Part shown: in pieces, positions 1 to 64,000 of the stretch
Layout of the letters: the number at the start of each line of letters is the position of its first letter
Numbering within the stretch: the first letter of the stretch is position 1
Assembly (NCBI GenBank): GCA_021295895.1
Contig: JAGWBM010000029.1
Coordinates: forward strand, 25,857 to 89,856
Source: Pseudomonadales bacterium
Lineage (GTDB): Bacteria; Pseudomonadota; Gammaproteobacteria; Pseudomonadales; Azotimanducaceae
Length of the DNA stretch: 64,000 nucleotides
Reading direction: 5' to 3'
Program-made: the position numbers and the translations under genes
Notes under the pieces: model-generated
Database searches by the model: none
Told to the model about the DNA's origin: nothing
What the model saw: the letters and a program-made list of their open reading frames with translations, nothing else

Positions 1-684
1 CATCAACGTGGCCCCGCGGTACCAAGGCATGTTGTCGGACGGATGGACGACGTTGTCTCCGTGAAGTGCGGAAATCGGTATGAATTGCAGTTCCCCAACG
101 GCAAGTCGGGAGGCGAAGTCGAGGAAGTCGTTGCGGATCTCGTCGAATACCCGCTCGGCGTAGGCCACCTCGTCCATCTTGTTGACCGCGGCGATCAAGT
201 GGCGAATTCCGAGCAGGCGCGCGATGAACGAGTGGCGCCGGGTCTGGGGAAGTACGCCGTTGCGCGCATCGATGAGAATCACCGCGACGTCGCAGGTCGA
301 CGCGCCGGTTGCCATGTTGCGGGTGTACTGCTCGTGACCGGGCGTGTCGGCGATGATGAACTTGCGTTTGGCCGTGGAGAAATACCGGTAAGCAACGTCG
401 ATCGTGATCCCTTGCTCCCGCTCCGCCTGAAGGCCATCCACCAGGAGCGCCAGGTCCACGCCGTCGCGTTGCGTGCCGGTGGTCTTGCTGTCCCGGCGGA
501 TGGCGTCGAGTTGATCCTCGTAGATCAATTCGGAATCGTGCAGCAGCCGCCCGATCAGCGTGCTCTTGCCGTCGTCGACACTGCCGCAGGTGAGAAAGCG
601 CAGGATTCCCTTGCGCTCGTGCTGCCTCAGGTAGTCGCGGATGTCGCCGCCGCTTTCGGCCAGTTGCGACCCGGTGCTCGCCAT
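1..684 (-). CDS. cysN: Sulfate adenylyltransferase subunit 1 (CysN), N-terminal part; 3' end lies beyond the window start
   Basis: Minus-strand translation from ATG 684 reads [48 protein letters not shown]...[12 protein letters not shown]...NKMD (GTPase G1/G3/G4). ATGA overlap with the cysD stop. Absent from the ORF track because the window edge truncates it. Confidence 0.9.
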
Positions 685-1592
685 CAGAAGTACCCTTCGC
701 GCTTCTTCTGCTCCATCGACCCCGACACGTCGTGATCGATGAGCCGTCCCTGGCGCTCCGAGTGCGTGGCCAGGAGCATTTCCTGGATGATCTCCGGCAA
801 TGTTGACGCCGTCGACTCGATGGCGCCGGAGAGCGGATAGCAGCCCAAGGTGCGGAACCGCACCGAGCGCATCTCGGGCGCTTCGTCCTCCGCGAGGGGT
901 ATTCGGTCGTCATCCACCATGATGAGCATCCCGTCGCGTTCCACAATGGGGCGCTCGGTCGCGAAATACAGCGGCACGATGTCGATGCCTTCCTGGTAGA
1001 TGTACTGCCAGACGTCGAGTTCGGTCCAGTTCGAGAGCGGGAACACCCGGACCTCCTCGCCCGGATTGATGTTGCCGTTGTAGAGATGCCACAACTCCGG
1101 CCGTTGATTCTTCGGATCCCAGCGGTGGTTCGAGTCGCGTAGCGAATAGACCCGTTCCTTGGCCCGGGACTTCTCCTCGTCTCGCCGCGCACCCCCGAAA
1201 CAGGCGTCGAATCCGTGCTCGTCCACGGCGTCGCGAAGCGCTTGGGTCTTCATGATGTCGGTGTACTTCTTGCTGCCGTAGGTAAACGGCGTCACACCGG
1301 CGGCAACGCCTTCCTGGTTCGTGTGGACGATGAGGTCAAGACCCTGCTCCCGGGCGATGCGGTCACGGAAGGCGATCATGTCCTGGAACTTCCACGTCGT
1401 ATCGACATGCAGCAGCGGGAACGGCAGCTTTCCGGGATAGAACGCCTTGCGCGCAAGGTGCAGCAAGACCGACGAGTCCTTGCCGATCGAATAAAGCAGC
1501 ACCGGCCGCTCGAACTCCGCCACCACCTCCCGGAAGATGTGGATGCTCTCGGCCTCGAGTTGCTTCAAGTGGCTTAGGCGTTGGCGCGGCAC
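684..1592 (-). CDS. cysD: Sulfate adenylyltransferase subunit 2 (CysD)
   Basis: 302-aa ORF colinear with E. coli CysD along its full length ([11 protein letters not shown]..., [10 protein letters not shown]-loop, C-terminal [11 protein letters not shown]). GTG start at 1592. Confidence 0.95.
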
Positions 1593-2068
1593 TGGCGTCG
1601 GGTGCGGTTATGGGGTTGGGTATTGTAGTTCTTTACGGGGTGGTTTCTTAGTCGATGGAGTTATAAGCCTGGGTCGGTCAAATCGTCGAACCCGCTGTTC
1701 AAAACCGACTGGGTCCCGGACGCCCGGATTGTTGATATCCGTCGACGGGCCACAGGTCGTTGCAGGCGATTCACAGTCTGTTGCGAGGACTGAACATCGC
1801 CCTTTTCAGTCGCTGATCGTTCGCGTGCCTCCCTGCGGTTGGCCTTGCGTACGGAAATGATGCGGATCGTCGACCCCGTATGGTGTAGGTCACCACGAAC
1901 TCCCGGCCCTCTACCGCACCCAGGAGCCCGTTCGATCAGTTGCAGACGGCACACGAGAGCATGATGTTGCCCATGCCATCCGATCCGCCGGCGCTGTCCA
2001 TCGACCCGATGGGTAGTGCATTCGACAACCTGATCGCGATCATGTGCGCCTCCGGATCGGCAGGCGGA

Positions 2069-3514
2069 TCAGGAAGCATCCCCGGACAATGCCTCTTGAA
2101 GCAACTCGCTGACCCGTCGGGGATTCGCCTTGCCACCGCTGGCTTTCATGGCTTGACCGACGAGGAAACCCAGCACGCGTGTCTTGCCGGATCGTACCTG
2201 CTCGACCTGGGCGGGGTTTGCATCGATCACCCGACGGACGATGGCCGCGATCTCGTCGCTGTCGCTCACTTGCTTGAGGCCGCGGCTCCCGATCAGTTCG
2301 TCGACGTCGCCGCCGTCGTTCCAGAGGGTCTGGAACAAGGACTTTGCGATCTTGCCCGAGATGGAGCCGTCTTCGATCCGCTTGATGAGCTTGCCGAGTT
2401 GCGCTGCGGGAACGGGGACCCTGGTCCAGGCGGCTTCTTCCCGGCGTACGGCGGCGGCGACATCGCCCATGACCCAGTTGGCGGCTGCCTTGGGCTGGCC
2501 GGATGCTGCTGCGGCGGCGTCGAAGTAGGTGGCCGTGTCCGGGTCGACGGTGAGCCAGCGGGCGTCGTAGTCGGTGAGGCCGAGCTCCTCGACGTAGCGT
2601 CGGCGCTTGGCAGTCGGCAGTTCCGGCAGCGTGGCCCGTGCTTCGTCGAGCATCGATTCCGTGACCATCACCGGCAGCAGGTCGGGATCGGGGAAGTAAC
2701 GGTAGTCGTCGGACAGTTCCTTGCCCCGCATCGGTCGGGTCTCGTCGCGTTCGGCGTCGTAGAGGAGCGTCTGGCGTTCGACCCTGCCGCCGGATTCGAG
2801 CACGTCGATCTGCCGTTCGATCTCGAACGCGAGCGCCTTGTCGAGGAATCGGAACGAGTTCAGGTTCTTGATCTCCGTTCGCTCGCCCAGTTCCGTCGAG
2901 CCTCGCTGGCGCACCGAGATGTTGGCGTCGCAACGCATGGAGCCCTCGTTGAGGTTGCCGTCGCAGATTCCCAGGGTTCGAACGAGCGTGTGCAGGGTCC
3001 TGAAATAACGACCGGCTTCTTCCGGGGAGGCGAGTTCGGGTTCGCTGACCACTTCGAGGAGCGGCGTCCCCGCGCGGTTCAGATCGATTCCGGTCTTGCC
3101 TTGGTAGTCTTCGTGGAGCGACTTGCCGGCATCCTCTTCCAGATGGGCACGGGTGAGCCGGATGCGTTTGGTCGAACCGTCCTCGTTTTCGATATCCAGG
3201 TGACCGCCGGTTACGATCGGCTCGTCGAGTTGGCTGATCTGGTAGCCCTTGGGCAGGTCGGGATAGAAATAACTCTTGCGGTCGAAGCGGCACCGTTCGG
3301 CGATGTCGCCCTCGACTGCGAGCCCGAACACGATCGCCATGCGTACTGCCTCGCCGTTCAGCACGGGTAGGACGCCGGGTAGCGCAAGGTCCACGGCGCA
3401 AGCCTGCGTATTGGGTGGCGCGCCGAATGCGGTGGGGGCCCCGGAGAAGATCTTGGTGCGGGTCTTCAGTTGGACATGGGCCTCGAGCCCGATGACGCTT
3501 TCCCAATCGCTCAC
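2069..3514 (-). CDS. gatB: Asp/Glu-tRNA amidotransferase subunit B (GatB)
   Basis: Lies in the frame of ORF 2069..3772. The conserved N-terminus [17 protein letters not shown] begins at GTG 3514 (GTGA overlap with the gatA stop). The upstream part of the ORF is Arg-rich nonsense. Confidence 0.9.
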
Positions 3515-5070
3515 GATCGCCCCATCGCCGGGCCGGCGCTTTGCATTCGCTGTGCGCCGCCGCCGCTGCCGGCCGAGCCACGGCGCCCCTCCATGGAATA
3601 TCTGCCGCCGCTCGTGTCGCTTGCCCGGGCGTTTGTTCCATGGACGGCCGGTGTCCGCTGGTGCCAGTCTGTCTCCCGCTGGAACGACTCGGCGAGGGAG
3701 AGCAGTCGATCTTCGCCGAAGTGCGGGGCGATGATCTGCATCCCGACAGGCAGTCCGTCGACGATCCCGCACGGAATACTCAGTGCCGGCAGGCCGGCCA
3801 GGCTTGCGGGGACGGTGTAAACGTCCTGCGCGTACATGACCGTTGGGTCTTTGGTCTCGTCGGGCGCGACGAGTGCGCCTTTCTCGAACGCCGTGGAAGG
3901 CGTGGAGGGTGCCAGGATCAGGTCGACGGTCTCGAACGCGTCGAGAAAGTCCTGCCGGACCAGGCGGCGCAGCCGCTGCGCCTTGCGGTAGTAGGCATCG
4001 TAGTAACCGATCGACAGGGCATAGGTGCCGGTGAGGATACGGCGCTTCACCTCCGCGCCGAATCCCTCGCTGCGCGATCGCGCGTACAGGTCGTCGAGGT
4101 CGACGGGCGACTCGGCGCGGTGTCCGAAGCGGACGCCGTCGTACCGCGACAGGTTGGTGGACGCCTCCGCGCTCGCGACGACGTAGTACGCGGCCGTCGC
4201 GTAGGCGGTATGTGGCAAGGAGATTTCCAGGCGCCCGTGACCCAGACGCTCGAGGATTGCCGCAGCGTCATCTACGGTTGCGGCGAAGTATTCCCGGGGG
4301 ATTCCTATTCGCAGGCCGGTTCCGTCCGTCTCGTGCGGCGTGGGGCCGACATCCGCGCTGGTGGAGTCGAGCGGATCGTGACCCTCCATGTGTTGCAGCA
4401 GCAGGCGCAGATCCTCGGCCGAACGCGCCATCGGTCCGCCCTGGTCGAGGCTGGACGCGAACGCCACCATCCCGTAGCGCGATACCCGCCCGTAGGTGGG
4501 TTTCAAGCCGCTGATCCCGCACAGAGCGGCGGGTTGCCGAATCGACCCGCCCGTGTCGGTGGCGGTGGCTGCGGGAACCAGACCGGCGGCAACGGCCGCG
4601 GCGGAACCGCCCGACGACCCGCCGGGCACCCGCGTCGCGTCCCAGGGGTTGGATACCGGTCCGAAGTAGCTGTTCTCGTTCGACGAGCCCATGGCGAACT
4701 CGTCCATGTTCGTCTTGCCGAGCATGATCGCGCCGGAATCGCGCAACTTGGTGACCACGGTGGCGTCGTAGGGCGGCACGAACTCGGAGAGCATCCGCGA
4801 TGCGCAGGTGGTACGCACGCCCGCCGTACAGAACACGTCCTTGTGGGCGATCGGGACGCCGACGAGGCCCGTTTGTCCCTGGCAGGCGATGCGCTTGTCG
4901 GCCTCCCCGGCGGCGGCGAGGGCGTCTTCTTCGCAGACGGTAACGAAGCTGTTGAGGTCGCTCGCAGCGATGCGGTCCAAGCGCTCCCGGGCAAGTTCCA
5001 CGGCGCTGGTCGTCTTGGACTTGAGCGCGGCACGAATATCCTCGATCGTCGCGAACCGCCCGACGGTCAT
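3511..5070 (-). CDS. gatA: Asp/Glu-tRNA amidotransferase subunit A (GatA), with an unusual C-terminal tail of about 35 aa
   Basis: 519-aa ORF with the amidase signature ([25 protein letters not shown]). ATGA overlap with the gatC stop. Confidence 0.93.
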
Positions 5071-5348
5071 TCCACTACCCGCGGCACGAGATAGAGTCCG
5101 TCGCGGACCTCGGGCGCGGTTTCCTGGAACCGGTTCCGGTCGACGACCTCCGAGACGCGGTCGGGCCTCAAAGGCTGCACGCCGTCCAGGGGATGGTCGA
5201 GGGGTTCCACCGCGTCCGTGTCGGCGGATTGCATGGTGTCGATCAGGTGCACGATCTTCTGAAGATTGTCCTTCAGGAGTTCGCGTTCCTGTGCTTCAAG
5301 CCGCAGCGCGGCAAGGCGCATGAGCTTGTCGATGAGGTCTGCGTCCAC
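5067..5348 (-). CDS. gatC: Asp/Glu-tRNA amidotransferase subunit C (GatC)
   Basis: 93-aa ORF, first gene of the gatCAB order. GatC-like C-terminus ...RPDRV...[16 protein letters not shown]. Confidence 0.88.
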
Positions 5349-5538
5349 GTCGGTCCCGAGGTGTTGCTTACCTGCGCGGGATGTTACGACAACGGCACCG
5401 GGAGATGGTTCCTGTCAATGCCCGCCGGCCGCGGGAACCGGCCGTTGGCTTCTCCACATTGTCTCCCGACTTGCGTGTGCCGCGGCCGCGAGCGCCGTGT
5501 TAGAGTGCCTTATTGCCTCAGTTCGCCGCCAATTCCCG

Positions 5539-6573
5539 ATGCTTAGAAACCTCCGCGGGTTGTTTTCGCGGGACCTGTCCATCGACCTTGGTACCGCCAA
5601 CACGCTGATCTACGCCAAGGAGAAGGGGATCATTCTCGATGAACCTTCGGTCGTGGCCATTCGCGAAGATCGTCGCGAGCGGCGTGTCCTGGCCGTCGGC
5701 TCGGACGCCAAGAGAATGCTCGGGCGGACGCCGATCAACATCAAGGCCATCCGCCCTCTGAAGGACGGCGTGATTGCGGACGACACCTACACGAAGGAAA
5801 TGCTTCGGCGTTTCATCGGCAAGGTGCAGGAGAATGCAATTGTCCGTCCGAGTCCGCGGGTGATCGTCAGCGTGCCTTGTCGTTCGACCCTCCTCGAGCG
5901 CAAGGCGATCCGCGATTCGGCGCTGTCGGCGGGTTCGCGGGACGTGCGCCTCATCGAGGAGCCCATGGCGGCGGCCATCGGGGCGGGACTGCCGGTACAC
6001 GAGGCGGTCGGCACGATGGTCGTGGACATCGGCGGCGGCACCACGGAAATCGCGGTCGTCTCGTTGAGTGGCATCGTGTATTCCGACACGGTGCGCGTTG
6101 GGGGCGACCGGTTCGACGAGAACATTCTCAACTACGTCCGGCGTGCCCAGGGCACCCTGATCGGTGAGGCGATGGCGGAGCACATCAAGTACGAAATCGG
6201 TGTCGCCTACCCGCAGCAGGAGGTCCGCGAGATAAGCGTGCGCGGCCGCAACCTTTCGCTGGGCGTGCCGCGCGAGGTCACCCTGAACAGCAACGACATC
6301 CTCGAAGCGCTGCAGGAACCCTTGGCGACGATCGTGCAGGAGGTCAAGAACGCGTTGGAGCACACCCCGCCTGAACTCGCCGCCGACGTCGCCGAGACTG
6401 GCATCGTGCTGACCGGTGGCGGGGCGTTGCTCAAGGACCTCGACGTGTTGATCGCCGAGGAGACGGGTCTGCCCGTCGTCATCGCCGAGGATCCGCTGAC
6501 CTGCGTCGCACGGGGTGCGGGAAAGGCCGTTGAGGACTTCGCCGGCTACGTCGACCTGCTGTGGACGGAGTAG
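5539..6573 (+). CDS. mreB: Rod-shape-determining actin homologue MreB
   Basis: In-frame ATG 5539 gives [25 protein letters not shown]... (344 aa), a classic MreB. The longer ORF from 5266 is an upstream extension. Confidence 0.95.
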
Positions 6574-6694
6574 CCAGTCCACGCCGCGGTTCCTTAGAAT
6601 CCAAGTAGACGCCCGTTCGCGGGGAACGCATTCACCGGGAATACGGGATCGCCGTCGCGGTCGCGAAAATCCGGCCGTCGGTTGAGGGTGTGGC

Positions 6695-7564
6695 ATGGAA
6701 ACGTTGTTCGGAGCGCGTCAAGCCCGGGTTCGTCCGCTGTTGCTTGGGCTGACGTTGGCGTCGTGTGTCCTATTGGGCATCGAAAAGGCGGGAGTTGGCT
6801 GGTTGGTGCCCGTGCGATCCGTGTTGGCGACGACCGTGGTCCCGGTTCAGTACGTCGCGGAGACGCCGTACCTGATGATGAACTACCTGGTCGAGTTCTT
6901 TTCCACACGCGACCGGCTGATGCGTCGAAACGCTGACCTGGAGCGCGACTTGCTGTTGCACAAGGCAGAGACCGCGCGTACCGATGCCATCTTGGCCGAG
7001 AACGACCGCCTACGCGAACTGCTCAACTCCCGGGCTCGACTGCCGGACGACGTAATCATTGCCGAACTCATCGAGGTCATTCCGGACCCGTCGCGTCAGG
7101 AGATCGTCGTCGACAAGGGGGGTGCCCACGGTGTTGCCGTCGGTCAGGCCGTCATCGACTCGACTGGGGTGTTCGGGCAGGTCGTGGAGACCACGCCGCT
7201 CACCAGCCGTGTGCTGTTGGTCACCGACCCGTCCCACGCCATCCCCGTGCAGGTCATGCGCTCCCAGGTGTTCGCGATCGCCTCGGGCGGAGGCAAGGGT
7301 CCCCACCTGTTGGACAACCCCCCGGTTACGACCGACATCGTGGTCGGCGACGACCTCGTGAGCTCCGGACTTGGCCGTCGATTCCCGCGCGACTACCCGG
7401 TCGGGGTGGTCACGCGGGTCGTGAAAGATCCTGCGCAGCAGTATGCGCAGGTGGTTTGGGAACCCAGCGCGGCGCTGGCCCGGTCGCGGACCGTATTGGT
7501 GGTGCTCGGTGAACGCCAAGACGAAGAACAGCAAGCCCTCGCGGTGGCGGAGGCGGAGGGTTGA
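6695..7564 (+). CDS. mreC: Rod-shape-determining protein MreC
   Basis: 289 aa. N-terminal TM segment, a coiled-coil (LERDLLLHKAE...NDRLRELL), then a beta-rich domain (VIDSTGVFGQVVE...). Position after mreB. Confidence 0.88.
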   Translation: METLFGARQARVRPLLLGLTLASCVLLGIEKAGVGWLVPVRSVLATTVVPVQYVAETPYLMMNYLVEFFSTRDRLMRRNADLERDLLLHKAETARTDAILAENDRLRELLNSRARLPDDVIIAELIEVIPDPSRQEIVVDKGGAHGVAVGQAVIDSTGVFGQVVETTPLTSRVLLVTDPSHAIPVQVMRSQVFAIASGGGKGPHLLDNPPVTTDIVVGDDLVSSGLGRRFPRDYPVGVVTRVVKDPAQQYAQVVWEPSAALARSRTVLVVLGERQDEEQQALAVAEAEG

Positions 7565-8082
7565 ATCCGTTTCGTGGCGGTTGGCTGATCCTCGTCAGCC
7601 TGGTATGTGCCATGGTCCTCGTCGTGGGCCGGGTGGACGCGGCGCCGGATTGGCTGGCTTGGCTCAGGCCGGATTGGGCCGTCGCGGTCATGTTCTATTG
7701 GGGAGTCGCGGCCCCGAGCCGCGTGGGCCCCATGTCCGCATGGGTCGTTGGTTTGTTCTTCGATGTTCTCGTCGCTGGCCCGCTGGGATTGACGGGCATC
7801 TGTCTCGCCTTCGCGACCTACATCGCCAAGCGCTTCGAAGAACGACTGAGCCTCTACACCGTCTGGCAGCAGATGGCAGTGGTGCTCGTCGTCACCGCGA
7901 TCATTCAGGTGATCGAGCGGACGGCCCTGTTCATGCTGGACACCGAGTGGTCGACCTGGGCCGTGCTCGGGACGACGCTGACCACAGCCCTGGTGTACCC
8001 CGTCGTCGCGCTGCTGCTGACCGTTGCCGCACGACGCGTCCAAGTCGAGGGAATGTCGGGACAACTCGGGCGGGCACCGTAG
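7561..8082 (+). CDS. mreD: Rod-shape-determining protein MreD
   Basis: 173-aa polytopic membrane ORF. TTG start overlaps the mreC stop. Position after mreC. Confidence 0.8.
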   Translation: MNPFRGGWLILVSLVCAMVLVVGRVDAAPDWLAWLRPDWAVAVMFYWGVAAPSRVGPMSAWVVGLFFDVLVAGPLGLTGICLAFATYIAKRFEERLSLYTVWQQMAVVLVVTAIIQVIERTALFMLDTEWSTWAVLGTTLTTALVYPVVALLLTVAARRVQVEGMSGQLGRAP

Positions 8083-8238
8083 GGCGAGCCTAACGCGCCC
8101 GTCAGGTCGCGAGGTCGCCCGGATCGGGCGCTTCAATACGGTCGACCGCAAGGGTCGCCCCTACGCGGTATGATCCGTCGTGGCAGCCCTTGAAGACGGG
8201 CGACTTCGCGGCTGTCGCACCCGAAGGTTGGCGCCAGC

Positions 8239-9747
8239 ATGTCCGAAGAAATCCTTGTCGACGTGAATCCATTCGAGACGCGGGTTGCCTTGGTGGTGGA
8301 CGGTACGCTTCGCGAGATCCACATCGAGCGCCCGGCAGGGCGCAGCTTGCGGGGCAACCTATACCGGGGCAAGGTGGATAGGGTGGTCGGTGGCGTACAG
8401 GCCGCATTCGTCGACATCGGCTTGGGCCGGCCGGGGTTTCTCCACGTTCGGGATCTTCACGGCGTGCGCACCGAGACGGGGTGTTCCCCGCCGGATATCT
8501 TGAAGTTGGTGCGGCCCGGGCAGAGCCTATTGGTGCAGGTCGCCAAGGATCCCCTGAACGGCAAGGGCGTACGCCTTACGACGAATTTGGCTCTCGCGGC
8601 ACGTACCGTCGTGCTTCTCCCCTTGGACACGCATATCAGTGTTGCCACGCGCATCGTGGACGCGGACGAGCGGACTCGGCTCAAAGACCTCGTGACGCGG
8701 GTGCGGGCCGAGGTCGGGACGACAACCGGCTACATCGCGCGAACGGCGAGCCAATCGGCTAGCGAAGATCAGGTTCGAGCCGAGGTCGAGGATCTGGACG
8801 GTTTGTGGAAGCGGGTGTCGCGGCGCTACGGTGAGATAGCCAGTGCAATGGACGCTTCAGGGGAGGGCGCGGGGCGCATGGCCGACGCCTGTCTCGTGCA
8901 CGAGGAAGTGTCCATCCCGACGCGCATCGTGCGCGACCTGGCCGGGCCGAAAACACGCGCGATCGTGGTGAACCACACCGATACCTTCCATCGGCTCGAG
9001 GACTACATCAAACGCTGCCTTGCGGAGCTCGCTGAAGCGGTCACGTGCTACGAAGGACGTACGCCGTTGTTCGAATCACGCGGCTTGGAAGCGGCCATCG
9101 ACCGGGCGCTCGACAAGCGTGTGCCCTTGCCGTCGGGCGGCTTTCTCGTGATCGAGCAGACCGAAGCCATGGCCACCGTCGACGTCAACAGCGGGAGCTT
9201 CGTGGACTCTTCCGACCTGGAGTCCACCGCGTTCACGACCAACCTCGAGGCTGCGCGCGAGATTCCCATGCAACTCCGCTTGCGCAACATCGGCGGCATC
9301 ATCGTCGTGGATTTCATCGACATGGTCGAGGAAGATCATCAACGGGCGGTGACGGACGCGCTCGTCGGCGCCGCGTCGGACGATTCCGCACGATTCCGAG
9401 CGTCGGGGTTTTCCGAACTCGGGTTGGTGGAGATCAGCCGGCGCCGTACCCGCGAGAGCTTGGGCCGACAACTCTGCGATACCTGCGAGACGTGTTCCGG
9501 CCGCGCGTTCACCAAGTCGCCACAGAGCGCCTGCTACGACATCTTCCGCGGGATTCGGAAGCAGGCCGCCTCGGTTCGCGAGGGGGTCTCGGAGTACCTC
9601 GTAAGGGCGAGTCAGCGGGTTGTCGACCGCCTTCTCGACGAAGAGGCACCGTACTTCGCCGCGTTGGAACGCGACGTTGCGCGGCCGATTCGACTTCAGG
9701 TAGAGCCGGGCTACGCGTCCGATCAGTTCGATCTGGTGCCGCGTTGA
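8239..9747 (+). CDS. rng: Ribonuclease G (RNase E/G family)
   Basis: 502 aa. N-terminal S1 domain (GNLYRGKVDRVVGGVQAAFVDIGLGRPGFLH) and catalytic core (VDVNSG, GGIIVVDFIDM). Synteny mreBCD-rng-yhdP. Confidence 0.92.
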   Translation: MSEEILVDVNPFETRVALVVDGTLREIHIERPAGRSLRGNLYRGKVDRVVGGVQAAFVDIGLGRPGFLHVRDLHGVRTETGCSPPDILKLVRPGQSLLVQVAKDPLNGKGVRLTTNLALAARTVVLLPLDTHISVATRIVDADERTRLKDLVTRVRAEVGTTTGYIARTASQSASEDQVRAEVEDLDGLWKRVSRRYGEIASAMDASGEGAGRMADACLVHEEVSIPTRIVRDLAGPKTRAIVVNHTDTFHRLEDYIKRCLAELAEAVTCYEGRTPLFESRGLEAAIDRALDKRVPLPSGGFLVIEQTEAMATVDVNSGSFVDSSDLESTAFTTNLEAAREIPMQLRLRNIGGIIVVDFIDMVEEDHQRAVTDALVGAASDDSARFRASGFSELGLVEISRRRTRESLGRQLCDTCETCSGRAFTKSPQSACYDIFRGIRKQAASVREGVSEYLVRASQRVVDRLLDEEAPYFAALERDVARPIRLQVEPGYASDQFDLVPR

Positions 9748-12700
9748 AGTCGTTGGCGCGGGCAACGCTTGTCATGGCGACGGCCATCGCCGTGTGTTTC
9801 GCCTTGCTGCAGGTCGGGGGGCGGGTGTTGTTCTACCAACTGCATCGCTTGGAGGACACCATCAACGCGACGTTCGGTCCCGATTTCCTCGTGCAGGGGC
9901 TCGAAGGTCGCTGGCAAGGCCTCAACCCGGGGATTTTCGCCGAACGCGTTCGCCTGCCTTCGGTCGAATTGATCGGTCTCGATTTCGAACTCGACCTGGT
10001 CGAGAGCATGGGGCGGAATCGCGTGGTCGCGCGGCGGATGACCGTCGCGGACGGTCGCCTGGTCTTCGAGAAGACCGCTACGGGTTGGCAACTGGCGGGC
10101 GCTTCGGAAGGGCCCGGCCTGGATGTGTTGGCGTTGTTCGGGTTCAGTGACGAGGTCTGGGTCCGGGGCAGAGTCTTCGCACGGGAAGGCCGCCGGACCG
10201 CAGCGCTCTACGTCGAGTCGTGGCTCATCAACGTGGGTGGGGGGCATCGATTCTCCATCCGCGTACAGTCGGAACCGAATTGCACGGACTGCGCGCTCGC
10301 CGTCGAGGGGGATGTCACCGAGAACGGCCCTGGAGCGATCGAGGTTTCCGCCACGGCGTTTTCGCTCGGAAGCGAATTGGATGACATGCTTGGCCTTCCC
10401 AACTTCGAGGTCGCCCTTGCCGGAGGCTGGCGTCGCGGCTCGGATGGCAATGGCCAGGCCCGTCTCGACATCGAGTTGAACCGGATTGAAACGCCGGCCT
10501 CGGAAAGCACGCTCACCTTGGGACTCGGCGCGTGGGCGGAGGGCGGCGGATACCGGGGCCGCATCGACACGTTGTCGGTAACAAGCGGGGATCGTTCCCT
10601 CGAGTTCGACGGGGCCGGGTTCTTTGTTCCCGGCGACCTCGGTGAACCCTTCGCCGACTTGTGGCTGCCGACGTTTGCGGCCCAAGATGTGGCTGCGTTG
10701 GCGACGACCGCCCTCGGGGTGGGCCATCCCGTTGGCCGATGGCTACACAACCTGGCGCCGCAGGGTCGTATCGACGGATTTCGAGTTCGAATCGACGGCG
10801 ACGGCGTGGCGTTCGTGTGTCGGGGACGCGATGCCGCGGTCACGGCCTTCCAGGGGGTGCCCGACGCGCAACACGTCGCATTCGTGGTGAGCGGACACTC
10901 GCGTGCAATACGCATGGACGTGGACGGCTACGACCTCGCATTGGCCATGCCGGATTTCGTGTCGGCCGATGAGACCTACGTCCAAGGCGGCGGTTCGATC
11001 ACCTTCTCGTTCGTCTCGGGGAACTTCGGATTGCGCGCCGAGAAACTCTGGCTCGACCGCGGCGGCACAAGGGCCGTTGCCGACATCGCCTTGTCCCGCC
11101 CGAGGGGGTCCAGCCGCGTTCACGTCGCGGCGGATGCCAAGGTCGACCGTATCGCCGTCGCGGATGCCGAGGGCTACCTCCCCTTGAACGTTGCGCCGGG
11201 ATTTCGGGATTGGCTGAGAACGAACGTCCGCTCCGGTCATCTCGAGGACGGCCGAATCCTGTTCCAGGGTGCCGTCGGCCCAAGCGATGGTCCACCCCGC
11301 CGACATTTCGAGATCGCTGCGAGGGTCGTCGATGGGGTTGTCGACTACCACGGGGACTGGCCGACGGCGAGCCACATCCGGGCAAACCTCGTCGTAGCCG
11401 AAGGGGGAACCCGGCTACGCGGCGCTGCCAGGATCTTCGACATGGATGTCGCCGACGCCGATCTCAGGGTGCCGCCTTCGGGAGAAGAGATATCGCTGCG
11501 CTTGCGGTCCCGTACGGATGTGGGGCAACTCCTCCATTTCGTGCGCAACAGTCCGGTCCGGGATGCCATGCCGTTCCTGTCCGATGCCTGGACGGGTGAC
11601 GGACCGGTGGTTGTCGCAGCCGAGATGGTCCTGCCGTTGGCGGGTACGGGAGACGACGGCGTGCGGCCACGGAATCTGCGCGTCGAATTCGACCTGGAGG
11701 GCGCCAACGTCGACCTGGCCGACCTGGGTTTGCGATTCGACGCCATGAACGACCGGGTGCGCTACGAGTGGCCGACAAGCCTTTCCAGCGAACGGCTGAC
11801 CGGAAGACTGTTCGGTGCCCCGGTTCGTCTCGGAATCGAGTCCGACGACGAGACGATTCGATTCGCCGTTGAAGGATCGGCTACCGTCGCCGACGCCTAC
11901 CGCGTGTTGGACCTGGCGGATCCCGGTATCGTCGGAGGTCGGTTCGATTTCGGTGCCACGTTCGAGGTCTTCCCGGGCTCCGAGCATCCCGCGGAGCTGC
12001 GTATCGAGAGCGACCTGGTGGGAGTCTCGGCGGCGCTTCCAGCGCCTTTGGACAAGCGGGACGACGAGGAAAGTGCGTTGGCGGTTTCGCTGCAATTCCT
12101 CGACGACTACGTGGCCGTATCGGCGCGCTACAACGACCTCAGCGGCTGGTTGCACGTGGACGACGGCGGCATCAGGGCGGCAGCCCTGGGGCTCGGTGTG
12201 CCCGTCCCCATGGCCGACGCCGCCCAGGGCCGGGTGGTGATCGCGGGCGGTCTGGACGCCGTCAACGTGGCATCGATGGCCTCGGCGCTAGGTCCCACGA
12301 AGGGGGACGATCCCGGCTTCGCTTGGGAACTGCGCGATTTCCGCATCGGCCGAATGGAACTCGACGCCCTGGAACTCGCGGACCTGCGTATCGACGGGTC
12401 TGGTGAAGGCGGCGAGATCCGCCTGACGCTGGCCGGCAGGGAGCTGCATGGCACCTTGGAAAGATCCGGCGATGCGCCTTGGCGTCTCAACCTCCCGGAA
12501 CTCAACGTGCCCACCTCGCCGTCCGACGACGCGATCGCCCTGGATCCCGCCGCCATCGATCAACTCATTGCCGCCGATGTGGTTCTCGGGAAGGTCTTCG
12601 TCGGTGAGGACGACTACGGCACCTGGCGGTTCGGGCTCCGACCCGTTCCCGAGGGAATCGAGTTGCACGACGTTGTCGCCGAACTCCGCGGGCTCACCAT

Positions 12701-13484
12701 CGAGGCCACGGCGCCGGCGCTTTGGAGCCGCGACGGAACGACGCGCTTCGAGGGCACGGTCAGAGCGGGCGACCTGCTGGAGGTGCTGCCGCTTTGGGAC
12801 TTCGTACCCAGCGTGGAGTCGGAGAGTTTCGCGGCCCAGGGGAGCGTGTATTGGCCCGGCTCGCCCCTCGAGTTCGACTTGGCCACGCTGTCCGGCGACG
12901 CCTCCCTGGATCTGACCAATGGGCGGTTCCTGGACGTCGAGCAGGGGGCCGGCGCGGCGCGCATCATGAGCCTCATCAACTTTTCCACCATCGTCAAGCG
13001 GATGAGTCTCGACTTCACGGACGTGTTCGGACGGGGCGTCAGTTTCGACCGTGCACTGGCGAAGCTGTCGGTGACCGAGGGTCGCGCCCGATTCGACGGG
13101 CCAGCCAAGATCACCGGCACCGGCTTGCGGTTCGATATCGACGGTGCGGTCGACTTTGCGAGTGGGGCGCTTGACTACACCATGGTTGTCACGCTGCCGC
13201 TGCACGCCAGCTTGCCTTGGTACGCCGCCTTCCTCGCCGCGTCGAACCCGCTCGCCGCGGCGGGTGTTCTGTTTGGCCAGCAGGTCCTCAAGGATCCCAT
13301 CAAACGCTTGTCGAGTGTCGACGTCGTCGTCAAGGGGACCTACGACGATCCGGAAGTGATGCTGGTGAGCAATTCGTCGGCGCTGGCGGCAACCGCGGAG
13401 GACAATGTGATTGCCGACGATGCGAATGCGGCGCCGGAGGAGTTGGATGACGGCAAGACGGAACGGGGGGATACACCGCAGTGA
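9744..13484 (+). CDS. yhdP: YhdP/AsmA-like large envelope (phospholipid transport) protein
   Basis: Frame of ORF 9045..13484. The part overlapping rng is Arg-rich nonsense. TTG 9744 (TTGA overlap with the rng stop) or ATG 9774 precedes the N-terminal TM segment [20 protein letters not shown]. About 1246 aa. Synteny rng-yhdP-tldD. Confidence 0.85.
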
Positions 13485-14941
13485 CAACGAACAACGTGAT
13501 CGTATCGGCGCGGCAGGCGCTATGGGATCCCGATGAGATCGGCGAACCGGAAATAACCGGCATGCTCGGGCGCCTGTCCGCGAAGGACATCGACACGGGG
13601 GAGCTGTTCTTCCAGTTACTTCGCCACGAGGCGTGGGGATTGGAGGATGGGAAGGTCAAGAGCGGTGCCTATAGCGTCGACCGCGGTGTAGGCGTGCGGG
13701 CGATCAGTGGAGAAAAGACCGGCTTCGCCTACGCCGACAATATCGCGTTGCCGGCGCTCAGCGAGGCCACGGAAGCCGCGCGGAGCATTGCACGTACCGG
13801 CCACGGCAGCCGGACGGGTGTGCTCACGGGAACCACCGCAGCGGTACGTTACGCGGACGTCGACCCGATCGCTTCGGCACCCGAGGATGCCAAGGTCGCG
13901 CTGCTGCATCGCATCGATACCTTGGCCCGCAGTCTCGACCCCCGGGTCAGCGAGGTCGTCGTGCGGGTCTCGCTGGATTGCGAGGTCAACCTGGTCGTGA
14001 CGACGGATGGATTGATGAGTGGCGACTCGCGGCCGATGGCGAGATTCGACGTCATGGTTCTCGCGGAGCAGAACGGTCGACGCGAACGCGGGTCGAGTGG
14101 GGGCGGCGGGCGCTTCGACACGGGATGGTTGTTCAACACGGACGCTGCGGACGAGTATGCCCGGGAGGCCGTGCGCATGGCTCTCGTCAATCTCGACGCG
14201 GTCGACGCGCCGGCCGGTGCGATGCCGGTGGTGCTCGGCCCGGGTTGGCCGGGGGTTCTGCTGCACGAGGCGGTGGGACACGGTTTGGAAGGCGACTTCA
14301 ATCGCAAGGGCACGTCGGCATTCGCGGGCCGGATGGGCGAGGTTGTCGCCTCGGAGCTGTGTACGGTGATCGACGACGCAACCCTGGCCGACCGACGCGG
14401 TTCGCTGTCCGTGGACGACGAAGGGACGCCGGGGCAGCACACCACGCTGATCGAGAACGGCGTTCTGGTCGGCTACATGCAGGACAAGCACAACGCACGG
14501 CTCATGGGAGCCAAGAGCACGGGCAACGGCCGTCGGCAGTCCTATGCCTACCTGCCGATGCCGCGCATGACCAATACCTTCTTGAGGCCGGGCGCCAGTG
14601 AACCCGACGACATCATCGCCAGTGTCGACAAGGGCGTCTACGCGGTGAGTTTCGGGGGCGGCCAGGTGGACATCACCTCCGGCAAGTTCGTGTTCTCCGC
14701 CACGGAGGCGTACCTCATCGAGGGCGGCAAGGTCGGACCGGCGATTCGCGGTGCGACGCTGATCGGCAACGGCCCGGAAGTCATGCAACGCGTGTCCATG
14801 GTTGGAAACGACTTCAAACTCGACGGCGGTGTCGGCATCTGCGGCAAGGACGGCCAGACCGTGCCGGTCGGGGTGGGTCAGCCGACCCTGAAGATCGACG
14901 AGATCACGGTGGGCGGGACCGGCGCGGGCGCCACGTCGTGA
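13481..14941 (+). CDS. tldD: Metalloprotease TldD
   Basis: 486 aa with the [11 protein letters not shown] metal-binding motif. GTGA overlap with the yhdP stop. Confidence 0.93.
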
Positions 14942-16296
14942 AACCGGTCGCACCGCAACCGGCGCCGACCGATCCGGCGGCACTTGCCGCGTCGTTGAAG
15001 GACATGGCGACACGGATACTCGACGAGGCCAAGCGACAAGGCGCGACGGCGGCGGAGGTCGCCGCCGGCGATAGCAGCGGCCTGGTGGTATCCGTGCGCA
15101 AGGGGGAACTCGAGACCGTCGAGTTCACCAACGACCGGGGCTTCGGCATCACCGTCTACGTCGGGGATCGCAAGGGGAATGCCAGCACGTCCGACGCCGG
15201 CCCCAACGCGATCCGCGACACCGTGCGAGCCGCCCTCAACATCGCCAGGTACACCGAGGGGGATCCCTGCAACGGTCTCGCCGATGCGTCCTTGATGGCC
15301 CGGCGCATTCCGGATCTCGACCTGCATCATCCGTGGGATATCGACGTCCCCCGAGCTACCGAGCGCGCCGTGGAGACCGAGGCGGCCGGACTCGCCTACG
15401 ACAATCGCATCGTCAACTCCGAGGGCGCCCGCGTCGCGACGGCTCGCGGCTGCCAGGTGTACGGCAACTCCCACGGTTTTCTCGAAGCGGCCTGGGGTAC
15501 GCGTCACTCGACGAGTTGCCTGATGATCGCCGCCGACGCGAACGGCATGCAGCCGGAGGACTGGTATACCGTCAGCCGCGATCCGACCGACCTCGAGAAC
15601 CACGTGGAAGTCGGCCGCGAGGCGGCCCGGCGGGCGGTGGGTCGCCTCGGCTGCCGGCCGGTGAATACCGGGACCTACCCCGTGATGTTCGCGGCGCCGG
15701 TGGCGGCGGGACTCGTCTCCCACCTGTTGTCGGCGATCAGCGGTCGCGCTCTATACCGTCGGGAGTCCTACCTCCTCGACTCCCTCGGTCGGCAAGCCGC
15801 ATCCGAAGACATCACCCTGCGCGAGGAACCGCATCGGCCGAAGGGTCTCGCCAGTGCCGGCTACGACGGCGATGGTGTCGAAACCCGGGCCAAGACTTTC
15901 ATCGACGGGGGCGTGGTCGCGAGCTACATCCTGGACAGCTACTCGGCCCGGCGCTTGGGAATGACCACCACGGGCAACGCCGGTGGCTATTTCAATCTCG
16001 ACGTCGTCGCCGACACCCGGCCCGTCGAGGAACTCGTGAACGCCATGGGTACCGGGCTCCTCGTTACGAACCTGATGGGGCAGGGCGTGAACCTGGTCAC
16101 CGGCGACTATTCCCGGGGTGCCGGCGGCGTCTGGATCGCCGACGGCGAGCCGCGTCATCCCGTGGACGAAGTCACCATTGCCGCCAACCTCGACGATGTC
16201 TACAAGGGCATCGTGGGTTGCGGCGACGACATCGACCGCCGCGGCAACATCCACACCGGATCACTCCTCGTACGCGAGATGACGGTCGCGAACTAA
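14938..16296 (+). CDS. pmbA: Metalloprotease PmbA (TldE)
   Basis: 452 aa PmbA/TldD-fold protein lacking the HExxxH motif. GTGA overlap with the tldD stop. Confidence 0.9.
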
Positions 16297-16322
16297 CCCG
16301 GTTGTTTCGCCGAGCAACGACC

Positions 16323-16398
16323 GTAGGGGCGACCCCATCGTCCGTGTCGGACAGTGCTCGGTGCCTGGACAACGGGACGGGACAAGCCCGTCCCCTAC
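16323..16398. repeat. REP doublet (degenerate type A + type B hairpin)
   Basis: GTAGGGGCGACCCCATCGTCC at 16323. GGGACGGGACAAGCCCGTCCCCTAC at 16374-16398 (8-bp stem, 5-nt loop). Confidence 0.85.
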
Positions 16399-16433
16399 GG
16401 TCGCGTTGTGGCCAGCCAGACGCTGGGGCCTCG

Positions 16434-16745
16434 TCATTCGGAGCTGGCTGCCTCCTGTTTCTCGGCGGGCATCTCGCTGACGACGATCTTGTCCGCGTTT
16501 TTCTCGACGATGGAGTCGCCGATGCCTTTCACGGCCGTCAGGTCGGTAGCACTGTCGAAGCGCCCGTGGGTCTCGCGATGGCGAACGATGGCCTCGGCTT
16601 TTTTCAAGCCGACGCCATTCAACACGCGGGCGATGGTCTCGGCGTCCGCCGTGTTGATGTTGACCGTCTCGGCGGGTGCGGCGGTCGCGACAAAACCCGT
16701 GAAGACCATCGCCAGGATGGCGAACAAGGTGCGCATTGAAGCCAT
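16434..16745 (-). CDS. comEA: ComEA-family helix-hairpin-helix DNA-binding protein
   Basis: ATG 16745 preceded by AAGGGAGA. Signal peptide MASMRTLFAILAMVFTGFVATAAPA, then INTADAETIARVLNGVGLKKAEAIVRHRETHGRF (HhH motif). Confidence 0.85.
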   Translation of the reverse strand: MASMRTLFAILAMVFTGFVATAAPAETVNINTADAETIARVLNGVGLKKAEAIVRHRETHGRFDSATDLTAVKGIGDSIVEKNADKIVVSEMPAEKQEAASSE

Positions 16746-16871
16746 GGGGTATCTCCCTTTTTCCGTGTGAAATGGACGTTCGAAGATACTGGTCTGCCGG
16801 CCCCTTGGATGCCGGACGATCGCCATGGGGCTTGTAGGAAATCACCGCCGCGGCGAGTCGGCGATCGCCGA

Positions 16872-17258
16872 TTATTCGTGCTGAGAATCCCGCAGTCGGT
16901 CGAGTTCGACTTCTCGCTGGTGCAATGATCGTCGCAACAGCCGCTGGTTGAACCGGCCGCGCACCAGGCTGGCGGCACACAGCGATACCCCGAGCAGTAC
17001 GCCGCCGCCGAATGTCGCACACAGCCACCAGAACGCCGGCCACTCCGGACTGACCTGGTTGAGGAAACGCACCGTCATGGGTGCTTGGTTGTCGAGCCCC
17101 AGGATCACGGCGGCCGTGACCACGGCCAACAGCACCAGGCCTAAGATGAGGTTCCGCAGCACTCGATAGACCCTGCGCGAGCCGCGGGTGGCGGCGTGCC
17201 GCGTCTGATCGTCAACTGATGGGTTCGTGGGATCCCGGGGCCGGTTAGGCGCGCTCAC
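16872..17258 (-). CDS. lapA: LapA-family (DUF1049) inner-membrane protein
   Basis: 128 aa with two TM helices plus a basic C-terminal coil. GTGA overlap with the ihfB stop. Conserved position after rpsA-ihfB. Confidence 0.7.
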
Positions 17259-17587
17259 CGAGATCCGGCCGGCGTGCGTCGTGCGCCGGCGACTTCTCGT
17301 TGCCGTCCCTCGTTCACCCGGTCGCGCAGTCGCCTACCCGGCTTGAAGTGCGGTGCGTACTTGCCGGCCAGGCTCACCGACTCGCCGGTCTTCGGGTTGC
17401 GACCCATTCGCGGTGGCCGATAGTGCAACGAGAAGCTGCCGAAGCCCCGAATCTCGATGCGGCCTCCCTTGGCCAGCGAGTGGGACATCTGGTCGATGAT
17501 GTTCTTGACGGCCATTTCGACGTCATCGACCGTAAGCAGGCCCTGGTGGCGCAATGCCATCTGTTCGATGAGTTCGGACCTGGTCAT
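17255..17587 (-). CDS. ihfB: Integration host factor subunit beta
   Basis: MTRSELIEQ...[29 protein letters not shown]...KYAPHFKPG, near-identical architecture to E. coli IhfB. Confidence 0.95.
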
Positions 17588-17752
17588 CCTAGGGCCGCAT
17601 TCCGTTTCGAGGTGGCAGGTAACCTGAGTCGAAAACTACCACAGCGGCCCGCCCCGTAGAAGACGCGCCCGCGCCAAGCAACAAACGGTGCTTTGTTCCG
17701 TGGCGGAAACGTGGCACTGGGCGATGCGCACCCCCACAGGCGCTTGGTCGCC

Positions 17753-19555
17753 CTACGAGCCCGTGTCGTCCGAGTCCGGGTTGTCCTTGCCTGCCATCTG
17801 GGCCTTGATGAGATCGCCCAGGGTCGTGGGACCGGGGCGCTCGGGCTGGCTCTTCTGGTAATCGCGGTGGGCCTGTTTCTCGTCGTCCTTCTCGCGGGCC
17901 TTGATGGACAGGCTGATGCCACGGTTCTTGCGATCGATGCTGATGATCTTGGCCGTGACCTCGTCACCCACCGACAGGGCGGTCCGGGCATCCTCGACGC
18001 GATCCGCGTAGATTTCGGATGCCTTGAGCAGGGCATCGACCTCGGGGGCGAGTCGGACGAGAACCTCCTGTGGCTCGACGGCGACGACCACGCCGTCGAC
18101 GATGCTGTTGCGGTCGTGCTCTTCGATGTAGTCGTTGAATGGATCGTCGTCGAGTTGCTTGATGCCAAGCGCGATACGCTCGCGTTCGGAGTCGATCGAC
18201 AGGATCACGGTGTCGATTTCCTCGCCCCGGCTGTAACGGCGTACCGCCGTTTCACCGGGCTCCTTCCAGGAGATGTCCGAGAGATAGACGAGACCATCGA
18301 TGCCGCCGTCGAGTCCCACGAAGATGCCGAAGTCGGTGATCGATTTGATGCGTCCGCGGATACGGTCGCCGCCTGAATGCGTTGCGGCGAACTCGTCCCA
18401 GGGATTGGTGCGGCATTGCTTGATGCCCAGCGAAATGCGGCGTCGGTCTTCGTCGATGGACAGGATCATGACTTCGACCTCGTCGCCAACGGCAACCACC
18501 TTGGACGGGTGCACGTTGCGGTTGGTCCAGTCCATCTCGGAGACGTGCACGAGGCCCTCCACGCCTTCTTCGATTTCCGCGAAACAGCCGTAGTCCGTCA
18601 GGTTGGTCACACGCGCGACGACACGCATCCCCTGTGGATAGCGGCGTGCGATGTCCACCCACGGATCGTCGCCGAGTTGCTTCATGCCGAGCGAGACTTT
18701 CCGGTTCTCCCGGTCGAAGCGGAGGATCTTGACGGGCACTTCGTCGCCGACGTTTACCATCTCGCTGGGATGGCGGACCCGACGCCAGGCCATGTCGGTG
18801 ATGTGCAGGAGGCCGTCGAGTCCACCGAGGTCGACGAATGCGCCGTAGTCGGTGAGATTCTTGACGATGCCTTTGATTTCCTGTCCTTCGTGGAGGGAGG
18901 CGAGCAACGCTTCGCGTTCGGCGCTGCTCTCTTCTTCGAGTACCGCCCGACGTGACACCACCACGTTGTTGCGGCGCTGATCCAGCTTGATGACCTTGAA
19001 TTCCAGCGACCGACCCTCGAGGTGCGCCGTCTCGCGCAGGGGTCGGATGTCGACCAGGGAGCCGGGCAGGAAGGCGCGGATTTCGTTGATATCGACGGTG
19101 AAGCCGCCTTTGACCTTGCCGTTCAGAATGCCCTTGATCACATCGCCCGTCGAGAAGGCGTGCTCGAGCATTTGCCAGGATTCGGCGCGGCGGGCTTTCT
19201 CGCGGGACAGCCGGGTTTCTCCCCAGCCGTCGTCGACGGTTTCCATGGCGACCTGCACCTGGTCGCCGACTTCCAGGCTGAATTCGCCGTCTTCGTTCAG
19301 AAACTGGCTGCGCGGGATGACGCCTTCCGACTTGAGTCCGGCGTGGACGAGTACGAATTCCTTGTCGATCTCCACCACGGTGCCGGTAACGATCGACCCG
19401 GGCGCCATCTCCAGCGTGGCGAGGCTCTCCTCGAACAACGCTTCAAAGCTCTCGAGGGCGAACTCCTCGGCCGTGGTCGGCGGCACCGTCGTTGACGGCG
19501 GCGGCACCGTCGTCGGCAAGCTGTCCACACCTTCTCCAGTCAGTTCTTCGGCCAT
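17753..19555 (-). CDS. rpsA: 30S ribosomal protein S1, with a 33-aa N-terminal extension
   Basis: 600 aa with six S1 repeats. The conserved start [11 protein letters not shown] sits at residue 35. Confidence 0.95.
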
Positions 19556-19596
19556 ATCTTCCTTATGCCAGTCGTTGTCATCGTTCGCGCGCCGCC

Positions 19597-20406
19597 TTAG
19601 CGGCCCAACCCTCGTTCTTGGACGAGGGTCATCACCGCCGCCATTACGTCGTCGATCGACATCTCCGTGGAATCGATCGTCACCGCGTCGGGTGCCGGCA
19701 GCAGAGGCGAGACCGGGCGCGTCCGGTCCCTCTCGTCGCGTGCTTCGGTGCTCGCGCGAATCGCCGCCAGTGCGGCTTGCGCCGCCGCTCCGGCGACACC
19801 TTCGCGGTCACTGCCGAAGGGGGCGCGCAGGCTACCACTCGCCTCGCGATCCTTCAACTGCTCGAAACGCCGTCGGGCACGTGCATCGACGCTGGCGGTG
19901 AGGAATATCTTCAAGCGTGCATCGGGAAACACCACCGTCCCCATGTCCCGCCCGTCGGCCACGAGCCCGGGCGGTCGGCGAAACGCCTGCTGCGTCGCGA
20001 ACAGCGCTTCGCGCACGGCGGCAACGGCTGCGACCCGCGAGGCGGGCTGTTCGACCTCGGCACTTCGAACCGCATCGGTTTCGTCGACGCCGTCCACGAG
20101 TACGCGGATCGGTACCGCGGCCGGCAAAGCGCCGGCCGCCTCCTTGAACCCGATATCGGCCTTGCGGGTCGCTTCGGCCAACGATGCGGCATCGTCGAAG
20201 TCGATACCGCGTCGCAGGGCGATCAGACCGACGACGCGGTACAGTGCGCCGCTGTCCAAGAGGTGCCAGTCCAGTGCCGCGGCCAGGCGGCTGGCGACGG
20301 TGCCCTTGCCGGCGCCGCCGGGACCGTCGATGGCGATGACATCCGGGTTAATGGTCCGCCTCGTCGAACGCCCGCTTGGCTTGGACGGCGGATGTGATGA
20401 CGCCAC
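19597..20406 (-). CDS. cmk: Cytidylate kinase (start codon uncertain)
   Basis: [21 protein letters not shown]-loop and the rest of Cmk lie in the frame of ORF 19597..20727. The nearest canonical in-frame start is GTG 20406, which overlaps tyrA by 59 nt. No ATG/GTG/TTG lies closer to the P-loop. Confidence 0.85.
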
Positions 20407-21169
20407 GAAGCGATTCACCGCCGTCGTCCATGGCCGTTCGGAAGCGATGCAGGGTTTCGATGAGTTCGTCGAGGCGGGGTCGGATCCGGTCCGCGTTGGC
20501 GTGCAATATGTCGGTCCAGACATCGACATCGGCGCCGGCGATGCGCACGAAATCCCGAAACCCGTTGCCCGCCTGGTCGAGGGGTCCGGCGCGCGCCGCT
20601 GCGTCCATGAACGCGAAAGCCACGAGGTGCGGCAGGTGGCTGACCAGGGCGAAGCACTCGTCGTGGGACGCCGGCGTTTGCTCGACGACACGGGCGCCCA
20701 CAGCCTCCCAATAGCCGCGCACGGCATCCACCGCGCCGTCGTCTGTTTCGGCTACCGGTGTCACAACCACCGGCCGGTTCTGGAACAGGTCGGCCCGGGC
20801 GGCCCTCGGTCCCTGAAGCTCGGATCCGGCGATGGGATGGCATGGCACGAAATTGGGGGGTACGGGGTCGAGCGCATCGATCACCGCCCCCTTGACGCTG
20901 CCCACATCGAAAACCGGACCGCCGCAACGAGCAGCCACATCGCGAACATGACCGGCGATAGCGCCCACGGGAACCGCCACGCAGACCGCGTCGCAGTCAC
21001 CGGCCGGCGTGTCCAGGGCATCGTCGATGATGCCCAGTTCGAGGGCCTGACCGAGCGCGGCCGGGTCACGATCGACACCGACGATCCGATCGAACACGGC
21101 GTGGCTCTTCGCGGCCTTGGCGAATGAGCCGCCGAGAAGGCCGGTGCCGATCAAGAGGAGCGAACTCAC
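20348..21169 (-). CDS. tyrA: Prephenate/arogenate dehydrogenase (TyrA)
   Basis: GTG 21169 (GTGA overlap with the hisC stop) gives VSSLLLIGTGLLGGSFAKA (GxGxxG) and 273 aa. The upstream part of ORF 20348..21856 is Arg-rich nonsense. Confidence 0.88.
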   Translation of the reverse strand: MSSLLLIGTGLLGGSFAKAAKSHAVFDRIVGVDRDPAALGQALELGIIDDALDTPAGDCDAVCVAVPVGAIAGHVRDVAARCGGPVFDVGSVKGAVIDALDPVPPNFVPCHPIAGSELQGPRAARADLFQNRPVVVTPVAETDDGAVDAVRGYWEAVGARVVEQTPASHDECFALVSHLPHLVAFAFMDAAARAGPLDQAGNGFRDFVRIAGADVDVWTDILHANADRIRPRLDELIETLHRFRTAMDDGGESLRGVITSAVQAKRAFDEADH

Positions 21170-22275
21170 CCGGTTCGTTCGAGTGCCCGGGCCAGCGCGG
21201 CGAGGAAACGTTCGTTTTCTTCGGGTAGCCCGACGGTCACCCGAAGGTGCTCGGGCATGCCGTAGTTGGCCACGGGGCGGACGATGACGCCGTCGTCGAG
21301 CAGCGCGTCGTAGACCTTCGCGGCGTCGTGTTCGGGACCGAGGCGCACGGTGACGAAGTTGCCGGCGGAGGGAATCCACTCGAGGGACAGCGCCGCGAAG
21401 CCCTCGGCAAGTCGCGCCATGCCTTCGCTGTTCAAGCGCCGGCTCTCGGCGACGTGTTCCGTATCCGAGAGCGCCGCCTCGGCGGCAACCAGCGCCAGGC
21501 TGTTGGCATTGAACGGCTGGCGGACCCGGTTCAGGAGGTCGGCGAACGCCGGCGAACTCACGCTGTAGCCGATGCGCAACGCCGCCAGGGCATGGATCTT
21601 GGAGAACGTCCGGGTGACGATCAGGTTCGGATGACGCTCGATGAGGCGGATGCCGTCGGGATAGCCGGATTCGGCGACGTATTCGGCGTAGGCCTCGTCC
21701 AACACCACCCACACTTCCCCGGGTACGGCGGCCAGGAAGGCGTCGAGGGTCGCCTCGTCGAACCAGGTCCCGGTCGGGTTGTTGGGGTTGGCCAGAAAGA
21801 CGATGCGGGTGCGTTCGTCGACGGCCGCGGCCAAGGCCTCGAGGTCGTGGCTCCACTCCCGTGACGGCACCCTCGTCACGTCGCCGTTGGCAGCCGTGAT
21901 GGCCAGGGGATAGACGACGAAGCAGTGCTCGTCGATGACACCCCGCGTCCCGGGCGAGACGGCGACGCGGGCCGCGAGGTCGAGAACGTCATTGGAACCG
22001 TTGCCGAGGGTGATGCGCGAGGTATCCACGCCGAGGTGCTCCGACAGGGCGGCCTTCAGGCGGAAACCGGTGCCGTCGGGGTACCGGGAGAGGTCCGCGT
22101 TGGCCAACGCCCTGAGAACGCGCGGTCCGGGTCCGCGGGGATTCTCGTTGCTCGCCAATTTCACGGCGTCGGCGACGCCGCGTTCGCGCATCAGTTCTTC
22201 GACGGGCTTGCCGGGTTGGTAGGGGCTTAGTCCGGTGATCCGGGCGTTGACGTTCGTTGGCAGGTTCAAGGGCAT
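21166..22275 (-). CDS. hisC: Histidinol-phosphate/aromatic aminotransferase (HisC family)
   Basis: ATG 22275 gives MPLNLPTNVNARITGLSPYQPGKPVEEL...KLASNENPRGP, 369 aa, class II aminotransferase. Confidence 0.9.
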   Translation of the reverse strand: MPLNLPTNVNARITGLSPYQPGKPVEELMRERGVADAVKLASNENPRGPGPRVLRALANADLSRYPDGTGFRLKAALSEHLGVDTSRITLGNGSNDVLDLAARVAVSPGTRGVIDEHCFVVYPLAITAANGDVTRVPSREWSHDLEALAAAVDERTRIVFLANPNNPTGTWFDEATLDAFLAAVPGEVWVVLDEAYAEYVAESGYPDGIRLIERHPNLIVTRTFSKIHALAALRIGYSVSSPAFADLLNRVRQPFNANSLALVAAEAALSDTEHVAESRRLNSEGMARLAEGFAALSLEWIPSAGNFVTVRLGPEHDAAKVYDALLDDGVIVRPVANYGMPEHLRVTVGLPEENERFLAALARALERTG

Positions 22276-22279
22276 CCCC

Positions 22280-22365
22280 GTAGGGGCGACCCAATCGCGC
22301 CCGCCACGGCGCGCGGTCGCCCGCCTTGTGGTCGCCGAGCCTTGTGGTCCCCCGCACGGCGCGAC
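22280..22365. repeat. Degenerate REP remnants
   Basis: GTAGGGGCGACCCAATCGCGCCCGCC followed by tandem GCCTTGTGGTC fragments, lying between hisC and pheA. Confidence 0.6.
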
Positions 22366-22459
22366 GACGTGGTGAGGCAGGCACCACACAAGGAGGAGCA
22401 ACGAAGTCCAGGGGCCAAGAACACCCGCAGATACCCGCAGATTTGGGCTTGACGGAGCA

Positions 22460-23563
22460 CTAGTCCAACGCGCGCGGGTAGGAACCGAGGTTCTTCACGC
22501 CGGTTGCGACTTCGTTCAGTTCGGCGAGCACTTCGCCGGTGGTGTCGTCGTCGCGATGCCCTTCGAAGTCGATGAAGAACACGTAGTCCCAGGAGGATGT
22601 CTGGGACGGCCGGGACTCGATTCGCGACAGGCTGATGTCGTGACGCTTGAACGGCGCGAGCACCTTGTAGAGGGCGCCCGGTTCGTTGCGCGTCGAAACG
22701 ATGATGGAGGTGCGGTCCCGTCCGGTCGGCTCGCCCTGCTGATTGCCGACCACGAAGAAACGGGTCTTGTTTCCCGGTTGGTCCTCGATGTTGGCGTGCA
22801 CCGTGTCAAGTCCGTAGCGGTCGGCGGCGGTTTCGCCGGCGATCGCTGCCACGCCGTCCGTTTCGGCAGCGATTCGCGCCGCCTCCGCATTGCTCGCGAC
22901 GGGTCGTCGGGACTGCGTGGGGTAGCGGAGGTCCAGCCAGTGCCGACATTGGGCGAGGGACTGCTCGTGGGAACAGATCTCGACGATCTTTTCGGGATCG
23001 CCATCGCGCCGAACGAGGAGGGCGTGATGGATGGGCAGTTCCACCTCCGCGCAGATGGTGAGCCTCGACGTCGTGAAGCAGTCAAGCGTGTGCTTCACCA
23101 TGCCGTCGGTGCTGTTCTCCACGGCGACCACCCCGTAGTGCGCTGCGCCGGACTCCACTTCGCGGAATACGTCGGCGACGGACGACAACGTCCGCATCTT
23201 CGCGAAGTGGCCGAACTGCTTGATCGCCGCCGCCTCGGTGTATGTGCCGGAGGGTCCGAGACAGGCGATGGTAAGCGGCTGTTCCAGCGACAGGCAGCAG
23301 GAGATGATCTCCCGGAACAGGCGTTCGATGTGGGCGTCCGGCAACGGCCCTTCGTTCTCTTCGCGAAGTCGGGCGAGGATCGCGGCCTCCCGTTCCGGGC
23401 GGTAGTAGGCCGGCGCGTTGGCATCCAGGCGGGTCTTCAGTCGGGCGATTCCCTCGGCACAGGCGGCGCGGTCGTTGAGCAGTGTCCGAAGTTGGCGGTC
23501 GATCGCGTCGATGCGATCACGCAGTTCGCGCAACTCCTTGCTCTCTGATTTCGCCGTGGTCAC
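22460..23563 (-). CDS. pheA: Bifunctional chorismate mutase / prephenate dehydratase (P-protein)
   Basis: GTG 23563 gives VTTAKSESKELRELRDRIDAIDRQL (CM domain), then the PDT and ACT domains. 367 aa. The rest of ORF 22460..24388 overlaps serC and is nonsense. Confidence 0.92.
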   Translation of the reverse strand: MTTAKSESKELRELRDRIDAIDRQLRTLLNDRAACAEGIARLKTRLDANAPAYYRPEREAAILARLREENEGPLPDAHIERLFREIISCCLSLEQPLTIACLGPSGTYTEAAAIKQFGHFAKMRTLSSVADVFREVESGAAHYGVVAVENSTDGMVKHTLDCFTTSRLTICAEVELPIHHALLVRRDGDPEKIVEICSHEQSLAQCRHWLDLRYPTQSRRPVASNAEAARIAAETDGVAAIAGETAADRYGLDTVHANIEDQPGNKTRFFVVGNQQGEPTGRDRTSIIVSTRNEPGALYKVLAPFKRHDISLSRIESRPSQTSSWDYVFFIDFEGHRDDDTTGEVLAELNEVATGVKNLGSYPRALD

Positions 23564-23568
23564 CCGAT

Positions 23569-24645
23569 CTACCCGTGCTCGGCTTCGAAACTCGCCATGT
23601 AGTCGACGAGGGCGTCGACCGCCTTCTCGCTGACGGCATTGTAGAGACTTGCACGCATGCCCCCAACGCTGCGATGACCCTTCAGGTTGAGCAGGCGCCT
23701 TTTCTCTGCGCCGGCGAGGAACGCCGCGTCGAGGGCCGTATCGGCGAGGGTAAACGGTACGTTCATGATTGATCGGTCGCGCCGGGCGACGGGTGCGCGG
23801 TAGAAGTTGCTGGCGTCGATGGCGGCGTAGAGCTTTTCCGCCTTGCGTCGGTTGACTTCCGCCATCTTGGACACGCCGCCCGCGGTCTTGAGCCACCGCA
23901 GCACGAGAGCGGCCAGATAGATCGCAAACGTCGGCGGGGTGTTGAACATCGAACCGTGCTCGGCTTGGATGCCGTAGTCGAGCGGACGCGGCGTTCCCGG
24001 ACGGGATCGCCCGGCGAGATCCTTGCGCACGATGACCACGGCGAACCCGGCGGGCCCGATGTTCTTTTGGGCACCGGCGTAGATGAGGCCGAACCGGGTC
24101 ACGTCGATGGGTCGCGACAGCAGTTCCGAGGACATGTCCGCGACGAGTGGCGAAGGCGTATCGGGGAAGTCGTGGAACTGCACGCCGCCGATGGTCTCGT
24201 TGGAGACGATGTGGCAATAGGCGGCGTCCGGTGTCAGCCGCCAGGACGGCCGCGCGGGAATGTGATCGAAGTCCGTCGCCTCGGCAGTGGCCGCCACGTT
24301 GACCGTCGCCAGACGTTCGGCTTCGGCGATGGCCTTGGTGCCCCAGGAGCCGGTGTGAATGTAGTCGACCGTGTCTCGGGGGCCGCACAGGTTGAACGGT
24401 ATGGCCGCAAATTGCATCGACGCGCCGCCCTGCAGGAAGAGCACGTGGTAGTCGTCGTCGATGCCGAGCAGTTCTCGCAGATCCGCTTCCGCGCCCTCCG
24501 CGATCTCCATGAACTCCTTGGACCGGTGGCTCATCTCCATCACCGAGAGGCCCTTGCCCTGGTAGTCCAGAAGCTCGTCCCGGGCCTGTTCGAGCACACT
24601 GTCGGGCAATGCCGCCGGTCCCGGCGAAAAGTTGAACGCGCGCAT
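23569..24645 (-). CDS. serC: Phosphoserine aminotransferase
   Basis: 358 aa, MRAFNFSPGPAALPDSVLEQA...GLSVMEMSHRSKEF, a typical SerC. Confidence 0.95.
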   Translation of the reverse strand: MRAFNFSPGPAALPDSVLEQARDELLDYQGKGLSVMEMSHRSKEFMEIAEGAEADLRELLGIDDDYHVLFLQGGASMQFAAIPFNLCGPRDTVDYIHTGSWGTKAIAEAERLATVNVAATAEATDFDHIPARPSWRLTPDAAYCHIVSNETIGGVQFHDFPDTPSPLVADMSSELLSRPIDVTRFGLIYAGAQKNIGPAGFAVVIVRKDLAGRSRPGTPRPLDYGIQAEHGSMFNTPPTFAIYLAALVLRWLKTAGGVSKMAEVNRRKAEKLYAAIDASNFYRAPVARRDRSIMNVPFTLADTALDAAFLAGAEKRRLLNLKGHRSVGGMRASLYNAVSEKAVDALVDYMASFEAEHG

Positions 24646-24650
24646 ACGGG

Positions 24651-27347
<2,697 letters not shown>

Positions 27348-27405
27348 GGCTTTGAGCGCGCGCGGGGTTAAACCGCCAATTCTACCACGCCCGTATAATC
27401 AACCG

Positions 27406-28761
27406 ATGCCTGAACCTTCCTCTAATCCGTTATTCCCGCAGGGGTCCGAAGCCGCCGATCTGGTTATTTCGCCGCGTCTTCTACTGCCCGTCGCACCGCG
27501 CAACGAGGCCTTGGAAGGCTTAAGCGTCGCCTTTCGCGGCGGTTCGATCACCGCACTCGGACATCGCGACGAAGTCCTCGCCGAACACCCAAACACGCCG
27601 CACCTCGAACTCGGCCACCACGCGCTCCTGCCCGGCCTCGTGAACGCGCACGGCCACCTGGCGATGTCCCTGCTGCGCGGCCTCGGGGAATCCGAATCCC
27701 TCACCGATTGGCTGAACAACACCATCTGGCCGCTGGAAGCGCGGTGGATGGACGAGGGCTTCGTGCGAGACGGTACCCGACTCGCCGTTGCGGAGATGGT
27801 GGCCACGGGCACGACGACCGCCTCGGACATGTACTACTTCCCGGAGACGGCGGCCTTGGCCTGTCGCGACGCCGGCTTCCGACTCCAGGCGGCGTTCCCG
27901 CTCATCGAGATTCCCAACGCCTATTCGTCGGACTTCGACGAATGCCTCGCCAAGGGGCTCGCGCTCCGCGACCGGTTTCGCGATGACGGCCTGATCACCA
28001 CCTGTTTCGGCCCTCATTCCGCCTACACCGTCGACCCGAAACGGCTGCGCCGAGTCGCGGTCCTGGCGGACGAAGTCGATGCGGACGTGCACATCCACCT
28101 CCACGAGACCGAAGCGGAGGTTGCCGGTGCCCGCGACGCCCAAGGTGGCACCTGGATCCGGATCCTGGACGAGATCGGCCTCTTGACCGAGCGTCTTCAG
28201 GCCGTCCACATGACCGCCGTCACCGACGCCGAGATCGACCTCGTGTCCGAGCGCGGCGTGCGGGTCGTACATTGCCCCCACTCCAACATGAAACTGGCGA
28301 GCGGCATCTGCCCCGTGACCAAGTTCCGCGCCGCAGGCGCCACCGTCGGCCTCGGCACCGACGGCGCGGCTTCGAACAACGGCCTCGACATGTTCGCCGA
28401 AGCGCGCCTCGCGGCACTTCTCGCCAAGAGCGGGGATGCCGACCCGACCGTGCTGCCCGCCGCCGACATCATCGCCATGGCGACCTTGGGCGGTGCCCGC
28501 GCGATCGGCTTGGACGAACAAATCGGCTCCATCGAGGCGGGCAAGCGCGCCGACCTGGTCGCCGTCGACCTCAACCACCCAGCCATGCAACCGGTCAACG
28601 ACCCGCACGCCGCTCTCGTGCACTCGGATGCCGGTGCACGCGTCACGCACACCTTCATCGACGGGCAATGCGTCTACGAGAACGGCGTATGGAAAACGCT
28701 CGACATCGACGAGGTTCTCGCCAATGCCGTGTCTTGGCGTACGAGGTTAAACGGGGACTGA
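27406..28761 (+). CDS. mtaD: TRZ/ATZ-family amidohydrolase, probably 5-methylthioadenosine/S-adenosylhomocysteine deaminase
   Basis: ATG 27406 gives 451 aa. LPGLVNAHGHLAMS metal motif, HLHET and GTDGAASNN motifs. Conserved pairing with ubiG. Confidence 0.8.
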   Translation: MPEPSSNPLFPQGSEAADLVISPRLLLPVAPRNEALEGLSVAFRGGSITALGHRDEVLAEHPNTPHLELGHHALLPGLVNAHGHLAMSLLRGLGESESLTDWLNNTIWPLEARWMDEGFVRDGTRLAVAEMVATGTTTASDMYYFPETAALACRDAGFRLQAAFPLIEIPNAYSSDFDECLAKGLALRDRFRDDGLITTCFGPHSAYTVDPKRLRRVAVLADEVDADVHIHLHETEAEVAGARDAQGGTWIRILDEIGLLTERLQAVHMTAVTDAEIDLVSERGVRVVHCPHSNMKLASGICPVTKFRAAGATVGLGTDGAASNNGLDMFAEARLAALLAKSGDADPTVLPAADIIAMATLGGARAIGLDEQIGSIEAGKRADLVAVDLNHPAMQPVNDPHAALVHSDAGARVTHTFIDGQCVYENGVWKTLDIDEVLANAVSWRTRLNGD

Positions 28762-28784
28762 GACGATCCTGTCGGTGTGGAGCT

Positions 28785-28990
28785 TCAGTTGGGGGCTGCC
28801 CCGGCGAGTTCCCCGTCGATCACGTCGCCCTTCGTGGTCTCCACCACCGAGATGTCGAACTGCGTCTGTAGGTTCATCCACAAGGCCGCACCCGTGCCGA
28901 AGTAGCGGCCTAGGCGGACGGCGGTCTCGGCCGTAACGGCGCGTCTCCCGCGAATTACGGCGGTTATCCGGTCAAAGGGCGGGCAACGAC
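28785..28990 (-). pseudogene. Relic of a HigA-family (XRE HTH) antitoxin gene; N-terminal third and start codon missing
   Basis: Frame of ORF 28785..29132 reads ...PPFDRITAVIRGRRAVTAETAVRLGRYFGTGAALWMNLQTQFDISVVE, the HigA helix 3-5 signature. No in-frame start codon before it, no toxin gene alongside, and it fills the mtaD-ubiG spacer. Confidence 0.6.
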
Positions 28991-29034
28991 CAGTGGTATC
29001 GTGGCAGACGAGGACGTCACACGGTCCATGGAAA

Positions 29035-29739
29035 ATGATCAACGCCGACGCGGATGAGATCGCCAAGTTCGAGGCGCTGGCGCATCGCTGGTGGGATACG
29101 GACGGCGACTTCAAGCCGCTGCACGACATCAACGGTCCGCGCTTGGCCTACATGAAGCAGCGTGCGGATGTCGTGTTCGAGGAGTCCCGGGTGCTGGATG
29201 TCGGCTGCGGAGGAGGACTGGTGACCGAGGCGTTCGCGGATCTCGGCGCCGACGTGACAGGCATCGATGCGGGTGAAGCGCCGTTGGCGGTGGCCCGGCT
29301 GCATGCTGCCGAGCGTGGTCTGGAGGGCATCGAATACGTCCGGGCGACGGCGGAGACCTTCCTCGAGACGCAACCCGGGGAGTACGACCTCGTGGCGTGC
29401 CTCGAGACGCTCGAACACGTGCCGGACATCGATTCAACCGTACAAGCGTTGGCGGGGCTCGCCACGCCGGGCGGCGATGTCTTCCTCGCCACCATCAACC
29501 GGACGCCCAAGGCGTTCGCCTTGGCCATCGTCGGGGCCGAGTACGCTCTCAACATTCTCCCCAAGGGTACCCACCGCTACGAGAAACTGATTCGCCCGTC
29601 GGAGTTGGCCCGGGCTTGCCGGGATGCCGGGTTGGCGGTGTTGGACATCACCGGGGTTTCGTACAACCCGTTCACGCGCCGTTGCCGATTCGTCAACGAC
29701 GTGGGCGTCAACTACATGCTGCATGCCCGGAAAAGCTGA
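29035..29739 (+). CDS. ubiG: Ubiquinone biosynthesis O-methyltransferase UbiG
   Basis: ATG 29035 gives MINADADEIAKFEALAHRWWDTDGDFKPLHDIN..., with the SAM motif VLDVGCGGG. Confidence 0.92.
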   Translation: MINADADEIAKFEALAHRWWDTDGDFKPLHDINGPRLAYMKQRADVVFEESRVLDVGCGGGLVTEAFADLGADVTGIDAGEAPLAVARLHAAERGLEGIEYVRATAETFLETQPGEYDLVACLETLEHVPDIDSTVQALAGLATPGGDVFLATINRTPKAFALAIVGAEYALNILPKGTHRYEKLIRPSELARACRDAGLAVLDITGVSYNPFTRRCRFVNDVGVNYMLHARKS

Positions 29740-30496
29740 CCGGGCGTACCACCCGCGCGTCGATCTTCTCGCCGGCCGGGTCGTCCTGGTAACGGGTGCC
29801 GGCGATGGCATCGGTCGTGTCGCGGCCCTGGCTTACGCCGAGCACGGTGCCCATGTGGTGCTGTTGGGTCGAACGGAAAGCAAGCTCGAGGCCGTGTTCG
29901 ACCTCATCGAGGCCAATACCGAGACGCGTCCCGTGGTGGTGCCCGCCGACCTCGAACACGCGAGCGAAGACGCGGCGACGGCTCTCTACCACGCCATACG
30001 TCGCGAATACGGGCGATTGGACGGCATTCTCCACAACGCCGGGCTATTGGGTCCGCGTGCCCCCATCGCGGAGTACCCCGTCTCGGACTGGCTCGAGGTC
30101 ATGCACGTCAATGTAAACGCCGCGTTCATCGTCACCCGAGCCCTGATGCCGTTGCTTGGGGAGTCCGCCGATGCGTCGGTGGTGTTCACCTCCTCCGGCG
30201 TCGGTCGCCGCGGACGGGCCGAATGGGGCGCCTACGCGGTCTCGAAGTTCGCGCTCGAAGGACTCACGGAGGTACTCGCCGACGAGACGGCGGGCGCGGG
30301 CCGCATTCGGATCAATTCGTTGAACCCGGGAGCGACGAGAACCGCGATGCGCGCAGCCGCCTACCCCGACGAAGACCCCGGGACCCTGCCGCCCCCGGAG
30401 GACCACATGGGACTCTACCTCTACCTGATGGGCCCTGATTCGAAGGGCGTCACCGGCGGACGTTTCGACGCGGCTTCCTGGGCAGGACCGCCCTGA
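29723..30496 (+). CDS. yciK: YciK-family short-chain dehydrogenase/reductase
   Basis: ATG 29723 (17-nt overlap with ubiG). LLAGRVVLVTGAGDGIGR, LDGILHNAGLLG, YAVSKFALEGL. Colinear with E. coli YciK. Confidence 0.85.
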   Translation: MPGKADRAYHPRVDLLAGRVVLVTGAGDGIGRVAALAYAEHGAHVVLLGRTESKLEAVFDLIEANTETRPVVVPADLEHASEDAATALYHAIRREYGRLDGILHNAGLLGPRAPIAEYPVSDWLEVMHVNVNAAFIVTRALMPLLGESADASVVFTSSGVGRRGRAEWGAYAVSKFALEGLTEVLADETAGAGRIRINSLNPGATRTAMRAAAYPDEDPGTLPPPEDHMGLYLYLMGPDSKGVTGGRFDAASWAGPP

Positions 30497-30651
30497 TCGG
30501 GTAGCGGTTGGACTCGGATCGCCCTGGGTGTAAGCCGAGACTCACGCAACATTCAGCCGTTTCCTACAGACTCCGCGAGGTGCCATCCGCGAGCATCGCC
30601 CTATGCTACGGTTTCGACTCGAAGGAGTTCGCCAATGGCCGAAGCCGCCTT

Positions 30652-30720
30652 GGGCGAACCCTTGTGGTCGCCCCCATGGGATCGGTTCGCCAACACGGGA
30701 CGGGACGAGCCCGTCCCTAC
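30652..30720. repeat. REP pair (reversed type A + type B)
   Basis: GGGCGAACCCTTGTGGTCGCCCCC at 30652-30675. GGGACGGGACGAGCCCGTCCCTAC at 30697-30720, overlapping the last codons of rluB. Confidence 0.8.
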
Positions 30721-31544
30721 GGGCCGTTGTTCTTCGTGACTGTTTCGTTCGCTAAGCTGGGATAGGCAATCAGCATCGTCCGCGACGGTTGTTTCCGTCC
30801 TTTGCGCTTGTCCGGTGGCATGCCGACGATCGATCGCAACTGCGCGACGTCGTCGTCCCCCATTTCTTCCCAGGCACCCCTCGGCAGCCACGCTGGGAGA
30901 ATCACCGGGCCATAACGGACGCGCTTCAACCGGCTGACCGTGACTCCCTGGCTTGCAAAGAGCTCGCGGACCTCGCGGTTGCGACCCTCCATCAACACCA
31001 CGTGGTACCAGTGGTTCGTCCCCGACCCGTCGTAGTAGCGAATGTCGCTGAACGATTCGATGTGGCCGTTCACCTCGACACCCGCCTTTAGACGCCCGAG
31101 TGCCTCGTCGTCGAGCAGACCCGCAACGCGCACCGCGTATTCCCGGTCGATGCCGGTGCTCGGGTGGCTCAGGCGATGTGCCAGATCGCCGTCGTTGGTG
31201 AATAGCAGAAGCCCCGTGGTCTGGAGATCCAGGCGACCGACGGATATCCAGCGACCGGTCCTCGGCTGCGGAAGGTCGTCGAACACGGATGGTCGACCTT
31301 CCGGGTCGCGGCGGGAGACGATGACGCCGGCGCGCTTGTTGAGGACGATGACGCGAGACGTGGCGGCGGACGCCTTGGCCACCTTGCGCCCATCCGCAAC
31401 GATGTCGTCGGTGGCGTCCACGCGCGCGCCGATCTGGGCGACTCGCCCGTTGACGGTTACCCGGCCGGCGGCTATCCACCGCTCCATCTCACGACGGGAG
31501 CCGAAGCCGCGGTCGGCAAGAGCTTTTTGGAGTTTCTTCGTCAT
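30717..31544 (-). CDS. rluB: 23S rRNA pseudouridine synthase RluB
   Basis: 275 aa. S4 domain (LQKALADRGFGSRREMERWI), then the RsuA/RluB catalytic motif GRLDLQTTGLLLFTNDG. Confidence 0.9.
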   Translation of the reverse strand: MTKKLQKALADRGFGSRREMERWIAAGRVTVNGRVAQIGARVDATDDIVADGRKVAKASAATSRVIVLNKRAGVIVSRRDPEGRPSVFDDLPQPRTGRWISVGRLDLQTTGLLLFTNDGDLAHRLSHPSTGIDREYAVRVAGLLDDEALGRLKAGVEVNGHIESFSDIRYYDGSGTNHWYHVVLMEGRNREVRELFASQGVTVSRLKRVRYGPVILPAWLPRGAWEEMGDDDVAQLRSIVGMPPDKRKGRKQPSRTMLIAYPSLANETVTKNNGP

Positions 31545-31615
31545 GGATCGAGAGCCCTCAGCCGGGGAGCGCCAGGACTTGCCTCTCGCAAGAAGAGCCG
31601 GCGGACGGACGCTTG

Positions 31616-32314
31616 TCAGCGGTCAGGCGGATCGGCCGGTCGGGGCATCTGGATGATCTCGGCCATTCGCCGCGGCGGCGTTGCTTCGCCCTGTTCCTCA
31701 ACCGGACCCTGCTCCTCGACGGGGGCCTCCTCCTCGGCGGGTTCTTCCGATGCTGTGGCGTCGTCGAGGACCGGTTTCATCAGGGACTCGATCTCGTCCA
31801 TCGGCGGCAGGTCGTCGAGGCTTTTTAGATTGAAGTAGTCGAGGAAGGCGCGGGTCGTCCCGTACAGTGCCGGTCGTCCCGGCGTCTCGCGTTCACCGAC
31901 GATGCGGACCCAGCCACGTTCTAAGAGTGTGCGCATGATGGACTGGCTTACTGACACGCCGCGGATGTCCTCGATGTCGCCCCGGGTCACCGGCTGTCGG
32001 TAGACGATCAATGCCAACGTCTCGAACAGCGCCCGCGAGTACCGCGGCGGGCGTTCTTCGAACAGGCGACTGACCCAGGGGCTGAATTGCTGCCGTACCT
32101 GGAATCGAAAGCCGCTCGCCACGCGGACTAGCTCGAATCCGCGGTGGCTGGTGGCCTCGCCGATCGCGTCGAGAGCCGCCCGAAGTGCGCCGCGGGGATT
32201 CTCATCCGGCAGTTCGCCGGGGGCGAACAGCTTGATCAGCCGGTCCATGCTCACCGGCTCGTCCGCCGCCAGCAGGGTTGCTTCGACGATGCGCTCGATC
32301 TGATCGGCCTCCAT
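31616..32314 (-). CDS. scpB: Segregation and condensation protein B (ScpB)
   Basis: ATG 32314 shares one nt with the scpA stop. MEADQIERIVEATLLAADEPVS..., ETLALIVYRQPVTRGDIEDIRGV, and an acidic C-terminal tail. Confidence 0.88.
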   Translation of the reverse strand: MEADQIERIVEATLLAADEPVSMDRLIKLFAPGELPDENPRGALRAALDAIGEATSHRGFELVRVASGFRFQVRQQFSPWVSRLFEERPPRYSRALFETLALIVYRQPVTRGDIEDIRGVSVSQSIMRTLLERGWVRIVGERETPGRPALYGTTRAFLDYFNLKSLDDLPPMDEIESLMKPVLDDATASEEPAEEEAPVEEQGPVEEQGEATPPRRMAEIIQMPRPADPPDR

Positions 32315-33264
32315 CACGCGTCCCCCCCGGTTTCGGCGCCGGTCTCCACCAGATCCTGCGTCGGCTCGGCTTGCGGGGCGCAAACGAAGATGGGTCCAAA
32401 GGGCTCGCTCTGCACCAGATCGATCAACGCATCGCGGAGCAATTCCATGAGCGCGAGGAAGGTCACCACGACGCCGCTGCGGCCCTCGTCCAGGTCGAAC
32501 AGGGAGGCGAAGGGCACCAGGGCGGCTTGACCGTTGACGCGAGCCAGCACGTCGGTCATGCGTTCACGCACCGACAATCCCTCCCGTGGGATCGTGTGGC
32601 GCTTCTGCAACTCGGCGCGTTTGAGTACGTCCGCAAGGGCCACCAGCACCTCTTTCAGGCCGACGCTGGGATGCGCGTGACGCTTCACCGGTTCCGGCTT
32701 CACGGCGTGGGCGGTGTGCAGGTCGCGTTCGAGCCTCGGCAGTTCGTCCAGCCGACCTGCCGCCTCCTTGACGCGCTCGTAGTCTCTCAAGCGTCGAATG
32801 AGCGTCTCGCGGGGATCCTCCTCGTCCTCGTCCTCTTCCCCCGGTTGCTGCAGGAGCATGCGCGATTTGATCTCCGCGAGTGTCGCCGCCATCACCAGGT
32901 ACTCGCCGGCCAATTCGAGCTTCAGCACCTTCATCAATTCGATGTGGCGCATGTACTGTTCGGTGATTTCGGACACCCGGATGTCCAGGATGTCGATGTT
33001 CTGGCGACGGATCAGGTACAGCAACAGGTCCATGGGTCCTTCGAAAGCCTCGAGGAAAACTTCGAGGGCGTCCGGCGGGACGTAGAGGTCGGTCGGCAGG
33101 TCGCGGTACACCTTGCCCCTGACCAGGGCAACGATCTTGTCGTCGCGTTGTTTCGCGTCGTGCAGGCGGTTCGAGCCTCGTTCGAGCGGATCGCCCTCGG
33201 GTCCGGCGTCGCCGGTCCCACCGGGGCCGGGCCGTCGGACGTTGTCGTCGTCCGAGGTGGTCAT
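32314..33264 (-). CDS. scpA: Segregation and condensation protein A (ScpA)
   Basis: 316 aa. FEGPMDLLLYLIRRQNIDILDIRVSEITEQY is the kleisin N-terminal motif. Confidence 0.9.
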   Translation of the reverse strand: MTTSDDDNVRRPGPGGTGDAGPEGDPLERGSNRLHDAKQRDDKIVALVRGKVYRDLPTDLYVPPDALEVFLEAFEGPMDLLLYLIRRQNIDILDIRVSEITEQYMRHIELMKVLKLELAGEYLVMAATLAEIKSRMLLQQPGEEDEDEEDPRETLIRRLRDYERVKEAAGRLDELPRLERDLHTAHAVKPEPVKRHAHPSVGLKEVLVALADVLKRAELQKRHTIPREGLSVRERMTDVLARVNGQAALVPFASLFDLDEGRSGVVVTFLALMELLRDALIDLVQSEPFGPIFVCAPQAEPTQDLVETGAETGGDA

Positions 33265-34475
33265 CGGTGCGCGATGCCCACGGCGGCCTTGACGTCCTCC
33301 AGGGTTTCCCGCGCCTCCTCGCGGGCGGCCTCGGACCCTTCGATTAGGACGCTACGGACGAGGTCGGGATTGTTCTCGAACTGTTCGGCACGCTCGATGA
33401 ACGGGGCCTGTTCGCGGTTGATGGCGTCGATGAGGGGCCCCTTGCAGTCGATGCATCCGATGCCGGCGCTTCGACAACCATCGGCGGCCCAGGTCTTGGT
33501 GTCGTCGTCCGAGTAGATCTCGTGCAGCGAGAACACCGGGCACTTGTCCGGATCGCCCGGGTCTTCGCGACGTACGCGCGCCGGGTCCGTGACCATCGTG
33601 CGAACCTTCTGCTCGACCACCTCCGGGCTTTCCCGCAATCGGATCGCGTTGTTGTAGGACTTCGACATCTTGCGTCCGTCGATGCCGGGTACCAGCGGTG
33701 CCTCCGTCAAGAGCGCCTGGGGCTCCGGTAGGATGATGCGCCCGCTACCTTCCAGGTAGCCGAACAGGCGCTCGCGGTTGCCGATGGAGAGATTCTGCTG
33801 TTCGGCCAGTAGCGCCTGGGCTCGAGACAAGGCTTCGGTGTCGCCTCGCTCTAGGTAGTCCCGGCGGGCATTTCGGTAGAGGCGGGCCTGCTTCTTGCCC
33901 ATCTGGGCTATGGCGCCCTCGGCGTGCGTCTCGAACTGTGGCTCCCGACCGAAGACGTGGTTGAAACGACGGGCGATCTCGCGTGACAGTTCCAGGTGCG
34001 CGACCTGGTCGCCGCCGACCGGCACATGGCCAGCGCGGTACATCAGGATGTCCGCCGCTTGCAGCACGGGATATCCCAGGAAACCATAGGTTCCGAGATC
34101 CCGGTCGCGGAGATTCGCCAGCTGGTCCTTGTAGGTCGGTACGCGTTCGAGCCAGGACACAGGCGTGATCATCGATAGCAGAAGGTGCAGTTCCGCGTGT
34201 TCCGGAACCTTGCTCTGGACGAAGATGGTTGCCGCCCCGGGGCTAAGGCCCACCGCCAGCCAGTCGACCACGGTGTCGAACGTGAACTGCTCGATGTTCT
34301 CGGTGTCCTGGTAGCCGGTGGTCAGCGCGTGGAAGTCCGCCACGAAGAAGTAGCAGTCGTATTCGTGCTGAAGCTGTACCCAATTCTTCAGGGCACCGTG
34401 GTAGTGGCCGATGTGCATGCGACCGGTGGGCCGCATCCCCGACAATACCCGCTGATCGGAGTCGCTGCTGCTCAA
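33261..34475 (-). CDS. trpS: Tryptophan--tRNA ligase (long form)
   Basis: TTG 34475 after AAGAGG. VLSGMRPTGRMHIGHYHG (HIGH) and KMSKS motifs. About 404 aa. The upstream part of ORF 33261..34679 contains a REP. Confidence 0.88.
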   Translation of the reverse strand: MSSSDSDQRVLSGMRPTGRMHIGHYHGALKNWVQLQHEYDCYFFVADFHALTTGYQDTENIEQFTFDTVVDWLAVGLSPGAATIFVQSKVPEHAELHLLLSMITPVSWLERVPTYKDQLANLRDRDLGTYGFLGYPVLQAADILMYRAGHVPVGGDQVAHLELSREIARRFNHVFGREPQFETHAEGAIAQMGKKQARLYRNARRDYLERGDTEALSRAQALLAEQQNLSIGNRERLFGYLEGSGRIILPEPQALLTEAPLVPGIDGRKMSKSYNNAIRLRESPEVVEQKVRTMVTDPARVRREDPGDPDKCPVFSLHEIYSDDDTKTWAADGCRSAGIGCIDCKGPLIDAINREQAPFIERAEQFENNPDLVRSVLIEGSEAAREEARETLEDVKAAVGIAHR

Positions 34476-34506
34476 GGTTGGTTCGGTTGCCTCTTCAACA
34501 ACGCCC

Positions 34507-34584
34507 GTAGGGCACGGGCTTGTCCCGTTCCAAACACCCATGCCCGGTGCGGGCGGGGATAAGCCCTGGGATAAGCCCCGCCCC
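34507..34584. repeat. Type B REP (opposite orientation) plus a second GC hairpin
   Basis: GTAGGGCACGGGCTTGTCCCGTTCC at 34507-34531. GGGCGGGG-17 nt loop with ATAAGCCC x2-CCCCGCCC at 34551-34584. Confidence 0.75.
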
Positions 34585-34764
34585 GACGAGACTGTTGCGG
34601 CGGGCCCTGGATTCGCCGACGTCGTGGAATCTAGCGCGTCTCGCGAGTACGCGAGCCGTCCAAGAGCAATTCGCGGCACCTCTCACGAAACTTGGTTCAA
34701 GTGTAAAGAAGCCGACATCAACGGTCGCCCGGCGGACTGGTTCATGAGAAGCAGTATAGCGTGG

Positions 34765-35412
34765 TCAGATGTCCAGCGTGCCGACGCCGTCCCGCACGAC
34801 CCGGGCGTCGCCGGACGTGAGATCCACAACGGTGGTGGGCTGCACGCCCCCGATGCCACCGTCGACGATGACGTCCACCGCGTGTTCGAGCCCGGCGCGT
34901 TCCATCTCCATGTCGGTGAGCGGCAGGCTGGCACCGGGCAGGAGCGCCGTGGTCGACATGATCGGTTCGCCGAGGGCGGTCAGGATGGCTTGGGCGATGA
35001 CGGCGTCCGGGACGCGTAGGCCGATCGTCCGGCGTTGCCGATGCACGAGCCGGCGGGGCACCTCGCGGGTGGCCGTCAGTACGAAAGTCATCGGTCCCGG
35101 CAGGTGGCGCTTGAGGATGCGGTAGCTGGTGTTGTCCACGCGGGCGTAGGTCGCCAGTTCGGACAGGTCGCGGCACACCAGGGTGAGGTGGTGATCCTTG
35201 GGCAACTGGCGAAGCGACCGAATCCGGTCGGCGGCATCCTTGTCCCCCAGTCGGCATCCGAGGGCGTACGTGGAGTCGGTGGGGTAGACGATGACGCCAC
35301 CGCCCGCGACGATCTCGGCGGCGCGGTTGACTAGCCGCGGCTGCGGGTGCGTGGGATGAACGACGAGGTATTGGCTCAAGGTGGGCGACGGTGCGTTATG
35401 ATGGCGGCGCAT
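34765..35412 (-). CDS. yciO: YciO/TsaC-family (Sua5/YrdC fold) protein
   Basis: Colinear with E. coli YciO (VVHPTHPQPRLVNRAAEIVAGGGVIVYPTDSTYALGC...). Start is ATG 35412 or TTG 35379; the latter matches the E. coli N-terminus MSQFF. Confidence 0.88.
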   Translation of the reverse strand: MRRHHNAPSPTLSQYLVVHPTHPQPRLVNRAAEIVAGGGVIVYPTDSTYALGCRLGDKDAADRIRSLRQLPKDHHLTLVCRDLSELATYARVDNTSYRILKRHLPGPMTFVLTATREVPRRLVHRQRRTIGLRVPDAVIAQAILTALGEPIMSTTALLPGASLPLTDMEMERAGLEHAVDVIVDGGIGGVQPTTVVDLTSGDARVVRDGVGTLDI

Positions 35413-35509
35413 GATACGACAGTGCGCCGGTCTAATGGCCGCGCCATCGACATCCGCTGCAGTCGGGCCAAACCGCCGCCTACGCAACAACCTATCCTCT
35501 CCTAGCACC

Positions 35510-37363
35510 GTGCTTCAGTTCATCGATGTAATGCTGCGCCGCGGCGAGAAGATGCTGTTCGACGGCCTCAGTCTCACGATCCACGCCGGTCACAAGGCGG
35601 GGGTCGTGGGCCGCAACGGGATCGGCAAGTCGACGCTGTTCGAATTGGTCCGGCATCGGCTCCTCCCGGAGGCGGGCGAGATTGTCTGGCCGGCGTCCTG
35701 GCGGCTGTCCTGCCTCGAACAGTCGATCGAGCCGTCTTCTCGTTCGGCCCTGGATTTCGTGTTGGATGGCGATACGCGGTTGCGATCCATCGAGAGATCG
35801 ATCGCGAAGGCCGAACGCGCGGCCGACGACCACGCCCTGGGCCATCTCTACTCCGACTTCGACGATGCCGGGGGCTACGATGCCCATGCACGCGCCGGCG
35901 AGATCCTCTCCGGCCTCGGCTTTGACGCGTCCGACTTCGACAAGCCCCATGGCGCGTTTTCCGGCGGCTGGCGCATCAGGGCGAACCTCGCCCGGGCTTT
36001 GATGACCCCTTCGGAACTGCTGTTGCTCGACGAGCCGACCAACCACTTGGACCTGGACGCGACGCTGTGGCTCGAGAACTGGGTGCGCAAGTACCAGGGA
36101 ACGCTGCTCTTGATCGCCCACGACCGGGACTTCCTGGACCGCAGCATGGGCGAGATCGTCCACCTGGACGACGGCAAGGCCACCGCCTACGCGGGCAACT
36201 ACAGCGCCTTCGAACGCCAGCGCGCCGAGGCACTGGAACGCCGGGCGGCGATCTACAAGAAGCAGCAGCGGCGCGTCGCCGAGATCCACGCCTTCGTGGA
36301 CCGTTTCCGGGCCAAGGCGAGCAAGGCGCGCCAGGCCCAGAGCCGGTTGAAGGAACTCGAACGCATGGACCTTCTCGCCCCGGTCCACGCCGAGTTGCCT
36401 TACCGGTTCGCCTTCACGCAGCCGAAGAAGATCTCCAACCCGACGCTCATGCTCGACGACGCGGCGATCGGCTACGACGGCAAGGCGGTCCTCGAAGATG
36501 TCACGTTGCGGGTCTATCCGAACGATCGCATCGGTGTCCTCGGTGCCAACGGCGCCGGCAAGACCACTTTGCTGCGCTGTCTTGCTGGCGAACTGACCCC
36601 GCTCGCGGGATCGTCGGGTCGCGGCCAACACGCCACGGTGGGCTACTTCGCCCAACACCAGTTGGAGTCGCTGGATCTCGACGCCTCGCCGCTCAACCAT
36701 TTCGCGGATCCGCAGGGAAACGATCTGCCTGTGTGGACGGATCAGCGGATCCGGGACTACCTCGGTGGTTGGGGTTTCCGTGGCGACGACGTGGGCCGGC
36801 CGGCGAGGACGTTCTCCGGTGGCGAGAAAGCGCGGCTCGTGCTTGCGCTACTCGCCTGTCGACAGCCCGCCGTGCTGGTGCTCGACGAACCCACCAACCA
36901 CTTGGATCTCGACATGCGGCAGGCGTTGGCCATCGCCCTGCAGGAATACCGGGGTGCCGTGCTACTGGTATCCCACGACCGCCACCTGCTCAGGCAATGC
37001 GCGGACGACTTCTGGCTGGTTGCCGACGGCACCGTCAGGCGCTTCCGCGACGACCTCGACGCGTACACCGCGCTGCGCCGAAAACGCTCGGCGGGCGAGC
37101 GTCCGGCAAGTGACGGCGCGCAACGCCAACCCCGCGGCAATCGCAACTCGTTGAGCCGAGAACAGGTACGGCTCGAAAAACGCCTCGAGCAGCTTGCCGG
37201 TCGCCTCGAGGACATCGACGCGAGTCTCGGCGAACCCGACATGCATGAGCGACCCGACGAACTGGCTCAGCGGGTGGCCGAACGTCGGCGAACCGCGGGG
37301 GAGATGGAACGGGCAGAGGCGGCTTGGTTAGCCGTCCAGGGGAAAATCGACCTGCTGGATTGA
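35510..37363 (+). CDS. yheS: ABC-F family ATPase YheS
   Basis: GTG 35510. Two ABC cassettes (GRNGIGKST, GANGAGKTT, two LSGG/FSGGE signatures) with an interdomain linker and C-terminal coil. Colinear with E. coli YheS. Confidence 0.9.
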   Translation: MLQFIDVMLRRGEKMLFDGLSLTIHAGHKAGVVGRNGIGKSTLFELVRHRLLPEAGEIVWPASWRLSCLEQSIEPSSRSALDFVLDGDTRLRSIERSIAKAERAADDHALGHLYSDFDDAGGYDAHARAGEILSGLGFDASDFDKPHGAFSGGWRIRANLARALMTPSELLLLDEPTNHLDLDATLWLENWVRKYQGTLLLIAHDRDFLDRSMGEIVHLDDGKATAYAGNYSAFERQRAEALERRAAIYKKQQRRVAEIHAFVDRFRAKASKARQAQSRLKELERMDLLAPVHAELPYRFAFTQPKKISNPTLMLDDAAIGYDGKAVLEDVTLRVYPNDRIGVLGANGAGKTTLLRCLAGELTPLAGSSGRGQHATVGYFAQHQLESLDLDASPLNHFADPQGNDLPVWTDQRIRDYLGGWGFRGDDVGRPARTFSGGEKARLVLALLACRQPAVLVLDEPTNHLDLDMRQALAIALQEYRGAVLLVSHDRHLLRQCADDFWLVADGTVRRFRDDLDAYTALRRKRSAGERPASDGAQRQPRGNRNSLSREQVRLEKRLEQLAGRLEDIDASLGEPDMHERPDELAQRVAERRRTAGEMERAEAAWLAVQGKIDLLD

Positions 37364-37419
37364 CCCCCTATGCGCATCGCTTGGGAAAACCGCAACCCGT
37401 TGAATCGCCTGACCGAATC

Positions 37420-37444
37420 GTAGGGGCGACGCTTGTCGTCGCCC
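37420..37444. repeat. Type A REP (stem variant GCGACG/CGTCGC)
   Basis: GTAGGGGCGACGCTTGTCGTCGCCC immediately downstream of yheS. Confidence 0.85.
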
Positions 37445-37518
37445 GTTGGCGAATGACCCGGTTGCCCCGGCAACGTAGACACACCTCTTTCGGGGGGATC
37501 CTCCAGTGGCTCGATCGT

Positions 37519-38433
37519 TCAACCGTCAAGATGCGAGCCGCTCAGAAACGCCGGGTCGGCAACGGCGTCGCGAATATGGCGGGCCACGAGGTCGGGCGCT
37601 TGCATCGGCATGAAGTGCGTCAGTTCCGGGTGATGCACATCGCGCCCGTTTGGAAATGCCGCCGCCAATCCAGCCCACGTCGGTGATCGGGAGAAGTCCA
37701 TCGCGCCCGAGCCGAGGGGGCCATCGTGACCGGAAGGCCGCGCCTTTGCCCGCAGCACCACGACCGGTTGCGTCACTCGTTCGATGATCGCGCGGATGTC
37801 GCGACCGGCGCTTCCCGCGTAGATGGCGGCTTCGACCTGGGGCGGACAGCCGAGCACGAAGCCGTCGCCGTCGGGAACGATGCCGAAGCGGCAATAGTCC
37901 ATGAGAATCTCGGGAACCCATAGGCTGAACGGATGCCTGTCCTTGAATCGTTCGAACATCTCCTCGGGCGATGCCCACTGGTTGCGTCGGCGGGAAACGG
38001 GATGATCGTCGGCCGAACGGAAGGGCGCTGAAATGGCGTATGCGGCGGGATCCAGGATCACGGGATCGACCAGCAGCAAAGCCCGGAACCGCTCCGGGTG
38101 CACGCCAGCGGCTTGCACGGTGGCGTGGCCGCCCATCGAATGACCGACGCCGATGATGTCGTCGAGATCGAGTGCCTCGACCAGCGCGGCCGCATCGGCA
38201 CCGAACTCACCCCATTCGTAGGGCGGCGCCTTCGTGGAGCGACCGTGGCCGCGCTGATCCACGGCGATGACGCGAGGGGCTTGCCTCTCGCTTGAGAGAC
38301 CCCGGATGACACCATCCCAGCAGCGAGCATGGAAGCCGGTGGCGTGCAGCATCAGCACGGTGGGCCCGACACGAGGTCCCCATTCGAAGTAGGCGAGTTC
38401 AATGCCGCGAATGGCGACCCGGCACTCTCTCAC
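37519..38433 (-). CDS. Alpha/beta-fold hydrolase
   Basis: 304 aa. Nucleophile elbow GVGHSMGG, HATGFH oxyanion region, C-terminal H in HFMPM. Confidence 0.8.
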   Translation of the reverse strand: MRECRVAIRGIELAYFEWGPRVGPTVLMLHATGFHARCWDGVIRGLSSERQAPRVIAVDQRGHGRSTKAPPYEWGEFGADAAALVEALDLDDIIGVGHSMGGHATVQAAGVHPERFRALLLVDPVILDPAAYAISAPFRSADDHPVSRRRNQWASPEEMFERFKDRHPFSLWVPEILMDYCRFGIVPDGDGFVLGCPPQVEAAIYAGSAGRDIRAIIERVTQPVVVLRAKARPSGHDGPLGSGAMDFSRSPTWAGLAAAFPNGRDVHHPELTHFMPMQAPDLVARHIRDAVADPAFLSGSHLDG

Positions 38434-38485
38434 GTTAAGGTGTCCTCGGACTCATGGAGAACGCGACCGGACTCGCCGTTGGCGC

Positions 38486-38509
38486 GTCGGGACGGGCTTG
38501 TCCCGTCCC
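38486..38509. repeat. Type B REP (head GTCG instead of GTAG)
   Basis: GTCGGGACGGGCTTGTCCCGTCCC between the hydrolase start and the DUF418 gene end. Confidence 0.8.
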
Positions 38510-38574
38510 GCTGCTGGCGAAACGCACGTCCCTGATGCCGCCGACCGCGCACCCCGACGGGGGCGATCGGGGCG

Positions 38575-39864
38575 CTACGGACCTGTTCCATGCAGCGCCA
38601 TGGGCTGCCGGCGCCCGTAGGTGAGCGTGCGCCACAGCCACTCAAGCGGCCCGAACCGATAGCGGTCAAGCCACCACACGCTGAACGCGATCATGACCAA
38701 CCACTGACCAAACACGACGTAGTACAACTCGTGCCGCGCCAGCTCGTTCCACAATCCGAACCCCATGTCGTGGAAGATCACGATCCCGAACAGGCTCTGG
38801 AGGATGTAGTTCGAGAGCGCCATGCGCCCCACGGCCGCAAGACCCCGCCGCAGTTTCGCCAGGTAGCCGCGCGCGCCGGCGATCATGACGGCCGACACGA
38901 AACCCAATGCCATGCACACCCGGCCGAGGTCGTTGGTGGGAACGGACGCACCGGACACCCATTCGGGCGCGTAGTCGGTGGCGATCTTCATGGCCATTTC
39001 GAAGCCGTTGACGGCCAGGCCGATGCCGAATCCCAGGACCGCCGTCGCCAGGTAGAAGCCTTGGCTTCGCTGTCCGGTCAGAAAACCGACCTTGAACAGG
39101 GCCATGCCGAGCAGCATGCACGCGATGGCGTCCCAAATAATGAAGTAGGGCAGCGCGAAGACATAGAGGTCGATGACTTCCCCCGCATTCGCCTTAACGG
39201 ATTGCCAATACGACCCTTCGAACTTCAACCTCTCCCTTTCGAGAAGGCCCGGGGTCGGCTCGATGTTGACCTCCAGCTCGCGCCATCCGTCGAGCATGGC
39301 CCGTTCTTCGGTCGTTATCGACTCGCCGGCGTCCAACCGCACCTGCACCGCCTCGGCCTGCTCGGGCACGACCGTCAGCATCAGGTAGAAGGATCCGTAG
39401 CAGATCACCAGGTAGGCGAAGACAACGCCGGCGGCGATGAAGAGTCCTCGGGGTGGCCAGTTGCGTGCGAAGTAGAGAACCATTCCGGCAAGGGCGTAGG
39501 GCACGAGGATGTCGCCCGTCCACAACAGGACGAAGGCATCGATCAGGCCGATCGCGAGCAGCAGCAGCTGGCGCCGGTAGTGGATCGCCGCGCCCTTGCC
39601 GCTTGCCGCCACCATGGCGATGCCGGCCCCGAACAGCATCGAGAACAGCGCGCGCATCGCGCCCTCGAAGACGAACCCCATGGCGAAGTAGGCGGCGAAG
39701 TCGACACCGGTGGTCGAGCCGTCGACGGTGGGATCGAACTGGGCCCGGAACGGCAGGCCGAAAGCCAGGATGTTGATGATCAGTATGCCGAGGAGGGCAA
39801 CGCCGCGGATGGTGTCGATGGCCTCGATACGCTCGTTCGGCGCGGCCGGCGCAAGGTCGGTCAT
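38575..39864 (-). CDS. DUF418 (YeiB-like) polytopic membrane protein
   Basis: 429 aa with about 10 TM segments. RIEAIDTIRGVALLGILIIN N-terminus and C-terminal GRMALSNYILQS...GPLEWLWR signature. Confidence 0.8.
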   Translation of the reverse strand: MTDLAPAAPNERIEAIDTIRGVALLGILIINILAFGLPFRAQFDPTVDGSTTGVDFAAYFAMGFVFEGAMRALFSMLFGAGIAMVAASGKGAAIHYRRQLLLLAIGLIDAFVLLWTGDILVPYALAGMVLYFARNWPPRGLFIAAGVVFAYLVICYGSFYLMLTVVPEQAEAVQVRLDAGESITTEERAMLDGWRELEVNIEPTPGLLERERLKFEGSYWQSVKANAGEVIDLYVFALPYFIIWDAIACMLLGMALFKVGFLTGQRSQGFYLATAVLGFGIGLAVNGFEMAMKIATDYAPEWVSGASVPTNDLGRVCMALGFVSAVMIAGARGYLAKLRRGLAAVGRMALSNYILQSLFGIVIFHDMGFGLWNELARHELYYVVFGQWLVMIAFSVWWLDRYRFGPLEWLWRTLTYGRRQPMALHGTGP

Positions 39865-39915
39865 GGCGACACTATAACGCGAAGGGGTCGTTCGCGATGG
39901 TTCTTTGCCGGCCCC

Positions 39916-39938
39916 GTAGGGGCGACGCTTGTCGTCGC
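39916..39938. repeat. Type A REP followed by a T7 run
   Basis: GTAGGGGCGACGCTTGTCGTCGC then TTTTTTT. Confidence 0.8.
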
Positions 39939-40042
39939 TTTTTTTGTTTCAACCCGGGCGACCGTGCGCCTACAAGGAATGCCGCCGCGGCCGCAGAGCG
40001 CACCGCCGCCGGCGTGAACTACGCCGTCCCGAATCAAATGAC

Positions 40043-40067
40043 GGGACGGGACAAGCCCGTCCCCTAC
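40043..40067. repeat. Type B REP
   Basis: GGGACGGGACAAGCCCGTCCCCTAC, overlapping the stop of the crotonase pseudogene. Confidence 0.85.
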
Positions 40068-40769
40068 ACCACCGCCCGCGGCTTGACCCGGGGTCCCGGG
40101 TGCCGTGTGGCCCGGTCGAACCAGTCGGCCGCGGGGATGTCGTGGTAGGCGCGCAGAAGCGTCTTGAGCCGCGCCAACGCGCCGTCGGGGTAGGCAGCCA
40201 GTTCCTCCACCAGTTCTCGTGCGGCTGTTACGACGTGGTCATCGGAAACGGCCTCGTAGGCGATGCCCAGGGAGGTGAGTTCCGAGCCTGGAAACCGACG
40301 CCCGGTCAGCGTCAACTGCGCGGCGGTGCTCTCGCTGTGGCGCAGTCGAAGCCATGCCATGTTGTACGGTGCCGCCATGCCCTGCTTGACCTCGCCGACC
40401 TGAAGGAAAGCGGTCTCGCCTGCAACCAGGAGGTCGGCAGCGAGTGCCAGGGCTGCGCCCCCGTTGATCGCGTAGCGCTCGAGGGCGGCGACGACGGGTG
40501 GCCTTGTGGGTGGCCCGCCAGATGGCCGGGAAACGCGGCATCCAGTCCGGCGGCGGCTCGGCATTGAAGGCCTTCAGATCGAGGCCGGAGCAGAATGCGC
40601 CGTCGGCGCCGCGCAACAGGATCGCCTGGATGCCGTCCCCGGCATCGGCGCGTTGGATCGCCGCCGCAAGCCCCTCGCCTAAGGGGCCGTTGATCGCGTT
40701 CCGGCTCTCGGGGCGGTTCAGGACGACCTCGGCCCACCGCCCGTGGTCGATGAACTCCACCTCCGCCAT
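40064..40769 (-). pseudogene. Enoyl-CoA hydratase/isomerase (crotonase) gene split by a 1-nt frameshift near 40495-40515
   Basis: N-terminal half MAEVEFIDHGRWAEVVLNRPESRNAING...FCSGLDLKAF (frame of ORF 40239..41228). C-terminal half PPVVAALERYAINGGAALALAADLLVAGE... (ORF 40064..40564). The span is 706 nt, not divisible by 3. Confidence 0.8.
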
Positions 40770-40850
40770 CCGACGCCCCTTGATCGACGTAACGACGCCG
40801 AAGCATACTCCACCCTCACCGTACAACCACACAGGATAGGGAGCACGAGC

Positions 40851-41270
40851 GTGGATCTGACGGACAGCAAGACGCTTAACAACTTGAAGGACGCGTTCGC
40901 CGGCGAGTCGCAGGCGAATCGACGGTATCTGTATTTCGCCGCCAAGGCGGATGTCGAAGGCGAGAACGACGTGGCGGCGGTGTTCCGGTCCACGGCGGAA
41001 GGCGAGACCGGCCACGCCCACGGCCACCTGGAATACATGGAGAGCGTTGGCGACCCGGCGACCGGCCTGCCGATCGGGACCACGGACGCGAACTTGAAGG
41101 CCGCCATCGCCGGTGAGACCTACGAGTACACCGACATGTACCCCGGTATGGCGAAGACCGCCCGTGACGAAGGCTTCGACGAGATCGCGGACTGGTTCGA
41201 GACGTTGGCCAAGGCCGAACGGTCCCACGCCAACCGCTTCACCAAAGCGTTGAACGCGATGGAGGACTAG
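40851..41270 (+). CDS. Rubrerythrin-family diiron protein (no rubredoxin domain)
   Basis: GTG 40851 after AGGGAG. 139 aa. [15 protein letters not shown]...[10 protein letters not shown]...[10 protein letters not shown]...[11 protein letters not shown] (two ExxH pairs). Confidence 0.85.
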
Positions 41271-41297
41271 CCTCGCTACTCGTAATTCGCGACGACG

Positions 41298-41331
41298 AAG
41301 GCCTCGCTTGGAGAAAGCGGGGCCTTTTTTG
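41298..41331 (+). terminator. Rho-independent terminator after the rubrerythrin gene
   Basis: GGCCTCGC-TTGGAGAAA-GCGGGGCC stem-loop (one G-U pair) followed by TTTTTT. Confidence 0.75.
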
Positions 41332-41449
41332 TGTCCAAGGTGTGAACAAACCCTACTAGAGGAACGACGACATCAGGGAAGGTAGCCTCGAAGCGCCGAA
41401 ACGCGAGCCGATCGACTGGCAGGGCGCGGAATTCCACGACCGGAACGCC

Positions 41450-42691
41450 GTGGATGCCGAACTCGAGCGAGTGTTCGACGTCTGCCACGGTTGCCGGCGC
41501 TGCGTGAATCTCTGCGAGGCGTTTCCGACCCTGTTCGACCTGATCGACGAGTCGGACACCATGGAAGTGGACGGCGTCGACAAGGCGGACTTCGGCAAGG
41601 TGGTCGAGCAGTGCTACCTGTGCGATCTCTGCGCCGAGACCAAGTGTCCGTACCTGCCGCCCCACGAGTGGCGCATCGACTTTCCGCACCTGATGCTGCG
41701 TGCCAAGGCGGCGCGGTTCAAGGAGTCGAAGCCGCGCTGGCGCGACCGGCTCATCACGAGTACCGGCGGGGCATTTAAGGCGTTGTCGACACCCGGTGTC
41801 GCCCCGCTTGCCAACGCCGCCGCGAACAACGCCACGCTCCGGGGTCTGGGTGAACGGCTCGCGGGCATCCACAAGGACGCCCCGTTGCCCGTCTTCCATA
41901 GCCGCACCGCGAGCAGGCGCGCCGCGCCGACCGACGACATCGAACCCCGCGCCGGCAGTGGGACGACGGGCAAGGTCGCCGTGTACGTCACTTGCTACGG
42001 GGAGCACAACGAACCGAACGTCGTCGAGGATCTACTTGCAGTGCTGCGCCACAACGGCATTGCCGTGAAACTGCTCGCGGGTACCGCCTGCTGCGGGATG
42101 CCGAAATTCGAACTCGGCGACCTCGACTCGGTGGCGGCGCACAAGGACGCCAACCTGCCGCTTTTCCTCGACGCGATCGACGACGGCCACGAGCTCATGT
42201 CGATCGTGCCCTCGTGTACGTTGATGTACCGTCAGGAACTGCCCCTGCTGTTTCCGCACGACGAAGCGGTCGCGCGCGTCGGCGAAGCGTTCTTCGATCC
42301 CTTCGAGTACCTGGTCCTGCGCCGTCGTGATGGCCTCGCCAACCTCGATTTCGAGGACTCCCTGGGCAAGGTCGCCTACCACGCCGCGTGTCATCAGCGC
42401 GTGCAGTCCATCGGCCAACGTACCCGGGAGTTCCTTTCCCTGGTGCCGGACACCGAGGTCACCATGATCGAACGGTGTTCCGGACACGACGGCACGTACG
42501 CGGTGAAGGCGGAGACCTATCCGAAGGCGATGAAGATCGCCCGGCCGGTGGTGCGGCGGGTCCGCGAAGCCGAAGCGAATACGTACGGGTCCGACTGCCC
42601 CATGGCCGGCCGGCTCATCGAGCACGGCTTAGACGATGGTTCGACCGCCACGCATCCGATCTCGATGCTGCGCCGGGCGTACGCGATTTGA
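41450..42691 (+). CDS. Heterodisulfide-reductase-related Fe-S protein (2x[4Fe-4S] ferredoxin motifs + two CCG domains); 5' end problematic
   Basis: 413 aa from GTG 41450. CHGCRRCVNLC and CYLCDLCAETKCP clusters. CCGMP and C-terminal Cys-rich (CCG-type) regions. Confidence 0.8.
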   Translation: MDAELERVFDVCHGCRRCVNLCEAFPTLFDLIDESDTMEVDGVDKADFGKVVEQCYLCDLCAETKCPYLPPHEWRIDFPHLMLRAKAARFKESKPRWRDRLITSTGGAFKALSTPGVAPLANAAANNATLRGLGERLAGIHKDAPLPVFHSRTASRRAAPTDDIEPRAGSGTTGKVAVYVTCYGEHNEPNVVEDLLAVLRHNGIAVKLLAGTACCGMPKFELGDLDSVAAHKDANLPLFLDAIDDGHELMSIVPSCTLMYRQELPLLFPHDEAVARVGEAFFDPFEYLVLRRRDGLANLDFEDSLGKVAYHAACHQRVQSIGQRTREFLSLVPDTEVTMIERCSGHDGTYAVKAETYPKAMKIARPVVRRVREAEANTYGSDCPMAGRLIEHGLDDGSTATHPISMLRRAYAI

Positions 42692-42705
42692 GCGTTGAGG
42701 TCGTC

Positions 42706-43299
42706 GTGCAGAAGCTGACTCGCGAAACGCTCTGGAGCCTCGAACAGTACGCCGTGGAACGCGAGGCGTTCCGGCGCATGGTGATCGAACACAAGCGTGC
42801 CCGGCGGGTGGCCCTGGGAGCGCACGCCACGCTTCTGTTCGAGGATTTCCTGACCATGAAGTACCAGGTCCAGGAAATGCTGCGCGTGGAGCGCATCTTC
42901 GAACCCGACGCCATCGAGGATGAGATCGCGGCCTACAACCCGCTGATCCCGGATGGCACCAACTGGAAGGCGACGTTGCTGATCGAGTACGAGGACGTGG
43001 CGGAACGGGCGGCGGCGCTCAAGCGCATGCCCGGCGTCGAGCACCGGGTTTGGGTCGGTGTCGGCGATACGCCGCGAACGTTCGCCGTTGCCGACGAAGA
43101 TCTCGACCGCACGGATCGGGACAAGACCGCCGCGGTGCACTTCCTGCGTTTCGAACTGGATCCCGACCGGGTTGACGCCGTTGCGGCGGGTGCTGCGGTG
43201 ACCCTCGGGATCGACCACGACGAACTGCGCTGCAGGGTGACGCTTGATGACCACACGGCCGCGGCACTGGCGGGTGATTTGATCCCGACCGGCGGTTGA
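42706..43299 (+). CDS. DUF3501-family protein
   Basis: GTG 42706 gives (M)QKLTRETLWSLEQYAVEREAFRRMVIEHKRARRV...EMLRVERIF...YNPLIPDGTNWKATLLIEY, the family N-terminus as I recall it. TTG 42688 is an alternative start. Confidence 0.7.
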   Translation: MQKLTRETLWSLEQYAVEREAFRRMVIEHKRARRVALGAHATLLFEDFLTMKYQVQEMLRVERIFEPDAIEDEIAAYNPLIPDGTNWKATLLIEYEDVAERAAALKRMPGVEHRVWVGVGDTPRTFAVADEDLDRTDRDKTAAVHFLRFELDPDRVDAVAAGAAVTLGIDHDELRCRVTLDDHTAAALAGDLIPTGG

Positions 43300-43313
43300 G
43301 AAGGCGGCACTCG

Positions 43314-44552
43314 ATGAGTGATTTGGCCAAGCAAATCGCGGCCGACATGGCGGGCTGGGACGCGATCGACGACCACCGGACGGGAACGGCGGGTGATCGA
43401 CAGACATCCGATTGGCTGAGCGGGCGTGTGGAGTCCACGGGCCTCGTGCCGCGCCGGGACGACTTTCCGCTGTCCCGTTGGGTGCTTGAGCACTGCGTGT
43501 TGGACGTCGACGGGACCGTTGTCGAAGGTGTGCCTCTGTTCGACGGCGGGACGACCGGTCCGGAGGGTGTCGTCGGTGACCTCGGCTTGGTGGGCGAGGG
43601 AAGCGGGAGGTCGGCGTGGCTGGGCCGGAGGCGGAGTCGGCGCACAGCGGCAGCGAAGCGCCGACCCGGCTATGGGGCGCTCGTTAGGAGCCGCGGTAAA
43701 CCCAGGATCGGCGTCGGTGCGTTCGGCAACGCCGCCGGCGAAGCCACGGGCGCACTCGCCGCCGCCCGTCGATCCGACGAGTACGGCGCCATCGTGGCTG
43801 TCTCCAGGATGGACACCCGGGTCACGGGTCTCGCCTTGCAGAATGCGGATCGGTTCAACGAACCCTTCGGGCCGCCCGTTCTGCAGGTGGCGACCGAATA
43901 CGAGGAATGGCTTCAGAACGCGGCGGCAATCGGGGCTTCGGCGCGCCTCACGGCGCACGTGACCCGCGAGACGGCGACGGGATCGAACGTGTTCTGCCGG
44001 GTGCCCGGGCGCGATCCGGCGCTCGAGCCGTTGACCGTGGTCACGCCGAAGAGCGCGTGGTGGGTTTGCACGGCGGAGCGTGGCGGCGGCATCGCGGTGT
44101 GGCTGGCCCTGCTACGTTACTTCGCCGCGAGTCAGCCCGCGCGGGATGTCGTGTTCATCGCCACCAGCGGACATGAACTCGGCCACCTCGGCCTCGAACA
44201 CTTCCTGGCCACCAAGGTCACCCCGCGCAGCCACGCCTGGATCCACCTGGGCGCGAACTTCGCGGCCGTGGATTCCCGAATCCGGCTGCAGGCATCGGAT
44301 CGCGAATTCATGGACATGGCCGAGGGCGCACTTTCGGCGCACGGTGCCCCGGTGTCGACGCGGACGCCACTAGGCGAACGCCCCGGCGGCGAGGCGCGCA
44401 ACATCTACGATCTGGGCGAACGCTACGTGTCGCTGCTGGGAAGCAATCGCTGGTTCCACCATCCCGACGATCGTTGGCCGACGACGATCGATTTGGACAA
44501 CACCGAACGGGTCGCGCATGCCGTGCTCGCCATCGCCACGCGCTTGGCCTGA
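43314..44552 (+). CDS. M28-peptidase-like protein with divergent metal-ligand motifs (hypothetical)
   Basis: ATG 43314 (or TTG 43296 overlapping the DUF3501 stop). ATSGHELGHLG and WFHHPDDRWPTTID resemble M28 motifs 3 and 5. The earlier H-x-D and D-N-A-S-G motifs are not canonical. Confidence 0.45.
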   Translation: MSDLAKQIAADMAGWDAIDDHRTGTAGDRQTSDWLSGRVESTGLVPRRDDFPLSRWVLEHCVLDVDGTVVEGVPLFDGGTTGPEGVVGDLGLVGEGSGRSAWLGRRRSRRTAAAKRRPGYGALVRSRGKPRIGVGAFGNAAGEATGALAAARRSDEYGAIVAVSRMDTRVTGLALQNADRFNEPFGPPVLQVATEYEEWLQNAAAIGASARLTAHVTRETATGSNVFCRVPGRDPALEPLTVVTPKSAWWVCTAERGGGIAVWLALLRYFAASQPARDVVFIATSGHELGHLGLEHFLATKVTPRSHAWIHLGANFAAVDSRIRLQASDREFMDMAEGALSAHGAPVSTRTPLGERPGGEARNIYDLGERYVSLLGSNRWFHHPDDRWPTTIDLDNTERVAHAVLAIATRLA

Positions 44553-44580
44553 CCTGGTTCACCGAAATCCGGCTCTAATC

Positions 44581-44670
44581 GTCGGGGCGGCCCTCGTGGC
44601 CGCCCGCGATGGACCCCGAGGACATACCCTATCCCCTTCGCCAGCGGGACGGGACAAGCCCGTCCCCTAC
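44581..44670. repeat. REP doublet (type A stem variant GCGGCC/GGCCGC + type B)
   Basis: GTCGGGGCGGCCCTCGTGGCCGCCC at 44581-44605. GGGACGGGACAAGCCCGTCCCCTAC at 44646-44670. Confidence 0.85.
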
Positions 44671-44679
44671 GGTCCACCG

Positions 44680-47399
44680 TCAGTTTCCGGTGCGGCGCTC
44701 GAACACCACCAATAGGCTTGACTCGACTATCTCGAAGTTCGGGAAGAACACGAGCTGTTGAGACAGGCCGGCAAGGTAGACGTGCCGACCATCCGGGCTG
44801 GCGATGTACGACAGCACGTCGTCGATGTTCGGCAGGTCGTTTCCGAAGGTGTCCGTTCTGAACCCGGTCAGGGCCAGCAAGTCCCCGGGAAATACCGAGC
44901 TGAAACCGCCGACCTGAACCGTGTAGAGATAGCTCGAAGCACGGCAGGCGATGTCCGCCGCCAGAACGTCGTGACGGGCCAACGAGTGGCCACAGCTTGC
45001 GAAGAAGGACAGGAACGGTACGAACGAATCCTGTTTTCCGACAAATGACGGATTGGCGGGATCCGAGAGATCGAACGCGGCGGTATCTCCACCGCCTCTG
45101 CCCGACGACACGAAGAGATGTGACGTATGCACGGCGAGTCCTCGAGCCTGCGCAAGTCCCTCCACGATCACTTCATCGTCGCCGACGGTGCTTCCCTCGG
45201 CGACGGTCGACACCATGTCGAGTGCTCCGGTTTCGGCGTTCCGTTCGAAAGCGATTAACTGCGGTCTGCCTGCAAAGCCCGCTGTGACGGCGCACAGGTG
45301 AGAACCGTCGGCGGTCATCGCGGCTTTCGTGACGCCGTCGATCATGATCTGTTCGACAGACGTCGACGCGGTGTGCTCGTCGGTGAACTGGTAGGTCTCG
45401 ACCATGAAGGTGGGCATGACGATGTGGAACCGTCAATCAGCACTGCTTCTCTCGGGCATGGGCCGCCCTCCACCCTGCCCGCGTACTCGATGCCCCCACC
45501 GTCGACGGGGGTAAACCGCGCCCAGCCGTCGCAGGAAACGACGAGTAGTGCCGAGCCCGTTTGGTCCCACAACAGCTGGATGTCGGGATCTTCGAGGGGG
45601 AACTCGGCGAGTATCTGCACGAGGTCAGTTCACCGGTGTTCGCGTCTCGCCCGAAGACCACGATCCCGAACTCGGAGGCGACATAGAGTTCCGTTCCGTC
45701 GGCATTGAAGGCTTGGGCGCCCAATCCGTCGAATTGCGTTTCCGACCCGACGACGATCCCGGGCTGGTTGTCGGGGATGACTTCTACGAAGCGCAGTCGG
45801 GCCGGTGGGCTTGCGGGGCTCCAGGACAACTCGAAAGGCCCTCGTTCACGTCCACCGAAACCGTTCCTGTCGTAGATGTAGCTTCCGAGGCGGATGACGT
45901 ATCGAACGCCGGCTTCGGCCTCGAAGTTCATGGCGGCCTCTCCGGGGGCTAAGCTGCGGCTCGTGTGCAGCAACTCGAGGTTGCCGTCGGCGCCCGTCCG
46001 GTAGATGGCGAGCTTGATGCCTTCGCTCCCCGCCACCACGAACCGCGTCCAGCCGCTTTCCGCGGGTTCGAAGGTCCACCACAGTGAGGAGTCGCCCAAC
46101 GCGCCCGTACGCTCACCGGGTTTGTTGGTGGCGAACTTGTTGGAGCCGGTAACCGACCCGGACTCGCCCATCAGCGCGATGGCGTTGGCCAAGTCGTCGT
46201 TTTCGGGTGTCTTGCCCCACTGCAGGACCATTTCCACCGGATTCACGGAGGTGTGGGCGGCGTCCCCCGGTAGCCCCAGTGCGAACGCATACGACTCGCC
46301 CGCCTCGGTATCGAACGCCAGCCGCAGGTCGGTGTTGGCGGCGACGTTCGTAGCCACCGGTTCGAGTGCGGCGAGTTCCGTGCCTTTGAATACCGACATC
46401 TGCAACGGGGCATCGCCGATGTCACGAGAGAATCCGGGGTCCACCTGCCAGGTGTAACGGCCACCGGCGGCGGGTTGGTGCCAAACGTACCAGGCCGTCC
46501 GGACGCCGGACTCGACCGGTTCGCCGTGTTCCACCGTCAGCAAGTCGAAGTTCGCGTGGGTTGGCGCGAAGTTGCCGAGCACCGCCTGCGCGGAGGCGAA
46601 GTCGTCATCGTCCGGATCCTCCCGCATGCCCGGCACCCAGGACAGGGTGAACTCGGTGCCGGAGTAGTAGGCGGAAGCCGACGCGATGGCGATGTAGTAC
46701 TCGACGCCCTGTGTGGCGGGGAACACGGCATCGCCGGGAACTTGGTCGCAGGAGCGGACATCAGCCGGGCGTCCGACACGGTTTCGCCGGTGAAGACCGA
46801 AAGCGCCAAACCGCGCCGGTTTACCGAGAATTCCCAGTCGCCGGTCGTCGGCGCTGTCCAACGGTACCAGACGCTGGCTCCCCAGCCGTGGAGGACTAGG
46901 GGGTGTACGCGCTTGTGTGGCCGATGAACTTGCCGGGCTCGATTGTCGCCGCCTGGTTGTTGCCGGTCACGCTGCCGTTCTCGCCTTCGATGATGGCGGC
47001 GTGGGAGAAGTGGTCGTTCTCGGGTGCCGCAGCCGGCCCCCATTTCACGGTTAGTCGGGGCGTGGACGCCTGCCGCAATTCGAAGTTGCCCTCTTCGTCC
47101 TCCTCTACATGTGTGAGTCCGGTGGGGTGAATCGTTAGCCGGACTCGGTAGGTCTCGCCCCGTTCGGCATGGAAGGCGAGCCCGCCGCCGTCGAGTCCAG
47201 CCAAGGGTCCATCGGGAAAGGCCTCGATCACGACGGAGTCCGAATAGTCGTCCAGATGCGACCGCACAATCGTGAACCGGACCAGACCATGGTCGGGCGC
47301 CGTCCACAGGTACCACAGCGAGCGGTACCGCTGCGGGTGGCTAGAACCAACCGGGATGGGCGGTTCACCTTGGTCAACGGCCGCCACTGGAAATGGCAA
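44680..47399 (-). pseudogene. Remnant of a large modular secreted/surface protein (four ~130-aa tandem modules + lactonase-like beta-propeller); 5'-truncated with at least four frameshifts
   Basis: Five consecutive ORF pieces in different frames: 46896..47399, part of 46537..47316, 45437..46861, 45342..45620, 44680..45417. Their translations join seamlessly. There is an in-frame stop at 47406-47408 and no N-terminal signal. Confidence 0.75.
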
Positions 47400-47690
47400 C
47401 GGCCGCTACTCGGACGGCCGCTACTCGGAGACGGCCGCTACTCGGACACACACCACCAAACGTGATGTGACCGTGACATCACGCGTCCGGTGGAATGCTT
47501 CGCTCGGAGGGATGCTTCACTCGGAAGGATGCTTCACTAGGCCGCCCCTCGGACACACACCACCAAACGTGAAGTGACCGTGACATCACGCGTCCGGTGG
47601 GATGCTTCACTCGGAAGGATGCTTCACTCGGACATGCTTCACTCGGACACACACCGCCAAGTGTGATGGGACCGTGACATCATCGTGGCT
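47399..47690. repeat. Composite tandem array: three units of (3 short 13-17-bp repeats ending in ACTCGG + a 48-bp core with a hairpin)
   Basis: Cores at 47446-47493, 47553-47600 and 47647-47690 (ACACACACCACCAAACGTGATGTGACCGTGACATCACGCGTCCGGTGG). Short repeats are GGCCGCTACTCGG x3 and GGATGCTTCACTCGG x5-6. Confidence 0.9.
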
Positions 47691-47812
47691 ACCGGTGATT
47701 TCTCGCCGGTTTTTCGGGGTCTCGTTCCTACCCACTTCGGCGCTTCCGTCCTACGCCGCATATGGTGGATGGCGGGCATAAATCGCCGCCTGGCTGGGGG
47801 ACACTATTCGGC

Positions 47813-48772
47813 ATGGCAACGCCCCGCAGACTGCTAGTGGATCCCGAGAACGCGTGCGCCTATCACTTGGCGTCGAAGTGCACTCGGGGCATGTTCCTAT
47901 GTGGTTGGGATCGTCTGACGCGCAAACAGTACGGACACCGCCGGCGCTGGCTGGTCAAGCGGGCCCGAATGCTGGCGTCGTGCTTTGCGGTCGACTTGCT
48001 CACTTACACGGTGATGAGCAACCACTTCCACTTGATAGCGATCTACGACCCGAAGGCTAGCGAGACCTGGTCCGACCAAGAGGTGGCACGCCGTTGGGTC
48101 GACGCGTTTCCGCCGCGCAAGCCGAGTTCGAGGGTCCGCGGCAAGTTTGCAGCGGCAAGGATGTGGGAGCTACGCAAGGCCGAACGGAGAACACTGATGT
48201 TGTCCGACGCCGACCGGCTTGAGCGGGCTCGGTGCACGTTGGGATCGCTGTCCTCGTTCATGAAGCACTTGAAGCAGCCGATCGCACGGCGGGCGAACCT
48301 CGAGGACGACTGCGAAGGGCATTTCTTCGAGCAGCGGTTCTATTCCGGAGCACTCTTGAACGAGAAGGCGATCATCGCGGCCTCGGCGTACGTGGATCTC
48401 AACCCGGTGCGCGCCGACCTGGTGGAGCGGCTCGACGAATACGAGGAAGCATCGATTGCCGAGCGGGTCCGGGAAGATAGCCCGGAGCGGCTGAACGATT
48501 ACCTCCGTCCTATCGCCTCGGGACTCGGCCCGCAGCAGTATCGGTCATTCGTGGACATCACTCTCGGCGACTACGTGGGTTTGCTGGAGGGGATGATCGC
48601 GGCACAAACGACACCCGAGAAGAAAACCGTTCAATCCGATCGGATCTCGGATTGGCGGGCACGGATGTTCGCGCTCAGCAAACGACAGCGCGCCTACGGT
48701 TCGGCGGAACAGCTTAGGGCATGGTCAAGCGAGCGCGGCCTGCGGTGCCTCGAGACGCCTCTGCCCAGCTGA
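47813..48772 (+). CDS. Long Y1 HUH transposase-like protein (IS200/RAYT superfamily)
   Basis: MATPRRLLVDPENACAYHLASKC..., HUH motif MSNHFHLIA, GHFFEQRFYSGALL, catalytic-Tyr motif AYVDLNPVRADLV. 319 aa from ATG 47813; the ORF is open from 47762. Confidence 0.75.
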   Translation: MATPRRLLVDPENACAYHLASKCTRGMFLCGWDRLTRKQYGHRRRWLVKRARMLASCFAVDLLTYTVMSNHFHLIAIYDPKASETWSDQEVARRWVDAFPPRKPSSRVRGKFAAARMWELRKAERRTLMLSDADRLERARCTLGSLSSFMKHLKQPIARRANLEDDCEGHFFEQRFYSGALLNEKAIIAASAYVDLNPVRADLVERLDEYEEASIAERVREDSPERLNDYLRPIASGLGPQQYRSFVDITLGDYVGLLEGMIAAQTTPEKKTVQSDRISDWRARMFALSKRQRAYGSAEQLRAWSSERGLRCLETPLPS

Positions 48773-48855
48773 CCACTGCGACCCGTTCGGCGTGGCTGGA
48801 TCGGGGCACGGCGGTGCGGAGCCTAGGTGAAGCACCTGCCCGGCCTGCGTCCCTC

Positions 48856-49221
48856 CTACTCGACGCGCAGCACCATGAAGTCGACGGCGGCCGCTAGCTC
48901 GTCGTCCGAACACGAGCCGCACCCCGCCCGGGGAGGCATACCGGGCGCCATGCCCTCGATGACGCTGTTCAGTAGTTCGGCGCGAGTCTTGGTTAGGCGC
49001 GGCGCCCAGGCCTCCTTGTCGCCGAGCATTGGCGCATCGGCGATCCCGGCTTGGTGACAGGCGTAGCAGTACCGCTGGTAGATATCTTTACCGGGATGGT
49101 CGACCACCTCGGTCCCCGAACCGCAGCCGGTGCATAAAAGTGCCGCGGCGATGGTCGCGACGAAACTTGCTCCCGTGATCATGCGTCCGGCGGAGCGCGG
49201 GGTGGTGCGACTACCGCTCAT
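48856..49221 (-). CDS. Membrane-anchored/lipoprotein-type monohaem cytochrome c (c5-like)
   Basis: ATG 49221 (ATGA overlap with the yafV stop). Hydrophobic N-terminus ending in LLCTGC, CYACHQ haem motif, distal M in EGMAPGMPP. Confidence 0.8.
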   Translation of the reverse strand: MSGSRTTPRSAGRMITGASFVATIAAALLCTGCGSGTEVVDHPGKDIYQRYCYACHQAGIADAPMLGDKEAWAPRLTKTRAELLNSVIEGMAPGMPPRAGCGSCSDDELAAAVDFMVLRVE

Positions 49222-50003
49222 GACTCGACCTTGAAGTCGTCGGCATCGCGCCAGGCGGGGAAACGCTGCCGATAGGCTTCCAAGGCGTCGAGATCGAGGG
49301 ATGCCGTGTGCGCGCCCGGTTCGTCGGTTCCTTCCACTAGGGCGGTGCCGTTCCAATCGTAGACCGCGCTACCGCCGCGATACTCGACGTTGTTTCCGTC
49401 GACCCCGACCCGGTTCACGCCGACCACGTAGCATTGGTTCTCGACGGCTCTCGCGCGAAGCAGCGCGTCCCAAGCCGATTGACGCGCCGCGGGCCAGTTG
49501 GCTACGCACAGCATGACGTCGTAGTCGTTCCTACACCGCAGCCAGACCGGAAACCGCAAGTCATAGCAGACGCTGACGCACAGGCGCCACGAGCCGAGGG
49601 TCACAACGACCCGTTCGCGGCCAGCAGCGTAGTGTTCGTCCTCGCCGGCCATCCGGAACAGGTGCCGCTTGTCGTACACCGTCGCGCGCCCATCCGGCGG
49701 CATCCATACCAGCCGGTTGAAATAGGAGCCGTCCTCGATCACGACGCTACCGACGATGGTGACGTCACGTTGGGCTGCTTCGCTGCGTAGCCAGGCGACC
49801 GTTTCGCCGTTCATCGTCTCGGCCACTTTCCGGGAACTCATGGTGAATCCGGTGCTGAACATCTCCGGAAGGACGATGAGATCGACGCCGTCCTTGATCG
49901 TATCGATGATCCGTGTGAAGGCCTCGCGGTTCGCGGCGGGATCGTGCCAGGCCGGTGCCGTTTGAATGAGCGCTACCCGCAATCTTGCCCCTACAGCCGG
50001 CAT
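49218..50003 (-). CDS. yafV: Carbon-nitrogen hydrolase, omega-amidase YafV type
   Basis: ATG 50003. 261 aa colinear with E. coli YafV (LPEMFSTGF, YDKRHLFRMAGE, CYDLRFPVW, FPAWRDADDF). Confidence 0.88.
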   Translation of the reverse strand: MPAVGARLRVALIQTAPAWHDPAANREAFTRIIDTIKDGVDLIVLPEMFSTGFTMSSRKVAETMNGETVAWLRSEAAQRDVTIVGSVVIEDGSYFNRLVWMPPDGRATVYDKRHLFRMAGEDEHYAAGRERVVVTLGSWRLCVSVCYDLRFPVWLRCRNDYDVMLCVANWPAARQSAWDALLRARAVENQCYVVGVNRVGVDGNNVEYRGGSAVYDWNGTALVEGTDEPGAHTASLDLDALEAYRQRFPAWRDADDFKVES

Positions 50004-51178
50004 AGGATTTCCGCCGCCCGTTCTAACGTGGCGTCGTCCTTGGCGAAACAAAAACGCAAGAGCTCTTGATGTGGCGGTTCTAGGTAAAAGACAGAAATCG
50101 GGATCGAAGCAACCTTCTCCTCCCGCGTCCAACGCTTGGCCAACTCGGTGTCCGCCTCGTTGGTTATTGCGCCGTAATCGAGAAGCTGAAAAAACGTACC
50201 TGCGGACGGGGTTAGCTTGAATCGCGATTCCGCCAACAAGCCGCAGAACAGATCACGTTTTTCCTGGTAGAACGCTGCGAGGTTTTCATGGTGTTCGGGG
50301 CATTTCTCGAGAAAATCGGCGATGCCGTATTGCAGCGGCGTGGCGGTGGTGAACGTCACGAACTGGTGAATACGCCGAAATTCCGCGGTGAGCGGGGGAG
50401 GGGCCACGCAGTAGGCGACCTTCCACCCGGTCGTGTGGTAGGTCTTGCCGAAGGACGATACGACGAAGCTGCGCGCAAAGAGATCGGGGTAGCGGGTGAG
50501 ACTCACGTGGGGTCGTCCGTCGAACACGATGTGTTCGTAGACCTCGTCGGCAATGACGTAGAGGTCATGTCCAGCCGTCACGGTGCGCAGATTGTCGATG
50601 TCATCGGCGTCCCAGACGGCGCCGGTTGGATTGTGCGGCGTGTTGGTCATGATCAGCCGCGTCCTTGGCCCGATCGCGTCGGCAACCCGGTTCCAGTCGA
50701 TGCGGAAATCCGGCGCTTGCAAAGGGATGTGCCGACAGACCCCGCCCGCCAGGGTCACGGCGGGTTCGTAGGCGTCGTAGCAGGGATCGAAGACGATCGC
50801 CTCGTCGCCCGGTTGGATCACCGCGGTGACCGCGCAGAACAGCGCCTCCGTGGCGCCGGATGTCACCGTAACCTCCGACTCGGCGTCGATTTCGGCGCCG
50901 TAGAGGGTCCCAACCTTGTTGGCGATCGCCTCGCGCAGCGGTTCGATGCCGGCCATGGGCGGGTATTGGTTGTAGCCGTTGGTCAGGTAGTGACCGACCC
51001 GTTCAAGTAACAAAGGCGGGCCATCGAAGTCCGGATAGCCTTGGGAGAGATTGATGGCTCCTTCGTCGGCGGCGAGCTTGGACATCACGGTGAAGATGGT
51101 TGTGCCGACGCTGGGGAGCTTGCTGTTCAGGGACAAGTCGTGCGGTGTATCGCTCGGATGCTGAGGATTCTGCCACAT
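49991..51178 (-). CDS. ybdL: PLP-dependent methionine/glutamine aminotransferase YbdL type
   Basis: ATG 51178. 395 aa colinear with E. coli YbdL (SKLPSVGTTIFTVMS, INLSQGYPDFDGP, SSFGKTYHTTGWKVAYCVAP). Confidence 0.88.
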   Translation of the reverse strand: MWQNPQHPSDTPHDLSLNSKLPSVGTTIFTVMSKLAADEGAINLSQGYPDFDGPPLLLERVGHYLTNGYNQYPPMAGIEPLREAIANKVGTLYGAEIDAESEVTVTSGATEALFCAVTAVIQPGDEAIVFDPCYDAYEPAVTLAGGVCRHIPLQAPDFRIDWNRVADAIGPRTRLIMTNTPHNPTGAVWDADDIDNLRTVTAGHDLYVIADEVYEHIVFDGRPHVSLTRYPDLFARSFVVSSFGKTYHTTGWKVAYCVAPPPLTAEFRRIHQFVTFTTATPLQYGIADFLEKCPEHHENLAAFYQEKRDLFCGLLAESRFKLTPSAGTFFQLLDYGAITNEADTELAKRWTREEKVASIPISVFYLEPPHQELLRFCFAKDDATLERAAEILCRL

Positions 51179-51294
51179 CGCAACGTGCGTAAGCCGCCAA
51201 GGCACCGCGACCGGGAACTTTTCGCCGAAATCCGTGTCGAGACCTGAGAACAGAGGGTTTTCAGCAGGTTACGAAAACCAGGCCCATATCGGGT

Positions 51295-51344
51295 CTCGGA
51301 CACACACCACTTCGGGCAAGATCACTATGATGTCATCCACCGAG
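51295..51344. repeat. Solo copy of the CTCGGACACACACC repeat family
   Basis: CTCGGACACACACCACTTCGGGCAAGATCACTATGATGTCATCCACCGAG, about 70-120 bp upstream of gspE. Terminal CTCGG/CCGAG inverted repeats. Confidence 0.7.
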
Positions 51345-51415
51345 CCTAGGCGGGCGAGCGGGACCCGGGCCTGTCCTCGGCTTCCTCGCCCCTCGTCGCC
51401 GAGTATCATGGCCGC

Positions 51416-53092
51416 ATGAAACGCTTGGGCGAGTTGCTCGTCGAACGCAACGCCATCCAGCCTTCCGACCTCGAGAAGGCTCTCTACATCCAGAGGACGG
51501 CTGGCGGGAAACTTGGTGCGCTGCTGGTCCGGACCGGCGCGATCTCCGAGGACGTGCTCCTTGCGACGCTGTCGGACCAGTTGGGGGTCGTCTATCTCCG
51601 TGACGCCGACGACCTGCCCGAGCAACTCGACGTCTACCGCGCCATGGCCGAGTCGCCCATCAAGCTCGATTGGCTCTTGGACCACGCGACCGTGCTTTGG
51701 GAGCGGGATGGCACCATCTGCTGCACCGCCAAGGACACTCGCGACCACGCCTTGGAGGAGACCTTCAACTATTTCTATCCCGGCGAAGAGATCACCTACT
51801 ACCTGGCACCCAACCACCAGATCGACCGGATGCTGGACGGTGTGCGCAAGGAGCGGGCCATCGAGGACCTGTTCTCCGGCGACGATGCCAAGGCGCTGCG
51901 CGAGATGGCGGAAGAGGCGCCGGTCATCGAGTTGGTCAACAACCTCCTGTCGACGGCCGTGGATCTCGGGGCCTCCGACATCCACGTCGAGCCCATGGAG
52001 GAACAGTTCGTCGTCCGCATGCGGGTCGACGGTGTGCTCCACACCCGACTGACCCAGCCCATCGACCGTTTCCCGGCGGTGGCGTCGCGCATCAAGCTGA
52101 TTGCCGGAATCGACATCGCCCAACGCCGTCTCCCCCAGGACGGGGGCATCAGGGAACGCATCTCGGGCAGGAACATGGATATCCGGGTCTCCACCGTTCC
52201 GTGCACCTTCGGCGAGTCCATCGTGCTGCGCATGCTCGACCAGGAACGTGGCGACCAGGCGCTCGAGAACCTCGGCATGGAGCCCGACCACCTGACGATG
52301 TTCCGAGGCTGGCTGCGTGCCAGCAACGGCATCGTGCTCGTCACCGGTCCAACGGGCTCGGGCAAATCCACGACGCTAGCGGCGGCGATCGAAGACATCG
52401 ACGACGGGATCAAGAAGATCATCACCGTCGAGGATCCGGTCGAATACCAGATGCCGAGCATCACCCAGATCCAGGTGCACGCCGAGATCGGCTACACCTT
52501 CGCAACGGCCCTCCGGCACATCCTGCGCCAGGACCCGGACGTCATCATGATCGGCGAGATCCGTGACCTCGAGACCGCCGAAATCGCCATCCGTTCGGCG
52601 CTAACCGGCCACGTCGTCCTGTCGACGGTCCACACCAACGACGCCGTGTCGAGTTTCACCCGCCTGATCGACATGGGCGTGGAACGTTTTCTGGTCGCCT
52701 CGCCGACCAACGGCGTCCAAGCCCAGCGCCTCGTCCGGCGGGTGTGCTCCCATTGCGCCGAACCCATCGACGAACCCGCCTTGGCCATGGAACTCGTACA
52801 CGCGGCAACCGCCCATCAACTTGGGACTCAGTGGGTCCGCGCCGTCGGCTGCGATGCCTGCCAACACACGGGCTATCGCGGGCGAATGGGCATCTACGAA
52901 CTGGTGCCCATCAACACGGAACTCCAGGACATGATCGTCTCAGGCGCGTCGCTGATCGAGTTGAAGCGTTTCGCCCACGATGACCAGGGCCACCGCACCC
53001 TGCTCCAGGACGGCCTGCTCAAGGCATCGCAGGGCCGGACCACGGTAGAAGAGGTCCTGCGTCAGACACTGACGGGCACCGACGAAACGTAG
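51416..53092 (+). CDS. gspE: Type II secretion ATPase GspE/XpsE
   Basis: 558 aa. N-terminal T2SSE_N-like domain, Walker A GPTGSGKST, Asp/His boxes, tetracysteine CSHC...CDAC motif. Confidence 0.92.
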   Translation: MKRLGELLVERNAIQPSDLEKALYIQRTAGGKLGALLVRTGAISEDVLLATLSDQLGVVYLRDADDLPEQLDVYRAMAESPIKLDWLLDHATVLWERDGTICCTAKDTRDHALEETFNYFYPGEEITYYLAPNHQIDRMLDGVRKERAIEDLFSGDDAKALREMAEEAPVIELVNNLLSTAVDLGASDIHVEPMEEQFVVRMRVDGVLHTRLTQPIDRFPAVASRIKLIAGIDIAQRRLPQDGGIRERISGRNMDIRVSTVPCTFGESIVLRMLDQERGDQALENLGMEPDHLTMFRGWLRASNGIVLVTGPTGSGKSTTLAAAIEDIDDGIKKIITVEDPVEYQMPSITQIQVHAEIGYTFATALRHILRQDPDVIMIGEIRDLETAEIAIRSALTGHVVLSTVHTNDAVSSFTRLIDMGVERFLVASPTNGVQAQRLVRRVCSHCAEPIDEPALAMELVHAATAHQLGTQWVRAVGCDACQHTGYRGRMGIYELVPINTELQDMIVSGASLIELKRFAHDDQGHRTLLQDGLLKASQGRTTVEEVLRQTLTGTDET

Positions 53093-53155
53093 ACCGCTAG
53101 CCCCGTGGCCGACTCTTCCTGCTGGCCCGACTCGTACACTTGTGTTTATTCCGGA

Positions 53156-53200
53156 CTCGGACACACACCGCCTTTGGTGATGTTGCGGTGGTGTCACCCG
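53156..53200. repeat. Solo copy of the CTCGGACACACACC family with its own hairpin
   Basis: CTCGGACACACACCGC-CTTTGGTGATGTT-GCGGTGGTGTCAC in the 382-bp gspE-gspF spacer. Confidence 0.7.
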
Positions 53201-53474
53201 CCCCCACCGCCAAACGCCCCGGATTGAGCGCCTGCCCCCCCTGTGCTACGTTGCCGACGTCGAGGCCCGAGGATGGATCCATGGGCGAAGCACTCGCATT
53301 GACGTTGACCGCATTGCGCACCAAGTCGAGGTGCGACCGCGCCACTGGCGGAACTTCCCGCGAACCCCGGGGTCTACATGCCCACTTGCGTGCCGGCATC
53401 CTCGGGGGGAGCGCCGCCGGACGCTGTAGGCAACCCGAGCGAGCACACAGGATCCCGTTGCTCCTGCTACCAAT

Positions 53475-54671
53475 ATGCCCCAGTACGACTACGAGATCGT
53501 CAACGGCGAAGGCGAACTGACCAAGGGCCAGATCGAGGCCGCGTCGCCCGCGGAGGTCGCCCGCCGCCTTGGCAGCGACGGCCAAACGCTGGTCGGCGTC
53601 AAGGAATCCCCGGCCACCACGCTTCCGACTTTCCGTCGGCGACTACGCACCGTCGACCTGGTGATCGCCTTCCGCGAACTCGCGACGCTGCTGTCTTCCG
53701 GCGTGTCCTTGGGCGACGCGGTGATCTCACAGAGCAAGGGCAGCTACCACCCGCAGCTGGTTGCCGCGTTCGACGAGATCTCCAAGGAACTGATGCGCGG
53801 CGCCAACTTCCTCGGCGCCGTCCGCGCCGCCAAGCTGCCATTGCCCGACCATCTCTACCACCTTGTCGAGGCCGGCGAGCTGAGCGGTCACCTCGCCGAA
53901 TCGCTCACCCGCGCGGTCGAGCAGATGGAATACGACCGCCACGTGGCCGGCGAGCTACGCAGTGCGCTCACCTACCCCGCGATCCTCGTCGCGTCCTGCG
54001 CGGCTGCGGTGCTCGCGGTGTTCTTCTTCGTCGTCCCGGAGTTCGTGCACCTGCTCGAGGGCGACGCCGAACTGCCGCTCGTCTCGGAACTCGTTCTCGG
54101 TACCGGCGCCTGGTTCAACGACAACCGCTGGCTGGTCGTCGCGATCGTGATCGCCGTGGCGTTCACCGTCGCCGCCCTGTTCAGGAACCCGAACATACGC
54201 CAACGGTTCGTGGACACCCTGGCCCGCCTACCCCTGCTCGGGCAATGGTATTCGGAGACCGACACCGCCAAGTGGGCGATGGTGATGAGCGCCATGCTGA
54301 CGAGCCGGGTCGAACTGGTCGGCGCCTTGGGCCTCGCGGCCCGCGGCGTGCGGGTCTCCCGACGCCGGGCCATGCTCGACCGGGCATTGGCGGACGTGCG
54401 CGGTGGCGAAACCCTGTCGACCGCGCTCGAGAAGCAGGATGCGCTCACCGCCACCGGCTACAACCTCATCCGGGTCGGCGAACAGTCGGGACAACTCCCC
54501 GAGATGATGCGTTCCCTCGCGACCCTCTACGAGGAGAACAGTTCGCGGCGCATGAAGCGCGTCCTCACCCTCATCGAACCCGTGGCGATCCTCGCCATCG
54601 GCGCGTTCATCGGCACCATCTTCATCGGCGTAATACTCGCAATAACGGCGGTCAACAATGTCCCATTCTGA
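53475..54671 (+). CDS. gspF: Type II secretion inner-membrane platform protein GspF/XpsF
   Basis: 398 aa. Duplicated GspF domain architecture with three TM segments. Position after gspE. Confidence 0.9.
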   Translation: MPQYDYEIVNGEGELTKGQIEAASPAEVARRLGSDGQTLVGVKESPATTLPTFRRRLRTVDLVIAFRELATLLSSGVSLGDAVISQSKGSYHPQLVAAFDEISKELMRGANFLGAVRAAKLPLPDHLYHLVEAGELSGHLAESLTRAVEQMEYDRHVAGELRSALTYPAILVASCAAAVLAVFFFVVPEFVHLLEGDAELPLVSELVLGTGAWFNDNRWLVVAIVIAVAFTVAALFRNPNIRQRFVDTLARLPLLGQWYSETDTAKWAMVMSAMLTSRVELVGALGLAARGVRVSRRRAMLDRALADVRGGETLSTALEKQDALTATGYNLIRVGEQSGQLPEMMRSLATLYEENSSRRMKRVLTLIEPVAILAIGAFIGTIFIGVILAITAVNNVPF

Positions 54672-55233
54672 CAACTTCCACGAAACGGGAGGGGCGACCC
54701 TTGCAGTCGCCCGCATCGTAATCCGGCGTTCGCGTCGACACGGGACGGGACAAGCCCGTCCGCTACGTTCGCCCCGCACGAACCGCCTGTTCCGCGCCGT
54801 TCGTTGCGCGCCCCGCGGCTTCTCATTGGTCGAACTCCTCGTCGTACTGGTCATCCTCGGCCTGCTCATCGGCCTGGTCGCCCCGAACTTCATGGGCCGG
54901 GCCGAACAAAGCCGCGGCGATGTCGCCAAGGTGCAAGTGGAATACCTCCACGGCGCACTCAAGACCTACCGCATGGACGTAGGCCGGTTCCCATCCACGG
55001 AACAAGGCCTGGGGGCGCTCATGCGGGCACCGACGGAAGTCGCGGACTACTGGCGAGGCCCCTACCTCGACAAGGAACTGCCCCTCGATCCCTGGCGCAA
55101 TCAGTACCAATACCGCTATCCCGCCGACAACCTACAAGGCCTCGCGCTCTATTCGTTCGGCGCGGATGGCGCCGAAGGCGGGGAGGGCAACGACGCCGAT
55201 ATCGGCTACCTGCCGGAGGCGACGACCGAATAG
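54658..55233 (+). CDS. gspG: Major pseudopilin GspG/XpsG (translation start unresolved)
   Basis: Prepilin site RG|FSLVELLVVLVILGLL at 54817-54822, then canonical GspG (DPWRNQYQYRYP...YSFGADGAEGGEGNDADIGY). The only in-frame ATG/GTG/TTG is ATG 54658, which would give a 53-aa leader running through a REP doublet. Confidence 0.85.
   Translation: MSHSDNFHETGGATLAVARIVIRRSRRHGTGQARPLRSPRTNRLFRAVRCAPRGFSLVELLVVLVILGLLIGLVAPNFMGRAEQSRGDVAKVQVEYLHGALKTYRMDVGRFPSTEQGLGALMRAPTEVADYWRGPYLDKELPLDPWRNQYQYRYPADNLQGLALYSFGADGAEGGEGNDADIGYLPEATTE
54688..54766. repeat. REP doublet (A + 29 nt + B) at the gspF/gspG junction
   Basis: GGAGGGGCGACCCTTGCAGTCGCCC at 54688-54712. GGGACGGGACAAGCCCGTCCGCTAC at 54742-54766. 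Confidence 0.88.
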
Positions 55234-55335
55234 CTGCGTGCGTGCGCGCTGCTCGCGGCTTGTACATATACATATATAAATGGGTACTCTCGATACAAAT
55301 CCGTCGCGAAGACCTCAACGGGGCGTTGGGGCTGC

Positions 55336-55557
55336 GGGACGGGACAAGCCCGTCCCCTACGGTCGTGACCCATGCGTCCGTGTGTGTGCCCGGCGGGGCG
55401 AACGGGTCCGTAGGGGCGACCCTTGCGGTCGCCCGAATCGCGAGGTGGCGGCTGTGGGCACGGGACGGGACAAGCCCGTCCCCTACGGTCGTGACCCAAA
55501 TGCAGGCGTGTGTGCCCGGGTGGACCGGATCCGTGCGGACGCCCCTTGCAGACGCCC
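55336..55557. repeat. Four-REP cluster (B-A-B-A') = tandem duplication of a ~125-bp composite unit
   Basis: B at 55336-55360, A at 55410-55434, B at 55462-55486, degenerate A at 55533-55557. Each B is followed by TCGTGACCCA...GTGTGTGCCCGG. Confidence 0.88.
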
Positions 55558-55981
55558 GTATCGACGGCTGGCATCCGGGATCACCCTGATCGAACTCCTC
55601 GTCGTCCTGGCACTCCTCGGCGTCCTCGCCGCCGTGGCGCTCCCGAATCTCGAGCGACTGACCGCCAGCGTCACCCGGGACACCCAGCGCGAGCACATCC
55701 TCAACCAATTCGCCGAACTCGGCGCCGCCGCCATGCTCGACGGACTCGATTACGTGGTCGTCGGAACCGATGCGCCGGACGGCGAGGCCATCGACGCCCT
55801 CGTCGGCCGGACGCGTTATCCGCTCGACGTCCCGGGCGGCTGGGAAGTCCTCATCGACGAACCGATCCTGGCCCGTGCCAACGGCGTATGCCTCGGCGGC
55901 GCCGTGACCTTGCTCCACGAGGAACTCGAACCGCTCTCCCTCGAACTAACAGCCCCCTTCTGCCGGGTCGATGCGTCCTAA
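55520..55981 (+). CDS. gspH: Minor pseudopilin, GspH/XpsH position (start uncertain)
   Basis: Prepilin site SG|ITLIELLVVLALLGVLAAVALP. The nearest in-frame start is GTG 55520 (19-aa leader), inside the degenerate REP. The frame is open back to ATG 55280. Confidence 0.7.
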   Translation: MDRIRADAPCRRPYRRLASGITLIELLVVLALLGVLAAVALPNLERLTASVTRDTQREHILNQFAELGAAAMLDGLDYVVVGTDAPDGEAIDALVGRTRYPLDVPGGWEVLIDEPILARANGVCLGGAVTLLHEELEPLSLELTAPFCRVDAS

Positions 55982-56480
55982 ACGCCCCAAAGTTCACCGA
56001 AGGCGGACAAGCTGGCGACACACCGTCCCCGCGGTGCGCGTGGCCAAGCCCACGTTCCGGCGGCGCACCGCCGGCTTCACCCTGCTCGAGAGCATCGTCG
56101 CACTCGCGATCTTCGCGGCCAGCGGCATGGCCCTCTACGGCCTCTTCAACACCAACCTGATCACCCTCAACCGCACCGCGGACGTTTCCCGCCAGGTGGT
56201 TGTGGTGCGCAATGCCATGGACTACCTGTCGGCCATCAACCCCCACGACAAGCCCGAGGGCGAAGTGGAACTCGGCGGCGTCGACGTCGCCTGGCAATCG
56301 AACCTCGTCGAGCCGATCCGTCACGGCCAGAACACCATCGGCGGCCGCGGCGACTTCGATATCGGACTCTACGAGGTCGAGTTCGCCGTCACCGACGACG
56401 GCCGCTCCCTCGGCACCTGGCGCATGCGCGTCGCGGGCTACGAGAAAGTCCGCGGCATCTTCCCGGGTCAGGATTTCTGA
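55971..56480 (+). CDS. gspI: Minor pseudopilin GspI/XpsI
   Basis: AG|FTLLESIVALAIFAASG prepilin motif. Small GspI-like size. Candidate starts are ATG 55971 or GTG 56034/56040. Confidence 0.75.
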   Translation: MRPKRPKVHRRRTSWRHTVPAVRVAKPTFRRRTAGFTLLESIVALAIFAASGMALYGLFNTNLITLNRTADVSRQVVVVRNAMDYLSAINPHDKPEGEVELGGVDVAWQSNLVEPIRHGQNTIGGRGDFDIGLYEVEFAVTDDGRSLGTWRMRVAGYEKVRGIFPGQDF

Positions 56481-57322
56481 TGCCCCCCCGGAACCTGCAC
56501 CATCAACGTGGTCACCTCAGCCGCGCAGCCGGCATGACCCTCGTCGAAACCCTGGTCACCTTCGTCATCCTGGGCTTCCTCACCACCCTCATCCTGCAAG
56601 CCGTCGGCTTCTTCGCAGCCCGCTACGAGGGCGTCCAGCGCGTGCACCGCGTCGCCGCCCTGGAGTCGCTGCAGCAAAACTGGTTCGCGACCTCCGTGCA
56701 GGGCTTCGTTCCCTACGGCGTCCACGCCCGCCGCTTCCAAGGACAACCGACCCGCTTCGAGGGCATGACCCTGGAACCCCTCCATGCCCAAGCCGGCACG
56801 CCGGTCACCGTGCGCTGGTCCATCACCGAAGACGGCGTGCTCTACTCGGAGTCCCTCGCACCATCGGTCCCCGGCATCGAATGGCCCATCCGTGGCTCGG
56901 ACACTTCCGTACGACCCCAATCCCGTCCTCAAGCGGACACACGCGAAATTTTCGATATCGATTTGAGATCACGCCGTTTGGCACCCGGGTACCCCGACGC
57001 ACGCCAGGGCGATCTCGTTTTCCACTACGCCGACGCGTTCGCCAACTGGTACGACCACTGGCCCCCGCGCCCCGACGCGGATCCCGTGCCCGGCACCGCA
57101 CCACGGCCGGGGCAGGCGGCACCCCAGAGCATCGACGACCTCATCGACGCGCTGGCGGAGACGGCCACGGTCAGGGTCTCGTCGGACGATCCGCTCCTCG
57201 ACCCGGCGAACGACTGGACCCCGCGTCTCATCCGCCTCTTCTCCGCCGAAGAAGGCACCATCTGGCTCGCCCGGGTGGAGCCGTCCGCCCGTCCGCTGCT
57301 TACCGACGTGGACGTCGAATGA
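56480..57322 (+). CDS. gspJ: Minor pseudopilin GspJ/XpsJ (long, 280 aa)
   Basis: AG|MTLVETLVTFVILGFL prepilin motif. The ATG shares one nt with the gspI stop. A C7 tract directly follows the start codon. Confidence 0.7.
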   Translation: MPPRNLHHQRGHLSRAAGMTLVETLVTFVILGFLTTLILQAVGFFAARYEGVQRVHRVAALESLQQNWFATSVQGFVPYGVHARRFQGQPTRFEGMTLEPLHAQAGTPVTVRWSITEDGVLYSESLAPSVPGIEWPIRGSDTSVRPQSRPQADTREIFDIDLRSRRLAPGYPDARQGDLVFHYADAFANWYDHWPPRPDADPVPGTAPRPGQAAPQSIDDLIDALAETATVRVSSDDPLLDPANDWTPRLIRLFSAEEGTIWLARVEPSARPLLTDVDVE

Positions 57323-58356
57323 CCCGGCGGGAAGGTTTCATCCTCGCGGCCACCCTCTGGGCGCTGGTCGCGCTCACCGTGGTCGCCGCCTACATCAACG
57401 GCGTGACCCGCACCAACGTGGACAACGCCGACCGCGCCAAGCGGATGCTGCAAAGCGAACTCGATCGCCGCGGCACCGAAGCCACGCTGCTCTACCTGCT
57501 CTCCACCAACCGCATGAACCACCGCAACCTCGTGCTCGAGTCCGAGCAGCACTTCGACATCGACGACCAGATCCTCACAGGCGACGGGGACGCCACCCTG
57601 AGCCTCGCCAGCGACCCGTACCAGGGCCTCGGCGAAGTCGCCTTCTCCCTCCAGGACGAGACGGGCCTGGTGTCCATCAACACCCCCAGCGAACCCCTGA
57701 TGGCCCGCGCCCTCGAAAGCCTGGGTGTCGCCCCCAAGATTGCCGCCGGCCTAATGCCGCGCATCCGTGACTACATCGACAAAGACCACATCCTGACGCT
57801 CGACGGCGCCGAAGACTACGACTACGCCAAGGCCGATCGGCCGCCCCCCGCGAACTGGCATCTCACCACCGCGATGGAGTTGAACCGCGTGCTCGGCGCC
57901 GACGGCATCCTGGACCGCGCCCAATGGCAGCGCCTGCGCGCCATGACCACGCCGCGAACACTCGCCGCCGTCAACTTCAACACCATGCCGCCCGAAGTCG
58001 CCGCCGCGATCCTCGAGACCGACGTCGACAACCTCGCCGAGTTCCTGGCCGCCCGGGAGGAGGAGTCCCTCTCCCGGCTTGATCGCATCCGCGAACTGAC
58101 GGGACAATACGCCGAGGTCGACTCCGGGCTGATCGCCACCGTGCCCTCCGTCTTCCTGAGGATGACCACTTGGTGGCAGCACGGCGGACCACGGACGGTC
58201 GTCGGCATCACCCTCACGCCCTCGACGCCAATCGGGCCACCGGCCGCCGCACCGTGGCGCAAGGAGTACCGCTATTCCGAGCCAGCCGACCACACGGGGA
58301 CGCTTCGCCAGGCGGCGACGCCACTCCTCGGCGGGCAACCCGGGGATCCGACATGA
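57319..58356 (+). CDS. gspK: Minor pseudopilin GspK/XpsK
   Basis: ATGA overlap with the gspJ stop. MTRREGFILAATLWALVALTVVAAY (no Glu+5, as in GspK). 345 aa. SAM-like middle region. Confidence 0.75.
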   Translation: MTRREGFILAATLWALVALTVVAAYINGVTRTNVDNADRAKRMLQSELDRRGTEATLLYLLSTNRMNHRNLVLESEQHFDIDDQILTGDGDATLSLASDPYQGLGEVAFSLQDETGLVSINTPSEPLMARALESLGVAPKIAAGLMPRIRDYIDKDHILTLDGAEDYDYAKADRPPPANWHLTTAMELNRVLGADGILDRAQWQRLRAMTTPRTLAAVNFNTMPPEVAAAILETDVDNLAEFLAAREEESLSRLDRIRELTGQYAEVDSGLIATVPSVFLRMTTWWQHGGPRTVVGITLTPSTPIGPPAAAPWRKEYRYSEPADHTGTLRQAATPLLGGQPGDPT

Positions 58357-58370
58357 CCCGAGGTGATCCC

Positions 58371-58577
58371 GTACGGACGACCCTTGCGGTCGCCCGAGTT
58401 GACGTTGGCGGACCGGCGTACACGGGACGCCACAAGGGCGTCCCCTACGTGAGCCCCGAGGGTGTCGCGGGCCATCGCCCCACGAAACGACACACCCCCG
58501 TAGGGGCGACCCTCGCGGTCGCCCCGATTGACGTTCCCGATTCGGTTCGCGCGAGACGTCCCAAGGGTGTCCCCCAC
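58371..58577. repeat. Four-REP cluster (A-B-A-B) = two tandem A-spacer-B doublets between gspK and gspL
   Basis: A' GTACGGACGACCCTTGCGGTCGCCC at 58371-58395. B' GGGACGCCACAAGGGCGTCCCCTAC at 58424-58448. A at 58500-58524. Degenerate B at about 58553-58577. Each A is followed by (A/G)TTGACGTT. Confidence 0.88.
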
Positions 58578-58615
58578 CGCCATCCCAGCGGCATCCCCGA
58601 GGGCGGACGATCCAG

Positions 58616-59812
58616 ATGAGCGACCCCGCCGAAACCGCGCCGCAGGCGGATCGCGGACCCCGCCCCGCGACCCGCGCGAGACAACTCGCCGAACCCCTGG
58701 CCAACGGGGTACGCCGCTGGCGCCGCCGTCTCGCACGCCGTCCGAACGCCATCCAGACCCGCAACGGCAGCGAGCCGCTGGACTTCAAGTCCGTCCACGC
58801 CCACTGGATCATCGGCCGCGACCTCTGCCTCTACCGTTCGGAAGATTTCGCCGCCATCCCCAGGAACCGACGCGATGCCGCCGTCGCCCTGCGCATCCCC
58901 GTCTGGAGCCCCTTCCAGCGCACCGGCCACCACTGCGTCTGGTCCGGCAGCACCGCCATGGTCTGGTTCTGGGACCAGGAGGCGGTCGACATCCGCCCGA
59001 CGGACCTCGGACTTCCGGAGACCGGGACCACGTCGACCGACCCGGCAAACCGAACCCGGACCCGCGTCCTCCCCGAGTCCGTCTTCCAACCCCGCCACGG
59101 CGCCGGCCTGCACCTGCAGGCCTGCGCCAACGGCTACGACCTCCAGTACTGGCAAGACGACGTCCTGAAGGACGCCCTCTGGCTCCCCCAGCCACCCGAC
59201 ACTGCCCGCGTCCAGGCGTTCCTCAGCCAAGCCCCGATCATGGCCGACGACGCCACGGCGTTGGCCTTCGAAACGCCGGTGACCTCGCCGACCACCTTCG
59301 CCCCAGACCCCTGGTACTCGCCCCTCACGCCGCAAGCCTGGCTGATCGCCAACGAGCGAACCCTGGTGATCGCCGGCCTCGCGATATTCGCCGCCGCCGC
59401 CGCCTTCGAGGAAGCCCGGGTCTGGCGCTACCACTTCGCCCACCAGGCCGCCGCCGCCGAACTCAGGCAGATCGACGAGGAACTCGCCCCCGTGCTGGAC
59501 GCCCGCGACGAACTCGTTGCCCTCAACCGCCGCAACGCCTTCCTGGCCGACATTCTCAACGAGCCCTCGCAGGCCGAACTCATGCTCCGCGTGGACCGAG
59601 TCCTGCCCAGCGACAGCACCGAGTTCCAGGCCTGGCGCTACCAGCAGCGCGACCTCGCCCTGACGCTGTCCGACGACACGGGCATCGACCCCGTCGCCGT
59701 CGTCACCCGCCTGCAGGCGGAACCCATGTTCAAGGATGTCCAGCCGGGCCGAGCTCAGCGCGAGGGCATCGAGATCACCCTCAACGTCGACCCGGCGGCA
59801 AACAACCCGTGA
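58616..59812 (+). CDS. gspL: GspL/XpsL-like bitopic assembly-platform protein (divergent)
   Basis: 398 aa. Cytoplasmic domain of about 260 aa, a single TM (LVIAGLAIFAAAAAF), then a periplasmic domain of about 120 aa. Position K-L-M. The call rests on topology and synteny only. Confidence 0.55.
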   Translation: MSDPAETAPQADRGPRPATRARQLAEPLANGVRRWRRRLARRPNAIQTRNGSEPLDFKSVHAHWIIGRDLCLYRSEDFAAIPRNRRDAAVALRIPVWSPFQRTGHHCVWSGSTAMVWFWDQEAVDIRPTDLGLPETGTTSTDPANRTRTRVLPESVFQPRHGAGLHLQACANGYDLQYWQDDVLKDALWLPQPPDTARVQAFLSQAPIMADDATALAFETPVTSPTTFAPDPWYSPLTPQAWLIANERTLVIAGLAIFAAAAAFEEARVWRYHFAHQAAAAELRQIDEELAPVLDARDELVALNRRNAFLADILNEPSQAELMLRVDRVLPSDSTEFQAWRYQQRDLALTLSDDTGIDPVAVVTRLQAEPMFKDVQPGRAQREGIEITLNVDPAANNP

Positions 59813-60417
59813 GCGCGTTCGCAACCACCATCGACCGTGCACGCGCCGAACTCGCGGCCAATCCGCGCCTGCGCCTCGGCGTCTGGCTGATCGTTGGGAT
59901 CCTCGCCGGCTACTTCGCTTTTGTCATCCAGGCGGACCGGGTCGATGCCATCGCAACGGACTACGCGGTTGCCGACGCCCGGTTAAGCCGGGGCCGGGAC
60001 CTGCTCGCCCGTCAGGACTGGGCCGAACGCCTTGCCGCCGCCCGCGCCACCGAAACGAATCTGCAAGGCAGATTTTGGCGCGCCGCGAACGAGGGCCTGG
60101 CGCAGGCGCGACTACGCAACGTGGTGGATGAACTGATGGCCAAGCTCTACCTCGCCCAACCGCGTGCGGACCTGGGTTTGAGCCGCGCCCTCCCGGATGT
60201 ACCGAGACTCTGGCAGGTGCAGGCCCGGATCTACGGCCAGGGCCGGACCCCATCCATACTTCGGTTGCTGCACAGGATCGCCAACCATCCGAACAAGATC
60301 GTTGTGGAGCGGGTCGAGTTGACTCGCGGCGAAGGGAGCATCCAGGTGGACCTGCTGATATCCGGCTACTTCCTCATTGACGAGCGACGCGATGGCATCC
60401 CCGGGGCAGAGGGTTGA
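59809..60417 (+). CDS. gspM: GspM/XpsM-like protein
   Basis: GTGA overlap with the gspL stop. 202 aa. N-terminal TM (LGVWLIVGILAGYFAFVI) plus a periplasmic domain. Call based on synteny. Confidence 0.55.
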   Translation: MSAFATTIDRARAELAANPRLRLGVWLIVGILAGYFAFVIQADRVDAIATDYAVADARLSRGRDLLARQDWAERLAAARATETNLQGRFWRAANEGLAQARLRNVVDELMAKLYLAQPRADLGLSRALPDVPRLWQVQARIYGQGRTPSILRLLHRIANHPNKIVVERVELTRGEGSIQVDLLISGYFLIDERRDGIPGAEG

Positions 60418-60422
60418 CACCT

Positions 60423-60947
60423 ATGAAGCGTGCTTTGCAAATCTCCACGAATCCGGCCGGTTACCTTCGCCACCCCGCCTTCCCCGTTCTCCTGGCCGCG
60501 CTGGCCTTCGGCCTCATCGGTTTGGGTCTGCCGCCCCGTTCGGCCGACGCGGGAGTCGGCCCGGTCTTGGGCGGTACGGACTCGACGGCGCAACTCGCTC
60601 CCGCCGAGGATCCCGACGCCTTCCGAACGATGTCCCGGTGGGGGACCGACATTCAGAGCGTCGAGAACGACCGCTCGGAAACCGACGACCAACTCGCGTC
60701 GGGACTGAACCCCGAACTCGTCAAGCTCGGCTTCATCGGCCTAACCCTCACTACCGACGAAGACGCCGTTATGCTGACCCATCCGGATGGCCGCACGGTC
60801 CGGCTGACGGGCGGCGACTCCCTGCCGGATGGCCGCACCCTGGTGTTGGTGACGGACAACGCCCTGACCCTCGAGGACGACAAGGGGCAACGGGAGACGT
60901 TGGTCCTGTTCCCGCGCCTCGCGGAATCGGAAACAAACGACGAGTAG
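60423..60947 (+). CDS. XpsN/GspC-like (PilP-like beta-domain) secretin-linking protein
   Basis: ATG 60423 (TTG 60414 overlaps the gspM stop). TM FPVLLAALAFGLIGLGL. C-terminal small beta-domain VKLGFIGLTLTTDEDAVMLTHPDGRTVRLTGGDSLPDGRTLVLV. Lies immediately upstream of the secretin gene, as in xpsN-xpsD. Confidence 0.5.
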   Translation: MKRALQISTNPAGYLRHPAFPVLLAALAFGLIGLGLPPRSADAGVGPVLGGTDSTAQLAPAEDPDAFRTMSRWGTDIQSVENDRSETDDQLASGLNPELVKLGFIGLTLTTDEDAVMLTHPDGRTVRLTGGDSLPDGRTLVLVTDNALTLEDDKGQRETLVLFPRLAESETNDE

Positions 60948-61026
60948 ACGAGTAAATGTACAAGGAACCGATCCGCCCGTTGCAGGGTCTGACTTGGACG
61001 GGTCGGAAGGAAAGGAGGTGGATTCC

Positions 61027-63055
61027 ATGACCTATACGCCATTACCCCGATGCCGCCCGCCGCCGGCGACCGCCGCGATGCTGGCGTTGTTTGCCCTGGG
61101 CATGGCCGGTTGCTCGAGCCTGAGCGTCGAACCCTTCCCGGAACCGCTGAGTGCCACACCCTTGGCACCGGAGGACGAGGTGCTGCTATCCGGTGGTGAT
61201 GAAGGAGCGGATCCCACCGCACCCACCGTCACCCGCGCCCCGGGTGTGCCAATCGGCCCGACGGTTGCCGAGGGAACCGCCGACGACCTAGGCCAAGACC
61301 TCACCGGCGATCCCATCGAGGAGGTGGCCTTCAACAACGCGCCGCTCCCCATCTTCATCGACGCGCTCTTCAACGAGATCCTCGGACTCTCGTTCGTCGT
61401 CTCGCCTGACCTGCGCGACACGACCGATCTCGTCACGTTGCGCATCGCCGAGCCGATAACCCCGAGCCAGCTATTCACGACGGCCCGGCGGGTCCTGGAG
61501 GAACACTACGGCGTGCGTATCCGTGCCGACGACGATGGCATCCTGACCTTCGAGCCCACCGACGAGATCGCCGCCAGCGGGATTCCCCTGCTCATCAGCG
61601 GCCGGACGCGCCCGGAAGTGCCTGCGACGCACCGTACGGTGTTCCAGATCGTCCACCTCAAGGTGATGTCGCCCAACGATGTCGCCAGCCTCCTGCGGCG
61701 TCTGTTGGGCGGTGTCGAGCTCGAGTTCGAGGAATACCCGCTGCTGGGTGCGGTCCTGCTCAAGGGGAACCTCTCGTCCATCGACCGGGCGGTGGCCATC
61801 ATCGAGGTCCTTGACCAACCCCGACTCAGCGGTCGCCACGGCCTCGTCATCGAACCTGTCTTCCTCGACGTCGCCGAGTTGGCGACCGACTTGAACGAAG
61901 TCCTCCGATCCCAAGGCTATAGCTCGCGGGTGGGCTATTCCGACCTTTCGGGTGCCATCGTGCTACTTCCCCTGAGGAGCGCGAACAAGCTCGTGGTCTT
62001 CGCGGTCGACCCGGCCATCCTCCCCCGCGTGGAGGAGTGGGCCGAGGTCATGGATGCCGAGCGTGAAGCCGCCGTGGAGGACGTTCAAGAACACCCTGGC
62101 GGAGGATCTGATCGAGACCCTGAACCAGGTCTTGAGCATCGAGGGCGCCGAGGAAGGGGAGGACGGTGCGGGGGAACGACGCCAGCGGCGTCGGTCGGGT
62201 ACTCAACTTGTGTACGAGAAGAGCCGGAACGCCGTGCTCTACCGGGGCAACGGCAAGGATTGGGCGCGGATCCGCATTCTGATCGACAAGCTCGACAAAC
62301 CCGTTCCCCAGGTCTTGATCGAAGTGCTGCTCGCCGAAGTCACCCTGAGCGGCCAGGAGGAGTCCGGCATCGAGTACCTCGCCAACCTCGGCATCGGCAG
62401 CCGGGGCATCGACGCCCAACTCACCTCGGGCGGGCTATCCATGGCCCTCGATGGCGCCGGCGAGACGAGGGCCCTGCTGCGCCTCGCCTACGAGGACAAC
62501 CGCGTGGCGATCCGCTCCCTGCCGCGGCTCGTCGTCAAGAGCGGGGAATCCGGCAACATCTTCGCGGGATCGCAGGTGCCGATCCTGTCCCAGCGCGCGG
62601 AGGGCGTCCAGGTGGAGGGGTCCACCAGCATCGTCCAGCAGATCCAGTACCGCAACACCGGGGTTACCTTGGACATCACCCCGATCGTCCAGGCCAATGG
62701 GCTCGTCGATCTCGAGATCAGCCAGACCTTCAGCGAGACCCGGGCCGCCGGCGCCGCGAGCCTGACGCCGACGATTCTCAGCCGCAATCTCGCCACCAGC
62801 ATGACGCTGCGCGACGGTCAATCCGTCATCATGGGCGGCCTGATCTCCGACACCCAGAGCCAAGGCCATTCCGGCGTGCCCGGCCTCGGTCGGATTCCCG
62901 TCGTGGGCCGCCTGTTTCGGGCCGACTCGTTTCAAAAAGACCGTACCGAACTCGTCGTGATGGTGATACCCTATGTCATTGCTGACCATCGTCAGGGCCG
63001 AGAGCTAACCGAGCAGATAAAGTCGCAGCTTGAACTGCACCGACGTTTCCTGTAG
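61027..63055 (+). pseudogene. gspD: T2SS secretin GspD/XpsD with lipoprotein-type signal, interrupted by a +1 frameshift near 62075-62085
   Basis: ATG 61027 lies 7 nt after AAGGAGGTG. LALFALGMAGC lipobox-like signal. N0-N2 domains are in frame 1 (ORF 60994..62985, sense until about 62080). N3 (TFKNTLAEDLIETLNQVL) and the secretin domain (QVLIEVLLAEVTL...GVPGLGRIPVVGRLF) are in frame 2 (ORF 62054..63055). The span is 2029 nt. Confidence 0.8.
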
Positions 63056-63221
63056 AAAGGCGCGGATAGGGGCTTTCGAGCGGTGCGGATTGGCCAAAAA
63101 AAGTGTTGCCAACCCGCTAAATGCGTGGCTAAATCTCGCTAGCTCAGTGGCGTGGGGGGGAATCCCCGCCCGGGTCATAGGCTCTATGGCAGTGAATGTT
63201 AGGAAGACTTGGAGTTAAACA

Positions 63222-63872
63222 ATGCTCTGCAAAAGAACCATGAGGGCTGCTCTGGCCCCTGTGATCGGGCTCTTCGGGGTGCTGCTCGCGATGTCGGCTG
63301 GTGCCGCAATCGATCTGGGTGAGCGGCAAGGATTCATTTCCGTTAACCCGCCGAACTTCGATCAGAACCCGCCGAACCGCTATGCCGCCGAGACGATTTC
63401 GATCGCCCAGTGTCAAAGGCAAGGTGCCCGATGCGCGGCATACCGGGTTGCGGCCACGGTCGGTGCCTTGAGGCTCACCGCGACGACGGACATCCTGCTG
63501 CCGACTGGCACGCAGTACTACGTCCGGTACAACTTTACCGGCGGCTGGTTTGCGACCGACTTGGTCTCTGGGACCAGTCCGGACGTTAGCGACCTTGACG
63601 TCACCCCGGCCGGGGGTAGCGAGACGGGGACGACTGCGGTCGCCTACCGGGGAGAAGCCGACGACAATACGGTCATCTTTCAGTTGGCAGCAGACCTTGA
63701 ACTCCCCAAGGGATCGATGTTCGAGCTAGACCTGTCCGGGATGGCCGACGACGTGAGCACTGAAAACGTCAACGAGCTTCTGGGGAACTTCAACATCACG
63801 GGTACTGGCAGTGCCACGGCGCCGGTGCCGTCGATGAGAGCGGTGCCCTGTTCGAAGCAGGCCCCGCCGTGA
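63222..63872 (+). CDS. Hypothetical secreted protein (signal peptide)
   Basis: 216 aa. MRAALAPVIGLFGVLLAMSAGAA signal. Thr/Gly/Asp-rich mature part. Preceded by a lower-GC spacer and a TTGGAG SD-like element. Confidence 0.55.
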   Translation: MLCKRTMRAALAPVIGLFGVLLAMSAGAAIDLGERQGFISVNPPNFDQNPPNRYAAETISIAQCQRQGARCAAYRVAATVGALRLTATTDILLPTGTQYYVRYNFTGGWFATDLVSGTSPDVSDLDVTPAGGSETGTTAVAYRGEADDNTVIFQLAADLELPKGSMFELDLSGMADDVSTENVNELLGNFNITGTGSATAPVPSMRAVPCSKQAPP

Positions 63873-64000
63873 TCATCCAGGTCGATCGGGTCGTAGGGGC
63901 AGACGTCGAGCCGATGGTGGATGTTGCCTACGTCAGTACTTTGGATACCGATGGCGGTCCGTTCCGTCGGTTCCTGCCGAACGGCATGGGCGGCAAGGAT
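63869..64000 (+). CDS. Hypothetical protein, 5' part (runs off the window)
   Basis: GTG 63869 in a GTGA overlap with the preceding stop. The open frame VIIQVDRVVGADVEPMVDVAYVSTLDTDGGPFRRFLPNGMGGKD continues to the window end. It could instead be the same gene continued after a frameshift. Confidence 0.35.
   Translation, partial: MIIQVDRVVGADVEPMVDVAYVSTLDTDGGPFRRFLPNGMGGKD

Follow-up and report, generated by a model that had tools for sequence, protein, structure and literature searches.

Probable left-end recognition tags of a subclass 2.3-like Y1/HUH enzyme, amplified in tandem upstream of its gene in a Pseudomonadales genome

We analyzed a 64-kb stretch of DNA from a Pseudomonadales genome (hereafter, the window), in which a composite repeat array at 47399-47690 separates the remnant of an S8 peptidase gene from a gene for a Y1 (HUH) enzyme, and asked whether this array is a new kind of element or a target of the neighboring enzyme. 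It is most likely the enzyme's own putative DNA target, and we consider it probable that it represents a tandem amplification of the left-end recognition region belonging to a TIRYT/RAYT-type Y1 (HUH) gene of TnpA-Y1 subclass 2.3. The three units described in the initial annotation, with core spacings of 107 and 94 bp, were recovered by Tandem Repeats Finder, which reported one period of 107 bp (2.0 copies, 91% matches) and one of 94 bp (1.9 copies, 85% matches) and, nested within them, repeats of 15/17 bp at 47399-47447, 47495-47538 and 47600-47649. The proposed core starts agree with the positions at which the 8-mer GGACACAC begins (47444, 47551 and 47645), and the gap between the array end and the ATG at 47813, given before as ~120 bp, measures 122 bp. 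The locus comprises the following features:

44683..47375, minus strand: S8 peptidase gene remnant, delimited by tblastn of the 1834-aa protein of relative L002 against the window and by DNA alignment to relatives L002, L003 and L004
47399..47447, plus strand: short direct repeats of unit 1, three copies of ACGGCCGCTACTCGG, stutter copies of a junction between the S8-internal ACGGCCGCCACT and the tag start CGGA
47444..47493, plus strand: element copy 1, with the tag GGACACACAC at 47444-47453, an 18-nt offset, the 3' box GTGATGTGACCGTGACATCA at 47462-47481 and a perfect 7-bp inverted repeat
47494..47550, plus strand: short repeats of unit 2, three (G)GATGCTTCACTCGG-like copies and one copy of the unit-1 type, GGCCGCCCCTCGG
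47551..47600, plus strand: element copy 2, with the tag at 47551 and the 3' box at 47569-47589 (one stem mismatch)
47601..47646, plus strand: short repeats of unit 3, three copies of GATGCTTCACTCGG
47645..47694, plus strand: element copy 3, gene-proximal, with the tag 168 nt before the ATG and the 3' box at 47663-47683 (two stem mismatches)
47695..47812, plus strand: leader from the proximal element to the ATG, with the blocks CCGGTGATTTCTC, GTTCCTAC and GGGGACACT..GGCATGG conserved in the syntenic clade
47813..48772, plus strand: Y1/HUH gene of 319 aa, TnpA-Y1 subclass 2.3-like, with NHFH and YVDLNP motifs, syntenic in relatives and under purifying selection

The gene to the left of the array had been described as a truncated pseudogene, and its truncation is real: of the S8 peptidase that relatives encode (1834 aa), the window retains residues ~929-1834 alone, in several frames. 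The 5' half of the gene and its promoter are deleted, one end of the deletion coincides with the left edge of the array, and the last S8 homology is at ~47375, which leaves about 24 bp to the array start. The short repeats that begin at this edge were previously likened to iterons. Iterons were rejected because the repeats copy arbitrary 5' flanking sequence, that of the S8 gene included; the unit 1 repeat is the duplicated junction of S8-gene sequence with the tag start. Judged from sequence comparison, each short repeat is a stutter duplication of the sequence that happens to lie 5' of a tag, and the new duplications begin in sequence with almost no prior homology. The count of three short repeats per unit is correct for units 1 and 3, whereas unit 2 carries the fourth repeat listed above. 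Copy number also differs between strains: strain L001 has two copies of the unit 1 repeat against three in the window, where a partial copy is added at 47377, and it lacks the whole ~105-bp unit of element copy 2.

A hairpin is expected for Y1 substrates, and each core was initially thought to carry one with a 7-bp stem. The stem is perfect in core 1 only, and the mismatches in cores 2 and 3 are not accompanied by compensating changes. Folding energies on the plus strand are no better than those of shuffled sequences (z = -0.9, -0.4 and +0.2 for the three cores), and on the minus strand core 1 folds modestly better than its shuffles (z = -2.05). In a set of 32 related elements, pairing at the proposed stem was seen in 73.8% of cells. 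Shuffles give 70.1%, and sliding the register by 3 gives 69.5% with an equal covariation score. In distant relatives the left and right flanks of the gene share the ~10-nt tag and no hairpin. The hairpin was rejected as the key feature on these three grounds: near-zero z-scores, a stem not separable from the slid register, and distant relatives that share the tag alone. By sequence criteria, the conserved feature is not the hairpin but the 8-10-nt tag GGACACAC(AC), which all three cores have at their 5' end. The REP criterion of a 5' GT[AG]G at the foot of a stable hairpin does not describe these copies, in which the tag is GGACACAC and stands 18 nt from the inverted repeat.

The same folds bear on a transcribed RNA element, i.e. 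a 5' leader or small RNA that would act through RNA structure. The elements are co-oriented with transcription and the minus-strand fold of core 1 could be read in its favor, but the plus strand folds no better than shuffles, covariation support is weak, and the inverted copies found downstream of the gene in relatives (see below) misfit a leader RNA. A known RNA family was also rejected, since the whole 64-kb window has no Rfam match that attains the gathering score. We regard an RNA element as extremely improbable.

The tag recurs to the right of the array. The 14-mer CTCGGACACACACC, for which two solo copies had been reported, occurs five times in the window against 0.93 expected, with the two solo copies at 51295 and 53156; a third, more diverged solo copy was found at 56935. 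The solo elements are:

51298..51335, plus strand: solo element with tag and 3' box, located 118 nt before the T2SS-E gene; every syntenic relative has one at the orthologous position
53159..53196, plus strand: solo element between the T2SS-E and T2SS-F genes, where relatives have one to three copies
56935..56971, plus strand: diverged solo element, in frame within a 280-aa ORF of the T2SS cluster (56480-57322)

The six plus-strand tags all fall within 47.4-57 kb of the 64 kb of this genome that was scanned, and the other match to GGACACAC in the window is a single minus-strand copy at ~6770, which is at chance level (~1.4 expected per strand). The GTAG REPs, correctly set apart before as a separate family, are spread over the whole window, and REPs over the whole genome, unlike the tags confined to 47.4-57 kb of the window, a contrast that counts against reading the array as a recognition region.

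The predicted structure of the Y1 protein (AlphaFold pLDDT 85.3, pTM 0.87) has the HUH/Y1 fold. Its best fold match in the PDB is 4ER8, TnpA-REP bound to a REP hairpin (E 4.7e-5, TM 0.68 on target), followed by the ISDra2 and IS608 TnpA proteins; a sequence search of the PDB gave chance-level matches only, and the relation emerged from the fold search. The Pfam Y1_Tnp profile scores 21.4 bits, under its cut-off of 23, and the NCBIfam profile REP_Tyr_transpos scores 46 bits, under its cut-off of 80, with a match limited to residues 145-211; such a split profile match fits a long insertion between the two motifs. Subclass 2.3 of TnpA-Y1 is defined by NHYH and YVDLNP motifs, a median length of 325 aa, an insertion of ~55 aa between beta3 and alphaC, and a C-terminal tail (PMC6006769). 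The window protein has NHFH (NHYH with Y to F), an exact YVDLNP and a comparable length, and its model places helices at ~88-164, after the HuH strand and ahead of the strand that precedes the Y helix, as well as a C-terminal helical tail at 214-307; its assignment to subclass 2.3 is based on motifs and not on the subclass HMM of the original authors. H71-F72-H73 and Y193-V-D-L-N197 are invariant in 30 homologs (56-88% identity), dN/dS across syntenic orthologs is 0.13-0.25, indicating purifying selection, and the gene is syntenic in relatives over 61-88% identity, with no second copy in the window. It is followed by an 83-bp spacer to a convergent cytochrome c gene, with no right-hand tag. 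An inverted short repeat, CCTAGGTGAAGCACC, at ~48826 was set aside, as it contains no tag and has no counterpart in relatives.

The tag was then followed across relatives of the gene. In an unbiased count of upstream 8-mers it ranks as the most widely shared, and it lies upstream of the Y1 gene and co-oriented with it in 11 of 12 loci. The proximal tag stands at -166 to -183 in nine loci, the 168-nt position of element copy 3 being common to relatives, and at -126 and -219 in two others. Tags number 6-67 per locus against ~0.5 per strand expected by chance; arrays reach 45 tags, and tags also occur inside an ORF. The association holds at 54-88% protein identity and in three gene contexts (T2SS/cytochrome c, CNNM/S8 and CNNM/TonB), and persists at loci with no T2SS genes nearby. 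In addition, we scanned GTDB genomes for 8-kb blocks selected solely by three tags in a row, which gave at least 120 blocks; among the 120 listed, nine hold a Y1 homolog, an enrichment of Y1 genes. The array lies just upstream of the gene and co-oriented with it in all six Y1-bearing blocks inspected (three from Pseudomonadales, two from Planctomycetota and one from a Fimbriimonadaceae MAG). Most of the matches listed come from unrelated taxa and are probably ordinary tandem repeats; two loci (L022 and L062) have tag arrays in 8-kb blocks that contain no Y1 gene, and in a related genome there are arrays that lie far from a Y1 gene. The proposal that the array is the substrate of the Y1 enzyme thus survives in part: the tag travels with the gene family across genomes, contexts and phyla, but the hairpin on which the proposal was built is not the conserved feature. 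A literature search for the tag sequence returned primer-type matches only.

Among more distant homologs the tag occurs on both sides of the gene. The same GGACA 9-mer is found upstream on the plus strand and downstream on the minus strand in 20 of 44 metagenome loci, compared with none of 44 in the control orientation; loci with at least 44% identity to the query carry GGACACAC, and more distant ones GGACACCCA, GGACAGGCA or GGACATCCA. Inverted flanking was also observed in L009, L012, L135 and L037, whereas the window clade has tags upstream only, its right end being missing. Two loci, L158 and L159, share a 1.33-kb unit within unrelated flanks, a discrete mobile element that extends from tag to tag: the two are similar from 8-9 nt outside the left tag to 6 nt beyond the inverted right tag.

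These data were weighed against a double-stranded cis-regulatory array, in which the tags and TGAT-N-TGANNTCA boxes would be operator or promoter-proximal sites for the Y1 protein as autoregulator or for another factor, the Y1 gene, the T2SS operon and, ancestrally, the divergent S8 protease gene would be co-regulated, and copy number would tune expression. The roughly fixed distance of the proximal tag from the ATG suits this reading, as do the orthologous intergenic sites upstream of T2SS-E and T2SS-F, the paralogous Y1 gene that again adjoins a T2SS cluster, and the architecture of the 3' box, with two half-sites of the TGAT type at a spacing of 11 bp, of which the second forms a TGA-NN-TCA palindrome, an arrangement typical of dimeric DNA-binding proteins. 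It is at odds with the inverted downstream copies and their absence in the control orientation, the tag-bounded unit that behaves as a mobile element, the size of the largest arrays, the tags inside an ORF, and the loci that keep the association away from T2SS genes; moreover, no sigma-70 consensus promoter was found in the array or the leader (47695..47812), and no intrinsic terminator in the array. On balance, regulation by the array appears rather unlikely. Throughout the window clade, every copy shares the orientation of the downstream genes and occupies a conserved position, as a regulatory element would, and we count this observation against the recognition-region reading.

The array could also be an inert relic, with tags as fossil left ends of an old IS-like element, changes in the array due to slippage only, and no current role for the Y1 protein. 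This would account for the missing right end in the window clade and for the uncompensated decay of the core 2 and core 3 hairpins, and slippage can alter tandem repeats without any enzyme. Two ~99% identical strains differ in the array by 37-bp and 105-bp indels, and indels of 20 and 24 bp that fall exactly at tags separate L006 from L007, polymorphism that favors the recognition-region reading; confinement of strain indels to tags was refuted, as they are enriched at tags but also occur elsewhere. However, the tag is invariant in dozens of element copies across relatives whose Y1 orthologs reach a dS of 1.6, over which neutral DNA would have diverged, so the tag is under constraint. The distance from the tag to the clade-specific 3' box, (G)TGATRT-N4-GTGANNTCA, is likewise held in two fixed classes of 17/18 or 26/27 nt, the gene is under purifying selection with invariant catalytic residues, and the new duplications start where there was almost no prior homology. 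We consider an inert relic unlikely.

Returning to the recognition-region reading, in the wider family the gene is flanked by a ~10-nt tag (GGACA plus three to five clade-specific bases), upstream and, inverted, downstream, as a unit that can move. In the window lineage it has become a fixed, vertically inherited chromosomal gene that keeps only left-hand tags. The enzyme may bind the tag on single-stranded DNA, nick next to it and religate; joining of neighboring tags, or slippage at the nick, would duplicate or delete the DNA between tags and just 5' of a tag. The products could include the short repeats that have CGG at their end, the duplications of 107/94-bp units, the copy-number differences between strains and the solo copies in nearby intergenic regions, and the deletion that truncated the S8 gene is plausibly another. 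We infer that the enzyme, and not replication slippage alone, drives these changes. It is a very doubtful further step to see in the Y1 protein and the tags a system for local DNA editing that nicks and rejoins at tags, continually changing array length and occasionally deleting adjacent DNA at the promoters of the T2SS cluster and its large secreted protease; if true, this would produce heritable, reversible variation in expression, i.e. phase variation that depends on a domesticated HUH enzyme and not on slippage or an invertase.

The architecture, initially thought to lack precedent, has one in the TIRYT/TIRtron described by Di Nocera, De Gregorio and Rocco in 2013, in which a RAYT-like Y1 gene is flanked by short non-GTAG repeats, many sharing GGGGWSAS, that can form small families as single copies, dimers or clusters (PMC3733652). 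The tag of Planctomycetota loci, GGGGACAC, and GGGGACAG fit this motif, and relatives of the window gene show the inverted flanking. The window tags read TCGGACAC, in place of GGGGACAC, and match six of eight positions, and L004, L006, L008 and L009 have GGGACAC, each compared with the motif only. Unlike a TIRYT, the window copy has left tags only, amplified in tandem within a composite array with no inverted right-hand copy; the similarity of left and right repeats around its relatives covers only ~10 nt; and TIRYTs were assigned to subclass 2.1 (PMC6006769), whereas the window protein resembles subclass 2.3. Quentin, Siguier, Chandler and Fichant found no REP-like sequences near genes of subclasses 2.1 and 2.3 by automatic or manual searches in 2018 (PMC6006769); here, a conserved tag is present at nearly every locus examined. 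Subclass 2.1 occurs in ~15% of strains in that survey and subclass 2.3 in ~3% (PMC6006769). Both are among the largest groups of domesticated Y1 'transposases', and neither has a known DNA partner with which its function could be tested. The conserved ~10-nt tag is a candidate partner and a concrete substrate for binding and cleavage assays, with variants that differ between closer and more distant relatives and a relative in which it bounds a mobile unit; the stutter arrays and the adjacent gene truncation suggest the enzyme's effect on the genome. The GGGGWSAS observation of 2013 may thereby be linked to subclass 2.3.

The array with its Y1 gene may accordingly be viewed as a variant of the TIRYT/REPtron kind with a putative cleavage target. 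Like the REPtrons of E. coli and Pseudomonas, which pair RAYT/TnpA-REP with REP/BIME or REPIN sequences (PMC3333891, PMC3116915), it combines a single-copy, vertically inherited, domesticated Y1 gene with adjacent cognate repeats; the GTAG tetranucleotide is analogous to the short invariant 5' tag of the window, and TnpA-REP is the best structural match. The window elements differ in having no GTAG and a weak hairpin, in being direct and upstream only, whereas the REPtron gene is flanked on both sides by inverted repeats, and in clustering within ~10 kb instead of being dispersed, as far as the 64-kb window shows; the window protein is also twice as long, with the helical insertion and C-terminal tail. 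With the ends of IS200/IS605 elements (IS608, ISDra2) the locus shares a Y1/HUH enzyme, subterminal recognition sequences a few nt inside the ends and a conserved distance from the left end to the ATG. Those elements have two different, co-oriented hairpins at their ends, in contrast to the inverted short tag of the relatives described here, which is not accompanied by tnpB. Having no right end, the window copy does not form a bounded mobile unit; such a unit is found only in distant relatives.

The segment 47399-47690 is a composite tandem array with periods of 107 and 94 bp and nested 15/17-bp repeats (Tandem Repeats Finder); a gapless repeat finder agrees. Each core opens with the 8-mer GGACACAC, at 47444, 47551 and 47645, which bears out the initially annotated core positions and spacings. 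Copies of the 14-mer CTCGGACACACACC number five in the window, versus 0.93 expected. The two solo copies noted initially lie at 51295 and 53156, and a third, diverged copy is also present at 56935. The array is best interpreted as the left-end recognition region, in amplified form, of a domesticated TIRYT/RAYT-like Y1 gene.

The ORF at 47813-48772 encodes a protein of 319 aa that matches Pfam Y1_Tnp (21.4 bits, below the threshold of 23) and NCBIfam REP_Tyr_transpos (46 bits, below the threshold of 80) in separate halves, HuH and Tyr. No variation is seen among 30 aligned homologs at H71-F72-H73 or Y193-V-D-L-N197. The top structural match of its AlphaFold model (pLDDT 85.3) is E. coli TnpA-REP with a REP hairpin (4ER8, E 4.7e-5), followed by the ISDra2 and IS608 transposases. 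By its NHFH and YVDLNP motifs, length and long inter-motif insertion, the predicted protein fits TnpA-Y1 subclass 2.3 of Quentin et al. 2018 (PMC6006769). Automatic and manual searches in that study found no REP-like sequences near subclass 2.1/2.3 genes.

The position of the Y1 gene is kept in relatives with 61-88% protein identity. One neighbour encodes a large S8 peptidase or, where the S8 gene is absent, a peptidase of M28 type; the other is a block of cytochrome c, CN-hydrolase, aminotransferase and T2SS genes. Given this conserved position and dN/dS values of 0.13-0.25 against the syntenic orthologs, it is a maintained chromosomal gene and not a recent insertion.

At least two repeat units precede the Y1 gene in every syntenic relative. 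Their sequences differ, and the invariant portion is GGACACAC at the 5' end of the core, hereafter the tag. In an unbiased 8-mer count over the 500 nt 5' of 12 Y1 genes, GGACACAC ranked first (11 of 12 loci); the set includes two relatives of 58-59% identity whose gene context differs (L012 and L135), a 54% paralog from the same 7.2-Mb genome as the related locus L002 (L009), and three loci from the DNA-side scan described below. In nine loci, the gene-nearest tag is positioned at -166 to -183 nt relative to the ATG. Orthologous plus-strand tags occur in the window and in related loci L001-L004 and L006-L008 upstream of T2SS-E, in the gap separating it from T2SS-F, and deeper in the T2SS cluster. 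The main rival reading, that tags are double-stranded regulatory sites, draws on this fixed distance to the ATG, on the co-orientation of tags with genes, on half-sites phased by 11 bp and on the recurrent link to T2SS clusters. It leaves unexplained the inverted tags found downstream in L009, L012, L135 and L037, the very large arrays (67 tags in 21 kb of L010 versus ~0.5 expected per strand) and a mobile unit shared by two further loci, L158 and L159:

L158 122-1447; L159 4905-6231: 1.33-kb unit bounded by tags

The two copies are 90% identical in unrelated flanks, and their similarity extends from 8-9 nt outside the left tag to 6 nt past the inverted right tag, so the tag-to-tag unit is a discrete mobile element in this clade. 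Di Nocera et al. 2013 (PMC3733652) named this arrangement a TIRtron; TIRtron repeats often share GGGGWSAS, a motif that GGGGACAC fits.

Under the preferred reading of an amplified recognition region, the tag would be the putative recognition/cleavage motif of the Y1 enzyme and the counterpart of GTAG in REPs. The enzyme and regulatory readings are compatible, because transposon ends commonly overlap the transposase promoter. Nicking and rejoining on single-stranded DNA are established for IS608 TnpA and E. coli TnpA-REP (PMC3597680, PMC3479197). By analogy, the Y1 enzyme may nick and rejoin single-stranded DNA at tags, which would yield tag-delimited duplications, local solo copies and possibly adjacent deletion.

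The array adjoins a truncated gene, as initially annotated:

44683-47375, minus strand: S8 peptidase remnant, C-terminal half only, decayed, in several frames

A tblastn search with the L002 S8 peptidase (1834 aa) finds homology to residues ~929-1834 only, in several frames, ending at ~47375. The remnant in L001, a locus ~99% identical to the window, has lost a further 767 bp (window 45128-45895). The unit-1 short repeat, ACGGCCGC(C/T)ACT-CGGA, consists of S8-internal sequence plus the first tag bases, and is present in two copies in L001 and in three plus a partial one in the window. Other loci likewise duplicate whatever precedes the tag on its 5' side. The short repeats, at first described as iteron-like, are therefore stutter products copied from sequence 5' of the tag rather than designed iterons.

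Comparison of related strains, as initially suggested, revealed array differences: indels of 37 and 105 bp between the window and L001, and of 20 and 24 bp, exactly at tags, between L006 and L007, whose Y1 proteins are identical. Strain indels also occur outside tags, so the pattern is enrichment at tags, not exclusivity. N runs (scaffold gaps) in L006 at ~9700-9800 and ~13656-13807 lie exactly within tag arrays, and short-read assemblies probably under-report such arrays.

In the window clade, a box, (G)TGATRT-N4-GTGANNTCA, comes after the tag, offset from it by 17/18 or 26/27 nt. The GTGATGT/ACATCAC stem, initially described as a conserved hairpin in each core, is perfect in core 1 and carries one mismatch in core 2 and two in core 3, all uncompensated. 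Folded as plus-strand single-stranded DNA, the three cores showed no stability beyond that of shuffled sequence (z -0.9, -0.4 and +0.2). Across 32 tag-associated boxes, 73.8% of cells were paired, a level that 7 of 500 shuffles reached, versus a shuffled value of 70.1%, and sliding the register by 3 gave 69.5% pairing with an equal covariation score. The hairpin is thus possible, yet not singled out by conservation.

For the DNA-side scan, GTDB species genomes were searched for three tags at short distances, giving at least 120 blocks of 8 kb. Among the matches listed, most blocks are probably ordinary tandem repeats in unrelated taxa, and 9 of 120 contain a Y1 homolog; the chance of such a gene in a random 8-kb block is about one per thousand, an estimate from the frequencies in PMC6006769 rather than a computed control. 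The array lies directly upstream of the Y1 gene and co-oriented with it in three Pseudomonadales MAGs, in the Planctomycetota loci L118 and L127 (37-39% identity) and in a Fimbriimonadaceae MAG (L026). In L118 (5900-6420) and L127 (3860-4100, minus strand), the tag arrays are followed by a common CGCCAGAAAAA just before the start codon.

On the protein side, 44 loci from JGI metagenomes had enough flank on both sides. An identical GGACA 9-mer was found upstream (plus) and downstream (minus) in 20 of these 44, and in the control orientation in none; left/right similarity is confined to ~10-12 nt. GGACACAC is the tag of relatives with at least 44% identity to the query, and more distant relatives carry GGACACCCA, GGACAGGCA or GGACATCCA.

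Y1 genes with cognate flanking repeats are an already known kind (REPtron, TIRtron). New within the literature searched are the link of a conserved tag to subclass 2.3, a composite array that is one-sided and amplified in tandem, the origin of its short repeats by stutter and the clustering around a single locus.

A tag-plus-box element at 56935-56971 is in frame within a T2SS-cluster gene of 280 aa (ORF 56480-57322), where it encodes ..RPQADTREIFDIDLRSRRL..; it is retained in L001, L002 and L006. Very large tag arrays fill intergenic DNA of the same T2SS locus in L010 (9468-9831, 13406-14358 and 17848-19367) and in L008, where 13 tags form an array of 18/24-bp units at 19066-19312. In L009 (10001-14845), the paralogous Y1 gene (54% identity) is located immediately upstream of another T2SS E-F-G cluster, a second one (77/61/60% identity), on the same 7.2-Mb contig as L002; two inverted tags, with an apparent tRNA gene, lie between them. 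This pairing may stem from an ancient duplication of the block or point to a functional connection.

Two GTAG REP families are spread across the whole window in either orientation: GTAGGGGACGGGACAAGCCCGTCCCCTAC ('double-foot'; ~16372, 34514, 38490, 40041, 44645, 54740, 55335 and 55460) and CGTAGGGGCGACCC (~8151, 16321, 22278, 37419, 39914, 55408 and 58498). A classical RAYT is therefore probably encoded elsewhere in the genome. A copy-number difference of ~100 bp between the window (55440-55461) and L001 (17515-17617) falls at the GTAG REP pair 55335/55460.

Follow-up and report, generated by a model that had tools for sequence, protein, structure and literature searches.

Ordinary T2SS pseudopilins carry about 6-15 residues before the glycine at position -1 (Gly -1). 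Among the class III signal peptides described, leaders of type IVa prepilins and pseudopilins have fewer than 10 and up to 18 residues, and those of type IVb prepilins have approximately 15-30 (PMC4471445). The prepilin leader is cytoplasmic and is removed by prepilin peptidase (PMC10191384). Intragenic REPs with GTAG or CGTC tags are known (Di Nocera et al., 2013, PMC3733652), and REPs in the N-termini of ORFs have been considered probably mostly non-coding, as a downstream start is usually available (PMC3733652). In Rickettsia, RPEs are palindromic repeats that lie in frame in genes, as mentioned in PMC3733652 with reference to Ogata et al. (2000). We searched the literature for palindromic repeats in the leaders of pseudopilins and found none described.

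In this work, we analysed a 64,000-nucleotide stretch of DNA (the window) from an uncultured gammaproteobacterium, in which gspG is probably translated from an ATG inside the end of gspF (ATG 54658) and through two palindromic repeats (REP A and REP B), giving a prepilin with a 53-residue disposable leader. Like class III signal peptides, this predicted leader is basic and hydrophilic, ends in Gly, and is followed by FSLVE (Glu +5) and a hydrophobic helix. However, it is not short: 53 residues precede Gly in the window, approximately five times the usual number, and 26-93 in the clade, where leaders of 44-93 residues exceed the described range. In addition, its sequence is hypervariable and is encoded in part by repeats. 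Similar to the Rickettsia RPEs, the repeats are short dispersed palindromes that lie in frame in a coding gene and appear to be translated and tolerated in a region that the protein can spare. The likeness concerns the mode of existence, as the gspG repeats are GTAG-tagged REPs of an uncultured gammaproteobacterium and belong to an unrelated family. A further difference is that they sit in a peptide predicted to be cut off, such that mature GspG has no repeat-encoded residues.

As for GTAG-tagged REPs and BIME-like doublets, the repeats of gspG share the size (22-27 bp), the GC-rich hairpin, the GTAG tag (CTAC on the + strand), the copy number (approximately 100 or more per genome), and the frequent pairing, but the leader copies are located inside an ORF that is predicted to be translated rather than downstream of a stop codon. 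Unlike the REPs at ORF N-termini discussed in PMC3733652, no downstream canonical start is available in the window gspG, and the conservation of the frame argues for translation. The position of the gspG ATG, 11 nt before the gspF stop, resembles coupled overlapping genes of the ATGA and ATGnnnnTGA types, whereas here 99-279 nt of nearly unconstrained coding sequence separate the putative coupling codon from the functional part of GspG. These comparisons support the view that the REP-bearing leader is a variant of two known kinds, namely, class III signal peptides and in-frame palindromic inserts.

The gspF/gspG junction and its repeats

The gene upstream of the junction matched TIGR02120 over its full length in a profile search (E 4e-71, under the equivalog cut-off), and its homologous neighbours in related contigs carry PF00482 (T2SSF). 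For the downstream gene, the profile search gave TIGR01710 at 157.4 bits (cut-off 88.85; residues 53-184) and PF08334 at 121.2 bits, with PF07963 and TIGR02532 likewise above their cut-offs. The prepilin cleavage and methylation motif G/FxxxE (the slash marks the cleavage site) is present together with the hydrophobic helix (G/FSLVELLVVLVILGLLIGLVA). The gene order, which consists of a gspE-like ORF (51416-53092), gspF, gspG, and then H/I/J-like pseudopilins, is kept in related contigs. By profile, motif, and operon position, the window gene is a bona fide GspG, the major pseudopilin of a T2SS (Table 1).

Table 1. Features of the gspF/gspG junction, with positions given for the 64,000-nucleotide window.
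Feature	Position	Strand	Remarks
gspF	53475..54671	+	398 aa; TGA 54669-54671; tail AVNNVPF-stop
gspG ORF	54658..55233	+	191 aa; stop 55231-55233; predicted start ATG 54658
Proposed gspG start ATG	54658..54660	+	Within Asn-Val codons of the gspF tail (aac aAT Gtc)
Leader-coding stretch (predicted)	54658..54816	+	53 codons, Arg-rich: MSHSDNFHETGGATLAVARIVIRRSRRHGTGQARPLRSPRTNRLFRAVRCAPR
REP A	54692..54713	+	GGGCGACCCTTGCAGTCGCCCG; hairpin-forming; predicted translation ..GATLAVAR..
REP B	54742..54768	+	GGGACGGGACAAGCCCGTCCGCTACGT; GTAG-tagged REP on the opposite strand; predicted translation ..GTGQARPLR..
In-frame CTG	54787..54789	+	Would give MFRAVRCAPRG; rival minor start
TTG	54804..54806	+	+1 frame, MRAPRLL...; rejected as gspG start
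C4 run	54811..54814	+	Synonymous Pro codon change CCG->CCC
Gly -1 codon GGC	54817-54819	+	Residue 54
Mature GspG, FSLVELLVV... (predicted)	After Gly -1, to 55233	+	Glu +5; TIGR01710, TIGR02532, PF07963

The gspF tail AVNNVPF-stop is encoded by aacaATGtcccattcTGA, and a weak SD-like GGCGG lies 6 nt 5' of ATG 54658. A sequence-only reading of this locus had named this ATG as the sole ATG, GTG, or TTG in the gspG frame upstream of G/FSLVELLVV, and ORF reading agreed; its placement of a CTG in the gspG frame 10 codons 5' of Gly, of a TTG at the head of an ORF in the +1 frame (MRAPRLLIG), and of a run of four Cs close to the cleavage site was also confirmed. No other canonical start (ATG, GTG, or TTG) was found before Gly in the window, L003, or L005.

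The same reading had proposed that an unusual initiation was forced by the REP insertion, which did not hold. After 40 related genomes were searched and the gspF end was analysed with tblastn anchoring, an overlapping in-frame gspG ATG was found in 17 of the 22 genus loci (species), with an overlap of 11-17 nt at the gspF end. In the loci of this kind outside the sub-clade of the window, the ATG lies 12-31 residues before Gly. Within the sub-clade, the gspF tail reads AVNNVP(F/L/I)-stop, and the ATG falls within aac aAT Gtc. The overlapping ATG is the norm in the genus, and the REPs landed downstream of it. A separate search of genome contigs for related loci returned mainly distant GspG, with L031 (contig G002:C217) as the only clade member.

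With 53 residues before Gly, the peptide removed, including Gly -1, would be 54 residues long. Both repeats are multicopy elements. REP A has six copies in the window (0.01 expected) and approximately 32-40 in the genome, and REP B has seven (0 expected) and about 91-160 core matches, respectively; the genome counts are core matches over the 3.39-Mb assembly with 64% GC. The GTAG tag is visible in the reverse complement of REP B (CCGTAGGGGACGGGCTTGTCCCGTCCC). The palindrome, the tag, and the many dispersed copies that characterize GTAG-tagged REPs were found, but the extragenic location was not, as both copies lie inside ORF 54658-55233, the frame of which is conserved. By inspection, REP A and REP B in their present orientation are free of stops in all three frames. 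A REP in the gspG/gspH junction was also confirmed. In RNA folding of 54640-54830, overall stability was like that of shuffled sequences (z -0.20), and the local hairpins of the two REPs were the only prominent elements. An Rfam scan of 54300-55700 gave one sub-threshold chance match (sR53).

Frame of the gspG leader in related lineages

The comparison at the DNA level covered 12 lineages: in addition to the window, the GTDB species L002-L005 (four) and the metagenomic contigs L114-L120 (seven). In each of the 12, the gspF-tail ATG shares its frame with the cleavage site, and the 11 different distances from this ATG to Gly (159, 150, 132, 204, 153, 189, 207, 156, 162, 159, 99, and 279 nt) are all multiples of 3. 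The leader frame has no stop in 683 codons. Four stops fall in the +1 frame, and the +2 frame contains 17, including the 12 stops of gspF. An open frame is weak evidence by itself because GC-rich DNA is poor in stops, and it is the multiple-of-3 result that carries weight. At least eight independent length changes occurred, and the chance that all would be multiples of 3 without selection is less than about 2 in 10,000 (a rough estimate, (1/3)^8). The insertions themselves were not all in phase. REP B is read in three frames, giving GTGQARPLR (window and L002), RRDKPVPYG (L003), or DGTSPSPT (L005), with the net frame always restored. Therefore, indels that shifted the frame were compensated.

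The protein data agree with this pattern. Among 32 protein clusters of the clade (63-94% identity), the ATG is in frame in all 32. Gene callers and PGAP annotate gspG inconsistently within the clade, placing its start at the gspF-tail ATG, at internal GTG or ATG codons located in REPs, or as far down as the mature helix. Of the 32 clusters, 26 are annotated from the gspF-tail ATG and begin with sequences of the MSHSD, MFHSE, or MSPSD type. The other six are annotated from an internal GTG or ATG, in one case inside the mature helix; in all six, the DNA from the gspF-tail ATG onwards keeps the frame and has no stop. Leaders have approximately 30-38 residues where no REP is recognisable (e.g., L119, MSHSDFTLPTSCTPARRRRRPARPRRGPHGPSR) and 44-93 residues where REPs are borne; the longest (L120/P0019) contains several REP copies. 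These comparisons establish, at the level of DNA and predicted protein, that the frame between the gspF tail and the cleavage site is conserved. The REP-containing 53-residue leader starting at ATG 54658, which had been one of two options offered for this locus, is strongly supported by this clade-wide conservation.

The mature part of GspG is under purifying selection. Its dN/dS is 0.09-0.24 in comparisons of five species (0.09 for the sister G012) and 0.10-0.21 in those of the nearest relatives (0.14 for L121). For the leader, dN/dS is 0.46-1.25 when the five codons shared with gspF are excluded. The leader is hypervariable and almost neutral at the protein level.

Rival starts, the C run, and operon decay

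The other option had been a 1-nt insertion in the C4 run, either an error or an inactivating or phase-type change, with TTG 54804 as the original start; one C fewer would give a neat 4-residue leader (MRARG/FSL...), and another operon gene, gspD, is broken in the window genome. The alignment with gspG 5' regions of close relatives, which the sequence-only reading had suggested as a check, speaks against this. The comparison assemblies were the metagenomic contigs L121 (approximately 95% nucleotide identity over the operon), L124, and L122/L123. These three independent related assemblies align with the window ungapped and at equal length at the C run, and the C4 is absent from all of them. The window reads gcgCCCCgcGGC at this site and the relatives read gcgCCGCgcGGC or aagCCCTgcGGC; in codons, the window has cgt TGC GCG CCC CGC GGC, L121 and L124 have cgt TGC GCG CCG CGC GGC, and L122 has cgt TGC AAG CCC TGC GGC. 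The C4 run thus comes from a synonymous CCG/CCC difference without change in length, and the only leader indels among the nearest relatives (6 nt and 18 nt) preserve the frame. L121, L122, and L124 likewise have the TTG out of frame, as part of the codons CGT TGC, yet mature GspG is under purifying selection in these relatives. Furthermore, this TTG is absent in L002-L005 and has no SD before it, removing one C would throw the clade-wide ATG out of frame, and the gspD lesion is a 17-nt deletion rather than a homopolymer slip. Because independent relatives show equal length and no homopolymer at the C run, the alignment establishes that no indel occurred there and, to the extent that comparing sequences allows, refutes the reading as a frameshift or assembly error; we give this reading almost no probability. 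Programmed frameshifting at the C run was also considered and was dropped, as the zero frame is continuous and nothing demands it.

A start at the in-frame CTG 54787 would yield a functional GspG with a 10-residue leader (MFRAVRCAPR-G) of textbook length and charge, in which case the long ORF would be incidental or both products would be made. The codon at exactly this position is GTG in the three nearest relatives (L121, L122/L123, and L124), and for this reason the CTG stays as a minor rival. However, the window itself has CTG rather than GTG, and CTG is a very poor initiator in bacteria. No SD-like sequence lies upstream, the position is not kept as a start in L002-L005 or L114-L120, and a start here leaves unexplained why the frame from the gspF-tail ATG has survived many indels in all 12 lineages. 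We consider this start improbable. Still less credible is the possibility that gspG is decaying and has no working start, with the T2SS operon being lost after invasion by repeats. In gspD of the window genome, a 17-nt deletion removes GWFHYE and shifts the frame, so that the T2SS of this particular genome may no longer be used, and a REP has entered the gspG/gspH junction of the operon. The deletion is found only in the window genome; G024, G002, and G006 have an intact gspD, as does G012 in its assembled part. Against decay, the gspG ORF is intact, the dN/dS values of mature GspG against G012 and L121 are low, and the same gspG architecture occurs in species with intact gspD (G024, G002, and G006). 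Decay appears very unlikely on these grounds.

Proposed translation and fate of the leader

The reading that we prefer, namely, translation from ATG 54658 through both REPs, may be pictured as follows. The genes gspF and gspG would be translationally coupled, with ribosomes that end gspF, or that bind the weak GGCGG, initiating at ATG 54658. In the sub-clade, the stretch between this ATG and the cleavage site was likely lengthened by insertions, including copies of REPs that belong to the genome itself; in the window, REP A and REP B would have landed downstream of the ATG in a leader-coding stretch that already existed. The Arg-rich N-terminal extension is predicted to remain in the cytoplasm, as expected from the positive-inside rule and the known topology of prepilins, and prepilin peptidase would cut the long leader off after Gly -1. 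The genome carries a gene for a prepilin peptidase (PF01478, Peptidase_A24; 96.6 bits) on contig C162. Because the leader would be discarded, its sequence would be nearly free to vary, and insertions would be harmless if they are in frame and free of stops; selection on the leader may keep only these two properties. We infer initiation at ATG 54658 and processing of so long a leader by the peptidase.

A broader proposal is that, across the clade, the GspG leader is a preferred harbour for REPs that is policed by selection, that these leaders are the longest and most variable of class III known (to 93 residues), and that the hairpins tune GspG relative to GspF by slowing ribosomes arriving from gspF or through mRNA stability. 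We regard this proposal as rather unlikely and mention it as speculation.

The frame comparison settles the annotation question of where gspG starts in this clade. Should these long leaders be synthesized and cleaved, the range of prepilin peptidase and of SRP/Sec targeting would extend well past 6-30 residues, which is the leader range to which pilin-finding programs are tuned. If true, the locus would also provide a clean natural example of selfish palindromic repeats that persist in genes by way of a discarded peptide, with the frame alone being policed, and it would no longer be safe to treat REPs at ORF 5' ends as non-coding. The genome of the window has two other gspG paralogues, both with an ATG start and a good SD, and their leaders are 11 and 13 residues long.

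Start calls and leaders of gspG and gspH

Gene callers assign the start of gspG inconsistently within the clade, as seen in six clusters of related GspG proteins (P0007, P0013, P0014, P0024, P0025, and P0030). The starts called in these clusters are internal GTG or ATG codons within REPs, the short palindromic dispersed repeats of this genome, and that of P0030 is a GTG within the mature helix. The N-termini of these six database entries are probably wrong. Two more gspG paralogues, with 42-44% identity, are present in the same genome on contigs C151 and C24. Both have a canonical start, namely, an ATG with an SD, and their leaders read MNKRRSPRNES-G and MRKRRPSPMHRQT-G. Across the genus, one second gspG locus of this paralogue type is present in most genomes.

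A second instance of repeat DNA inside a leader may exist in gspH, because its frame is open through the REP copies and the closest canonical in-frame start, GTG 55520 (19 residues ahead of the Gly), sits within a degenerate REP. Directly 3' of the gspG stop, the window has an AT-rich stretch (cttgtacatatacatatataaATGg) in surrounding DNA of 65-70% GC, and comparable tatatata stretches lie 3' of gspG in three loci of the same clade (L002, L004, and L005). Lying upstream of gspH, this patch might act as an internal promoter or as a site of regulation.

Coordinates of features in the window, on other contigs of its genome, and in L121
Feature	Coordinates	Remark
AT-rich stretch	55250-55285	
5' part of gspH	55280-55580	Uninterrupted frame from ATG 55280 to G|ITLIELLVV (Gly 55577)
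gspK-gspL spacer	58353-58619	
ORF at this spacer	58170-58619	Consistent with an ORF that crosses the spacer and has an ATGA overlap on each side; gspL ATG at 58616
gspD, two pieces	60994-62985; 62054-63055	Break region 62040-62110
gspG paralogue	C151:21830-22222	
gspG paralogue	C24:1957-2340	
IS110-family transposase gene	L121:1-1129	PF01548/PF02371; opposite strand

The secretin gene gspD and the gspK-gspL spacer

The split of gspD results from a 17-nt deletion relative to the related genome G024, by which GWFHYE is lost after ...SVED and the frame is shifted. The deletion site lies outside any homopolymer. The gene is unbroken in three related genomes (G024, G002, and G006) and likewise in the assembled part of the sister genome G012. 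The gspK-gspL spacer also differs in size, at about 1.2 kb in G012 versus about 0.26 kb here.

A transposase gene in the nearest metagenomic contig

In L121, the nearest metagenomic contig (about 95% nucleotide identity), an IS110-family transposase gene is found about 0.7 kb upstream of gspF, occupying the place of gspE in the window. Homology between L121 and the window begins only at window position 53199. The T2SS of the L121 lineage may be disrupted.

Follow-up and report, generated by a model that had tools for sequence, protein, structure and literature searches.

REP doublets between gspK and gspL carry a bridging open reading frame that may relay ribosomes across a secretion operon junction

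The gspK-gspL junction and its repeats

The locus lies in a 64,000-nt window (the whole stretch of DNA analysed here) from an uncultured sponge symbiont, and consists of gspK, a 259-nt spacer and a gspL-like gene of a type II secretion system (T2SS) operon (Table 1). Whilst GspK is confirmed by its Pfam family, gspL is named by position only, from the gene order E-F-G-H-I-J-K-L-M-N-D; its product had no match in Pfam or NCBIfam searches or in an exact look-up, and a scan of metagenome contigs with GspK returned no match. The gspL-like gene is present in 25 of 41 related genomes, and the gene downstream of it has a weak GspM_XpsM match (E=2e-8, below the cut-off). The only start available in the gspL frame is ATG 58616, and this start, ATGAGCGAC, is conserved in the relatives G012, G006 and L052, whilst the C-terminal end of GspK (GGQPGDPT) is homologous to the tails in L056, G024 and L055.

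The gspK stop (TGA 58354-58356) is overlapped by an ATG at 58353, forming ATGA 58353-58356, from which a frame of 88 codons, -1 relative to gspK, runs to TGA 58617-58619, overlapping the ATG of the next gene in a second ATGA (58616-58619). A first-pass annotation of this DNA had reported the ORF and both overlaps with exact coordinates, and an open frame does span the spacer, although the spacer is 259 nt long and not 260 nt as then described. The bridging frame is open already from 58170 (TTG 58170, GTG 58173 and one more GTG upstream), so the figure of 88 codons is counted from the first ATG. One of three sense frames and two of three antisense frames are open across the spacer. The earlier view of the product as REP-encoded and unlikely to be functional agrees with a coding score per codon of -0.02 for the bridging ORF, against +0.41 for gspK and +0.36 for gspL, and with a GC3 of 0.70 vs 0.88. 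An Rfam search of 58200-58750 gave no match, no sigma-70-like promoter was found in 57300-59300, and the single terminator-like site in the same interval is on the minus strand and within shuffle expectation.

Table 1. Features of the gspK-gspL junction, in window positions.
Feature	Position	Strand	Remarks
gspK, T2SS minor pseudopilin K	57319..58356	+	Pfam PF21687 T2SSK_1st, E=2.6e-8
K-side junction copy GATCCGACATGA	58345..58356	+	Direct repeat of 58609-58619; holds the old gspK-stop/gspL-start ATGA 58353-58356
Bridging (candidate relay) ORF, 88 codons	58353..58619	+	REP-encoded junk peptide; no coding signature or family
REP A1, forward, degenerate	58371..58396	+	Head GTACGG (so no TAG); hairpin -12 kcal/mol
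REP B1, inverted, perfect	58424..58448	-	GTAGGGGACGCCCTTGTGGCGTCCC on minus strand; hairpin -17.8 kcal/mol
REP A2, forward, perfect	58500..58524	+	Hairpin -20.4 kcal/mol
REP B2, inverted, degenerate	58553..58577	-	Fold no better than shuffled sequence
L-side junction copy GATCCAGATGA	58609..58619	+	Direct repeat; holds gspL ATG 58616 and bridging ORF stop 58617-58619
gspL-like gene	58616..59812	+	Named by synteny (K-L-M-N-D); no family match

Two tandem REP doublets fill the spacer with a unit period of 129 nt, as the first reading of the sequence had it (two A-spacer-B doublets), and the inner spacings of the units are 27 and 28 nt. The consensus is GTAGGGG-N5-CTTG-N5'-CCCG with compensatory stem variants, and a stop occurs in only one of the six frames of a REP, the TAG of the GTAG head; in REP A2 this TAG (58501) closes the gspK frame. 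Genome-wide there are 321 REP matches, against 8 in reversed-sequence controls. By gene calls from a simple in-house caller, 108 of 259 REP clusters are convergent, 99 tandem, 20 divergent and 16 inside gene calls, whilst the head-out arrangement accounts for 58 of 80 doublets, whose commonest inner spacing is 27-30 nt. The element is therefore REP/REPIN-like in its ~25-nt imperfect palindrome with GTAG head and covarying stem, its hundreds of mostly extragenic copies, enriched between convergent genes, and its inverted doublets at a fixed spacing. Among known REPs, GTAG-headed forms include the Stenotrophomonas SMAG repeats. Elements of the REP/BIME/REPIN type are mobilised by RAYT (TnpAREP) transposases (PMC8266576, PMC8049555, PMC12306157); a search of the source assembly, a 92%-complete MAG of 166 contigs, gave no match to the RAYT family PF01797.

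Duplication of an ancestral overlap and the fate of inserts in relatives

In the relatives G006 and L055 the gspK stop and the gspL start share a single ATGA (the junction reads CCCGGATGAGCGAC in G006 and CCCGTCATGACCGAT in L055), and in most of the genus the two genes overlap or lie at most 8 nt apart; their coupling is ancestral in the genus. In the source genome the two sides of the insert carry imperfect copies of the junction, GATCCGACATGA and GATCC-AGATGA, whilst the L052 insert has a perfect 8-nt repeat, CCCGATGA, on both sides, and that of L050 has ATGACC on both sides. These junctions show that gspK and gspL overlapped by ATGA in the ancestor of the clade, and that one REPIN-type doublet unit, made up of a GTAG-headed REP, some 28 nt, an inverted REP and a short tail, then entered the junction with duplication of about 8-12 nt of it, including the ATGA, so that gspK kept its stop and gspL its start. 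The unit was duplicated in tandem later, in the source species. Given the ancestral overlap and the flanking copies, ATG 58353 is the former gspL start site. The pair of ATGA overlaps recorded by the first-pass annotation is thus real and non-random, yet it is explained by duplication of an overlapping junction, an origin which that reading had missed. Flanking target duplication also sets this insertion apart from REP/RAYT systems, where to our knowledge it is not the known mode of RAYT/IS200-type movement. The two copies of the duplicated junction seem to resemble each other more closely inside one lineage than across lineages, a hint of concerted evolution or of selection on reinitiation context.

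Two other readings were considered and dropped. In the first, a chance wobble A made the K-side ATGA (Thr is encoded by ACA in 5.4% of cases, and 12% of non-overlapping genes have an A just before TGA), the L-side ATGA being merely ancestral; it gave way to the ancestral overlap and flanking direct repeats in L055, L050 and L052. The ORF as a fossil of a read-through gspK tail was set aside on the position of the gspK stop, common to L056 and G024, and on the -1 frame of the ORF.

Different K/L inserts are present in seven of eight inner-clade lineages. L052 carries one homologous REP unit, colinear with unit 2 of the source genome, with a 35-codon ATGA..ATGA ORF. Its phase with respect to both the REP and the 3' tail is that of the source genome, despite an insert difference of 159 nt (53 x 3); the two genomes share one insertion and are not independent. 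The inserts of L050 and L051 are short and unrelated, and are translationally continuous as well: the first comprises 420 nt of unrelated tandem repeats with an ORF (3513..3962) ending on the gspL ATGA, and at the second, 127 nt long, an ATG situated 10 nt ahead of the gspK stop is in frame with gspL. No Shine-Dalgarno sequence is evident ahead of gspL in the bridged lineages. Full bridging is lacking in two other short inserts: L057 has a strong AAGGAGAC and the same frame open, yet lacks a start codon from which a bridge could begin, and the 300-nt insert of G003 is unbridged. Three lineages (G012, L054 and L058) have large, gene-bearing inserts, of which that of G012 spans 1.25 kb with a reverse Uma2 gene and is followed by intact gspL, gspM and gspN, and judging from such junctions K/L coupling is dispensable in several relatives. 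Elsewhere in the same operon, the gspE-gspF spacer (382 nt) is unbridged and has no open sense frame. The REP-bearing mreD-rng spacer, also within the window, is 156 nt long and closed in all sense frames. It is uninformative as a counter-example, since a spacer of ~100 nt is already present there in G006.

Within the species, the nine contigs compared across the spacer showed no spacer indels. A 1-nt deletion in GGGG 58342-58345 of strain L046 moves the gspK stop to 58364-58366, replacing the -4 overlap with one of 14 nt. Only five SNPs were present, three synonymous and two not, a number with no power to test selection.

Frame openness against chance

The first-pass annotation had proposed checking whether REPs inside operons are preferentially stop-free and in frame; genome-wide we found no sign of this, sense and antisense openness being alike. 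The 97 REP-bearing same-strand spacers have 0.77 open sense frames against 0.89 antisense, the nine operon-internal REP spacers have 0.67 of each, and among REP-bearing spacers of 200-300 nt the share with one or more frames open is 68% in sense and 65% in antisense. An open frame across the spacer is by itself ordinary. Exact NTGA..NTGA bridges numbered eight, against 7.9 expected, over 698 spacers, so that the chance control earlier proposed as a refutation goes against the idea for the genome as a whole. Relay geometry occurs in only two of 85-97 REP-bearing same-strand spacers and is not a general property of the REP family.

These counts favour a reading in which the structure is an inert by-product, which we consider quite possible, whilst leaning somewhat against it. 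The REPs would be selfish or neutral, the ATGA pair a duplication scar and the open frame luck in stop-poor palindromes of 70% GC, with gspL using a weak ribosome-binding site of its own and the ORF having no effect on it. That the REP stop falls in one frame of six and three of six spacer frames are open fits such luck, as do a coding score for an antisense frame of the spacer equal to that of the ORF, the open frame in L057 that lacks a start, and a second bridge in the genome (ATGA..GTGA), which links two unrelated genes, one for a PIN toxin and the other desaturase-like. Moreover, about 25 nt upstream of gspL are common to the source genome and G012, whose gspL must initiate by itself behind its 1.25-kb insert.

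The comparison between lineages points the other way. With the ATGA pair attributed to duplication, the remaining coincidence is a frame that is both in phase and open, for which we estimate a chance of roughly 0.1-0.2 per event; the base rate of continuity in the source genome is 5-12%. Start-to-start continuity is found in three of five independent gene-free inserts at the K/L junction, giving a binomial P of about 0.01-0.06 at a base rate of 0.1-0.2, and this is suggestive of selection for the relay frame, a weakly supported proposition. Against a mere by-product also stand the preservation of the frame between the source genome and L052 through the net 159-nt change, and the K-side ATG, which as an inherited reinitiation site would make translation of the ORF hard to avoid. 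The single-locus comparison therefore lends some real, though modest, support to frame retention, and the earlier claim of selection on how REPs are tolerated holds to that modest extent at the locus, with no corresponding signal across the genome.

A candidate relay, its alternatives and its precedents

The reading that we favour, and on which our confidence is evenly balanced, is a MIRU-like relay made from REPs which would keep K-to-L termination-reinitiation coupling across the 259 nt. Ribosomes finishing gspK would still reinitiate at ATG 58353, translate 88 codons of meaningless REP sequence, unfolding the hairpins as they pass, and terminate at the TGA overlapping the gspL ATG, where they would reinitiate. 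The in-phase, stop-free frame would then probably reflect survivorship and not a property of the REP family, inserts that broke coupling having been lost or left in need of a new ribosome-binding site. Termination-reinitiation fails beyond about 20 nt (PMC10666635). The earlier proposal that the geometry lets ribosomes pass from gspK to gspL is thus physically sensible, given an ancestral coupling and a distance-limited process, although relatives in which coupling is dispensable count against its necessity.

An operon in decay is a further, improbable explanation, in which selection on the secretion system has relaxed in these sponge symbionts, its junctions gather repeats and foreign genes, and no geometry is maintained. 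The varied K/L inserts of the inner clade, four expanded junctions in the gsp operon, a 17-nt frameshifting deletion in gspD of the source genome and non-synonymous SNPs that equal or outnumber synonymous ones within the species in gspJ, gspL, gspM and gspN would all agree with it. However, other strains of the species bearing the same spacer have an intact 681-aa secretin, the remaining gsp genes are intact in the source genome and its relatives, and REP doublets within the prepilin leaders of gspG and gspH stay in frame in different species and strains, which speaks for selection still acting on how the operon is translated. It is very improbable indeed that the bridging ORF encodes a functional small protein, since, although gene-calling pipelines annotate it on several same-species contigs, its peptide has no family match in Pfam or NCBIfam and no codon-usage signature, its sequence is made of REPs, and most of that sequence is missing from the 35-aa counterpart in L052.

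The relay design is already known from the MIRU repeats of mycobacteria, a precedent which the first-pass annotation had overlooked. As summarised in PMC12548453, MIRUs (Supply et al. 1997) are tandem short repeats in mycobacterial operon junctions with a sense ORF overlapping the stop and start of the neighbours by 4 nt, and this arrangement is believed to preserve translational coupling and so to make the insertion tolerable. The K/L insert resembles them in its tandem repeats at a co-directional stop/start junction and in a same-sense ORF with -4 overlaps at both ends, which the single unit of L052 has too. It differs in its element, a gammaproteobacterial REP hairpin doublet with a GTAG head and no relation to MIRUs, in that one ORF runs over two units where MIRUs have one ORF per unit, and in that relay geometry is not family-wide, which looks like survivorship at one junction and not like element design. 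Intercistronic REPs of E. coli are known to stabilise mRNA and, where fewer than 16 nt separate them from a stop, to act as a brake on translation, but no role as relay ORFs is known for them; at the K/L junction the first stem begins 18 nt past the gspK stop. Rickettsia palindromic elements and other MITEs are inserted in frame in coding genes (PMC10969869), palindromes tolerated as translation runs through them, a likeness that applies directly to the gspG and gspH leader doublets, whereas the K/L insert occupies the gap between two genes and is read as an ORF of its own, part of neither protein. A tentative and rather doubtful generalisation is that small repeats colonise the overlapping stop/start junctions and cleavable leaders of tight operons, where short inserts may persist only if they duplicate the junction and can still be read in the single phase that lets ribosomes pass; here the REPIN-type REPs would have given the K/L relay ORF and the in-frame prepilin leaders of 50-100 aa in gspG and gspH.

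REP-type elements are the commonest bacterial repeats. Should the relay fail, the locus would be a useful negative example, since about eight exact gene-bridging ORFs per high-GC genome are expected by chance. If it works, REPs could invade many ATGA-overlapped operon junctions without uncoupling subunit synthesis, by the trick proposed for MIRUs, and a class of 'hypothetical protein' calls would be explained, the bridging ORF itself being annotated on several public contigs. The relay also yields a testable prediction for repeat tolerance, namely that an insert should lie in phase with a duplicated stop/start signal.

The gspK-gspL spacer and its REPs

The gspK-gspL spacer, put at 260 nt in the first-pass annotation, measures 259 nt and does consist of two tandem REP doublets, as was proposed there. 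The two units have a period of 129 nt, are 74% identical to each other and share one layout: a forward REP (A1, A2), ~28 nt holding TTGACGTT, an inverted REP (B1, B2) and a short tail (..CCCCGAGGG..). Hairpins A2 (-20.4 kcal/mol) and B1 (-17.8 kcal/mol) are perfect, A1 and B2 are decayed. REPs of this family take the form GTAGGGG-N5-CTTG-N5'-CCCG and fold into an 8-bp stem closed by a 5-nt loop, the stem showing compensatory variants; just one of their six frames contains a stop codon, the TAG of the head. A genome scan recovered 321 copies (vs. 8 in reversed-sequence controls) in 259 clusters, of which 108 sit in convergent and 99 in same-strand intergenic spaces. Doublets were head-out in 58 of 80 cases, with 27-30 nt separating the two REPs, which is the REPIN or BIME arrangement. 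Despite ~320 GTAG-headed REPs, no match to the REP-associated Y1 transposase (RAYT, PF01797) was found in the 92%-complete assembly. The source assembly comprises 3.39 Mb in 166 contigs (64% GC), and its closest public relatives are gammaproteobacterial MAGs from sponges.

Features of the gsp region and a Y1-like gene, in window coordinates
Feature	Position	Strand	Observation
gspK	57319..58356	+	Pfam T2SSK_1st match; stop TGA 58354-58356
Relay ORF	58353..58619	+	ATG overlaps gspK stop; 88 codons; TGA 58617-58619 overlaps ATG 58616
gspE-gspF spacer	53093-53474		382 nt; holds ATTGACGTT, the motif between both REPs of each gspK-gspL unit
gspG leader	54658-54819		REP doublet in frame between ATG 54658 and G/FSLVELL cleavage site
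gspH frame	55280-55579		no stop from ATG 55280 to G/ITLIELL, across four REPs
Y1-like gene	47813-48772		PF01797 model not reached

The ATGA overlaps described at both ends of the 88-codon frame (relay ORF) are borne out by the coordinates, at 58353 and 58616. ATG 58616 is the sole start codon usable in the gspL frame, which is closed at 58529, and the gspL N-terminus (MSD...) also occurs in relatives; the gene is named from gene order only, its product being without a match in Pfam or NCBIfam, and the gene after it gives a weak GspM_XpsM match. The count of 88 codons runs from the first ATG of the relay frame, which is already open from 58170 with TTG and GTG codons ahead of ATG 58353. No functional product had been expected, and the relay ORF indeed carries no coding signature, scoring -0.02 per codon (vs. 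+0.41 in gspK and +0.36 in gspL) with a GC3 of 0.70 (vs. 0.88), while one antisense frame of the spacer scores as well by codon usage. In the gspK-gspL region no sigma-70-like promoter was seen, the sole terminator-like site (minus strand) was within shuffle expectation, and Rfam gave no match in the spacer.

Both gspG and gspH also have REP doublets inside their translated leaders; translated REP sequence is therefore demonstrably tolerated in this organism. The gspG start overlaps the end of gspF, is kept across the genus and is the only canonical start, giving a prepilin leader of 54 aa (vs. 13-31 aa in most species). Long gspG leaders (51-69 aa) occur here and in G012, G006 and G002, and are REP-bearing in all of these except G002; an alternative start is absent in this genome and in G006, which reads the homologous leader REP in a different frame. 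The gspH start is common to this genome (MGTLDTNPS) and G012 (MDVLGTNPS); G012 has no other ATG there, only a TTG four codons further upstream. Strains of this species vary in the gspH leader by two indels whose lengths are divisible by three, one of 123 nt (a REP doublet) and one of 3 nt. Downstream, a 17-nt deletion at 62083 frameshifts the gspD secretin in this assembly; same-species contigs encode an intact 681-aa secretin (L045 5219-7264), and the gene in this assembly is a true pseudogene or was misassembled.

Junction states across the genus and duplication around inserts

Most members of the genus have gspK and gspL either overlapping or separated by at most 8 nt. Comparison of GspK homologues of 70-87% identity, together with their contigs and a GspK tree, revealed a range of junction states.

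State of the gspK-gspL junction in this genome and its relatives
Genome or locus	Position in tree	Junction
This genome	inner clade	259-nt insert, four REPs
L051	inner clade	CA-rich insert of 127 nt
G012 (pairs with L050)	inner clade	1246-nt insert: REPs and reverse Uma2 gene
L050 (pairs with G012)	inner clade	420 nt of non-REP tandem repeats
L052 (pairs with L053)	inner clade	100-nt insert, one REP unit
L053 (pairs with L052)	inner clade	REP array; state not evaluable
L054 (pairs with L055)	inner clade	large insert carrying Fic and Uma2 on the reverse strand
L055 (pairs with L054)	inner clade	no insert, single ATGA overlap
L056	outgroup	tight junction
L057	outgroup	295-nt insert
G006 (pairs with L058)	outgroup	no insert, single ATGA overlap
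L058 (pairs with G006)	outgroup	insert of ~1.9 kb with two forward genes

At the uninserted junctions (L055, CCCGTCATGACCGAT; G006, CCCGGATGAGCGAC) one ATGA serves as both gspK stop and gspL start. In insert-bearing lineages the junction is doubled, with direct repeats either side of the insert: GATCCGACATGA and GATCC-AGATGA in this genome, a perfect CCCGATGA on both sides in L052, and ATGACC on both sides in L050. Because the junction is present twice around inserts and once in L055 and G006, ATG 58353 is shown, on these comparative grounds, to be the former gspL start. By the same comparison the ATGA pair is shown to be the scar of a junction duplication, in itself neither coincidence nor adaptation. 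A chance wobble base had been considered for the K-side A, and was dropped after the flanking repeats and the single-ATGA relatives emerged. What is left to explain is that the junction copies are in phase and stop-free between, for which we estimate a chance of ~0.1-0.2 per event.

The junction is also an insertion hotspot, with differing inserts in seven of eight inner-clade lineages (REP units, a CA-rich stretch, 120-nt tandem repeats, reverse Uma2 and Fic genes). The gspK end is copied at the start of each 120-nt repeat (CCCGTCATG...), and junction copies seem more similar inside one lineage than across lineages.

Chance and retention of the open frame

The openness of the relay frame is not unusual. 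One of three sense and two of three antisense frames are open across the spacer, and in genome-wide counts (2926 genes from our own simple codon-usage caller) the 97 REP-bearing same-strand spacers had 0.77 sense frames open vs. 0.89 antisense. At least one sense frame was open in 68% of 200-300 nt REP spacers (vs. 65% antisense), and the nine REP spacers within tight gene runs gave 0.67 in both orientations, giving no genome-wide indication of a preference for stop-free REPs in operons. The first-pass annotation had named a chance expectation of such ORFs as evidence against its reading, and at the genome level the double overlap does occur as chance predicts: 8 ORFs with an NTGA overlap at both ends among 698 same-strand spacers (60-500 nt), where independence predicts 7.9. 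Within REP spacers only, two were found vs. 0.25-0.6 expected (permutation P 0.02-0.11). The second, an ATGA...GTGA frame bridging a 169-nt REP-bearing spacer outside the window (C146:10391-10567), has a PIN-domain toxin gene on one side and the gene of an unrelated desaturase-like membrane protein on the other, and is apparently a chance instance.

The insert of L052 is colinear with unit 2 of this genome (same REP, GTCAACG/ATTGACG motif and 3' tail) and yields a 35-codon ATGA..ATGA ORF, also called by the public pipeline. In both genomes the REP (VGATLAVAP.../VGANLVVAR...) and the tail (...IPEGGRSR/...IPKAGPSR before the stop) fall in the same phase of the frame, although the inserts differ by 159 nt (53 x 3). 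This is one shared insertion whose frame was kept through several indels, not two independent events.

The inserts of L050, L051, L057 and G003 arose independently. In L050 the duplicated ATG on the gspK side starts a frame that closes after 69 nt, and a GTG 25 nt ahead of the gspK stop opens an ORF (3513..3962) terminating on the gspL ATGA. In L051 all three frames are open, with an ATG 10 nt ahead of the gspK stop in frame with gspL. L057 likewise has an open frame up to the gspL ATGA (ORF 3355..3894), in which reading by eye revealed no start codon near the gspK stop; its gspL is preceded by a strong Shine-Dalgarno sequence, AAGGAGAC. No bridge was found in G003 (300 nt, different repeat type). 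Such continuity has a base rate of 5-12% in this genome under the same lenient definition, and a bridge spans three of the five independent inserts that carry no genes (binomial P ~0.01 at p=0.1, ~0.06 at p=0.2); all five have an open frame running to the gspL ATGA (P ~0.025 given the number of open frames per spacer). This post hoc statistic from a small sample is suggestive of frame retention at the junction.

A possible ribosome relay

Termination-reinitiation works efficiently with -4 overlaps and is nearly abolished by a ~20 nt spacer (PMC10666635; review PMC12548453). The K-side ATG would inherit the context that earlier served gspL, so ribosomes leaving gspK should restart there; judging from this literature they would still do so at ATG 58353, then read through the hairpins and halt on the gspL ATG. 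The geometry is confirmed and its reading as a relay has support in part; selection maintaining the frame is unproven, and we regard a working relay at gspK-gspL as an evenly balanced proposition. That the relay ORF is instead an inert by-product without effect is quite possible. Retention in relatives would speak for a relay; several junctions argue against one being needed. In G012, gspL, gspM and gspN are intact beyond the Uma2 (PF05685) insert, the L054 insert has its Fic and Uma2 genes on the reverse strand, the L058 insert has two forward genes, and the gspE-gspF spacer of this genome has no fully open sense frame. Nine same-species sponge-metagenome contigs showed zero indels across the spacer, and their SNPs in the relay ORF (58383 and 58461 non-synonymous; 58406, 58529 and 58532 synonymous) have no power. 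A braking of translation, known for E. coli REPs <16 nt from a stop, is unlikely here because the first stem starts 18 nt past the gspK stop.

In the same-species contig L046, GGG replaces GGGG at 58342-58345, gspK ends ...GGQPGIRHDPR with TGA 58364-58366, and an overlap of 14 nt takes the place of the -4 overlap.

The relay ORF resembles the design proposed for mycobacterial interspersed repetitive units (MIRUs) by Supply 1997, as summarised in PMC12548453. A relay at gspK-gspL would therefore be of a kind already known, MIRU-like and built here from REP/REPIN elements, with the element and the host being new.
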